Origin: the human T2T-CHM13v2.0 reference genome, Homo sapiens
DNA: 64,000 bases
NCBI RefSeq assembly: GCF_009914755.1
Contig: NC_060947.1
Strand: one strand, 5' to 3'
Made by a program: the position numbers and the translations under genes. Position 1 is the stretch's first letter. Each line of letters opens with the position of its first letter. Positions 1-64,000 of the stretch are shown one piece after another. The notes under the pieces were generated by a model. That model made no database searches. It saw only the letters and a program-made list of their open reading frames with translations, and was not told where the DNA came from.

Positions 1-15
1 AAATATACATTTCAG

Positions 16-121
16 AATTCTTGAATTACATCAAAAGTGTTTAATTGGATTGAAACAGATATAGAAGTAAACTATTTTTATGTAATCTTTTGGAGAGATT
101 GTTGATTTGTTACATGAGGAA
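16..121 (+). pseudogene. Decayed exon remnant of putative DH-PH (RhoGEF-like) pseudogene
   Basis: Acceptor catttcAG (14-15), donor GAA|GTATGT. Reads ILELHQKCLIGLKQI*K*TIFM*SFGEIVDLLHEE with 3 stops, resembling the DH pattern I.ELH..FL..L....IGDIF. Confidence 0.4.
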
Positions 122-630
122 GTATGTACTTTACAGATGCAGTACCCTTTTGTATGCTTATCACTTTGCTTCTTGACTCTCTCACCAGGTAACTCAAAAC
201 ACAGACAATTTTCTGGCCTATTGATTAGAGACTACACAATCCTCAATATAGTAGATCGTATATCTATCTGCCCTTTTGTAATTCTGCATACAATAAATGT
301 ATTCTGTCTAGGTAGCAAATTCCTGAAGGGTAAAAGTCAGGATTAGCTTAGCCTAATTTAATCCCTAGAATTACTCAGTACCTTTAAAAAGCAACAAATA
401 TCAGTTGATCACTTCCAGTGATGGAACTATCATTTACAAAGTGATTTTGAAGCCAAGTAAACAAAAGTTTACTTGTCAAGAACATTCTCACGGATTCATT
501 ATTATTACCAATCATTTAAAAATCTTGCACATAAGCTGATCTAGAAAGTAAAAAAAAGACAATAAAGAATTTAAAAGCTTATGCAGAAATATTACATATA
601 AATTTTTACTAATTTGCAAATTCATCAAAA

Positions 631-750
631 AGCAAGCACACTTATAATTACCAAACTCCGATATTTACTTGTAAAATGTCGCAGTACAACAGCGAGCATA
701 CTTATAATTACCAAACTCCAACATTTACTTATAAAATGTCACAGTACAAC
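631..750. repeat. 60-bp tandem duplication (2 copies)
   Basis: 631-690 vs 691-750 differ at 6 of 60 positions, all transitions. Confidence 0.95.
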
Positions 751-1174
751 TTTATTGCAGAGTTGGAGTATGTTACTGGGTATGAATAAATAAATTAATA
801 AACAAAATTACTTAAAAGGAGCTATTCCCGGTAGCTAATTATTTACTGAAATATTCCTTAAACACACAGAGGCATACACATATGCAATATGAAGAGTGGG
901 AAAGTGTAGTCTGTGAATACTACACTAGCCATTATTTCCTTAGTTGAGCTCAATTTCAATGATCTTAAAATTGGTAATTGATTAAATTTCTTTGACAGCA
1001 ATATCTATATATGTTTGTTTAGTGAAATCCTAGATGCAGCAGTAGCACTAGCCACATAACCAAAATTTCCAGACTAGTGGAAAATGTGGCTACTGTCATC
1101 ACTGTTATGTGTTAGAAGGGAAGAAAGGGCTAAAAAAGGTTTCCCTTGTTTCTCTCATTTTCCCTTTGTTGAAG

Positions 1175-1412
1175 CTTTGGAATACATTTCAGGCTATCAC
1201 GAAGTTTTCCAACCTACAAGTTAACCTTGGGTAGACTCTTCAAACATAGATCCCTATATTTTCTTACAGAATACAGATGTATAGATGCAATGATTTATGC
1301 AATGTCTTTTGACCCTGAAGAGACAGTTTCCTGCAATTTGGTGTAACAACTGCTATGAAATGACTATTATAAATACTGTCATAATTTCAACATTGGTCAG
1401 CAGCAGCCAAAT
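1175..1412 (+). pseudogene. Decayed exon remnant (putative DH core)
   Basis: Pyrimidine tract then gaAG (1173-74), donor AAT|GTATGA. One frame reads LEYISGYHEVFQ...FMQCLLTLKRQFP, with stops and a probable frameshift. Confidence 0.35.
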
Positions 1413-1516
1413 GTATGATACAAAACTCAAATTTTCCATTGTTTAAAAGTGTATTCATGTCACAATGCAGTTTCTGTATGAAAACTCTTAGTGTAAAATA
1501 TGGATACCATTTTCAG

Positions 1517-1619
1517 ATGACAGAATAGTAGAATCCATAAAGAAAAGCAACAGAAGGAGGAGGATAGTAATTTTCCTTCCTTTCCATTTGCTGCTCTGCT
1601 GAAGAAGTGATCAAGACTG
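1517..1619 (+). pseudogene. Decayed exon remnant (putative DH C-terminal helix)
   Basis: cattttcAG acceptor, TG|GTATGA donor. Reads DRIVESIKKSNRRRRIVIFLPFHLLLC*RSDQD. Its phase-2 end matches the start of the next exon. Confidence 0.45.
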
Positions 1620-1927
1620 GTATGACAGGTAGACATTTAACACATGCAGATTTTTCCTTCTTTGAACATTGACAGGGTGATATCAACATAAATTGGACTG
1701 AAAAAATGTAATTTCAAGAAATGAAATTATTATTTATATACTTTAATTTGTAAAATCATCTCAGGAACTTATTTACAGCTTCAGGGAGGTTTTTAAAGTT
1801 CCCTCTATATTTTTAAAGGGCATAAAATATAGATTTTTTAAAAAAGCTATAGTAAAATTCAAAACATCTGCTAAGTATTGCTAGCACTTAATCTTAAAGA
1901 CTACTGTTTTTAATATTTTTTCTCTAG

Positions 1928-2039
1928 TTTTTATTATATTAACCTTATATAACCAGAACCAAAGAAAGCATTACTAAAGCAACAGCATCGCATTGAAAAC
2001 TTCGGGCTAATATTTACCCATTACTTGCTGTTTTATCAA
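1928..2039 (+). pseudogene. Decayed exon remnant (putative PH start)
   Basis: Strong acceptor ttttttctctAG. Reads FYYINLI*PEPKKALLKQQHRIENFGLIFTHYLLFYQ with one stop. Weak donor CAA|GTGGAA gives phase 0, matching the 11695 exon. Confidence 0.45.
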
Positions 2040-2309
2040 GTGGAAGATGAGTTTAGATCCTCACAAAACCATCTTCCAACTTTTTTGTTAGACATTTTTA
2101 GGAGACAAAGTGTGCTATTCAGTAGTACCCTATTTTTATTTTTTTATTTTTGGAATGACAATGTGAGGAGGAGGTCCTTGTCTATTTGATTAGAATAGAC
2201 TTTGCCACAGAATGTTCCCATAAAATGTTCATAAGTGGTCTTATAAAAATTGCTATATTAAACTACATTTAAAAAAAGTAAGTTAAATACAATTTTTAAA
2301 GACTTATCA

Positions 2310-3190
2310 GGAATGTAAAATGGTACAACTGCTTTGGGAAATTGTCTGGCAATTCCTCAAATGGTTAATTATAGACTTACAATAGGACCCAGTAGTTCCA
2401 TTCTGAGGCACATACCCAAGAGAAATGTAAACATATATTCACATGAATCAACCTAAATACTCATCAACAGTAGACTGGATAAAGAAAATTTGGTACTTAT
2501 ACACCATGGAATACTACACAGCCATAAAAAATAACAAGGTCATGTGCTTTGCAGGAACATGGTTGGAGCTAAGGGACATTATCCTAAGCAAACTAAAACA
2601 AGAACAGGAAATCATATACCACATATTCTCACTTACACATGGGAGCTAAGCATTGGAAACACATGGACACAAGAAGGGCAACAAAAGACACTAGGACCTA
2701 CTTGAGGGTGGAGGATGGGAGGAGGGAGAGGATTAAAAAACTGCTATTGAGCACTATGCTTATTACCTGGGTAAGGAAATAATTTGTACACCTAACCCCT
2801 ATGACACACAGTTTACATAAAACAAACCTGCACATGTACCCTTGAACCTAAAATAAAAATTTTAAAAAAGAAAACATATGTCCATACAAAGACTTAGACA
2901 TGAATGTTCAGAGTGACACTATTGCTAAGAGCAAAAACGTGGAAACAACCTAAATGTCCTCAACCAATGAATAGATAAGCAAAATGTGACATACGCATAC
3001 ACTGGAATATTATTTGATCATAAGGAGGAATGAAGTAGCAATACAAGCTATAATATGGATGAATCTTTAAAACATTATGCCAAGTGAAAGAAACTAGGTA
3101 ATGTATTGTACAATTTTATTTACATGAAGTGTCCAGAACAGGCAAATCCATTGAGACAGAAATTAGATTAGTGTTTGCCAGATAAGCCAA
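2310..3190 (+). mobile_element. Old L1M 3' region interrupted by a 5'-truncated L1PA15-16/L1PB-type 3' end (about 2443-2870)
   Basis: L1 ORF2 C-terminal motif (NQPKYSSTVDWIKKIWYLYTMEYY) and L1 3'UTR. The old L1M 3' terminus appears to resume at about 10620-10750. Confidence 0.8.
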
Positions 3191-3444
3191 TTAATGACAG
3201 TTCTGTGGGAATGAGTCTTTGAAGGACCTCCAACCCTGTTCTGCCTCCTCTGATGTCTGTCAGGTCCCTGGTCATCCCGGTGATTGCAGGATGTTGGTTT
3301 TCAAGGCTACTGTGGAAGTTCATAGGGGGATAATGGAAATAGGGCATATTAAATTGCAACAAAGCTCACTGTTCTCTCCAATATTCAGTTGATTTTCTTG
3401 AATAAGTGGCCACAAATTGCAGCAAGCATGTGGTTAATTGCTAG

Positions 3445-3766
<322 letters not shown>

Positions 3767-3839
3767 TACAGTTTTTAAAATGGTTGATTCTGACACTTAC
3801 TGCTAGTTTTCTCGTTGCTTTTATGGAGGAAATAATTTT

Positions 3840-6800
3840 TTTTTCTTCATTTCTTCTAACAAACAAAAAACGGGATACATGTGCAAAACGTTCAGGTTTG
3901 TTACATAGGTATACGTGTGCAATGGTGGTTTGCTGCACCTGTTGACCCATCTGCTAATTTCCCTCCCCTCACCCCTACCCCTCAACAGGCCCTGGTGTGT
4001 GTTTTTCCCCTCTCTGTGTCCATGGGTTCTCATTGTTCAACTCCCACTTATGAGTGAGAACATGCAGTATTTCGTTTTCTGTTCCTGTGTTAGTTTGCTG
4101 AGGATGATGGCTTCCAGCTTCAACCATGTCCTTGCAAAGGACATGATCTCATTCCTTTTTATGGCTGCATGGTATTCCATGGTGTATATGTACCACTTTC
4201 TTTATCCACTATGTCATTGATGGGAATTTGGGTTGGTTCCATGTCTTTGCTATTGTAAATAGTGCTGCAATAAACATACATGTGCATGTGTCTTTATATT
4301 AGAATGATTTATATTCCTTTCGGTATATACCCAGTAATGGGGTTGCTGGGTCAAATGGTATTTCTGGTTCTATATCCTTGAGGAATCACCATACTGTCTT
4401 TCACAATGGTTGAACTAATTACATTCGCACCAACAGTGTGAAAGCATTCCTATTTCTCCACAGCCTTGCCAGCAACTATTGTAACCTGACTTTTTAATAA
4501 TCACCTTTCTGACTGGCATGAGATGGTATCTCATTGTGGTTTTGATTTGTGTTTCTCTGATGATCAGTGATGTTGAGCTTTTTTTCATATGTTTCTTGGC
4601 CACATAAATGTCTTCTTTTGAGAAGTGTCTGGTCATATCCTTTGCCCACTTTTAAATGGGGTTGTTTGTCTTTTTCTTGTAAATGTGTTTAAGTTCCTTG
4701 TAAATTCTGGATATTAGACGTTTGTCAGGTGGGTAGATTGCAAAAATTTTCTCCCATTCTGTAGGTTGCCTGTTCACTCTGATGATAGTTTTTTGTTTGT
4801 TTGTTTGTTTGTTTCTGTGCAGAAGCTCTTTAGTTTAATTTGGATCCCATTTGTCAATTTTGGTTTTTGTTGCAATTGCTTTTGGCATTTTCATCATGAA
4901 GTCTTTGCCATGCCTATATCCTGAATGGTATTGCCTAGGTTTTCTTCTAGGGTTTTTATGGTTTTGGTTTTACATTTAGGTCTTTAATCCATCTTGAGTT
5001 AATTTTTGTATAAGGTGTAAGGAAGGGGTCCAGTTTCAGTTGTCTGCAAATGGCTAGCCAGTTTTTCCAACACCATTTACTGAGTAGGAGATCCTTTCCC
5101 CATTCCTTGTTTTCGTTAGATTTGTCAAAGATCAGATGGTTGTAGATGTGTCATCCTATTTCTGAGGTCTCTGCTCTGCTCCATTGGTCTATATGTCTGT
5201 TTTAGTAGCAGCATCATGATGTTTTGGTTACTGTAGTCTTGTAGTATTTTTTGAAGTCAGGTAGCGTGATGCCTCCAGTTTTGTTGTTTTTGCTTAGGAT
5301 TATCTTGGCTATACGGGGTCTTCTTTGATTCCATATGAAATTTAAAATAGTTTTTTTCTATTTCTGTGAAGAATGTCAATGGTAGTTTGATGGGAATAGC
5401 ATTGAATCTATAAATTACTTTGGGCAGTATGGCCATTTTCACGATATTAATTCTTTCTATCCATGAGGATGGAATGTTTTTTCCATTTGTTTGTTTCCTC
5501 TCTGATTTCTTTGAGGAGTGGTTTGTAGTTCTCCTTGAAGAGGTCTCTCACATTCCTTGTTAGCTGTATTCCTAGGTATTTTATTCTCTTTGTAGCAGTT
5601 GTGAACGGGTGTTCCTTCATGATTTGACTCTTTGCTTGCCTATTGTTGCTGTAAAAAAATGCTTGTGATTTTTGCACATTGGTTTTGTATCCTGAGACTT
5701 TGCTGAAGTTGCTCATCAGTTCAAGGAGTTTTGGGACTGAGATGATGGGGTTTTCTAAATATAAGATCATGTCTCTGCAAACAGACAACTTAACTTCCTC
5801 TCTTCCTATTGGAATACCCTTTATTTCTTTCTCTTGCCTCATTGCCCTGGCCAGAACTTCCAATACTATGTTGAATAAGAGTGATGAGAGAGGGCATCCT
5901 TGTCTTGTACCAGTTTTCAAAGGGAATGCTTCCAGCTTTTGCCCATTCAGTATGATATTGGCTGTGGATTTGTCATAAATAGCTCTTACTATTTTGAGAT
6001 ACCTTCCATCAATACCTAGTTAATTGAGAGTTTTTAACATGAAGAGATGTTGAATTTTATTGAAGGCCTTTTCTGCATCTATTGAGGTAATCAGGTGGTT
6101 TTTTTCTTTGGTTCTGTTTATGTGATGGATTACGTTTATTGATTTGCATATGTTGAACCAGCCTTGCATCCCAGGGATGAAGCCCACTTGATCATGGTGG
6201 ATAAGCTTTTTGATGTGCTGCTGGATTCAGTTTGCCAGTATTTTATTGAGGATTTTTGCATCAATGTTCATCAGGGATATTGGCCTGAAGTTTTCTTTTT
6301 CTGTTGTATCTGTGCCAGGTTTTGGTGTCAGCATGACGCTAGCTTCATAAAATGAGTTAGGGAGGAGTCCCTCCTTTTCAATTATTTGGAATAGTTTCAG
6401 AGGAAATGGTACCAGCTTTTCTTTGTATTTCTAGTAGAATTCGACTGTGAATTTGTCTGTCCTGGGCTTTTTTGGTTGGTAGGCTATTAACTACTACCTC
6501 AATTTCAGAGCTTGTTATTGGTCTATTCAGGGATTCTTCTTCCTGGTGTACTCTTAGTAGGGTGTATGCATCCAGGAATTCATCCATGTCTTCTAGATTT
6601 TCTAGTTTGTTTGCATAGAGGTGTTTATAGTATTCTCTGATGGTAATTTGTATTTCTTCGGGGTCGGTGGTGATATCTCCTTTATCACTTTTTATTGCAT
6701 CTATTTTATTTTTCTCTCTCTTCTTCTTTATTAGTCTAGCTAGTGGTCTATCTATTTTGTTAAGTTTTTCCAAAAAAAACAGCTCTTGGATTTGTTGATT

Positions 6801-9800
6801 TTTTGGAGGGTTTTTCATGTCTCTATCTCCTTCAGTTCTTCTCTGATCTTAGTTATTTATTTTCTTCTGCTAGCTTTTGGATTAGTTTTCTCTCGCCCCA
6901 CTAGCTCTTTTAATTGTGATGTTAGGGTGTTAATTTGAGATCATTCTAGCTATCTGATGTGGACATTTAGTGCTATAAATTTCCCTCTTAACACTGCTTT
7001 AGCCATGTCCCAGAGATTCTGGTATGTTGTCTCTTTGTTCTCATTGTTTTCAAAGAACTTCTTTATTTCTGCCTTAATTTCCTTATTTACCCATGAGTCA
7101 TTAAGGAGCAGATTGTTCAACTTCATAAAATTGTGTGGTTTTAAGTTAGTTTCTTAATTCTGAGTTCTAATGTGATTGCACAGTGGTCTGAGAGACTGTT
7201 ATGATTCAGTTCTTTTGCATTTGCTGAAGAGTGTTTTACTTCCAATTATATGGTCTATTTTAGAATAAGTGCCATGTGGCACTGAGAAGAATGTATCTTC
7301 TGTTGATTTGAGATCGAGAGTTCCTTTTTTTTTTTTTTTTGAGATGGAGTCTCACTCTGTCGCCCAGGCTGGTGTTGATCTCGGCTCACTGCAACCTCTG
7401 CCTCCCAGGTTAGAGAAATTCTCCTGCCTCAGCCTCCATAGTAGCTGGGATTACAGGCATGCACCCACATGCCCAGCTACTTTTTGTATTTTTAGTAGAG
7501 ACAGGGTTTCACAATGTTGGTCAGACTGGTCTTGAACTCCTGACCTTGTGATCTGCCTGCCTCAGCCTCCCAAAGTGCTGGGATTACAGGCATGAGCCAC
7601 TGTGCCTCGCTGGTAGAGAGTTCTTTAGACATCTCCTAGGCCACTTGCTCCAGAGCTGAGTTCAAGTCCTGAATATCCTTGTTAATTTTCTGTTTGTTGA
7701 TCTGTCTAATACTGACAGTGGGGTGTTAAAGTCTCCCACTATTATTGTGTGGGAGTCTAAGTGTCTTTGTAAGTCTCTAAGAACTTGTTTTATGAATCTG
7801 GGTACTCCTAAATTGGGTTCATGTATATTCAAAGTAGTTAGCTCTTCTTGTTGAATTGTTTCTTTTATCATTATGTAATGCCCTTCTTTGTCTTTTGTTG
7901 GTTTAAACTCTGTTTTATCAGAGACTAGGATTGCAACCCCTGCTTTTTTTCACTTTCCATTTGCTTGGCACATTTTTCTCCATCCCTTTATTTTGAGTCT
8001 GTGTGTGTCTTTGCAGGTAAGATGGGTCTCCTGAATACAGCACACCAATGGTTCTTGACTCCTTATCCAATTTGCTAGTCTCTGTCTTTTAATTGGGGCA
8101 TTTAACCCATTTACATTTAATGTTAGTATTGTTATGTGTGAATTTGATCCTGTTATCATGACACTATTTGGTTATCTTGCACACTTGTTTATGCAGTTTC
8201 TTTGTAGTGTCATTGGTCTTTATATTTTGGTGTGTTTTTGCAGCAGCTGGTACTAGTTTTTCCTTTCTATACTTAGTGCTTCTTTCAGGAGCCCTTGCAG
8301 GGCAGGCCTGCTGGTAAGTGAAATCCCTTAGCATTTGCTTGTCTGGAAAGGATTTTATTTCTCCTTCACTTATGAAGCTTAGTTTGGCTGGATATGAAAT
8401 TCTGGATTGAAAATTCTTTTCTTTAAGAATGTTGAGTATTTGCCCCCAGTCTCTTCTGGCTTGTAGAGTTTCTGCTGAGAGGTCTGCTGTCAGTGTGATA
8501 TGCTTCCCTTTGTAGTTTACCTGGCCTTTCTCTCTGGCTGCCCTTAACAGTTTTTCCTTCATTGCAACCTTGGAGAATCTGAGGATTATGTGTCTTGAGG
8601 TTGATCTTCTCGTGGAGTATCTTAATGGTGTTCTCTGCATTTCCTGAATTTGCATGTTGCCCTGTCTTGCTAGGTTGGGGAAGTTCTCCTGGATAATATC
8701 CTGAATTGTGTTTTCCAGCTTGTTTCCATTCTCCTCATCTCTTTCTGGTACTTCAATCAATCATAGGTTCTGTCTTTTTATGAAGTCCCATATTTCTAGG
8801 AGGCTTTGTTCATTCCTTTTTATTCTTTTTTCTCTATTCTTGTCTGCATGTCTTATTTCAGTAAGGTGGTCTTCAAACTCTGATATCCTTTCTTCTGCTT
8901 TGTCAATTCAGCTGTTGAACTTCATGAAGTTCTTGTTCTGTGCTTTTCAGCTCCATCAGGTTGTTTATGTTCCTCTCTAAACTGGATATTCTAGTTAGCA
9001 ATTCCTCTAACATTTCTTCAAGGTTCTTAGCTTCTTTGCATTGGGTTAGAAAATGCTCCTTTAGCTCACTGTAGTTTTTTATTACCCATCTTCTGAAGCC
9101 TACTTCTGTCAATTCATCCATCTGATCCTCTGTCCAGTTCTGCGCCCTTGATGGAGAGATGTTGTGATCATTTGGAGGACAAGAGGCACTCTGGCCTTTT
9201 GGGTTTTCATCATTTTTTCATTGATTCTTTCTCATCTTCGTGAGTTTGTTTAGTTTCGGTCTTTGAGTATGATGACCCTTGGATGGGGTTTTTGTGGGGG
9301 CTTTTTCATTGTTGTTGTTGTTTGTGCTGTTGTTGCTTTCCTCTTGATTTTCTTTCAATAATTTGGTCCCTCTTCTGTAGGGCTGCTGCAGTTTGCTGGG
9401 GGTTCACTTCAGGCCCTATTCATCTGATTCGCTCCTGTGCCTGGAGATGTTATTCAAGGAGGCTGGAGAGCAGCAAAGCTGGGCGCCTGCTCCTTTTTCT
9501 GGGACCCCTGACCTCAAGGGGCACCAACCCGTTGCCAGCAGGATTGTTTCTTTATACGGTGTCTGACAACCCCTGTCAGAGGGTCTCACCCAGTTGGGTG
9601 GCATGGGGAGCAAGACCCGTTTAATGAAGCACTTTGTCCCTTGGTAGAGAGGGTGTGTTTCACTGGGCGTGGGGGGGAACCCACTGGTCTAGGCTGCCTG
9701 GATTCCTCAGAACTACCAGGAGGAGAGGCTAAGTCTGCTGGTCTGCAGAGACTATGGCCACCCTTCCCCATAGGGGCTCAGACCCAGGGAGATCTGAATT

Positions 9801-10567
9801 CTCTCCCTGAGCCTCTGGCTAGAGTTATTGGAGATCCTGCAGGGAAGCCCTGCCCACTGAGGAAGGATGGGTTGGGGTTAAGCCTGAAGAGGCACTCTGG
9901 CTGCAGACTGCCACAGCTGGTGTGTTGGGCTGTGTGGACAAGTCTTGGGACCAAGCCGTCCAGCCTCCCTGGCTCCAGCAGGGAAAAAGCATGGCTTGGA
10001 GCTATAGAAATTGGTGCCACCCTTCCCCTGCCCAGGGAGCTTAGCATGTTAGGTAATTGAGAGTCCCAATGCTGGCTGTTGACCCTCCCCCAAGGAGCTC
10101 AAGTGGCTTAGACAGCAGGCTGCTTCAGCAGGTGCTGGTCACCCCTCCTGCCAGGAGTTTGGTAGGCTTAGGCAGATTCCTGCTGGGAGGCTGTAAGCAT
10201 CTGTGTGTTCTGGGGTTGGGATGCTAGGCCCTGGTGATGTGGGTTCATGAGTGGGATCTTCCGATCCATGGGTTGCACAGTTCTGTGGAAAAAGCACAGT
10301 TTCCTTGGCTGGGTAGTGCACTCACTCACCACCTCCCTTGGCTGGGAAGTAGGGGTTCCCCTTCCCCATGTGGCTCTCAGTTGGGCCCCACACCACACTG
10401 CTCTTCCTTCTCCCCGTGGGTCATACCAGCCTTGTAGTCAATTTTGATGAGAGAACCTGGATACCTTGGTTGCCCATGAAGGATTCACACGCTTATTATG
10501 GGTTTTTTTTTGGTGGGAGCCTCCAAACGCAGCTGCTTCTAGTTGGCCACCTTGGCCCCCTTCCATC
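3840..10567 (-). mobile_element. Full-length decayed LINE-1 (L1PA8A-like)
   Basis: 5'UTR start GGGGGCCAAGGTGGCCAACTAGAAGCAGC on -. ORF1 fragments (8164-8760, 8903-9121), ORF2 EN (MITGSNSHITILTLNVNGLN) and RT fragments. 13-bp TSD aggaaataatttt at 3827-3839 and 10568-10580. Confidence 0.95.
7325..7612 (-). mobile_element. AluS nested in L1 ORF2
   Basis: Poly-T plus Alu body, TSD about gagagttc. Confidence 0.95.
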
Positions 10568-10791
10568 AGGAAATAATTTTCATGGATCCTTACTGTGCTA
10601 TTTTTGCTGGTGTCCTTGGACTTCTTTTTGGGGTGATGAAAATCTTCTGGAGTTAGATAGTAGTGATGGTTGTCAAACTCTGTAAATATGCTTAAAAATA
10701 CTGAAGTACACATTTTAAAAGGATGACTATGGTATGTGAATGTTTTAATAAGTTTTATTATTTGTATTTGCTATTTATATATTATTATATA

Positions 10792-11240
10792 TGTTAAGGC
10801 TAACAGACCAGGAGATGACTGCTATTGAGAAAAGTTTGTTGTTCACAGATCCAAATAGGAATGGGCATGCCATGTTACTGGAGGATAGAGTGTGGTACAT
10901 GGAAAGCACCAAGGTCTTCGGATCTTCGTATGAGGCAGGGCAAACAAGTTTTGGATTGGTTAGTCAGAATAATTTCAATGGGCTCTAGGGTTTAGGGGCT
11001 GTACCTAGTTGTCTGGTACCTGGTCCTATGGTGATTATGGCAGGCAGACAGTGGTCTGAAGTGTCAGAGCCCAATAAAGGAAGTGGTTCGGATATTGGCT
11101 GTCGATTGGTTGATTTGCATTTGGAAGGTGCACTCACAGGCAAATTGTTTGCTATCTCTAGGAATTGTCTAACCCTAGGAGGGGTAGTGCCTCGAAGATT
11201 AGCAAGGTCCGAGATGTCAAAATATTAGAATACAGAAAAT
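10792..11240. mobile_element. ERVL-type LTR (MER76-like)
   Basis: Starts tgttaaggctaacagaccaggagatgactgctattga, similar to the recalled MER76 consensus. Subfamily and end uncertain. Confidence 0.55.
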
Positions 11241-11694
11241 AAAAGACATGGTTAATATAGTTAATTGTATAGTTAATAATAGCTAATAATATAGTTAATT
11301 ATATAGCAATAAATAAGACTTCTCAGAGCCTTTAATAGTATCCTATACTATGAAGCTCTAAGTAATAATTATATGTTATTTTCTCAATTATTGGCCATGG
11401 AATCATGTGTGTGAGGAGCGGGTGGAGCCTTTCATGAGACTAAGATCCTAGGAAATACACTTTGAGAAACACTAGACTAGAATATTCTGTCCCTTGAAGA
11501 AAGAAAGTAATTCTTTTGGGGATTCTTTACATTTATCAATGATTTGGAGGAATCTGAATATGTCTATAGTGTCTATTATAGTGCTATCCTAGACCTACAG
11601 ATCTAAGATAGAATGTGTCAAACAGAAGGCAAGGGAATTAAGTGTGTTGATGTAATGTGATGAACAGTATCTCTGAACTTAAATTTTCTTTCAG

Positions 11695-12981
<1,287 letters not shown>

Positions 12982-13180
12982 GTAAGATTTTCAAACTCGC
13001 TTCAACTACTTTTGTAAATTATGTATAATTTTCCAGACAAGCAGATTTTCATCAGTGAATTCATTTTCAAACTTACCACCTGGAAATCTGTTTCTTTATA
13101 TCCCATAAGGTATCAGCTTTTTCTAAGAGAATTGGGGAGTTCCCTACAATTGTAAGCCTAATATTTGGTGATTACAGTAT

Positions 13181-14509
13181 TGAGAGGTGACAATGTGCTA
13201 GCAGCCCTTGCTCACTCTCAGTGCCTCCTTGGCCTCGGCGTCCACTCTGGCCATGCTTCAAGAGCACTTCAGCCCGTGGCTGCACTGTGGGAGCCCCTCT
13301 CTGGGCTGGCCGAGGCCAGAGCCAGCTCCCTCTGCTTGCCGGGAGGTGTGGAGGGAGAGGCGAGGCGGGAACCGGGGCTGCACGTGGTGCTTGCGGGCCA
13401 GGGCAAGTTCCAGGTGGGCGTGGGCTCGGCAGGCCCTGCACTCTTGGAGTGGCCCTGGGCTGTGAGGGGCTTAGCACCTGGGCCAGCAGCTGCAGAGCGT
13501 GCATCAGGTCCCCCAGCACTGCCGGCCCGCCTGCACCTTGCTTGAATTCTCGCCGGGCCTCAGCCGCCTCCCCACGGGGCAGGGATCAAGACCTGTAGCC
13601 TGCCATGCCCAAGCCCCCCCCCCCCACCACCGTGGCCTCCCACTTGGCCCGAGCCTCCCTGATAGGTGCCACCCCCTGCTCCGCTAAAGAGTGCAGGCCC
13701 GTGGAGTGGGACTGGCGGGCAGCTCCACCTGTGGCCTCAGCGAGGGATCCATAAGGCAAAGCCAGCTGGGCTCCTGAGTAGGGTGGGGTCTTGGAGAATT
13801 TTTATGTCTGGCTGGAGGATTGTAAATGCACCAATCAGCACTCTGTGTCTAGCTCAGGTTTTGTGGATGCACCAATCAGCACTCTGTATCTAGCTAGTCT
13901 GGTGGGGACTTGGAGAACTTTTATGTCTAGCTAGAGGATTGTAACTGCACCAATCAGCACTTTGTGTCTAGCTCAAGGTTTGTAAAGGTACCAGTCAAAA
14001 TGGACCAATCAGCTCTCTGTAAAATGGACCAATCAGCAGGATGTGGGTGGGGTCAGATAAGGGAATAAAAGCAGGCTGCCTGAGCCAGCAGCTGCAACCC
14101 CCTTGGGTCCTTTTCCACGCTGTGGAAGCTTTGTTCTTTCACTCTTCGTAATATATCTTGCTGCTGCTCACTCTGGGTCTGCGAAGTCTTTAAGAGCTGT
14201 AACACTCACCCTGAAGGTCTGCAGCTTCACTCCTGAAGCCAGCGAGACCATGAACCCACCGGTAGGTACGAACAACTCCAGATGTGCTGCCTTTATGAGC
14301 TGTAACACTCACCATGAAGGTCTGTGGCTTCACTCCTGAAGCCAGCGAGACCACGAACCCACCAGAAGGAAGAAACTCCAGACACGTCTGAACATCAGAA
14401 GGAACAAACTCCGGACACACCATCTTTAAGAACTGTAACACTCACCATGAGGGTCCACAGCTTCATTCTTGAAGTCAGTGAGACCAAGAACCCACCAATT
14501 CTGGACACA
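13181..14509 (+). mobile_element. Solo LTR12 (ERV9/HERV9 LTR, LTR12C/D-like)
   Basis: TGAGAGGTGAC...GGACACA termini, 4-bp TSD gtat, GC-rich U3, repeated gcaccaatcagcac units, U5 repeats ctgtaacactcacc. Confidence 0.95.
13825..14075 (+). promoter_or_regulatory. LTR12 enhancer/promoter: CCAAT array, GATA site and AATAAAA TATA-like box
   Basis: Five CCAATCAG motifs at about 13831, 13872, 13950, 14005 and 14029, then gataagggaataaaagc at about 14057-14073. Confidence 0.7.
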
Positions 14510-15785
14510 GTATGACTTTAAGTTGGATACTTTCAATGAGACCCCAGTTAATAATTATGAGAAAATAAACTCTTAAAATATACAAACTAGTTATGACTTT
14601 GGAAATTTGGAATAAATTTTCTCTTTTAAAAATAACTTTCAGTTAAGTGGGTAATCTTGAGAAAATGACTAGTCCTCATTCTATCACAGATTTTAACTGA
14701 CAGAATGGCAACATTTACCCTCTAACACACCCATCCACCCAGTAACAACCCTGTTGGTTAAAACAGAAACACTCCACTCCATTTCCTCCTGCATGTGAGC
14801 ACCATAGTGGCTAAAAAGTATTAATTGACAAATAAATGATTAATATTATAGCCTATACCTGAAGTAATATTAACAGAACTACTTATGATGTATTTATAAT
14901 GTACATTAAAATCCTAGGCTGAAATCTGCACTTAACTGTAAGGTAACATTTTTGTTTTTATCATTAGAGCTATTTAAACATATATGAAAATAATACTATG
15001 AATACCAAATAGTACTAGGAATTTTTAATTCTAACTCATGTTAGAAACCGACCCCCATAACTTCATGAAAATGGTGTCATCAACTAGAAATCTTTCTTAG
15101 AAATAGCCCCACCAAACTACAGAAGGTAGTTCCAGAGAAGAATCTGGAATCTAACACAAACTTTGTATGCAAATCATAATTTGGTCATTCTGTAATTTGT
15201 TTCTTTTTCTACACACATTCAAGACTGATAAATTATTTATCAGGCACTAAAATTTAAGTATTCAAAATCAGCTTAGATCACTTTATCATTTGAAATGTTT
15301 ATAAAATTGGCTCAACCCCAAAATCACATCCAACACCCTCCTCAAAATTCCTGCAAATTCCTAGAGGCTTCCGTTTTCATGGTTACCCCTCTCTCTGATT
15401 TCATAGTTCCACTGAACTCTTCATCTCATCCTTCATTTATCACCCCTCTGCAGCTCCTCTCTCATCACAATATTGTTCTTCCTCTCTCGGTTGTTCCTCC
15501 ATTTTTCTACTTTCCACTGTCCACAAATTCCTGGTCATTGTGTGAAACCATTAACCACAACTTTGGATTTTTTTCTGTTCACCTTTTATACCCAAAACAG
15601 ATATTAAGATATTTTGCTAAACAGAAGGTTACATACCGTGATGATAGTGCCATGTGATTTGGAACTGTTAGATGATTGGATTGGTATCAAATTTGGATAT
15701 ACTTATCTGTCATTCTTACAGTTTCTTCTCAAAACAGTAGTCAATCTTCCATCTTTTAAAAACAACTTCTGATTATGTGTTTTAG

Positions 15786-16288
15786 AAAATGCAAATGAAA
15801 GAGACAGCATTAAAGAAGCTTGGCAAAAGGCCATTTTGTCAGGTTCTGCAGACTATTTTCCTATCAATTCAAGCTTTTAGAATTCTTCTGAAATTTGGGG
15901 TAAAATTAGAATTCCTGAAGATAGTACTGGACTTCCCAGGAACAATGTTAGAATTCCCAGAAATAATGTCAGTATTCCTATGGTTAATGTTGGAATTCCC
16001 ATGGATAATCCTGAAGTTCATGGAGGCAATGCTGAAGTTCCTCATAAGTTTAATATTGAGGTTCCTACAAATAATGCTGGGGTTCCCAGAGGCAATGCTG
16101 GAGCATTGCTGGAACTTCAATGTAATCTTGAAGTTCCTAGAGGCAATGGTAGTGTTCCCAAGGGCAGTGGTGTTGGGGTTCCCATGGGTAATGTTGAAAC
16201 TCTCAGGCGCAATGTTGGAACTTCCAGCAGACATACTGTATCCTCTCCACCTCTTGAGCTCTCAGAGATAGGTGATCTCCAATTATAA
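15786..16288 (+). pseudogene. Terminal exon remnant with premature TAG and heptad-repeat tail
   Basis: Acceptor tgtttttAG. Reads NANERDSIKEAWQKAILSGSADYFPINSSF* (TAG 15878-80), then the same frame stays open to TAA 16286-88. AATAAA at 16323 and 16413. Confidence 0.65.
15900..16230 (+). repeat. Degenerate 21-nt tandem repeat encoding xNxx(V/I)P heptads
   Basis: NNVRIPR NNVSIPM VNVGIPM DNPEVHG GNAEVPH ... NNAGVPR ... CNLEVPR GNGSVPK. Confidence 0.85.
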
Positions 16289-16896
16289 AAGCTGACATCT
16301 TACAAAGTAGTCCTAATAGTTAAATAAACACATCACAACACTTAACATCTAAACAGCTACGTACCAAGTCTTACAACTCAAAATAGTAAATGTAATATTT
16401 AAATTCAAAATGAATAAATAAATATATAAATACACTGATGATTGTCTTTTTTGGCATTGGATTGGGTTTATTTGCTAGTTTATTCTGAATGGGAACCATC
16501 AATTATCTATGAGATAATTTGGTTAGGGGTTGAGTTGTGAAGGAGTAAGATGCTTAATTCCTTAAGCCTAGATTTCTACTTGCTAAAGAGATACAGTGTC
16601 TATATCACTAAACAAAATAGCAACTAACCTTCAAATAATATTGTGTATCTCATATTCCCAACAATGGCAGGTCTTCTTGGATATTTTGATGGGCAAATGA
16701 AAGCAATCTCATAGTTATTAACAGTTATCTATATGAGTCTAGCTTAATATCCAAGAAATTTATTGACTGAAAGCTAAGGAAACAGGAAATTTGGCAAAAG
16801 ATTATTGAATACAGTGCTTCTCTGAAATGTCCAGATAGAACCTCTGCAGAAAGCTCATTAACAAGAGTACTTAAATATGTGTATTTATTTTTGTGA

Positions 16897-17240
<344 letters not shown>

Positions 17241-17610
17241 ATTTACTGGAATTCTTAAAAATATTAGAAGAAAAACAACTGTAGAACTGTAAATATTATA
17301 TGTAGTGTTAATGTAAATAATATAAATAAGACAACACTAACAACACTACAGGATGCCTAAAATATTGCATGTTAATACTTTTGTTTTGAAAATTAATTTA
17401 GTTTATTCCTCTCAACTACCAAATTAGTTTGGCATAAAAAGACACAGGGCATAAGGGGGAAATTATTGAAATATTTTACCAAATCACTGAGTAGAATGCC
17501 CTTCTCAGAGAGAAGAGGACCACTTTTTAATGGCCAGATGATCATCATGGTATTCAAATTACACAATCATAGTTACCTGTAAAATTTGGTTTTAAAAAAC
17601 ATTTATTTCA

Positions 17611-18002
<392 letters not shown>

Positions 18003-20619
18003 TCATAAACTACAGGGGGGAAATAATCTCATTATATTCAAACATAATATATTTTTTTCCAAAGTTTCGGGGTGTATGGGCCATTATTCAATTTGTACAT
18101 TTAAATTTTCAACTATGCTGAATAATGGTAGCTGTTGTTTTTACAAAACCAAGGGTAATTTAAATTTTAGGTTACCACCTAACCCCTAATTGTGTGTCTT
18201 ACCACATAATGCAAGTGGTGGTAATCTGTAGTCTAATGGCAAACTCCTGCCCACTCACAGGATCCATTTGGTCTTTGAGGAAGAAGGTAAAGAGGATAGC
18301 CCTCTCTTCACTACCCCCTGGTTCAGTGTGTGCTTACTGAACCATGGCTTTGGCATCAGAAGAAAAGGACAAGTAGTGAGATTTCTTTCCCCTATTTCTT
18401 ACCAGCCCAGAAGATAGCATACCATTTCAGACTTGAGTAACCTGAATTTCGTATAGGGTAGCAAGACCACAGAAGTAATGGAAGGATACAGGATGCCATA
18501 CTTCAGTGACTGTCAATGCCTGACTCAGAAAAAAACAAACTGACAATTCACCTTGTTTAACAGAGAGTCTATATATACACGATGTTGTCACACTGACTTT
18601 GTGAAATAGAACTATTACATTTCTGATCTTCAAAGGGAACCACCTTATGGGTGCAAAAACAGTAAAATAAGATGGAAACTGAGAAATGGCTCACTAAGAA
18701 CTAACATTTACTACAAAGCAAGTGAAAAAAAAGACAAACAAAATTGTGCTCAACCATATATAATACTGACATATAATTGAAAATGGTCACTAAAACACTA
18801 CCACCATCAACAACAGCAGCAAAACCCTGCTATATCAGTGTTATTTCTCATCCTTTATGATTAATATATTTTTGGGGTACTGTATTTAGTGACTTTAAAC
18901 ATAAAAAATTATATGTGAAGTGGCCAGGTGCTTCTTTGCAAAATTTTAAGAAACTGAATGAAACTAAGGTAAAGAATCAAATGTGAAGATGGTCTAAGAA
19001 GATAATTCTGAATCTCGTAAAGAAAATTACTTCCAAATATTGTTAGTTCAGAACTGAGCAATGCAAAAGTTTCAATGACACATCACTATTTATCTTCCAA
19101 GATTGTCCCATGTCTTCTTAGGGCTCTCTACGTCAAGTAAATTATCTAAAGTCATTCAATAATCATCATAATTCTAGAGGAAAGAGAGAGTAAAGAACAT
19201 GGAATATACGGAATAAGAAATTTTCCTCACAAATTTCACATAAATTGAACCTGAGGCCTTCATGGAAAAAAAAAATGTTAAAATTGAAAATCTAAAGGCA
19301 TAGGATTGAAGAAGGAAAATGATGAGCCATTTCTAATTCTCTTACTTTTTCCAAATAAATGACAGATTAAAATTACCTACATGTAATATTTCTATATTTT
19401 AATATGCTCCTATAAAATAAGAAGAAAATTACTTGCTAAAATTGATGATAGCGTAGGATGGGAGAAAGAACTCTGAAAGTGTCCTGCATATTTTACTATG
19501 CAAGAAAGAACAGTTAATCAGAAAACAACAATAAATAGTTATTGGTTAACCACCATAATTAGCCATATTGTTTCCTTCTAAGGCTCTAGAAAAATGTAAA
19601 GTGTGCACTGCTCAGTGTGAGTAACAGATGAATTCTTCTAATTTTACAGATGTTTTACATACATTCCCCTAATTATACTAAAATAATTTTAATTTGTAAA
19701 TTAAATTGTACAATGTGCATTCAGATAAGTTGAAATAATTTTTAATTCACAAGTTACTTAGCAGAAGAATGAAAGAGTTTTCTTTACTAAATAATATTTC
19801 TTTTATGTCTGTTTAAGTCTTCAAAAATTAAGCAAATGAAAAAATATTTTCCTCAAAGGTTAATATGATGGAACTAAGGAGAAAAATATTTGACACAAAA
19901 ACACTTATCTAAGAACCAACAAAATGTAGTATTCAAATATCATAACTGCTACTTTCATTTCAATAAACACAGCGTTAGAAAAATATTTCTCAAACCATTT
20001 AATTCAATTCAAAATATTTTTGAAGCATTCTGAATAGGGAAATCATTCATACATAACCATGACCTGTACATTAGAACAAAGGGACTTCAACAGTTTGTAA
20101 CATTAAAAAATATATATTTCAGATGGTCTGTTTGTCTATAATTAGAAGGTAAAATGAAGAATTGAGGCTTTACACATGTAGTGAAGCCTTAATTTATTTC
20201 AGAAAACCACAATATCAAGAATCATTATAAAATTACAACACACAACTATGAAGAAAATTTATCCAAAAAATCAAGCAAGGGCATTAATTTTGAACATTAA
20301 ACTCATGGTAACTGAATGCACAACAGTATTTCTTTTTAAGAATGAGACAGTATAGACGGTGTGTATAATTTATATTAAAATCCATTAACTAGCAAGAAAG
20401 CTTCATTTATTGCATGTGGCGTTTCCATCTAATGATTAAGTATGTTTTAGAAGTGAAAACTCAAAATATTGCAAATTGCTTTTAGTAGATCATAGGGTAT
20501 AAAGTGCATATGACTGTTCAATAAATCTTTTAAGAGCAAAGAGCCTCATTGATGTGTGATAATCTTGTAGAAAGTGGGGGGATAAAAGAAGAGCAAAACA
20601 GAAATTAGAATAAAACTGT

Positions 20620-20712
20620 AGCAAACCACCATGGCACACATTTACCTATATAACAAACCTACACGTCCTGAATATGTACCCCTGAACCTAAAACTTGAAA
20701 ATCAAAAAAGAA
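20620..20712 (+). mobile_element. Short L1PA 3'-end fragment
   Basis: gcaaaccaccatggcacacatttacctat...aacctaaaa followed by an A-rich tail. Confidence 0.75.
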
Positions 20713-21114
20713 ACTTAGAAATTAATGATAAAATATTGTGAGCAGTCCCAGATCATATTTTAGCATTCTTTTGCCAAGTGAATGGAATGATTATGAAACA
20801 GATATCTCATTTGCCATTAGAAAAGGAATTAGTTGCATAATAATAGACGATTATATTGTTTGTCTCACTGTCTTCCCACTTTTCATGTGGGCAGCATCTC
20901 ATTTTTTTTTTTTTTTTGTATCCTTTGCTGGTGTGCAAAATAGATTGATACATTAGTTTTAAAAAAGGAAAAAAATAAAATGATGTATTTTGAAGGTTTT
21001 TACGAACTTTTTTGCACGTTTGAACTTGTCATTTTACTTTTTATTAATATGAACAAATAAGCCTTACAATAATTAAACTTTAGCACTAACATCCCTAAAG
21101 TTTATGCTACCACT

Positions 21115-21413
21115 GGCCGGGTGCAGGGGCTCACACCTATAATTCCAGCACTTTGGGAGGCTGAGATGGGTGGATCATGAGGTCAAGAGATGGAGATCAT
21201 CCTGGCCAACATGCTGAAACTCAGTATCTATTAAAAATACAAAAATTAGCCAGGAGTGGTGATGTGCGCCTGTAGTCCCAGCTACACAGGAGGCTGGGGC
21301 AGGAGAATCGCTTGAACCCGGGAGGCAGAGGTGCAGTGAGCCGAGATCATGCCACTGTACTCCAGCCTGGGTGACAGAGCAAGACTCCATCTCAAAAAAA
21401 AAAAAAAAAAAAA
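21115..21413 (+). mobile_element. AluSc-like
   Basis: gaggtcaagagat diagnostic, TSD aaagtttatgctaccac. Confidence 0.95.
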
Positions 21414-22842
21414 GTTTATGCTACCACCGATTTCCTAATTCTTATGATATACATCATCAATTTATGAATTTGCCTACAGCATATTTTTGCTATTAAAAAG
21501 TAATATTTAAGAGTTTATTTTTAAAGCTGACTTACCTCCAGTAGATTTGATTATCTTATGCGACTAGTATTTACCTACAAACTACATTTTCTATTCTTAT
21601 ACTAGAGTAAAATAAGAGATCATCTTCAAAATAAAACTTTAGAAATGCAGTGACATTCAAAATTATAGGTAATATAATATTAAATTGTGTTAGAATTATT
21701 AACAGTTAATATTGCTGATTTTCCCCAAAGCCCAACAATACTGAAGATCATCATGAAAATACTAATTTTCATAATTCTTCCATAAGTGTATCTAGTCATT
21801 CAAAAATAAATACACATACATTTCAGAATTTTAAAGCTGCAGAATAATAATGGACAAAGTTCATTCCTGAAACTTAACATTTCAATGCTATGTAACAAGT
21901 GCTAATGGCAACACATGTGCAGTACTCAGACGGATTAAAAAGTCTGTGAAGAAGAAAAGATCACAAAGATGTCGTATTGACTTGGAAATATCCATTATTG
22001 TCAAAATTCAGTAATAACACCTCTACACATTACACCTTCTCAAACCTTTAAGCCTGTCAAATTCTCAAACCAAGTGTTTGTTTGTTGTATCTGTGTGCAG
22101 TATGTTTCAAGTAAGTGACTTTATATTTCTTTTTCTACATTTATCACCAGTGACTAGAGAACAAATCTGTTTTAACTTAAAAAACAAAAAACAAACAAAC
22201 AAACAAAACCCTTTCCTGATTCAAGAAAATGAGCAAGAGCTGATGCAGTGCTTAAAATTTTACTATTCATTATGAATTTAAATTTTCTACCTTTCGGAAA
22301 TGAAAGATACAACTTGAATTTATTTTCAAAGAAAAGGACAGTGAGTAAAGTACACTGGTATTATGAAACACCTTCCATTTTTACACTGATACTGTATTCA
22401 ATTTTTTAAAATGTGTATTGCCATTAATTGCTGGCCATTGTTGACTTCTGTCTTATGTATGAAGTGTCTACTTGGATAGGTTTAAACAGTGTAGCATTCA
22501 AGGTGATATTTTAATATATATGTGGCATGTATACCTTGGCCTCTATCGTATCTTTAAATAAAATGTGGTATAGATTGATGTGATAGGTTTTTTTTTTTTA
22601 ATTCTGGGGTTGAATTATCACAACACCGGGATATTAAACTGTTGGTGCTCAATCTGTACAATTATCCTAATCTTGCAAAGCTTACAACAGGTATTTTAAT
22701 ATCTTACTAAGTTAAAATTCTAATAAAGAATATTGCAGAGGGGTTAAAACAATTTAAATGCAAAATTTTTACTAGATTAATCTTATTTTTGCAGCAAAAT
22801 GTACCAATCATTTATTAGGATTGTTTGCAAAAATATACAAAT

Positions 22843-23146
22843 AGGCTGGGTCCGGTGGCTCACATCTGTACTCCCAGCACTTTGGGAGGCCAAGGTGGGA
22901 GGATTGCTTGAAGCCCAGGAGTTCAAGACCAGCCTAGGCAACAAAGTGAGACCACCCCACCCCCTGCCATCTCTACAAAAAATAAAAAAAATTAGCCAGG
23001 CACGCTTGCAGTCCCTGATACTAGGGAAGCTGAGACAGGAGGATCACTTGAGTCCAGGAGTTCGAGGTTACAGGAAGCCATGATCATGTCACTGCACTCC
23101 AGCCAGGATGACAGAGTGAGACCCTGTCTCAAAAAATAAAATAAAA
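22843..23146 (+). mobile_element. AluJ
   Basis: ggattgcttgaagcccaggagttc J-type arms, diverged. Confidence 0.9.
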
Positions 23147-24211
23147 TCGAAATCACTTCTACACCTACTGATGCAGCTGCTACCATGGTCTTTTGTCCAA
23201 GTGTCGTGGTATGATGTAGGCACTATCTTTTTTTATCTTTCTCTGTGAGTGTGTGTGTGCATGAATGCACATATATGTGAAACACACAGAAAGGAGGCTT
23301 GGAAATAAATATATACACCATCGTTTGCACTTGTGTTTAATCATTGATAGTTTTAACACAGTTACTTTCTTAAGCACCTTAAGATTATTTTATATTTTAC
23401 TGTAGAAAGATTCCAATATCACTTCATTTGTACTGGTAACATACACCTGTGGTTCTTATACTTTGCCTTGCTAAGCTGGCAAGTAGAGAAATAGATATTT
23501 CAAATGTTACCTTTTGTGTCCGAAATTAGTAATTAAATATCATAAAAAAGTAGAAAAAATGTTATGATTAATTCTATGTAATAAAAAGAAGAGCTAACCT
23601 ACTGACTTACACACTGAAAATCTTGGTTGGTTCTATGTTTCACATGTTTCATTTATATACAAAATCTCATTAAAAATTCAGTTTTCCTTTATTCAGAAAG
23701 TGAACTATTTTGTGAAATGCAAAAGATTAAGAAACATGAACTAAAACACTAGAAATGTTTGATGCTACAGGAATTAAAATTAACTCACTTCTGTCTTATA
23801 TCTTAAAACTAAATTTCAACTCGTGGATAATGTTGTTTCTCTTAAATATTTTAAATTTTGTATTTGTAACATGCTGAGACTTGTACTCTAAGTTATGTAA
23901 CCTATAAGTGTTAGCTGTTTATTTTCCTTCTTCTCATCAAGTAAATTATGAAACTTATTGTAATTGATGCCATTTTGCTATCAGATTTCTGCCAGATACC
24001 TTGTTAATATTTAGTGTGTGGTAAAATTTATTGATGGTGAGTGTCACTGTGCAGTCCTTATTAGGCATGTATTTTCCAATACATTACAATGATATGCAAG
24101 GTCCACTGCAAACATGTTTTAAAATGGTCTTTTTTCTAACATATTGATCTGCTGCAAATAATATATATTTGGCACAATAGTGAAAGGAACACATTTCTTC
24201 CTAAATTCAAT

Positions 24212-25082
24212 TTTTTCCCCCTTTTTAATTTTTTTATTTTTTATTTACTTTAAGTTCTGGGATATATGTGCTGAACGTGCAGGTTTGTTACATAGGTATA
24301 CATGTGCCATGGTGGTTTGCTACACCTATCAACCTGTCATTTAGGTTTTAAGCCCCGCATACATTAGGTATTTGTCCTAATGCTCTCCCTCTCCTTTCCC
24401 CCCGACCCCCCGACAGTCCCTGGTGTGTGATGTTCCCCTCCCTGTATCCATGTGTTCTCGTTGTTCAACTCCAACTTATGAGTGAGAATATGCAGTGTTT
24501 GGTTTTCTGTTCCTGTGTTAGTTTGCTGAGGATGATGGCTTCCAGTTTCATCTATGTCCCTGCGAAGGACATGATCTCATTCCCTTTTATCTCTGAATAG
24601 TATTCCATGGTGTATATGTACCACATTTTCTTTATCCAGTCTATCATTGATGGGCATTTGGGTTGGTTCCAAGTCTTTGCTTTTGTAAAGAGCGCTGCAA
24701 AAAGCATATATGTGCATGTGTCTTTATAGGAGAATGATTTATAATCCTTTGGGTATATACCCAGTAATGGGATTGCTGGGTCAAATGGTATTTCTGGTTC
24801 TAGATCCTTGAGGAATTGCCACTCCACAATGGTTGAACTAATTTACACTCCCACCAACAGTGTAAAAGTGTTTCTATTTCTCCACAGCCTTGCCAGCATC
24901 TGTTGTTTCCAGAGTTTTTAATGAATGCCATTCTAACTGATGTGAGATGGTATCTCATTGTGGTTTTGATTTGCATTTCTCTAATGACCTGTGATGATGA
25001 GCTTTTTCAAGAAAAAAAAATCCCATCAAAAAGTGGGTGAAGGATATGAACAGACACTTCTCAAAAGAAGACATTTATGTGC
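24212..25082 (-). mobile_element. 5'-truncated, 5'-inverted L1PA7/8-like element
   Basis: 3' end on - (24212-25007) plus about 75 nt in the opposite orientation (25008-25082). TSD cctaaattcaa at 24200 and 25083. Confidence 0.9.
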
Positions 25083-25212
25083 CCTAAATTCAAATTTATC
25101 TTTCGCTTAAAAACTTCATTTACAAATTTAGATTTCAATAAATGGTGTCACCTGCTCTCAAGTATTATATTTTTTCTTTTTATTTCTTTCAGATACAGTT
25201 TGCTTAGTGTTA

Positions 25213-25552
25213 CAGTCATCCCTTGGTATTTGTGTGGGATTGGTTCCAGGACCCCTTCAGATAACAAAATCCACAGATACTTAAGATTTCTATATAAAAT
25301 AGCGTAGTGTTTGTATATAACCTACACACATCCTCTCATATACTTTAAATCATCTCTAGATCACTTATAATACCTAATACGATGTAAATGCTATGTAGAC
25401 AGTTGTTATACTGTATTGTTTAGGGAATAGTGACAAAAAAATCTGTGCATGTTTAGTACAGACACAATCACCCATTTTTTTCCCCAAATATTTTTGATCC
25501 ACAGATAATTGAATCCATGGATGTGGAATCTGTGGATATGGAGGGCCAACTG
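25213..25552. mobile_element. MER2 (Tigger/TcMar DNA transposon MITE)
   Basis: TA-cagtcatccct ... agggccaactg-TA terminal inverted repeats, about 340 bp. Confidence 0.85.
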
Positions 25553-26200
25553 TACAAACATCCCTAATTCAGATATGTTGAATCTCAATCAAATAATAAT
25601 AGAGCTAATTATTTGAATGCTTGAAACCTCAAGCCATACCCCATAAAACAGTCCAGTAATTTAAAAAGCATTTGATGGTGCTACTTTAAATCTTGAGTGA
25701 CTTATGGTTGAACCCAGTTGTGTGTAAACAAAACCTATTAAGCAATGTTAGAATTTGTGAGAAACACAAGCTTCCATCACATCCCAGGATTCTGACACAC
25801 ATGGGTCTCCACCTAGAACTTTGCTAAAGGCTTCTCTTCTCAGTTCACCAATCTCTCAATAATGTTACTGATGTGCCCCAGGTGTAGATGGGGTGACTTT
25901 TCACTTTGGGGAACTTCAAGCATTTCAGGGGTCCGAATATGCTGAACATAACTTCAGAAGAGCACTATTTACTCCTTTCCACTATATAGATGTTGAGAAA
26001 ATATTGATATGTTTAATGAGTATATATATTCATTAATATATATGTATATGCTAATATGTATTGCACACATTAGAGTTTATTCTAACTACATTACATTGAT
26101 GAGACAAAGATAATGAATAAGGCCAAACCAAATCAGCTATCGTTCTTTATTACCTGGTCCCAATTTTAATTTCTGGCTATTTTTATAACTTAAAAAGCTG

Positions 26201-26522
<322 letters not shown>

Positions 26523-27239
26523 CTAACCAATGAATGAATGAACATCAGTATGCTAATAACAGTATTTCATTGAGAAGAGAATTACTGCAGAAAACTTGAG
26601 AAGAGAGAGCCATGGCATCCATTACTTTTATTCAACATACAGTTGAGCACCAACCCTATAACCTGTACTGAGCTAGGCACTAGGGAATATAATGTTGGAA
26701 AAAACAACCTCATTCATACATACACTCTGGAAACATACAAGCTCATTGGGGATACAGAGTAAATAATTAAGGTGGTCATAAAAGGCCACTTTGGCAACAA
26801 CTGGTAATTACTTTCACTTCATTTTTATAGGAAATAACTCTTAAAACCAGCTACAAATAAAGTATTCATACAGACAAAAAGATGTGCTTCAGTCCTTACC
26901 ACGTTTTTATAACATAAAATAGCCTTGGACAAATATTGAGTGGTATCCTATAAGAATTCCAGAAAAGTATTCTCTCTCTAAAAGTCAGCAAAGTCTTGGG
27001 CATGAAATCCTATAATAAGTCAACACAACCACAGCAAAGAAATCAACTCACAATTGTTACTCCTGTTTATCTTGTTGATAAGTTTTCTCCAATGCAATGA
27101 CTCAGATTTGATGTGCATTGAAATGTCTTGGAGACGTAGTTACAAAGACCAATTTTGAAGCCAGATCTTAATACTAAATAAGAATCTTTGAAGATAGGAC
27201 ATAGGAACCTATATTTTTATTTTTGTTTTGAAACAATTG

Positions 27240-28250
27240 CATACTTAGAATAAAAGTATAAGTGCAGTAGAAAACATTTTTATTTCGGGACTGTTTCAGA
27301 CTAAGTTGCTTACCTGATGCACCTCCACCCTCAAATAATTTAGCGTGTATTTCTACAAGTAAGGACACCATCTATGTAACCACAATATAATCATCAAAAC
27401 AAGACAATTAACAGACCCTACTGGAATTTTACCAAGAGTCTCAATAATGTACATTATGGCAAAAGAATCCAGTTCAGTATCACATGTTGTATTTAGATGC
27501 CACGATTCTTTAGTCTCCTTCAACCTGGAGCAGTCCCTCAGTCTCTCCCAGAGTTTCATGACCTTGACTTTTTTTGAGGATTACAAGCTAGTAAGTTTTT
27601 GTGCATTTATTTGTTTGTTTGTTTAGAATGTTTATGAATTGGGTTTGTCTCATGCTTCGTCATCACTAGATTTAGGTTATGTATCTTCAGCAGGAATATC
27701 ACAGTATGTTGTGATCTTATTGTGTCCTATTGGATGGCACACAATTTCAATTTGTCTTATTTAGCTATTCTGTTCTCCATCAAACTTTTGTCATTCATTT
27801 ATTTATATCTGCAAGGACACACTAGTTTCTGATTTACTCAATGATTTATAATCTACTATTAATATTATTTTTATGCCCCAAATATCCTCCATTTAGTCAG
27901 TAGGATTTCCTTAAGACCTGACTTCTTATCCTTTCAACATGTCACCATTGTTCTTTTGTACTTCCTGGCTCTATGGCACAAGATGTCCCAGGTTCATCTA
28001 GTATTTTTCCTGTACCAGCCCAGGAATCACCATTTCTCCAAAGAACCATCATTCCTTTTAGTGGATATTGGTATTTAGAGGCCTAAATCTAGGTATTAAG
28101 TGTTCAATACTATAGGGGTGTGGTGGCTTTTAGGGTTCATGGTTAAACGAAAACCACAATGTGTATTCTCATTTTCTCCTTTTCCAAATTTGTAATGTCC
28201 TTCTCTGGCAGAGAAACCTGGCTTTAATTATACTTAATATACTTACTTCT
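27240..28250 (-). mobile_element. Old L1MC-type 3' fragment
   Basis: Recalled L1MC4/5 motifs (tttagtctccttcaacctggagcagtccctcagtct; cagccaggaatcaccatttctccaaag). Confidence 0.65.
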
Positions 28251-28494
28251 TTGATTAAGAAACCAATCTCCCATTTATGCATCCACAACCCTCCCCCTTG
28301 CAGATACTGTCTTATCTCTGTTCTCACTCTGAGTCCCCATTCTGAGCCAAACATATCCCCCAGCCTACATGAATGCCCTCCTCATGCTACTTAAGATATG
28401 ACTTCTTGAGCCAGGCCACCCCTCTGTAGATATGCCATCCTTACCTTGCTAAGGCTTGGACTCAATATCTTTAGAACTGAATTGTTCAGGAATA

Positions 28495-28570
28495 GAATAA
28501 AAGAGAAGAGAAAGGAAAAGAAGGGAAGGGAAGGGAAGGGGAAGGGGAAGGGGAAGGGGAAGGGGAAAGA
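28495..28570. repeat. Polypurine (GGGAA/GGGGAA)n repeat
   Basis: Direct reading. Confidence 0.9.
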
Positions 28571-28571
28571 G

Positions 28572-28990
28572 TGCCAGTCTGGGACCTCTGAGGAGTAAAC
28601 CCTAAGATGCAGTTAAATGTACAAGATTTTTATTAGGGGAGACACCAGTGACAGAAAATGGGAAGGGAGCTGGGAAAGACTGCAAAAGTCATCAGACCTA
28701 AAATGAAGGAGTGAGGGAAGGAAAGTTGGGTAGAAGTGTTCTAGGCTACCTTGTGATTTCAGGAAGGTTTGTCAAGACTGTGGTGGAGTGCTCAAACCCA
28801 TGACATTTGTCCAGAGGAGTTCCATGTCTCTTAGGAATTTGCCTGCCTTAATTTGCCTGCCATGCTCAATCATATGGCAGGAACAGTCCATGGGAGGCAT
28901 GATTTTAGTCCAAATACAACAGTGAATTTTGGAGTACTGCACCTGAGGCCCTTGGTGAATTACACTTACTGTAGTTGGAAGCCTATAAGG
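28572..28990. mobile_element. MLT1-type MaLR LTR
   Basis: Old MaLR-like motifs. Subfamily uncertain. Confidence 0.55.
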
Positions 28991-30358
28991 AACTTTCTCA
29001 ACGCGTCTACCTGAGAGAGAAAGGAAGGGATTAAAAAAGTAGAGAAGTGTACCCAACAGAGCATCTGGAAGTCATTGTGCTGTTTGTTGAATATTATAAA
29101 AAAGTATTTATGGGAGGAAAAGGACTTCCTGGAGGTGGAGCAAGATGGCAGAATAGAAGGCTTAACCGATCATAAAGGACACCAATTTAACAACTGTCTA
29201 CATGAAAAAATAAAAAAAAAAAAAACACCTTCATAAGAACTGAAAATCAGGTGAGCCTTTGTAGTACCTGGTTTTAACTCTGTATCATTGAAAGAGGCAC
29301 TGAAGAGATAGAAAAATCATGCCCTTGGAAATATGAAAAGAGTATGTAGAGATTTACATTGTGAACTTCTATCTAAGAAGGAACATAGGAGCTCAGGATA
29401 AAAGCAAAAGAAACTTTGGATCCTCTGAAAAATATGATAGATGGCAGACTGCATGGTGGGTGCAGCAGAAGACTGTGAGCAAAGCCTCAGTTCATGAGAG
29501 AGGTAGAGAAGGTTTCTATGATATACATTCCCACTGGGGAGTCAAGCAATCAAGGCTACCTGGGGGCTCCTTGAGCCCACCAAACACCGGATCTGATGTG
29601 GGGAGCAGTGGGGAGACCCTGGGAAGAAGTGTCAGCAGAAATTGCCCCATGCATGCTCCCAGTCCCTGGCAACAATAGAGGGAGGAGCAGTCACTGTTTT
29701 AAAGAGTGATTGCTGTCCATGATGTCACCAGAGTGGCCAGAGACACAGTTTCCTGACTGTGGATGGCGATCTATTCTCAAGTGGAGTGGTGAGTGTGGCA
29801 TGTGTTCCAGCCACTGGCCTGGGAGTTGGGCACCCCCTCACTTTGCAAGACCAGACTGGAAAAGGTATGGCCTGGGAGCCATGGTTTTTCACCTAGGCAG
29901 AGTTCCTTAACCTAGGATAGGTTTGCAGTCTGAGGACAGACTGCTTGTAACGTGGCTGGCTGTTCTCGCTTGCTGTGGCCAGCTGTGGGCCACAGGAGGG
30001 AGTCCCAGTGGGCCAAGATCACAGGAGTGAGGTGGGTACCACTGCAGCCTGCTAGTCTGTGGAGCCTTAGCCACCCCTCTTTCTTCATGCTGGCTCTTTG
30101 GTGTGGCAGTGGTTGCTCCACTCCTCCCTGGAGAACTGGCCCAGTGACCTGAGAACTGTCTTCTGACCCCCATCAGGGTAAGCCCTTGTGTTAGCTCTTA
30201 GGGATCCCAAGCATGGGCTTTCCTGGCTCAGCCCTGCTTGGCTTGCCCCCTACACCTGTCTCAGAAGCAGAGCATGGGACAAGGACCTCTGGGAGTTCCA
30301 CAGTCAAATTCATTGCCTAAGACATCTGACATCTCCTGGTTAAAAAAGTTGAAGCATA

Positions 30359-30706
30359 CATGGAATACTATGCAGCCATAAAAAAGGATGAGTTCACGTC
30401 CTTTGTAGGGACATGGATGAAGCTGGAATCCATTATTCTGAGCAAACTATCGGAAGGACAGAAAACCAAACACCGCATGTTCTCACTCATAGGTGGGAAT
30501 TGAACAATGAGAACACATGGACACAGGGTGGGAAACATCACACACCAGGGCTTGTCATGGGGTGCGGGGAGGGATAGCATTAGGAGATACGCCTAATGTA
30601 AATGACGAGTTAACGGGTGCAGCACACCACCATGGCACGTGTATACATATGTAACAAACCTGCACATTGTGCACGTGTACCATACAACTTTAACTATAAT
30701 AAAAAA
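30359..30706 (+). mobile_element. 5'-truncated L1PA 3' end
   Basis: Young L1 3'UTR with poly-A, TSD aaaagttgaagcata. Confidence 0.9.
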
Positions 30707-31925
30707 AAAAAGTTGAAGCATAAACTCTACTGTCACCACTGTGGCTGGCACTCACATGAAAGTACCACCTACTAGCTGGGAGGTCAACCTGCACAGACCA
30801 TTACAGCATCTGCTGATACAATTGCACAGTGCTTAGGAAGGAGACAAATTTGTGTAACTGCTGCTACCACCATTGTGCACACCACCCTGGCTACTCAGAA
30901 GGCCCTGAGTCCATTCACTTGCCCAATACATTACTACTACAGCTGGCATTTGAGAAAGCCACCGCATTTAGGCTATTTATGACCCAGGAAATCATACAGA
31001 GACTATGCCACTGAATGCACCCATAATCAAAGCCAAATGACCCTACAAACCATACATCATAAACACATCTTGAAGAAAAAAAGACCTGCCCTAATAAAAG
31101 TAAACTCAAAAATGAGAAATGATTGTTACTTCAGATGCAAAGGAATAAGTGCAATAATACTAGAAGTTTAAAAAAGAGCCAAGACGCAATGACACCCTTG
31201 AAGGAACACAGTAATTCTCTAGCAATGGATCCTAAACAAAGAGAAATCTTCAAAATAGCAGATAACGAATTAAAAATACAGATTGTAAAGGTCAATGAGA
31301 TACAAGAGAAATCTGAAAACCAATAAAAAAAATCAGAAAATCAACTCAGGATATGAATGAGAAATATATCAAAGAGATAGATTTTTTTTTAAAGCCAACA
31401 GAACTTCTAGAAATGAAAAATTCATTGAAATAATTAAACATATAGTTGAAAGTTTCAACAATACACTTGACAAAGCAGAAGAAATCCTCTTGGAACTTGA
31501 AAACAGGTCTTTCAAATTAATCTGGTCAGACAAAAAGAAAAAAGAATTTAAAAAAATGAACAAAGCCTTTGAGAAGTATAGAATTATGCAAAATGACTGA
31601 ACCTATGAATTAAAGATATTCACACAGAAGAAGAAAGAGCAAGAGCAAAAAGTTTGGAAAATTAATTTCAGGAAATAACTGAGGAAAGCTTCCTAGTCTA
31701 GCAAAAGATATAGATACCCTGATACAAGAAGCTCAGTAAATACATTGCAAGAAGGACCTCACCATGACATAGAGGCATCAGACTAAGATCATCAAGGAAA
31801 AAACCTAAAATCAGCAAAAGTGTCTAGTCATCTATAAATGATACCCCACTAGACTAATAGCAGACTTCTTAGCAGAAACTCTATGAGCCAGAATGGAGTG
31901 GGATTCTTTTATCAAAAGTGGTTAA

Positions 31926-33501
<1,576 letters not shown>

Positions 33502-33864
33502 TGACACCTTTAGACTGGTCCTAACAAAAATAGGCAAAGGAGTTCTAAACATGGAAACAAACGATCGATACTCACTATCCTAAAATCCCATGAACGTATA
33601 AAACTCACAGATTTTATAAAACAATCACAGAAATAAGAATGAGAAAGAAAGAAAATGGCAGCATGACAGAACTCCACCAAATCACAAAAAGACAGAGAAA
33701 AAAAGAAACAAAGAATCTACAAAGCAACTAGATAACAATATTATGACAGGAACAAAACCTCACATATCAATATTAACTTTTAAGAGAAATGGATTAAATG
33801 CTCCATTCAAATGATACAGATTTGCAGAATGGATAAAAAACACAGATTAACTATATGCTACTTA

Positions 33865-34284
<420 letters not shown>

Positions 34285-35149
34285 CTATACTTATCTAAGA
34301 TAAAATAGAATTTAAATCAACAGTAAAAAAAGTCAAAGAAAAGTGATTATATAATGATAAATGGATTCAACTAATAGGAAGATATAAAAATCCTGCATCT
34401 ATCTGCACCCAATCCTGGAGCAGCCAGATTCATAACACAAATATTACTAGACCTACCAAAAAGACGGAAAGCAATATAAGAATAATGGGGGAATTGAACA
34501 CTCCACTGACAGCACTATACAGATTATCAAGACAAGAAAACACTACTTAAATTGGACTTTAGACCAAATTGATCTAATAGATATTTATAAAACCTTCTAA
34601 CCAATAACAACAGAATATACATTATTATCATCAGCACATAGACTGTGCTCCAAGACAAACCATGTATTAGGCCACAAAAGAAGTCTGAATACATTTTTAA
34701 AAACTGAAATCATATCAAGTATCTTCTTGGACAAAAGTAGAATAAAACTACAAATCAATTCCAAGAGGAACTCTTGAAAAAATACATAGAAATTAAACAA
34801 CACACTACTGAATAATATTTGGATCAATGATGAAATTAAGATAAAAACTTTAAACATTTTGGAAACAAATGAAAATGGAGACACAACACACTAAAACCCC
34901 TAGGATACAATAAAAACACTGCTAAGAGGAAAGTTTGTCGTGCTAAATGCCTACATCAAAAAACTCAGAACACAAATTAACAACCTAATGTCACACCTCA
35001 AGGAACTAGAAAAGTAAGAACCAAACATAAAGCTAGCAAAAGAAAAGAAATAACAAAGATCTCAGAAGACCTAAATGAAATTGAGGTCAAAAAAATACAA
35101 AGAATCAATTAAACAAAAAATTGATTATTTCAAAAGGTAAACAAAATTG

Positions 35150-36102
35150 GAAAAATTTTGCAATCTATCCATCTGACAAAGGGCTAATATACAGGATCTA
35201 CAAATAACTTAAACAAATTTACAAGAAAAAAAACAATCCCATCAAAAAGTGGGCAAAATATATGAACAGACACCTATGAAAAGAAGACATTTATGCAGCC
35301 AACAAACACATGAAAAAATGCTCATCATCACTGGTCATTACAGAAATGCAAATCAAAACCACAATGTGATACCACCTCACACCAGTTAGAATGGCAATCA
35401 TTAAAAAGTCAGGAAACAACAGATGCTGGAGAGGATGTGAAAAAATAGGAACGCTTTTACAATGTTGGTGGGAGTGTAAATTAGTTCAACCATTGTGAAA
35501 GACAGTGTGGTGATTCCTCAAGGATCTGGAACTAGAAATACCATTTGATCCAGCAATCCCATTTCTGGGTATATACCCAATGGATTACAAATCGTTCTAC
35601 TATAAAGACTCATGCACATGTATGTTTACTGTGGCACTGTTCACAATAGCAAAGACTTGGAACCAACCCAAGTGCCCATCAATGATAGACTGGATTAAGA
35701 AAATGTGGCACATATACACCATGGAATACTATGCAGCCATAAAAAAGGATGAGTTCATGTCCTTTGCAGGGACATGGATGAAGCGGGAAATCATCATTCT
35801 CAGCAAACTAACACAAGAACGGAAAACCAAACTCTGCAGGTTCTCACTCATAAGTGGGAGTTGAACAATGAGAACACATGGATACAGGGAGGGGAACATC
35901 ACACACAGGGGCCTGTCAGGGGCTGGGGGACTAGGGGAGGGATAGCATTAGGAGAAATACCTAATGTTGATGATAGGTTGATGGGTGCAGCAAACCACCA
36001 TGGCACATGTATACCTATGTAACAAACCTGTACATTCTGCACATGTACTCCAGAACTTAAAGTATAATACAAAATAAAAATAAAAAATAAAATAAAATAA
36101 AA
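35150..36102 (+). mobile_element. 5'-truncated L1PA (PA6/7-like)
   Basis: ORF2 C-terminus (WNQPKCPSMIDWIKKMW), 3'UTR and (AAAAT)n tail. Confidence 0.9.
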
Positions 36103-36174
36103 GGCTGTTTATAAAAAAATACAAAGACTCTATTAAACAAAAAGTTTTTTATTTCAAAAGATAAAAAAAATTGA

Positions 36175-36237
36175 GGCCAAGTGCAGTGGCTCATGCTTAT
36201 AATCCCAGCACTTTGGGAAGCTGAGGTGGGCAGATAC
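36175..36237 (+). mobile_element. Truncated Alu 5' fragment
   Basis: ggccaagtgcagtggctcatgcttataatcccagcactttggga, cut after about 60 nt. Confidence 0.85.
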
Positions 36238-36821
36238 TAATGATATTAATCATCCATAAAAAAGAACAAAATCATATCTTTTGCAGTAACATGGATGGAA
36301 GTGGAGGCTATTATCTTAAATGAAATAACTTAGAAAGTCAAATATCACATGATCTCACTTATAAATAGGAGCTAAATAATGTTTATACATGGACATAGAG
36401 TGTGGAATAATAAACATTGGAGACTCAGAGGTGTGGGAGGTGGGAGGGGTGTGAGGGATGAGAAAATGCTTAATGGATACAATGTATACTATTTGGGTGA
36501 TAGTTATACCAAAAGCTCAGACTTCACCACTACACAATATATCCATGTATAAAAAATGCACTTGTACCCCTAAATTTATACAAATAAAAAATAATAAAAT
36601 AACATAGCCACGATAGGGAAGAGGAGAATTAGCTGCCTAAGGTTAGGTATATTTATCCTGAATGTAGGGGTTTTTTCGAAGAGTAAAATGAAACTTTTCC
36701 AGTGAGACTGGGTAGATGAGTTTATTGGCAAAAAAGTGGTTGAAGAGATGTACCACAAGGTCTAGGCTGGTTAGAAAATAAAATGAGGCCAGAAGGGACT
36801 AACAGATAGTGAAAAAGGTGA

Positions 36822-37202
36822 TGTGATGGTGGCTTTAAAATATGTATTTAAAGTCTTTGGTATTCCTCCATTTAAAGCTAGAGCCTACTAACTCTATGAG
36901 CTCTATGAGGACACTCAGTCAACCTTATGGAGTGATTCACATGGCATATCTGAAGGCTCCTATCAACAACCACCAAAGCAAATGAGCCATTTTGGAAGTG
37001 GATCCTTAAACCCCAATCAAGCCTTCTGATAACTGCAGCTCTGGCTGATATCTTGAGTACAACCTCATGAGAGATGAGTAGAATCATCCATCTAAACCAC
37101 TTCAGAACTCTTGACCCACAGAAACTGTGAGACAATACATGCTTGTTTTTTATATTGCTAAATTTGGGGTAAAGTGTTGTGCATCCAAAGATAGCTAATA
37201 TA
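36822..37202 (+). mobile_element. MLT1 (MaLR) LTR
   Basis: acccacagaaactgtgagacaata...atagctaata end motif. Confidence 0.7.
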
Positions 37203-37549
37203 GACATTAAGATCTAGAGAGCCCAAGGAAAACAATAAAATGTGTGGGTCAAAGAGCTCAAGGGAAAATAGTTGAAGTCTGAAAAAATAATGTTTGAATT
37301 TAAAATTTCAGAGGTAATGTAGTTTTCTTAGTGATAACAGAGTCAAAACTATGGCCATTTTTGCGGATAGCTGAGGTGAAGTGAAAATAAAAGTCAGTGG
37401 AGAGGAGGATTTCATGTGTCCACAAGAATACTTTGTTGCCCAGGATCACCAAATACCATTAAATAAGAGCCCTTACATGATCCTAGGGTGTCAGAGCTAG
37501 AAATAACATACCATTGTTAAATTATGTAGTCCGTATAAGTGGACTTGAT

Positions 37550-37726
37550 TTGTTTCTCAATATGTGGCCCAAGGAATATCCATATTAGAAACACCTGGGG
37601 TACTCTTCAGACATGCCCCTACATCAGAACAAATAAATACCAATATCCAAGGGTGGGATCCAGGAATTCTCATTTTATCAAATTATGCAGGTGATTCCCA
37701 AATACACTAACTTTTGGAACATCTGG
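37550..37726. mobile_element. MER5-like hAT MITE
   Basis: tttctcaa...cacctgggg...caggtgattc...ttggaacatctg. Confidence 0.6.
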
Positions 37727-38589
37727 TCTGGCTCAGCTCCTTCAAGATTCTGCCTTTAGAGGCCAAGATTTTATTTTGATGCTAATACTTTCCATTATAC
37801 AAAGCTGCCTTTTGTGCCCAAAGCAATTAGTGGCAATTGATAAACTTACAATAATAAATCAAGGAATATTTAAGAATAAATAACCTAAAAGAAAATCCAA
37901 ATTCTTTATATAGATCTGGTTCCTGCCAGACTCTTCTATCACTTTCTGCCTTACTTATGGTGCTCCAGTAAGTTTATTCTCACCTCACGGTCTTTGCATT
38001 AGTTGTTCCTTCTGCTTGGAGTGCTCAAACATTAACATGAGTAGACTCACGTTTTACTCAAGACTGCTGAAACATCTGCTCCTTCAAGAGGTATTCCCAA
38101 TCTAAAGTAACTTTCACCCCAAACCAGAGACTAAATACTATAGTCACTCTCTGTAGTATTTATCAGCATTTAAAATAATCTTAATTTATTTACTGTCTTA
38201 GTCAAAATATACTTAAGCTCCCTGGGACCAGGGATTGTGTCTGTGTTGTTCATTGCCTCAAGCCCAGTATATATTTTTTCTGACTTTTTAAATATTTCTG
38301 CCACTAATTGGGACATCACATAGACATATTCTGAGAATTACACTTCTTTTTATTCTCATACACAATAGTTCCATGTCCTATAGATCATTCTTACGTAAAG
38401 TCAAAGCATTTAGTTGACAAAAACATGCCAGTCATAAGCTTCCATATTTGTGGATAAGGTCATAAAAGCATTGAATGCATTCCATTGATTTATTCTTGAT
38501 TGTTCATATAGGAAAAGATGAGTGTAAGGAAATTATGAATTTTTTTCTATTTTTGGATTGAAAAAGTTAATATTGTTTTTATTTATTTA

Positions 38590-39813
38590 CTTTTTTAAAA
38601 ACTTTTATTTTAGGTTCTTGGGTACATGTGCAGGTTTGTTATATAGGTAAAATTGTGTTATAGGGGTTTGTTGTACAGATTATTTCATCACCCAGGTACT
38701 AAGCCTAGCACCAAATAGTTATTTTTTCTGACCCTCTCCCTCCTCCCACCCTCTACCCTCAAGTGGGCCCCAATGTCTGTTGTTCCCCTCTTTATGTTCA
38801 CATGCTCTCATCATTTGGCTCCCGCTTATAAGTGAGAGCATGTGATATTTGGTTTTCTGTTCCTGCATTAGTTTAAAATAAAGGCCTCCAGCTCCATCTA
38901 TGTTGCTTCAAAGGACATGATATCATTCTTTTTTTGGCTGTGTAGTATTTCATGGCATATATGTACCACATTTTCTTTACCCAGTCTATAGTGATTGGGC
39001 ATTTACGTTGATTCCATGTCTGTTATTGGGAATAGTGCTGCAATAAACATATGTGTGTATGTGTCTTCATGATAGAACCATTTACATTCTTTTGTGTATT
39101 TACTCGGTAATGGGATTGCTCAGTTGAATGGTATTTCTGTTTCTAGCTCTTTGAGGAATTGCCACACTGCTTTCTATAATCGTTGAACTAATTTACACTC
39201 CCACCAACAGTGTATTAGTGTTCCCTTTTCTCTGCAACCTCACCAGCATCTGTTATTTTTTTGACTTTTTAATAATAGCCATTCTGACTGGTGTGAGATG
39301 GTATCTCATTGTGATTTTGATTTACATTTCTCTAATGATCACTGATATTTAACTTTTTTTCATATGCTTGTTGGCCGCATGTATATCTCCTTTTGAGAAG
39401 TGTCTGTTCATGTCCTTTGCCCACTTTTTAATGGGGTTGTTTGATTTTCTTGTAAATTTGTTTAAATTCCTTACAGAAGCTGGATATTATTTTCTCCCAT
39501 TCTGTAGGCTATCTGTTTATTGATGGTTTCTTTTGCTGTGCAGAAGCTCTTTAGTTTAATTAGATCCCATTTGTCAGTTTTTGCTTTTGTTGCAATGATT
39601 TTGGTGTCTTTGTCATGAAATCTTTGCTAGTTCCTGTGTCCAGAATGGCATTGCCTAGGTTGTCTTTCAGGGTTTTTATAGTTTTGAGTTTTACATTTAA
39701 GTCTTTAATCTATCTTGAGTTAATTTTTTATTATAGTATAAGGAAGGGGTCCAGTTTCAGTCTTCTGCCTATGGCTCACCAGTTTTCCCAGCACCATTTA
39801 TTGAATAGGGAGT
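38590..39813 (-). mobile_element. 5'-truncated L1PA13-15-like element
   Basis: L1 3'UTR and ORF2 end on the - strand. Confidence 0.85.
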
Positions 39814-40350
39814 CCATTATTGGGTATATACCCAAAGGAATATAAGTCATTCTACTATAAAGACACATGCATGGGTCTGCTCATTACAGCACTATTCTCA
39901 CTAGCAAAGACATTGACTCAACCTAAATGCCCATCAACAGTAGACTGGATAAAGAAAATGTGATACATATATACCATGGAATACTATGCAGCCATCAAAA
40001 ACATAAAAAAGAATAAGATCATATCCTTGGCAGCACCATGGGTGGAGCTGGAAGCCATTATCCTCAGTGAACTAGTGCAGGAACAGAAAACCAAATACTG
40101 CAGGTTCTGACTTATAAGTGGGAACTAAATGGTGAGTATGCATAGACATAAAGATGGAAACAATAGACACTGGGGCCTACTTGACGGTGGAAGGTGGAAG
40201 GAATGTGAGGATTGAAAAACTACCTATCAAGTGCTATGCTTATTACCTGGGTGAGGAAATAATCTGTATGTCAAACCCACTTGACATGCAATTTTCCTGT
40301 ATAACAAACCGGCACATGTACCCAAACCCAAAATAAAAGTTAAAGTTGGA
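39814..40350 (+). mobile_element. 5'-truncated L1PA16-like element
   Basis: L1 3'UTR on +, abutting the previous element head-to-head. Confidence 0.85.
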
Positions 40351-41521
40351 AAAGAAGCAACAACAACAACTACAACAACAAAACATGGGTGTTATTGAAA
40401 TTCCTGAAATTTTTGGGAAATAAGATTGTTATAAATTTATTCTAAGCTTATTCACAATTTTAAGACTTTTCTTATTTGCCTGTTGATTATTGTGAAATAA
40501 ACCTGACTGATATTAAAATCAATAAAAAGTGTGCATCAATCAGTTATGAACAAAGTTAGCTTGACAAATCTAGGTATACCATTTATTTAATATGCAGAAA
40601 TGTTAAATTTGGATGAAATTATTGACAAATACACAGAGGTTAAGGCTCAAAAACAGAAACTGTAATATTATTATTCATTCCTGTGGCAGACCACTATGTA
40701 GATATAAGTATTTTTCCTTTGAAAAATACATTAATGCAATTAAAACACCTTGATCCATTTTTTTCCTTTTTTGGTTCTGTACTATTTATTTTGCATTTTA
40801 TTTTTATATTGGCATATATATGTATGTATATGTTTATATTAAGTTCAATAAAAGAAAATAGTCACTCAATGTTTCTTTTGTAGCCAGTATTATTAGTTTC
40901 ATTTCATCATTATTTCTTAAAATAATTTTGTCATTTACAGGACAGTTCTGTTAAAAAGGATCTGTTTTGGGTATGAAATGTGATAGGTATCAACTAATGC
41001 CTAGTATATAGTTTGCACATAATAAATATTTGTTGATTGAATGAATGAATACATGAATTAATATTGGGACTGTTAATGGGCATATTATGAGCATCTTCTT
41101 TCCTCAGAATCCTTCAGGGAGGCCTACAGCAGACCTTGCTCCTGTTGTGAATATTGCAATATACCCTTAGTATATTCTCCTGATAGCACCAAAATCATCC
41201 TTTAAAAATGTAAATTAGATCACATCACACCTTTGCTCAAAATCCTCCAATGATTTCCCATCTTATTCAGCATAAAATCCAAATTTATTTTGGCGGCACG
41301 AAAGCCCCTACACTGTGTTACTTCGCTACCTCTGAAATTATTGCTCCAGCCTCACTGGACTTTTTCATTGCTGTTCCTTCCGTATGCAACCCTCTTCTCT
41401 AAATTCCTCCAGGACTTTTATCAAATGAGCTTATCAGAGTCTTTCTCTCATTGATATAAACCAGTAAACTCCCACCTCATTCCCATACTGTTTTATTTTC
41501 CTTCATAGCATTTGTCTCTTT

Positions 41522-41846
<325 letters not shown>

Positions 41847-42199
41847 TCATTTGTCTCTTTTACTCCTGTAATCATAAGCTCTGTGAGGAAGCCACTATGT
41901 TTTGTCTATGCCCCGAACAACTGCCCGGCACAGAGTATGCTCTCCGTGACTTAGTTTTAGAATGAATGAACTTACCCATGTTTCGCAGAGGTAATAAGTT
42001 GTTTTTCTTACTATATAATTAATTATTAAAGCAGCTACATTTGGGTATTAAGTCCTTATCTGGACATATCACATATGCCCGAAACAAAATAATTAAAAGT
42101 TCTGCACCCAGGAAAATAACTCCCAACTGGACTATTGATAATGTTCTGGAAGGCTTTATCTGGGACCGGGAGGGTCAACCACAGGGGTGAACAGTTTCT

Positions 42200-42720
42200 C
42201 CAGAAGACAGCTGACCGAAACCGCAGCAGTTGCCAAGGCGGCTGGAGGAGGGCGGAGAAAAGGCGGTAACTGGCAGGCAAGGGGCGTAACGGGGTGGGGC
42301 TGTCCTAAGGGAAGCCTAGTCGAACTGATTTGTCCCTCTCTGCTCTCCGTCTGAAAACCTTGGCCGAAAGGGTTGTAGACATGGCGGCCATCAGGGTAAG
42401 CGAAAACCAACTTGCTTAATTTCTGTGGGTGCCGATAGCATCCCGGTAACTGTAAAAGGGATCCTACTAACTTCTGAAGGAGCCCTGAAACAAGGGGCAG
42501 GGTGGAGGTGGGTTTTGAGATAATTGCAATCTTTATCGTTTGAAGCCTCAAGACACCTGCCTTTCCCCATTAGGGTTTTATCAGCCTGGGACGCTGCTCC
42601 CTCAATCCCCTGTGGTTGTCGATTTACACAGTGGCACAGTACAAAACTGGGAAACGGCTGGGTGAAAATGGCTGGCCAGGCGACGAGCCGCAGTAGACGT
42701 TTCGGTCTTCAGCTGCAATA
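42200..42720 (+). promoter_or_regulatory. APOOL: APOOL GC/CpG-enriched promoter and first-exon region
   Basis: Local CpG enrichment, GC boxes (gggcgg, ggggtgggg), YY1-like GACATGGCGGC over the ATG and AAAATGGC at about 42665. Confidence 0.8.
42381..42395 (+). CDS. APOOL: APOOL (MICOS subunit MIC27) coding exon 1, MAAIR; the rest of the gene lies beyond the window
   Basis: gacATGG Kozak context, ATG GCG GCC ATC AGG, then donor GTAAGC. Matches the recalled APOOL N-terminus MAAIRMGKLTT and the L1-rich X-like context. Confidence 0.88.
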
Positions 42721-43429
42721 AAGAGAAAAATATATATATAAACTTGGCATTTGTCTCGGCGCACAGGGCAAGGCCACATGACCCTATGGAAGGACTTTGT
42801 TGAAACATTTGGGGTGAAACTGACCAGGATAGAGAGGTCCCATAGTCTTTCAGCAGTGCGCTGGTTTACACATAGTGTTGTTGCTTTCTGTGCTCGAATA
42901 ACCTGTTCCTTTCGAGTTTTACGCTTGGGAAAGGTGCCTTTACTTGGGAGTCCGTGTACAGTGAGTGACTCAGCTGGCAGCTTGCTGCAGTTCCCTAAGT
43001 AGTGTTTAATAATGGTAGTCTACAGATATTTACGTAGCGGGTTTTAATTGTAAAATATTCTGTTAGGCTTGCAGGAGATACAGTATGAATAATTCAGTTC
43101 CGCTGAAGTTTTAAGTCGGCAGCGTCTACAGTTCTGGTTCTCATACTTCATCTGAGTTATTTGAACAACCTCCTACCTGAACTTGCCACCTCAAGCCTGG
43201 CTCTCATGTAATCTGTTTTCCTCTGTGTTGCCAGAGTACATCTACCAAAATGCAAATTTGATTTTTGCCTCCCCCCGCATTTAAAAAATTTTATGGGCAT
43301 GTCATCATCTCCCCTCTGGGGTCAGGCCATACTCTTATGTCTAGAACATCTGATTTTACCTAGACTTTCCAGCCTCATCTCTTGTCACTCAGGAACCCTC
43401 CTCCTGTCGATACTGAGCTGCTTGCTTGA

Positions 43430-43926
<497 letters not shown>

Positions 43927-44429
43927 CTCGCCAGTCTATTTTAAATAACTCTTGTTTGTGCTCCCAGAGGACTCTGGGCACACTCTTAACCAAGCATTTA
44001 TTCCACTGCACATATAGACTACTTACTTGTCTGTTCTAGCTACCTAAACTATAAGCTCCTTGAAGACAGTAATTATATTAACCTTTGTATCCGTAGTACC
44101 TAGCACAGGTCTGATGTATATTAGGTAGTCAACATGTTCTACATGAATAAAGTGCCAGGCAATGAGGACAGAAGAGATTAAGTGGTGGAGATATAACACA
44201 TATAACACAAATGACTGTGATTCAGAGTAAGGGGAGTTTCTTACCTGAAGAGAAGTACAAAGTGCTCTGACGCTCAAAAGGAGAGAGCTCACACTTGGTT
44301 TGAAGAGAGTAAAAAGAGGCTTCATGGAGAAGGTGCAGAGACAGAAGGAATGGTCAGTGGCAAAAAGCAAACCAGAATAGTGTGTTTTCATTGAGAAGAA
44401 GAGAGTTGAACAGTCCTTTGATTTCACCA

Positions 44430-45380
44430 TTAATAAGTTGCTGCTGTTATCATTTATTAAGTGCTTACTCCAGGCCAGGCACTATGCTAAAACACGTTAC
44501 ATGTGTTAATTCACTAATTCTCAAGACAACTTTATGTGGTGGGTATTATTACCATTTTACACATGAAAATTAAGGTTTAGAGAAGTCAGATTATTCAAAA
44601 CCATGCTAATAAGAGCTGAAGTGAGCTAAAGAGATAAATAGAGTGGTAGAGGAACAACCAAGATTGTATGGGGTTAAGAAAAGAATAAGGGATGGAGAAC
44701 TGGCATTCATTTAGCACCCACTTTGGCCAGATGATTTACATATATTATTTTAGTTTAATCCTCTTGATGACCCTAAGAAATGGGTAATATATCCATTTTA
44801 CAGATGGAAAAACGGAGGCTTAGAAAAACTGCTTGCTCCAGGTCATACAACCACTAAGTGGAAGAACTAGGTTCAAACAGTATATTTATCTCCAAAGTCT
44901 TTCCACTCCTCCTTGCTTCCTCTGGAAAGGAGTTATACATTACTCTTTAGAGAAGTTTGGTGGTGAAAAGAAGGAACAAAATCTTGGAATGAGGGTAGCA
45001 AATTCCAGAAAAGGTGTCTTTTAATTAAAAAAAAAAAAAACTAAAAACAAAACAGGAGACAGAAGACTTGAGCTACTTTGGAGACAAGGGAAAATGTACC
45101 AGGAGGTATCTAGAGGGAAAGATAATAGTATTTACAGCTATTGTGTTATTGAATATTGACTACGTGCTAGGAATTTTGCTAAGCACTTTATGTGGATTCT
45201 CTCATTTATGTTTCACATTGGCCCTATGAGTAGGAATTTATATTAATCACTTTTTACAGGTAGGGAAACAGAAGCTTAAAAAGGTCAAGTAACTCCAAGG
45301 TCACACAGGAGTAAAGTGGTAGAGCTGGATCTGAAATCACATGGTATGAGTCCTGAACCTGGACTCTTAACCATACTTTG
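44430..45380. mobile_element. Cluster of MIR SINEs (about 44440-44600, 44710-44900, 45135-45380)
   Basis: MIR core motifs (ccattttacagatggaaaaacggaggcttaga; caaggtcacacag). Confidence 0.75.
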
Positions 45381-46574
45381 TAAGAAAGTGGTAAAATCAA
45401 GAGAACAAGTGGAGGGATTAACCTTGCAAAGAGGAGACACACTTTGCTTCAAAGGCCAGAGTTGGTCGAGATAGAAGGTGAAGATACCAAGTGATTTTGA
45501 AGAACGGAGGAGGTAGAGGAGGGAGCTCACATTGGAGGTCTGTATCTTCTGGGTGGAAGGTCATCTGCTGAGAGGAAAATATGCCTTTAGGAGTTTAAGA
45601 ATGGGATAGGCTTGGAAAAGGTGCTTTAGGAAATTCAGTAAAGTATCAGTAGACATTGAATAAAATATTAATAATTGCTGAGAAGTGAGGGCCTGGCTAA
45701 TGTTGGCTCTAGTAGTGACTTTCTCCAGCAGTGCTCACAGCATAGGAGGGGAAGAGGAGACAGTGGGGTTGCTCCAATGCTGAGTGTTGTCAAAGTGAGA
45801 ATGATAGAAGATCTAGGGAATTTATCCAAATAGTCATCCACTGTGGATAAGGAGACAAAGAAGAAGATTGAAGTGATGGACTAGGGTACTAGAAGATTTA
45901 TGGCCATAGTGAGAAAGAAGAACTAGTTCAAAAAGAGTAGGAGAGTTGAAAGAGCATTCTATTTTAATGAGGGAAATTTCAAGCATTTAGGATCTTGAAG
46001 GTGAAACGATTTCTAATAATTGCAAAGTAGGGTAACTGTGTTAGAAATGGCTAAGATTTGTGGAGATCATGGTGCTTGAGAAGCAAGGACTGTGCTGATC
46101 TCTCGGGTCTTCTGGAATCGGGGAATTCCTGGGGGTCTGGCCTTCAATTAAGTGGATTGGGAGGAATGTATAATAGTAGTGTCAAATAAAAGCCAAGTTT
46201 CATTTAATGCCAGAGGTTGAGAGTGAGTTTGAAGACAATTTGGGTATTGGCAGATAATTTGTTTTTAATGCATACTTAAAATCAAAATTTGTCTATGATT
46301 TATTGAGGACTTACTGTGTATCAGGTACTGCGCTAAGCTGTTGATACTCATTATTTCATTTAATTCTCACTAAAAGTCTTCTAAGGTAGGTAACTTTACC
46401 TGTAAGAACTGAAATAGATCAGTAAGGAAATCGAAACTGTAATGATAGGAGGTTGCACTCAGAGAAAAACTTGCTGAATTTATGATTTTAGCTATTAAGA
46501 CGTTCTAGGGAATGGTAAATTCAAGATGTCCCCAGGGAATAGGTAGCTATAAGACCCTCTGGGTTTATGTATTT

Positions 46575-47003
46575 TTTTTTCTTTTTTTCCCCAGCTTTAT
46601 TGAGGTATAACTGATAAATAAAATGGTTTGATTTTAAGGTGTGCAGTGTGATGATTTGATATACATATATTTTGTGGAATGATTACCAGAATCAAATTAG
46701 TTTATATGTATCACTTCACCATGCTGTGTATTATATCCCTTGAACTTACCTGTCATTGAAAGTTTGTGCCCTTTGGCCAACCTCCCAACCTCTCGCCTTT
46801 CCTTTACCTTTGCCTGTGGGAACCAGCATTCTATTCTCTAGTTCAGTGAGTTCAACTTCTCAAAATTCCACGTACAAATAAAATCAGGCAGTTTGTCTTT
46901 CTCTGTCTGACTTACTTCACTCAGCATAATACCCTTGAGGGTTATCCATGTTGTTGTAAATGACAGGATTTCTTTCTTTTTTTTATGGTTGAATGATAAC
47001 CCG

Positions 47004-47046
<43 letters not shown>

Positions 47047-48086
47047 CCACAGTTTCTTCATCCGTTGATCTGTTGGCAGACACTTCGATTAGACACTTAG
47101 GTTGTTTTCATGTTTTGGCTGTTGTGAATAATACTGCAGTGAATATGGGAGTGCAGATATCTTTGCAATTGCTGATTTCATTTGCTTTGGTTGTACACCT
47201 ACTTTGGCTATTCAGAGTCTTTTGTGATTCCATACAAATTTTGCAATTGTTTATTTTTTCTATGTCTGTGAAAAATGCCACTAGAATTGAATCTGTGGAT
47301 TGCTTTGGGTAGTATGGATATTTTAACAACATTAATTCTTCCAATTCATGAACATAGGATATCTTGCCATTCATTTGTATCTTCAATTTTTTCCATTATG
47401 GTTTGATAGTTTTCAATATACAGCTCTTTGACCTCTTGGGTTAAGTTTATTCTTAAGTGTTTTATTCTTTCTGATGCTATTTTAAATGGGATTGCTTTCT
47501 TTCTTTCTTTTTTGGGTAGATCATCTTCGATAGTGTATAGAAATGTAACTGCTTTTTTGTATGTTGACTTTGTATGCTGCAGTTCCCTGAGTTTATTTAT
47601 TAGTTCTAACAGTTTTTTGGTGGCGTATTTAAGATCTTCTATGTATAATATCATGTAATCTGGGAGAAGAGACAATTTTACTTCTTCTTTTCCAATTTGT
47701 ATGTCTTTCATTTCTTTCTCTTGCCTGATTGCTTTGACTAGAACTTCCAGTGCTATGTTAAATAAAAGTGGCAAGAGACTTGTTCCTGATCTTAGAGGAA
47801 AAGCTTTTAGCTTTTCACCATTGGGTATGATATTAGTTGTGGCCTTATCATATATGGCTTTTATTATGTTGAGGTACATATCTTGGATAATTAATTTGTT
47901 GAGAGTTTTTATCACAAAAGGATGTTGAATTTTGCCAAATGCTTTTTCCACATTCATTGAAATGATCATGTTGTTTTTGTCTTTCATTCTATTAATGTGG
48001 TGTATCATGTTTATTGATTTGGATATGTTGAACCATCCTTGCATCTCTGGGATAAAACTTACTGATCATGGTGAATGAGCCTTTTA
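46575..48086 (-). mobile_element. Old L1MA/MB 3' end plus ORF2 RT fragment (continues at 56537)
   Basis: 232-aa ORF2-like ORF 47346-48044, internal deletion near 47185. Confidence 0.85.
47005..47043. repeat. (TG)n microsatellite, about 19 units
   Basis: Direct reading. Confidence 0.95.
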
Positions 48087-48570
48087 CTTTTATTTATTTA
48101 TTTACTTTTTTTTTCAACTTCTATTTTAGGTTCAGGTGTACATGTGAAGATTTGTTACACAGGTAAACTCGTATCATGGGCATTTGTTGTGCAGATTATT
48201 TCATCACCCAGCTGTTAAGCTCATTACCCAGTAGTTGTCTTTTCTGCTCCTCTCCTTGCTCCCACCCATTACCCTCAGGTGTCTGTGGTTTCCTTCTTTG
48301 TGTTTGTAAGTTCTCATCATTTAAGTTCTCATCATTTAGCTCCCACTTATAAGTAAGAACATGTGGTATTTGGTTTTCTGTTCCTGCGTTTACTTGCTAA
48401 GGATAATAGCCTACAGCTCCATCCATGTTCATGCAAAAGACATGATCTCATTTCTTTTTATGGCTGCATAGTATTCCATGGTGTATATGTACCAATTTTT
48501 TTAATCCAATCTGTTATTGGTGAACATTTGGGTTGATTCCATATCTTTGCTATTGTGAATAGTGCTGTCA
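48087..48570 (-). mobile_element. L1PA13-like 3' end
   Basis: L1 3'UTR, with a 15-bp tandem duplication aagttctcatcattt at about 48308-48337. Confidence 0.8.
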
Positions 48571-51500
48571 AGCTACCCTTCTAAGTGGCTGTATCATTTT
48601 GCATTCCTACTAGCAATGAATGAGACTTCCTGTTTCTCCATGTTCTCCCCAGCATTTACCGTCGTCAATGTTTCAGATTTTCACCCTGCTAGTAGGTATA
48701 CAGTGGTATATCATTGTTGTTTTAATTTGTAATTCTCCAATGATATGCTGTTAAGCATCTTTTCATACGCTTATTTGTCATCTGTGTATCTTTGATGAAG
48801 TATCTGTTCAGATATTTTGCCCATTTAAAAAAAATTTTAATAGATTTTCAGGAACAGGTGGTTTTAGGTTAAATGGGTGAGTTCTTTAGTGGTGATTTCT
48901 GAGATTTTGGTGCACCTGTCACCTGAGCAGTTTACACTGTCTCCAGTGTGCAGTATTTTGTCCCTTACCCCCTCCCAGTATTCCCAAGTCCCCAAAGTGC
49001 ATTATCTTAATTTTATGCCTTTGCATCCTGATAGCTTAGCCCCCACTTATTAGTGAAAACATGATAGTTGGTTTTCAATACCTGAGTTACTTCACTTGGA
49101 ATAATGTTCTCCAACTTCATCTGGGTTGCTGCAAATGCCATTATTTTCTTCCTTTTTATGTCTGAGTACTATTCCATGTTGTATACATACCACATTTTCT
49201 TGATCCACTCATTGGTTGATGGGCATTTGGGTTGGTTACATATTTTCACAATTGTAAATTGTGCTGCTGTAAACATGCATGTGCAAGTGACTTTTTTATA
49301 TAATGACTTTTTTTCTTTGGGTAAATACCCAGTAGTGGGGTTGCTGGATCAAATAGTAGTTCTACTTTTAGTTCTTTAATGAATCTCCATACTGTTTTCC
49401 ATAGTGGTTGTACTAGCTTACATTCTCACCAGCAGTGTAAAAGTGTTCCCTTTTCACCACATCCACACCAACATCTATTATTTTTTTATTTTTAATTATG
49501 GCCATTCTTGCAGGAGTGAGATGGTATCGTATTGTGGTTTTAATTTCCATTTCCCAGATAATTAGTGATGTTAAGCATTTTTTCATATGTTTGTTGGACA
49601 TTTGCATATTTTGAGAATTGTCTATTCATGACCTTCACCTACTTTTTGATGCAAATTATTTGTTCTTTTCTTGATTTGTTTGAGTTCCTTGTAGATACTG
49701 GATATTAGTCCTTTGTCAGATGCATAGTTTATGAGTATTTTCTCCCACTCTGTTGGTTGTCTGTTTTCTCTGCTATTTTGTTTGCTGTGTAGAAACTTTT
49801 TAGTTTAATTAAGTCCCATCTATTTATTTTTGTTTTTGTTGAATTTGCTTTTGGGTTCTTGGTCATGAACTACTCTTTGCCTAAGCCAATGTCTAGAAGA
49901 GTTTTTCTGATGTTATCTTCTGGAATTTTTATGGTTTCAGGTCTTAGATTTAAGTCTTTGATCCATGTTGAGTTGATTTTTGTATAAGGTGAGAGATAAG
50001 GATCCAGTTTAATTCTTCTACATGTGGCTTGTCAGTTATTCCAACATGATTTGTTGAACAGGGTGTGTGTGCTTTTCCCACTCTGTTTTTATTTGCTTTG
50101 CCTAAGATCAATTGGCTGTAAGTATTTGGCTTTATTTCTTGGTTCTCTACTGTGTTCCATTGGTCTACGTGCCTACTTTTATACCAGTACCATGTTTTGG
50201 TAACTGTAGCCTAGTTTGTAGTATAGTTTGAAGTTGGGTAATACGATGCCTTCAGATTTGTTCTTTTTGCTTAGTATTACTTCAGCTATGTGGGCTCTTT
50301 TTTGGTTCCATATGAATTTAAGGATTGTTTTCTTCTAGTTCTGTGGAGAATGATGATGATATTTTGATGTGAATTGTATTGAATCCGTAGATCACTTTTG
50401 GCAGTATGGTCATTTTCACAATATTGATTGTACCCATCCATGAGCATGGGATATGATTCCATTTGTTTGTGTCATCTATAATTTCTTTCAGTAGTGTTTT
50501 ATAGTTTTCTTGTAGAGATCTTCCACCTCCTGAAGTTTTTTTGTTTGTTTATTTTTTTGTTTCTGTTTTGCAGCTGTCGTAAAAGGGATTGAATTATTGA
50601 TTTGATTCTCAGCTTGATCGTTGTTGGTGTATAGCAGTCCTACTGATTTGTGTACATTGATTTTGTAACCTGAGACTTTACTGAATCATTTGTTAGATCT
50701 AGGAGCTTTTTGGATGAGTTCTTAGACTTTTCTAGGTATACTATCATATCATTGGTGAACAGCAGTGGTTTGACTTCCTCTTTTCTGATTTGGGTGCCCT
50801 TTATTTCTTTCTCTTGTCTGATTTCTTTGGCTAGGACTTCCAGTATCATGTTGAATAGAAGTGGTGACAGTGGTTATCCTTGTGTTGTTTCAGGTCTCAT
50901 TGGAATGCTTTCAGTTTTTCCCCATTTAGTATGGTATTGGCTGTGGGTTTGTCATAAATGGCTTTTATTACCTTGAGATCTGTCCCTTCTATGCCAGTTT
51001 TGCAGAAGGTTTTTATCATGAAGGGAGCCAGGAGTTTTTCAAATGCTTTTTCTGCTTCTGTTGAGGTGATCTTATGATCTTATGATTTTTAGTTTTAATT
51101 CCGTTTATGTGATGTATCACGTTTATTGACCTGTGTATGTTAAACCATCCCTGCCTCCCTGGTATGAAACCCACTTGCTCATCTTTTTGATATGCTGTTT
51201 GGATTCAGTTAGCTAGTATTTTGTTGAGGATTTTTGCATCTGTGTTCATCAGGGATATTGGTCTGTAGTTTTCTTTTTTTTGTATGTCCTTTCCTGGTTT
51301 TGGTATTTGGGTAATACTGGCTTCATAGAATGATCTAGGGAGGACTCCCTCTTTCTTTATTTTTTGTAATAGTTTCAGTAGGATTGGTACCAATTCTTCT
51401 TTGAGTGTCTGATACAGCTTAGCTGTGAATCCATCTGGTCCTGGAATCTGTTTTTGTTGGCAATTTTTAAATTACTGTTTCGATTTCGCTATTGGTCTGT

Positions 51501-54012
51501 TCAGTTTCTGTTTCTTCCTTATTTAATCTAGGAGGATTGTGTATTTCTGGGAATGTATCCATCTATGCTAGGTTTTCTAGTTTGTGTGCACAAAGGTGTT
51601 CTTAGTAGCCTTCAATGATCTTTTGCATTTCTATGGTATCAGTTGTAATATCTCCCTTTTCATTTCTACGTGAGCTGATTTGGATATTCTCTCTTCTTTA
51701 ATCTCTCTAATGGTCAATCAGTTTTCTTAATCGTTTCAAATAAACAGATCCTTGTTTTATTTATCTCTTGTATTTTTTTGTTTCAATTTTATTTGGTCCT
51801 GCTCTGATTTTGTTATTTCTTTTCTTCTAGCTTTAGGTTTAGTTTGACCTTGTTTCTCCAGTTCCTAGAGGTGTGATATTTGATTGTCAATATTTGGGCT
51901 CTTTCACACTTCTTGATGTAGGCATTTAATACCATGAACTTTCCTCTTAGCACTACTTTTGCTGTATCCCAGAGGTTTTGATAAGTTGTGTTACTGTTAT
52001 TCAGGTCAAAGACTTTTTAAATTTCCATCTTAATTTCATTGTTGGCCCAAAGATCATTCATTAGTAGATTATTTAATTTACATGTATTTGTATAGTTTTG
52101 AGGGTTCCCTTTGGAGTTATTTCAGTTTTATTCTACAGTGGTCTGAAAAGATGCTTAATATGATTTTGATTTTCTTAAATTTATTCAGAAGTGTTTTGTG
52201 TCCTATCATGTGGTCTGTCTTGGAGAATGTTCCATGTCCTGATGAAAAGAATGTATATTCTGCAGTTTTGGGGTAATAAGTTCTATAAATATCTAAGTCC
52301 ATTTGTTCTAGGATGTAGTTTAAATCCATTGTTTCTTTGTTGACTTTCTGTCTTGATGACCTGTCTAGTGCTGTCAGTGTAGTATTGAAGTCCCCTACCC
52401 TACTATTATTGTGTTGCTGTCTATCTCATTTCTTAGGTCTAGTAGGAATTGTTTTATGAATTTTGGAGCTCCCGTGTTAGGTACATATGTGTTTAAGACT
52501 GTGATATTTTCCTGTTGGGGTAGTCCTCTTATCACTATATAATATCCCTCTTTGTCTTTTTAAACTGTTGTTATTTTAAAGTGTGTTTTGTCTGATATAA
52601 GAGTAGCTACTCCTGCTCACTTTTGGTGTCCATCTGCATGGACTATCTTTTTCTACCCCTTTACCTTAAGTATATGTGAGTCCTTATGTGTTAAGTGAGT
52701 CTCAGCAATTACTTGGTTGGTGGATTTTTATTCATTCTGCCATTCTTTATGTTTTAAGTGGAGCATTTAGGCCATTTACTATCAGCGTTAGTATTGAGAT
52801 GTGAGGTACTGTTCTATTTATCATGCTAGTTGTTGCCTGAATACCTTTTTTTTAAATTGCATTATTGTTTTATAGGCCTTGTGAGATTTATGCTTTTAGT
52901 TGGTTGTATTTTGGTGTATTTTGAGGTTTTCTTTCAAGATTTAGAACTGCTTTTAGCAGTTCTTGTAGTGCTGGCTTGGTAGTGGCAAATTCTCAGCATT
53001 TTTTTTTTTTTGTCTGAAAACGACTTTATCTCTCCTTTATTTATGAAGTTTAGGTTTGCTGGAAACAAAATTACTGGCTGACAATTATTTTATTTAAGGA
53101 GGTTAAAGATAGGACCCCAATTCCTTCTGGCTGTAAAGTTTCTGCTAGGAAATTTGCTGTTAGTCTGATAGGTTTTTCTTTATAGTTTACCTGATGCTTT
53201 TGTCTCACAGCTCTTAAGATTCTTTCCTTCACCTTGAGTTTAGATAACCCGATGACTGTGTGTCTCGGTGATGATCTTTTTTGTGATGAATTTCCCAGAA
53301 GTTCTTTGAGCTTCTTTTAGTTGGATGTTTAGATCTCTAGCAAGACCAGGGAATTTTTTCTCAATTATTCCTTCAAACGAGTTTTCCAAACTTTGAGATT
53401 TCTCTTCTTCCTCAGGAACACCAATTATTATTAGATTTGACCATTTAACATAATCCTCAGTTTATTGGAAGCTTTGTTCATTTTTTTAGATTGCTTTTTC
53501 CTTGTCTTTTTCTGATTGGGTTAATTCGAAAGCCTTGTCTTCGAGCTCTGAAATTCTTTCTTCTACTGGTTCTAGTCTATTTTTGAAAATTTCCACTGCA
53601 TTTTATATTTCACTAAGCATGTCTTTCATTTCCAGAAGTTGTGATTGGTTTTTCTTTATGATACCTATTTCTATGGAAAAGGTTTCATTCATATCCTGTA
53701 TTTTTTAAAAAAATTATCTAAGGTCTTTTTCACCTTTCTGTGGTATCTCCTTGAGTAGTTTAATAATCAGCCTTCTAAATTCTTTATCTGGCAATTCAGA
53801 GATTTCTTCTTGGTTTGGATCCACTGCTTGGGGAGCTCGTGTGATTATTTGGGGGTGTTATAGAACCCTGTATTGTCATTACCAGAATTACTTTTCTGGT
53901 TTCTTCTCATTTGTGTAGACTATTTCTTAAAATTGTTCTTGAATCTTTTTTTGATTGGACTTCTTTTTTATTTTAAATTTCTTTTTTTCCTTCTTAAGGA
54001 TCGGACTTTAAT

Positions 54013-54343
<331 letters not shown>

Positions 54344-54666
54344 TAATATTTATTTTAGCCTAATTTGGTTCTTTGTGCTTGTAGGGGTGAAGACTCTGTA
54401 TGAGATCCTTAGTTATAAAGAGAGCCTTTGTGTGCTGGCTTTCCCTGATGCTGGTTGTGGTAGTTATATTTGTGGTGTGTGGGTGAGTTCACTGTCTCCT
54501 ATGGAGTTGGAATGGCAGGGATCTTTTGAAGGTTATCTCATTCTCTCATGGCATACAATTTATTTATTTACTTTATTTTTTCCATTGTTTTATTTACTAA
54601 ATTGATGATTCAGTCTTCAGTCTAATAAGGAAAGTATCCCTGGATAGTCACCAGTTGTGGCTAAGA

Positions 54667-54740
54667 TAGGGTTGGTACAAAAGGAATTGAGGTTTTTGCC
54701 ATTGATGGCAAAAACCTCAATTCCTTTTGTACCAACCTAA
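54667..54740. mobile_element. MADE1 (Hsmar1-derived MITE) palindrome
   Basis: ggttggtacaaaaggaattgaggtttttgccat-tg-atggcaaaaacctcaattccttttgtaccaacc, a perfect 33-bp inverted repeat. Confidence 0.92.
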
Positions 54741-56586
54741 TAATGCCCAACTGTGGGCCAAGGTCCCAACCTTGATGAGGGTTGCTGGGGGAGCTCTCAG
54801 TGAGATCTGCTGAGGTTTTATCAGAGTGAAGAGTGGGAGCTACCTCAGCTCCCCTGCCAGGTCAGCAGGAAAGTTATTCACGTCATAGCCTCACTCCTGT
54901 CTTTGTGTTTCAGCTACTTGGATCATACAGGCACATCTTTTCATGTATAGGAATGTTGATCTTCCAGGTAGCGGGGAATTGTGACTCTGCCTCTCATGCT
55001 GGCCTGAACCTGGAGTGTACTCCTCTTACGGGGATACACTCACCCTGGATTGTTCCAGCAAGCCTGTCTATACATTCCTCTAGGCTGCGTTCCTGTTGGG
55101 GAAGCCCCTGCTGTGTCTTCAGTGGAGTGCCGGGGGGTACAAGGTCCCCTTCTCCAAGACGTTTTATGATCACAGAGGCTGCCTGCCTGTTGGGGTATAG
55201 GTGTAGACTTTCTCTACTGTGCCCAGCATTGCAATTGTGTCTCTGCTGTGAGAAACTACCCACCAGCAGAAAGATCCAGAACTCAAGTCCTGCTGTTCAG
55301 ATTCTTTTATCCCATGGGGCAATCACCTGACGTGGTGCTCTCCCTCTTCTTAGGAGCAGGGTTATTCTGTCATGAGTTGCTGTAATGGCCTGAGATAATT
55401 GGCCTCCAGTCAGGAGGTAACACATTCAAGATAACACCAGCTGTGGTAGCAGTAGTGGGATATAAGCTTGCCCTAAGTTTGCCAGAGGAAGTATTCTGTT
55501 TTCTCAGGTAATGGGCAGGGCCATAAAGCTCCCAAGAGTTCACGTCTTTTGTACTTGGTTACCAGGGCAGGTTGGAAAATACCACCACGTGGGGGCAGGG
55601 TTATTAAGTGGATCTGAGCTTAGACTCTTCTTGCACGGGGCTTGCATAGGCCTGTGTGGGGGTTGAGGGAGGTGGTTCTCAGGCCAATGGGGTTATGTTC
55701 CAGAGGGGATTATGGCTGCCTCTGCTGTGCAGTATAGTTCTCCAGGGATTTGGAGTATAGCCAGTAGTGAAAGGACTCACCCAGCTCCCATGCATTTGGC
55801 GAGGCCGATCTTGATTCTGCAGTGCCCTGCTAACAGTTTAGATCCAGGCAGCCTGTGCACAGAGCTCAGACCTGCCCTGGGCCATAAGTTGCCTTGCTAA
55901 GAACACAAGCGCGGCTTTCAGGCCCTCTTCCCTCTCTGTGTGCTCACAGTGTCAGTGATTCCTATGCTCGTATTTGCAGCAGTTCCCGTTCACACCCCCT
56001 ATATTCTGCTCAAGAATGTTTGTGCCCAGTCAAAATTATTACAAAATTCAGTTGGAAGTTTCTTTCACCCTTTGACCGCTCCCTAATTCTGCTGGCTGTC
56101 TTCTCTGAGGGCCCCTGTGAGATATAGTTAGGGATGGCTTCCCTGGGCTTGAGCTGGAGACTCTGAGTGCCTACGAGGTCCTTCCCCACTGCTGCTTTTA
56201 ACTTTATATTTCATGCGGCTCCTGAAATCTATTCCAGCTCTAGGCAAGGTTAAATCCTTCTCCCATGATCTGGATTTTTAGATTCCCCAGTGGAATGTGT
56301 GTTTGGAGGCAGGTTTTCACCCTCTCTCACTTTGGGAACTCACCCATCTCATGGAATTTGCAGCAGCGCTCCACTACCATCAAAGGATCTGTGAATTCTT
56401 TTGGTTTTCCTGGTATGTTCCTGCAGTGGTTCTTGGAACAAAAGTTCATGGTATGAGTCTCCACACACTGTTCTGTCTGTCCAAGTGGGAGATGCTTGTT
56501 AGCCCTGCTTCCTATTTGCTATTTTCCTCCCATCCATGAATGAGTCTTTTAATGTGCTGTTGAATTTAGATTGCTAGTATTTTGTT

Positions 56587-57007
56587 GAGGACTTTAGCAT
56601 CTATGTTGCATTAGACCATTTTTGCATTGCTATAAAGGAATACCTGAAGCTAGCTAATTTGTGAAAAGAGGTTTTATTTTTGGCTTACAGTACTGCAGGC
56701 TGTACAGGAAGCATGGTGCTGACATGTTTATGGTGAGAGCCTCAGGAAGCTAACTATCATGCCAGAAGACAATGAGGAGCCAGTATGTCATATGGTGAGA
56801 GTGGCAGCAAGAAAGTAAGTGGGGAGGTGCTACAAAATTTTAAACAACCAGATCTTGCAAAAACTCACTCACTATTATGAGGACAGCACCAAGTTATTTA
56901 TGAGGGACTGCTCCCATGATCCAGTAACCTCCCACCGGGCCCCACCTTCAAATTTGAGATGACATTTCAACATGAGATTTGGAGGGGACAAACATCCAAA
57001 TGTGATC
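56587..57007 (-). mobile_element. MST (MaLR) solo LTR
   Basis: tgcattagaccatttttgcattgctataaaggaatacctga ... gagggacaaacatccaaa. Confidence 0.85.
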
Positions 57008-57009
57008 GG

Positions 57010-58560
57010 TGATTCAGTTGATGGGTTTTCTTCACTATTTTTCATTCTTTTTTTTTTTATCTTCTCAATGGATAATTTCATAAGATCTGCCTTCAAGTTT
57101 GCAGATTCTTTCTTCTGTTTGATCATGTCTGCTGTTTGAAGCTCTCTTTTACATTTTTATTTCATTCATTATATTCTTCAGTTCTAAAATTTTTGTTTGC
57201 TTCTTTTTGATAATTTCTGTTTCTTTGTTGAACTTGTTTTGTTTATTACTCTCCTGAGTTCATTGAGCTGTATGTGTTCTCTTGTATCTCACTGATCTTC
57301 CTTAAAATAATTATTTTTAATTCTTTTTCAGATAACATAGATCTCTGTTTCTTTGAGATCACTTACTGCATAGTTACTGTGTTTCTTTAGTGGTATCATA
57401 TTTCCTTGATGTTTTCATTTTTCTGGCAGCCTTACGTTTATATGTGTGCAGTCTGTGGTGGCTATAGTGGCTAGGGCTCTTGTGGTCTTTGGTCGTGGTG
57501 GCTGCTGGGTTCCTCCTGCACTCCTTTTCTCTCATGGGGGGATATTCTAGCCAAGGTTATTCCTCTTGGCACTGGTTGTGGCATGCTGGCATTCACACAA
57601 CCGCAGCTGTGGTGATGCTGGGATTGGGGCAGATGCATGATCAGTGGCTGCTATGGTTTGAATGTGGGTGTTCCCTTCAATTTTATATGTTGGAAACTAA
57701 TACCGTATGTGACAGTTTTAATAAGTGAGGCCTATCTGAAAGATATTGAGTCATGAGGGCTCTGCCCTCACAAATGGGATTAGTGCCCCCATAATAGAGA
57801 TTGAAGGGAATGTACTTACTTCTTCTGCCATGTAAGGATGCTGGAAGAAGTTACCATCTTTGAAACACAGAGCCAGCCCTCATTAGAGACTGTTAATCTT
57901 CTGTTGCCTTGATATGTGACTTTCCAGCCTCCAGAACTGTAAGCAATACATTTCTATAATTTATAAATAATCCAGCTTAAGTCATTTTGTTATAGCAGCC
58001 CAAAGAGGCTAAGACAGTGATGGTGGTACCAGTGCTTAAGGCACAGGTATTTGGAGTAGCAGCTGACGTGAGGATCTGTGGTTAGGTGTGCACGGAACTG
58101 CTGTGGCATTTGGGGACTGGGGCACAGACGTACTTGCTGGGGTAGTAGTGCCAGTGATTAAGACATGGTCTTGTGCAGATCATCTACAGAGTTCAGGGTG
58201 GGTCTCTAGGACATTCCACAATGACTTGACCTCATGGGGAAGGGATATAACAGTAACACAGATCCAGCAGTGACAGGACCAAGAAGAGGACTGGGCTGTG
58301 GGTCTGTGGTGCAACTAGTGTGGCCCAAGGGGTAGCTGGTTGTAGCCAAAATTCAGGCCCCAGGGAGTGGGGCAAACAGCAGTGATAGCTGTGACTTAAG
58401 CCCCAGAGTGTAGAGTCTAGAGCAGTGGCAGCATAACCCCAGTGATGGTTATCAAAGCCCTGGCTCAAGACCCATGGGCTAGGGCACAGAATAGTGGGAA
58501 TGCATCCTCAGTAAGGACATGTGAAAGCCCTGATTCAAGACCTATGGGTGGGGTGCTGAA
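57010..58560 (-). mobile_element. Old L1M ORF1/5'UTR with nested MSTD/MLT1A LTR (about 57649-58016, +)
   Basis: ORF1-like antisense text. LTR tgctatggtttgaatgtg...ctaagaca. Confidence 0.65.
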
Positions 58561-58624
58561 CAGAGGCATTGTCAGCAGGATCGGTGATGATGATATGACT
58601 GGTCAAAACCCTGACTCAGAGAAA

Positions 58625-61600
58625 AGCATCAGCAAGATGGCAGAGTAGGATGCTCCAGCAGTCATTCCCTTGCAGAAACATCAATTCGAAGATCCCTCCA
58701 TATACGAAATGACCTTTATAGGAGCTAAGGAAACCAAGTGAGAAATTACAGCTCCTGAGTGTAGCACAGAATTATGAAAAGATGCATTGATGAGGGCAGG
58801 AGGGACGGTCAGTTTTACATTGCCTATGTCACCCCTCCCCCAACACCAGGCAGTGTAGTGTGGAGAGAAAGAGGGCAATGGACACTGGACTTTGCCTTGG
58901 ACACCAGCAACAGGCTTGTCTCAGTAAAACACAATGCAGGGTAGGCCCCCACAGCTCCAGACTCCAGGTCAGTATCTATGGACTAAGCCTCTAAGCCCAC
59001 CTGTTCTAGCACCAGGCTGCATCCCACAGACCCGGGCTCCAGACTTATGCAGCAGACTTGGTCTCCAGGCTGCTTTACTGTCAGGACAACCTCAGGACCC
59101 TCAGGTTCTGGACTGTCCTCAATGTTGAGCTGACCTCAGTGGTCTTAAGCTCTCGGCTACCCCCAGCACCAGGCTGGCTCTTGCAGCCTTAGTCATCAGG
59201 CTACCATGTGTGGATACAGGTTCCAGGTCTGCTCAGTACCAGGCTAGCCCCTTTACCCCAGGTTCAAGTTAATACCTGCAGATACAGCCTGAAAGCCCAC
59301 CCTGGTATCAGGCAGGACCCTCTAGCCCCAAGCTCCAGGCCTCCCTAGTGCTAGGCCAACATCAGTAGCTCCAGGCTCTAGACTATCCCCAGCCCCAGAC
59401 AGGTCCTTGCAGTTTTAGGCTCCAGAGCCACCCCAGGGCAAGGCCACCCCTAGTGACACTAGGATCAGGATTGTCCCCAGCAATGGGCCAGTTCTCATGG
59501 CCATAGGCTTGGGGTCCACTCCTTAGCACCCTTAGCCTTTGACACTAGGCAGGAACTCAGAGACACAGGCTCTAGGCCTGCCCAGTGTTAGGCCAGTCCC
59601 TGTGGCCCCATGCCCCAGCAGACCCAGGGTCCAGGCCTGTCCCAGTAGACACCGCTAGTGGATTGACCTCAATGGACCCAGGCTCCAGGAACACCCATGT
59701 ATACCCAGGACCCAGGCTGGCCCCAGAACCCAGGCCAGTCCTTTCAGACTTAGCCTCTAGACAAGCACCTATATAGTCAGCCTCCAGCCAACACCAGCAG
59801 ACACAGGCTCCAGGCCTGTCTCCACAGCGCTAGGATCCTGGCCATTTCCAGTGGCTTCAGGTAACAGGCCAGTGCCATAATCCTAGGCTTCAGACCAGCC
59901 CCTACAGCACCAAGCTCCATGCTGGCCCCAGGCTCTAGAGAACCCGGAGTTCAGGCCCACTCCAGCAGACCCAGGGTCCATTCTCACCCCAATACTGGGA
60001 CAGAGCCTATGGACTGAGATGCTAAGACAACCCAGACCCAGGTTCCAGGCCCATCCCAGTGGTCCCAGGTGCCAAGCCTCTCTCAGCACCAGGCCAGTTC
60101 CTGTGGATTTAGGCTCCAGGTTCCAAATATAAAACCTAATGTTACACCTCAAGAAGCTAGGAAAAACAAACAAACAAACAAAAACTAAGCCCAAAGTTAG
60201 CAGAAAGAAGGAAATAATAAAGATCAGAGCACAAATAAATGAAATAGAAACCAGAAAAACAATATAAAAGATCAGTGAAAGTAAGAGTTGATTTTTGCGA
60301 AAAGATAACATAGATAAACCTTTAGCTAGACTCAGTTCTAAAAAAGAGAGAAGACAAATCAGAAATGAGGGAAGAGACATTACGAATGATACCACAGAAA
60401 TACTAAAATTCGTGAGACTACTGTGAACAATTATATGCCAACAAACTGGATAACCTAGAAAAAAACTGATAAATTGCTAGACACATACAACTTACCAAGA
60501 CTGAATTACAAAGAAATAGAAAATCTGAACAGAGCGCTAATGAATAAGGAGATTGAGTCACTTGTAAAAAGTCTGTCAAAGAAAAGCCGAGGACACGATG
60601 GCTTCACTGCTGAATTCTACCAAACATTTAAAAAAGGAGTAATACCAGTTCTTCTCAAACTCTTCAAAAACTGAACAGCAGACAATACTTTCAAATGTAT
60701 TTTACAAGGCCAGCATTACCATGATACAAAAGCCAGACAAGGATACAACAAGAAAAGAAAATTACAGGTCAGTATTCCTGATGAACTTAGATGCAAAAGT
60801 CTTCAACAAAATACTAGTAAACTGAACTCAACAGCACATTAAAATAATCGTTTACCCTGATCAGTGGGATTTATCCAAGGGATGGAAGGATGGTTCAAAA
60901 TATGCAGATCAATAAATGTGACATATGACATTAACAAAAGGAAGGACAAAAGCCATATGATCATGTCAATAGATGCAGAAAAGGCATTTGACAAAATTCA
61001 ACATCCTTTCATGATAAAAACTTCAAGAAATTAGTTATACAAGGAATATACCTAAACATGGTAAAGGCCATGTATAAGAATCCTACATTTAACATCATAC
61101 TCAATGGTGAAAAGCTAAAGCTAAAAGCTTTTCCTCTAAGACCAAGCACAAGACAAGGATGCCCACTCTTGCCATTTCTATTTAATATAGTACTGGAAGT
61201 CCTACCTAGAGCAATTAGGCAAGAGAAAGAAATAAAAGATATCTCAATTGAGAAGGAAGAAGTTCAATTGTCCTTATGCTATAATCTGGATGTATTTTTC
61301 CCCAAACCTCATATTGAAATTTGTTTCCCAATGTTGGAGGTGGGTCCTCATGGTAGATGTTTGGGTCACAGGGCCAGATCCCCCATGAATGGTTTGGTGC
61401 AGTCCTTACTATAATGAGTGAGTTTACACTCCATATTTCCTGCAAGAGTTGGTGGTTACAAAGAGCCTGGCACCTCCACTCTCTCTCTTGCTTCCTCTCT
61501 TGCCATGTATCTAGCCTTCCAGCCAGCTGAATCATGAGCCAAATAAACCTTTTTTCTTTATAAATTACCCAGTCTCAGATATTCCTTCATAACAACACAA

Positions 61601-62215
61601 AAGGACTAAGACCCTGTTTGAAACAACATGATCTTTATATACAGAAAACCCTAGACTACACAAAAATCTTTTAAAAGTAATAAATAAATTTAGTAAAGTT
61701 GAAGAATACAAAACCAGCATACAAAATCAGTGTTTCTATACACTAACAGTGAACTATCCAAAAAAATCAAGAAAATTATTTCTTTTAAAATAGCTACTAT
61801 AAAAAATACTTAGAAATAAATTTAGCCAAGTAAGTGAAAGATCTTCACACTGAAAACTTTAAAACAGGGATGAAATGGAAGACAGAAATTGAAAGCTATC
61901 CCATGGTTATGAATTGAGAGAATTCATATTATTAAAATGTCCGTACTACCCAAAACAGTCTACATATTCAGTGCAATCCCTATCAAAATTTCAATGACAC
62001 TTTCCCCAGAAACAGAAAAACAATCCTAAAATCCATATGCAACCAGAAGAGACTCCGAACAGCCAGAACAATATTGGCAAAAAGAAGAAAGCCAGAGGCA
62101 TCACATTGCATGATTTGAAAATCTATTCCAACGCTATAATAATAAAAAAGCTTGGCACTGGCATTAATACATACACACAGATTAAGGCAACAGAGTAGAG
62201 TCCAGAGTAAGTCCA
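58625..62215 (+). mobile_element. Old L1M: repeat-rich 5'UTR fused directly to ORF2 remnants
   Basis: gcaagatggcagagtagg start, degenerate ccaggctccagg units 58940-60120, ORF2 motifs [18 protein letters not shown] and TRQGCPL. Confidence 0.8.
61277..61612 (+). mobile_element. MST (MaLR) solo LTR in L1 ORF2
   Basis: tgctataatctggatgt ... aataaacc...aattacccagtctcag...ggactaagac. Confidence 0.85.
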
Positions 62216-63423
62216 CCAGACAAAATAGCTTTCAAGACAGAAATATAAGAAGAAAGAGAATATCACTGCATCCATCTGGATTTTCTCTAAGATAATTTCT
62301 ATTGGGTCAAAACTTCCCGTTTATTTGCATGTTTTATATTTTTGTGTTGTAAATGGGACATTTTAGATAATATATTGTAGCAACTCTGGTTTCCAATAGC
62401 ACCCTTCATCCCACCCCAGGCTTCTTGTTGTTGTTGTTTGTTCCCTTATTTGTTTAGTGACTTTCTTGGACTTACTCGGTGAAGTCTATTTGTAACATGG
62501 TATGAAGTCTCAGATATCCCTGCCTAGATACTTTTTTTCTGTTTTTATCTTTAGGCCTAGATTTCTAGGGATTGCCTCTGTGTCAGCATGCTTAGTGATC
62601 AGTGGTTGGCCAGAGGTTGTGATTAAGCATTTTAAACCAGCAAGGTGTTTACCCTTTACTGTTGATTCTGTTGGTAGCTTGGAGAGTGCTTTCACAGTTC
62701 AAGGAGCTTGAGGTTGCCTCATATTCAGCCAAGAACTAGATAATCATTTTTCTCTTCAAGCATTCCTCGGAGTATGCAGCCTTGGGTATGTGCCTAGTAT
62801 TCTGGGCCACTAGTGATGACTAGTATTTGTGGAGTTCTCTTTGTCTCTTTTTCTGATCTCCCCAATAACGGCTCTTGGCTTCTATTTATATCATACCAAA
62901 CTTTTAGTCTCCACTGATTGCTGTTAGTTCTGTTGTTTTTGATAACAATCCGGAGCATAAATTGCCCTGCAGTTTTATCCAGATAAAGTCTAGTTGCTTG
63001 GCAAAGTTAGAGTGTTGCCAGTTTTCACGCTTGATCCAGTTTTCCCCTGGGAAGAACCCCTGCCATATCTAACTGGGATACCACTTTTGCACCATAAAGT
63101 TGAGAGATATGCAAGATTCCACATGGGTGTTTTAACTCCTAGACCAGCTCTTCAGTCACACAGAGCTATGAGGGACTAGGGAACTGGACTTTTCGCCAGC
63201 AGCCGTCTTTTCTGAATCCTCTCTATGGGGCAGAAGCTTTGGCTGAGAAAGCAGCATATTTCCCAGTTTTCACCATCTGCCAAATCCATCTGGAATATCT
63301 CTTTTAGCTCGGGGAATTGGGAAAGATGAGAGTTGCCAGTCTGCTGGTGAGCTCTTTGAAATAGCTCTTTCAAAACAGAGCTCTGAATGGGTATGGGTAC
63401 AGACCATTGTTGTAAACTGAACT

Positions 63424-64000
63424 GTGTTAGGCCATTTGTGCATTGCTATAAAGAAATACCTGAGACTGGGTAATTTATAAGCAAAAGAGGTTTAATTGGC
63501 TCACGATTGTTTAGGCTTTACAGGAAGCATGGTGGCATCTGCTTCTGGGGAGGCCTCACAAAGCCTCCAATCATGGCAGACTACAAAAGGAGGAGCAGGC
63601 ATCTCCCATGACAAGAGAAAGGGCAAGAGAGAGAGACAGAGAGTATGTGGGGAGGGGAGGTTCCACACAGTTTTAAATGACCAGGTCTCGCAACAGCTCA
63701 CTCACTGTCATGAAGACAACACCAAGCCATAAGGGATCTGCCCCCATAATGCAAACACCTCCCACTAGGTCTCGCATTCAGCATTGGGGATTGTGATTCA
63801 ACATGAGATTTGGGCAGGGACAAATATCCAAATTACATCATTCCACCTCTGGCGCCTCCTAAATCTCATGTCCTTCCCACATTGCAAAATACAATCGTAC
63901 TTTCCCAACAGTCCCCAAAAGTCTTAACTCCTTCCAGTGTTAACTCAAAATTGCAAAGTCCAAAGTCTTATCTGAGACAAGGCAAGTCCCTTCCACCTAT
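63424..64000 (-). mobile_element. MSTA-like LTR (63424-63840) plus internal sequence running off the window
   Basis: tgtgttaggccatttgtgcattgctataaag...aaattacatca, then MaLR-internal ttccacctctggcgcctcctaaatctcatgtcc. Confidence 0.85.

What the first reader, a model, noticed from the sequence alone, without database searches (positions are those of the whole stretch)
16..16288. Dead DH-PH (Dbl-family RhoGEF-like) gene upstream of APOOL
Seen: six AG/GT-bounded + strand segments in non-repeat sequence (16-121, 1175-1412, 1517-1619, 1928-2039, 11695-12981, 15786-16288). Phases match at 1619/1928 and 2039/11695; other joins need a frameshift. Inferred: the repaired peptides fall in the order of Dbl-family motifs. 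These are ILELHQKCL..SFGEIV (DH I.ELH..FL..IGDIF), EYISGY (Y..Y..NY), CLLTLKRQFP..QLL (LL.PVQR.P.Y.LLL.ELL), RIVESIKK (end helix), INLI*PE..LLKQ and FGLIFTHYLLF (PH beta1-3), PNFQYKH (beta4), HPEEKCFFFS and IKEAWQKAI (beta7 and PH helix). Each match is weak alone; the collinearity is the evidence. From recall, mouse has Tex16 and 4933403O08Rik upstream of Apool, so this could be the unitary pseudogene of one of them. I cannot tell which, or whether the DH-PH nature is already annotated.
Basis: partly seen in the sequence, partly recalled or inferred. Interest (0 to 1): 0.8.

Follow-up and report, generated by a model that had tools for sequence, protein, structure and literature searches.

The report
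Dead TEX16 tail exons, not RhoGEF
The stretch upstream of APOOL does hold the decayed last exons of a lost gene, but that gene is the testis gene TEX16, a relative of the scaffold protein CNKSR2, and not a DH-PH Rho exchange factor.

Summary
There is a dead gene here, but it is not a DH-PH gene. They align to intact mammalian proteins at tblastn E down to 1e-52. They carry 5 in-frame stops, 5 frameshifts and a 306-nt Alu-type insertion.

The intact relatives are named 'CNKSR2-like' or 'Testis expressed gene 16'. They carry SAM, CRIC and PH domains and no RhoGEF domain.

The segments that carried most of the 'DH' and 'PH beta1-3' motifs are 16-121, 1175-1268, 1517-1619 and 2039-bounded 1928-2039. 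None matches any of 34 orthologues, and none matches Pfam.

The real PH exon relics lie outside the window, 61 kb, 56 kb and 0.2 kb upstream.

The known human TEX16P exon lies 199 kb upstream of the window. The window therefore holds the 3' end of that unitary pseudogene. The RefSeq table supplied with the finding does not list it. Interest is low to moderate.

The parts
1270..1377 (+). Exon relic (108 nt) encoding the linker just after the PH domain (EYRCIDAMIYA / CLLTLKRQFPAIWCNNCYEMT). A 2-nt deletion at about 1302 shifts the frame.
   Evidence: tblastn to 14 of 34 orthologues, best E 6e-8. Frameshift-aware alignment gives 25/36 identity to Microcebus P0001. AG at 1268-1269 and GT at 1378-1379. 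The 3' border is the less certain one: the human sequence has three extra codons compared with the orthologues.
11695..12981 (+). Large exon relic (1287 nt including the insertion). In-frame stops at 11833 (TGA), 11860 (TAG), 12191 (TAG) and 12887 (TGA). Frameshifts near 11956, 12075, 12817 and 12926. It holds the motif [20 protein letters not shown], which is shared with CNKSR2.
   Evidence: tblastn to 33 of 34 orthologues, best E 1.2e-52. Aligned together with the last exon, identity is 305/477 to the camel long isoform P0003. AG before and GT after. The motif matches fish CNKSR2 at 13/24 identity, E 7e-5.
12290..12595 (-). Interspersed ~300-nt repeat inserted into the large exon (Alu by recall). 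The poly-T is at its left end. The 17-bp target-site duplication GAAGCATGTATTCTCTT lies at 12273-12289 and 12596-12612. Insertion plus one duplicate copy is 323 nt, which is not a multiple of 3.
   Evidence: 26-T run. Target-site duplication and length. Eleven other copies in the window at 67-85% identity. The orthologue alignment resumes exactly after the duplication.
15786..16288 (+). Terminal coding exon relic. It joins 12981 in phase. One in-frame stop (TAG 15878). It holds imperfect 8-residue repeats of the form N-x-G-V-P-x-G-N. The terminal TAA at 16286-16288 is at the same position as the orthologues' stop.
   Evidence: the search for homologous proteins E 5.4e-42. tblastn E 1.2e-49, 57% identity to Microcebus P0001. 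Alignment. One stop in 167 codons in the coding frame, against about 1 in 14-20 in the introns.
16323..16328 (+). AATAAA hexamer 35 nt after the terminal stop. Probable former polyadenylation signal.
   Evidence: Pattern located. Its function is inferred only.

Best explanation
Window 1270-16288 holds the last three coding exons of a unitary, unprocessed pseudogene. The parent is an X-linked paralogue of CNKSR2 that other mammals keep intact and that databases call 'CNKSR2-like' or Tex16.

The ancestral protein was a CNK-type scaffold: an N-terminal SAM and CRIC region, a PH domain, and a long tail that is probably disordered and ends in 8-residue repeats. In mouse it is reported as a testis gene.

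In the human lineage the reading frame is destroyed. In the window there are 5 stops, 5 frameshifts and one repeat insertion. One PH exon could not be found upstream. The locus therefore encodes nothing now.

The window part is most likely the 3' end of the same ancestral gene as the known TEX16P exon 199 kb upstream (my odds about 0.65). That gives a relic locus of about 261 kb (T2T chrX 83,145,096-83,406,288) with UBE2DNL lying inside one of its introns.

Shown here: orthology, domain content of the intact relatives, the lesions, the exon borders and phases. Inferred: a single transcription unit with TEX16P, the scaffold function, and the timing of the loss.
For: (1) The last exon, read with X at its stop, retrieves 11 mammalian proteins at E 5e-42 to 8e-13. 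P0005 has SAM and PH domains. P0010 and P0011 have SAM, CRIC and PH domains.

(2) tblastn and a frameshift-aware alignment map orthologue residues collinearly onto -227..-163, 1270-1377, 11695-12981 and 15786-16288. Splice sites are kept and phases match. Identity to P0003 is 305/477. The terminal stop is conserved.

(3) A whole-genome search with P0005 puts its best human matches at this locus. These include PH exon relics at C23:83328786-83328914 (65% identity) and, in the P0010 search, 83334217-83334309. The next best matches are the CNKSR2 locus at 34-48% identity and two other loci. Fish CNKSR2 identifies C23:21.01-21.24 Mb as human CNKSR2.

(4) The N-terminus of P0010 is 100% identical to Peromyscus LOC102912650 isoform X1 (P0012). 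It is similar to proteins named 'Testis-expressed gene 16' in Apodemus and Cricetulus. Tail proteins of rat, Jaculus, Nannospalax and Mus spicilegus are named Tex16.

(5) The Microcebus long Tex16-type protein P0022 maps to C23:83145096-83147153 and 83187974-83190943. A 2026 paper places T2T chrX 83,190,233 inside TEX16P (passage read). Zhang 2010 lists a 2.9-kb TEX16 unitary pseudogene on chrX+ (passages, supplement row).
Against: No genomic context of the orthologues was available, so synteny next to APOOL in other species was not shown directly. The only hints are equal 'longest contig' lengths for the tail and Tex16-type proteins in Cricetulus, Neotoma and Peromyscus.

Many NCBI models annotate the tail as a separate gene. 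Examples are Microcebus LOC105885271 against LOC105885282, and Cricetulus LOC100760636 against LOC100760342. One gene or two is therefore open.

The human SAM and CRIC exons were not found. Only CNKSR2 and a chromosome 6 locus matched.

The 25-residue third PH exon was not found above the reverse-strand control.

The human PH exon relics taken alone are too short to hit Pfam PH.

The orthologues lack the PDZ and CNK2_3 domains of CNKSR2, so 'CNK family' holds for only part of the architecture.
Confidence: 0.9

Rival explanations
1. One reading: a dead Dbl-family DH-PH RhoGEF gene whose DH motifs lie at 16-1619 and whose PH motifs lie at 1928-16288.
For: The strings exist, and by eye some resemble DH and PH consensus patterns (ILELHQKCL, SFGEIV, W-x-x-A-I). 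Three of the segments are real exon relics.
Against: PF00621 and PH profiles give no hit at E<=10 on the nine whole-frame read-throughs or on the short segments alone.

PF00621 gives 147 matches genome-wide and none in the window, with 150 of 159 candidates scored.

Intact orthologues have no RhoGEF domain (precomputed Pfam columns).

Four motif-bearing stretches match 0 of 34 orthologues.

The true counterpart of the orthologues' SFGD motif lies at -227..-163, not at 86-121.
Confidence: 0.02
2. The relic is a separate gene from TEX16P. In this reading it was a stand-alone 'PH-tail' or 'tail-only' transcription unit, perhaps the counterpart of mouse 4933403O08Rik. It would have arisen when the ancestral CNKSR2 paralogue split into two units, and it would have died independently.
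For: Separate LOC models exist for the tail and for Tex16-type proteins in Microcebus and Cricetulus. Many tail proteins start at a methionine inside or just after the PH helix (MLQLAYG, MNYWVGQ). By recall, mouse has 4933403O08Rik between Tex16 and Apool.
Against: Peromyscus isoforms X1, X2 and X3 of one gene share the SAM-CRIC exons and diverge into either the long Tex16 exon or the PH and tail exons. Urocitellus P0005 joins SAM, PH and tail. Rat 'Tex16' P0067 has PH plus tail. All of these are predicted models, not verified transcripts.
Confidence: 0.3
3. The relic exons have a present function unrelated to coding, for example as part of a non-coding transcript or as a regulatory element of APOOL.
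For: Splice dinucleotides and an AATAAA are retained, which would also be expected by chance over this time span.
Against: The supplied RefSeq table lists no functional element and no transcript here. Stops, frameshifts and a repeat insertion have accumulated as expected for neutral decay. No expression data were available to test this.
Confidence: 0.05

Closest known systems
TEX16P (human unitary pseudogene of mouse Tex16; Zhang et al. 2010, PMC2864566)
   Same: Same chromosome band and strand. The intact relatives of the window exons carry the name Tex16 in several rodents. In Peromyscus they share their 5' exons with the long Tex16-type isoform. Both parts are riddled with stops.
   Different: The published and annotated TEX16P is a single exon of about 2.9 kb, at T2T chrX 83,187,974-83,190,943. 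That is 199 kb upstream of the window. The PH and tail exons described here are not in the RefSeq table supplied with the finding. GENCODE could not be consulted.
CNKSR2 (connector enhancer of kinase suppressor of Ras 2, Xp22)
   Same: The closest human paralogue. The orthologue P0005 matches fish CNKSR2 in the PH domain (48% identity, E 3e-36), the SAM domain (34%) and the tail motif W-x-[DE]-L-[IL]-E-x-P-L-x-x-x-G-L-H-x-L-Q-T. It also matches the human CNKSR2 PH and tail exons. P0010 has a CRIC domain.
   Different: No PDZ domain and no CNK2_3 domain (PF06663) in the orthologues. The middle region is different and rich in Arg/Ser/Pro repeats. The 8-residue repeat tail is not seen in CNKSR2. 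CNKSR2 is intact in human and this locus is dead.
Dbl-family RhoGEFs (DH-PH, PF00621 + PF00169)
   Same: Only that the ancestral gene had a PH domain.
   Different: No DH domain in any orthologue or in the window. The PH domain follows SAM-CRIC and a repeat region, not a DH domain.

Membership tests
Dbl-family RhoGEF (DH-PH) | A DH domain detectable with PF00621 | tested here: not met
   No hit at E<=10 in three frames of 1-2200, 11500-13100 and 15700-16400, nor on the short segments. None of 147 genome-wide PF00621 matches falls in the window. Orthologues P0005, P0010, P0011, P0012, P0022 and P0067 have no RhoGEF hit.
Dbl-family RhoGEF (DH-PH) | A PH domain directly C-terminal to the DH domain | tested here: not met
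   In the orthologues the PH domain (P0005 556-648; P0010 484-573) follows SAM, CRIC and a repeat region.
CNK / CNKSR scaffold family | N-terminal SAM domain | tested here: inconclusive
   Met in orthologues P0005, P0010 and P0012. The human SAM exon relic was not found: only CNKSR2 and a chromosome 6 locus matched.
CNK / CNKSR scaffold family | CRIC domain (PF10534) | tested here: inconclusive
   Met in P0010, P0011, P0012 and P0022. Not detected in P0005. The human relic was not located.
CNK / CNKSR scaffold family | PDZ domain | tested here: not met
   No PDZ hit in P0005, P0010 or P0011 at E<=0.01, whereas fish CNKSR2 P0033 has one.
CNK / CNKSR scaffold family | PH domain homologous to that of CNKSR2 | tested here: met
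   P0005 against fish CNKSR2 gives 48% identity over 108 residues, E 3e-36. Human exon relics lie at window -61208..-61086 (68% identity), -55756..-55697 (80%) and -227..-163 (76%). One 25-residue exon was not found.
Unitary (unprocessed) pseudogene | Disabling lesions in exons that are coding in other species | tested here: met
   5 in-frame stops, 5 frameshifts (four in the large exon, one in exon 1270-1377) and a 323-nt insertion.
Unitary (unprocessed) pseudogene | Introns retained, and no intact copy elsewhere in the genome | tested here: met
   The exons are separated by 1.4, 10.3 and 2.8 kb with AG/GT kept. The best human matches of P0005 and P0010 are this locus, and the others are CNKSR paralogues at 34-48% identity or low-complexity hits. 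Those searches used a strict first look, so weak copies could have been missed.
Unitary (unprocessed) pseudogene | Conserved synteny with the intact orthologue | not testable with these tools
   No mammalian genome other than the window's own is held. There are only indirect hints from equal contig lengths and adjacent locus tags.

The most novel reading that the evidence does not exclude
Eutherian mammals had a fourth CNK-family scaffold gene: a testis-expressed X-linked CNKSR2 paralogue of more than 250 kb. TEX16 and the 'CNKSR2-like' PH-tail models are two halves of it. Humans, and possibly all anthropoids, lost the whole gene, since Microcebus was the only primate among the protein hits. 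If so, TEX16P is much larger than annotated and reaches to within 26 kb of APOOL with UBE2DNL nested inside it.
Probability: 0.55. Interest if true: 0.35.

Novelty: new member of a known kind. Interest (0 to 1): 0.25.

Why it matters
It corrects an attractive but wrong call: no unknown human RhoGEF relic lies here.

It extends a known unitary pseudogene, TEX16P, by at least six exon relics over about 215 kb of DNA that the supplied RefSeq table leaves unannotated.

It ties the little-studied testis gene Tex16 to the CNK scaffold family. My two searches of the held paper library (Tex16 with CNKSR2, and Tex16 with 'connector enhancer') found no paper that makes that link.

For annotation it marks 1270-16288 as pseudogene exons, not candidate novel coding sequence.

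For evolution it offers one more datable loss of a testis gene in the primate lineage.

Tried and rejected
- Pfam on whole-frame read-throughs and on single segments gave nothing for RhoGEF or PH. A Seipin hit (E 0.044, 14 bits against a cut-off of 25) and a PHYHIP_C hit (E 0.066, 13 bits against 27) are below cut-off and taken as chance.
- A PDB sequence search with a badly chosen 3.4-kb read-through gave only chance hits at E>=0.14 and was not pursued.
- A scan for the missing 25-residue PH exon in the 56 kb upstream gave a best plus-strand score of 24. The best score on the reverse-strand control was 36, so the exon was not found.
- The human PH exon relics alone do not reach Pfam PH. They are 41, 20 and 21 residues long.
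- The N-terminal 249 residues of P0010 found no SAM or CRIC relic at the TEX16P locus.
- The structure prediction of the Microcebus tail protein with 26 aligned sequences gave mean pLDDT 36.2 and pTM 0.16, with no residue at 70 or above. No fold search was made on it. A model this weak shows neither a fold nor its absence.
- The supplement of Zhang 2010 gave only the coordinate row for Tex16 and no date of loss.
- The name 4933403O08Rik occurs in 1 paper of the library (listing only), which I did not read, and in none of the protein hits. Its identity with the tail unit stays a recalled lead.
Full report
**1. The observation**

The six segments have the stated borders: an AG before each, a GT after the first five, and TAA at 16286-16288 ending the sixth (read directly; for three of them). 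The quoted peptides are in the translations. So the strings are real. The question is whether they mean anything.

**2. Direct test of the DH-PH reading**

- Pfam hmmscan on X-at-stop read-throughs of all three plus frames of 1-2200, 11500-13100 and 15700-16400 gave no RhoGEF or PH match at E<=10. There were nine queries and one sub-threshold Seipin hit.
Of eight queries, one gave a sub-threshold PHYHIP_C hit.
- PF00621 run over the whole assembly that holds the window gave 147 matches, none in C23:83,390,001-83,454,000. Of 159 candidates, 150 were scored.

**3. What the segments really match**

The last segment, read through its single stop, retrieved 11 mammalian proteins (E 5.4e-42 to 7.8e-13) named 'connector enhancer of kinase suppressor of ras 2-like' or 'uncharacterized'.

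Pfam on these 11 proteins gave the following:
- P0005 (Urocitellus, 1043 aa): SAM and PH.
- P0010 and P0011 (Peromyscus, 953 aa): SAM, CRIC and PH.
- The eight shorter tail-only proteins: no domain.
- None has a RhoGEF domain.

tblastn of 34 tail-containing orthologues against 70 kb upstream plus window 1-20000 gave HSPs as follows:

| Region | Orthologues with an HSP | Best E |
|---|---|---|
| 11695-12981 | 33 of 34 | 1.2e-52 |
| 15786-16288 | 28 of 34 | 1.2e-49 |
| 1269-1412 | 14 of 34 | 6e-8 |
| 16-121, 1175-1268, 1517-1619, 1928-2039 | 0 of 34 (E<=10) | none |

So ILELHQKCL..SFGEIV, EYISGY, RIVESIKK, INLI*PE..LLKQ and FGLIFTHYLLF are intronic chance strings.

The orthologues' '...WIGQMLQLAYGSSFGDAAANA' is encoded 0.2 kb before the window, in a 65-nt exon at window -227..-163 (L009 9773-9837). 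That exon is AG/GT bounded and 76% identical.

CLLTLKRQFP, PNFQYKH, HPEEKCFFFS and IKEAWQKAI are real coding relics. They correspond to P0005 residues at about 676-690, 703-710, 890-900 and 915-925. All lie after the Pfam PH domain (556-648). They are not DH CR3 or PH strands.

**4. Anatomy in the window**

Exon chain:
- Exon 1270-1377: AG/GT bounded. It joins -163 in phase (G + AA = Glu).
- Exon 11695-12981: joins in phase 0.
- Exon 15786-16288: joins 12981 in phase.

The terminal TAA is aligned with the orthologues' stop, and an AATAAA lies at 16323.

Lesions compared with the camel long isoform P0003 and Microcebus P0001:
- A 2-nt deletion at about 1302.
- Stops at 11833 (TGA), 11860 (TAG), 12191 (TAG), 12887 (TGA) and 15878 (TAG).
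- Frameshifts near 11956, 12075, 12817 and 12926.
- A 306-nt interspersed repeat at 12290-12595 with a 17-bp target-site duplication. Together they add 323 nt.

Identity to P0003 is 305/477 residues. In the coding frame the last exon has 1 stop in 167 codons. Flanking introns have about 1 in 14-20.

Some orthologues (P0001, P0005) skip the middle of the large exon. For that isoform the stops at 11860 and 12191 and the shifts at 11956 and 12075 would be intronic. The gene is still broken by the remaining lesions.

**5. The rest of the gene**

P0005 and P0010 searched against the whole assembly place further relics on the same strand of the same chromosome:
- A repeat-rich middle exon at 83,230,818-83,231,530.
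- PH exon A at 83,328,786-83,328,914 (window -61208..-61086). It is open and 68% identical.
- PH exon B at about 83,334,217-83,334,309 (window -55756..-55697 for the best part), 80% identical.

The 25-residue third PH exon was not found.

The next-best human matches are C23:21.17-21.19 Mb and loci on chromosomes 6 and 1, at 34-48% identity. Fish CNKSR2 identifies C23:21.01-21.24 Mb as human CNKSR2. By recall, the chromosome 6 and chromosome 1 loci are CNKSR3/IPCEF1 and CNKSR1.

P0005 against fish CNKSR2 gives PH 48% identity (E 3e-36), SAM 34%, and a tail motif at 13/24 identity (E 7e-5).

**6. Link to TEX16**

- The first quarter of P0010 is 100% identical to Peromyscus LOC102912650 isoform X1 (P0012, 1632 aa). 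It is similar to 'Testis-expressed gene 16' of Apodemus (P0019) and Cricetulus (P0053) (55 hits, most of the rest fish CNKSR2).
- Tail proteins of rat (P0067, which has a PH domain), Jaculus, Nannospalax and Mus spicilegus are named 'Testis expressed gene 16' (31 hits).
- The Microcebus long protein P0022 maps to human C23:83,145,096-83,147,153 and 83,187,974-83,190,943 with many stops.
- A 2026 paper places T2T chrX 83,190,233 in 'TEX16P (pseudogene)' (passage).
- Zhang et al. 2010 list a 2.9-kb TEX16 unitary pseudogene on chrX+ and count TEX16 among testis genes lost in human (passages, supplement row). My conversion of their hg18 coordinates to T2T rests on recalled offsets. It lands within about 50 bp of the match.
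- UBE2DNL (window -27381..-26642, from the supplied table) then lies in an intron of the relic. One Neotoma model (P0062) fuses a SAM domain with a UQ_con domain, which fits that nesting.
- Margolin et al. 2014 remark on a possible unannotated Tex16 start about 200 kb upstream in mouse (passage). That fits a very large locus.

**7. Mechanism**

Shown: the window exons are non-functional relics.

Inferred: the ancestral product was a CNK-type scaffold lacking the PDZ and CNK2_3 domains.

The tail has no Pfam family, and AlphaFold2 on a 26-sequence alignment gave mean pLDDT 36.2. This neither shows nor excludes a fold, but it gives no support to a PH fold in the tail.

Among primates only Microcebus appeared in the protein hits. 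This suggests loss after the strepsirrhine split. It is weak evidence, because absence from a protein database is not absence of a gene.

**8. Novelty**

TEX16P is known. The PH and tail exon relics are not in the RefSeq table supplied with the finding.

No paper in the held library combines Tex16 with CNKSR2 or with 'connector enhancer'. TEX16P occurs in 2 papers, of which I read one passage.

The finding is an extension and re-identification of a known pseudogene, of modest interest.

Noticed in passing
outside the window: window -27381..-26642 (UBE2DNL, from the supplied table); protein P0062: UBE2DNL sits inside an intron of the TEX16-type relic, between the PH exon at -55.7 kb and the exon at -0.2 kb. 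A Neotoma gene model (P0062) carries SAM plus a ubiquitin-conjugating (PF00179) domain. This suggests the same nesting, or a model fusion, in a rodent.
   Followed up: no
window 15786-16288: The terminal exon holds imperfect 24-nt (8-residue) repeats. TRF reports a 21-nt period at 15933-16009. Because of the repeats a second frame is also open for 161 codons (15786-16271) beside the true frame. The number of repeat units differs between species (gaps).
   Followed up: partly
window 13160-14600 (last intron of the relic): A G+C-rich stretch with long open frames on both strands and a 41-nt tandem repeat (13801-13997, 4.9 copies). It looks like an inserted retroelement LTR. It was not classified.
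   Followed up: no
window 631-750: A 60-nt tandem duplication (2.0 copies, 90% match) in the intron between the exon at -163 and the exon at 1270.
   Followed up: no
upstream of the window, -55697..-227: The 25-residue PH exon that orthologues encode between 'CRRN' and 'WIGQ' could not be found in human. The best plus-strand score was 24 and the best reverse-strand control was 36. It may be deleted or decayed beyond recognition.
   Followed up: partly
proteins P0081-P0085: Five unnamed proteins of 256-329 aa from metagenome-type sources are 63-68% identical to part of the Microcebus tail protein. They are presumably mammalian DNA within such data sets. Their origin was not traced.
   Followed up: no
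G000:C23:83230818-83231530: The middle exon relic of the gene is rich in Arg/Ser/Pro repeats. Through those repeats the orthologue query also hits unrelated low-complexity loci on chromosomes 2, 8, 9, 11, 13 and 15. Those hits are not paralogues.
   Followed up: no
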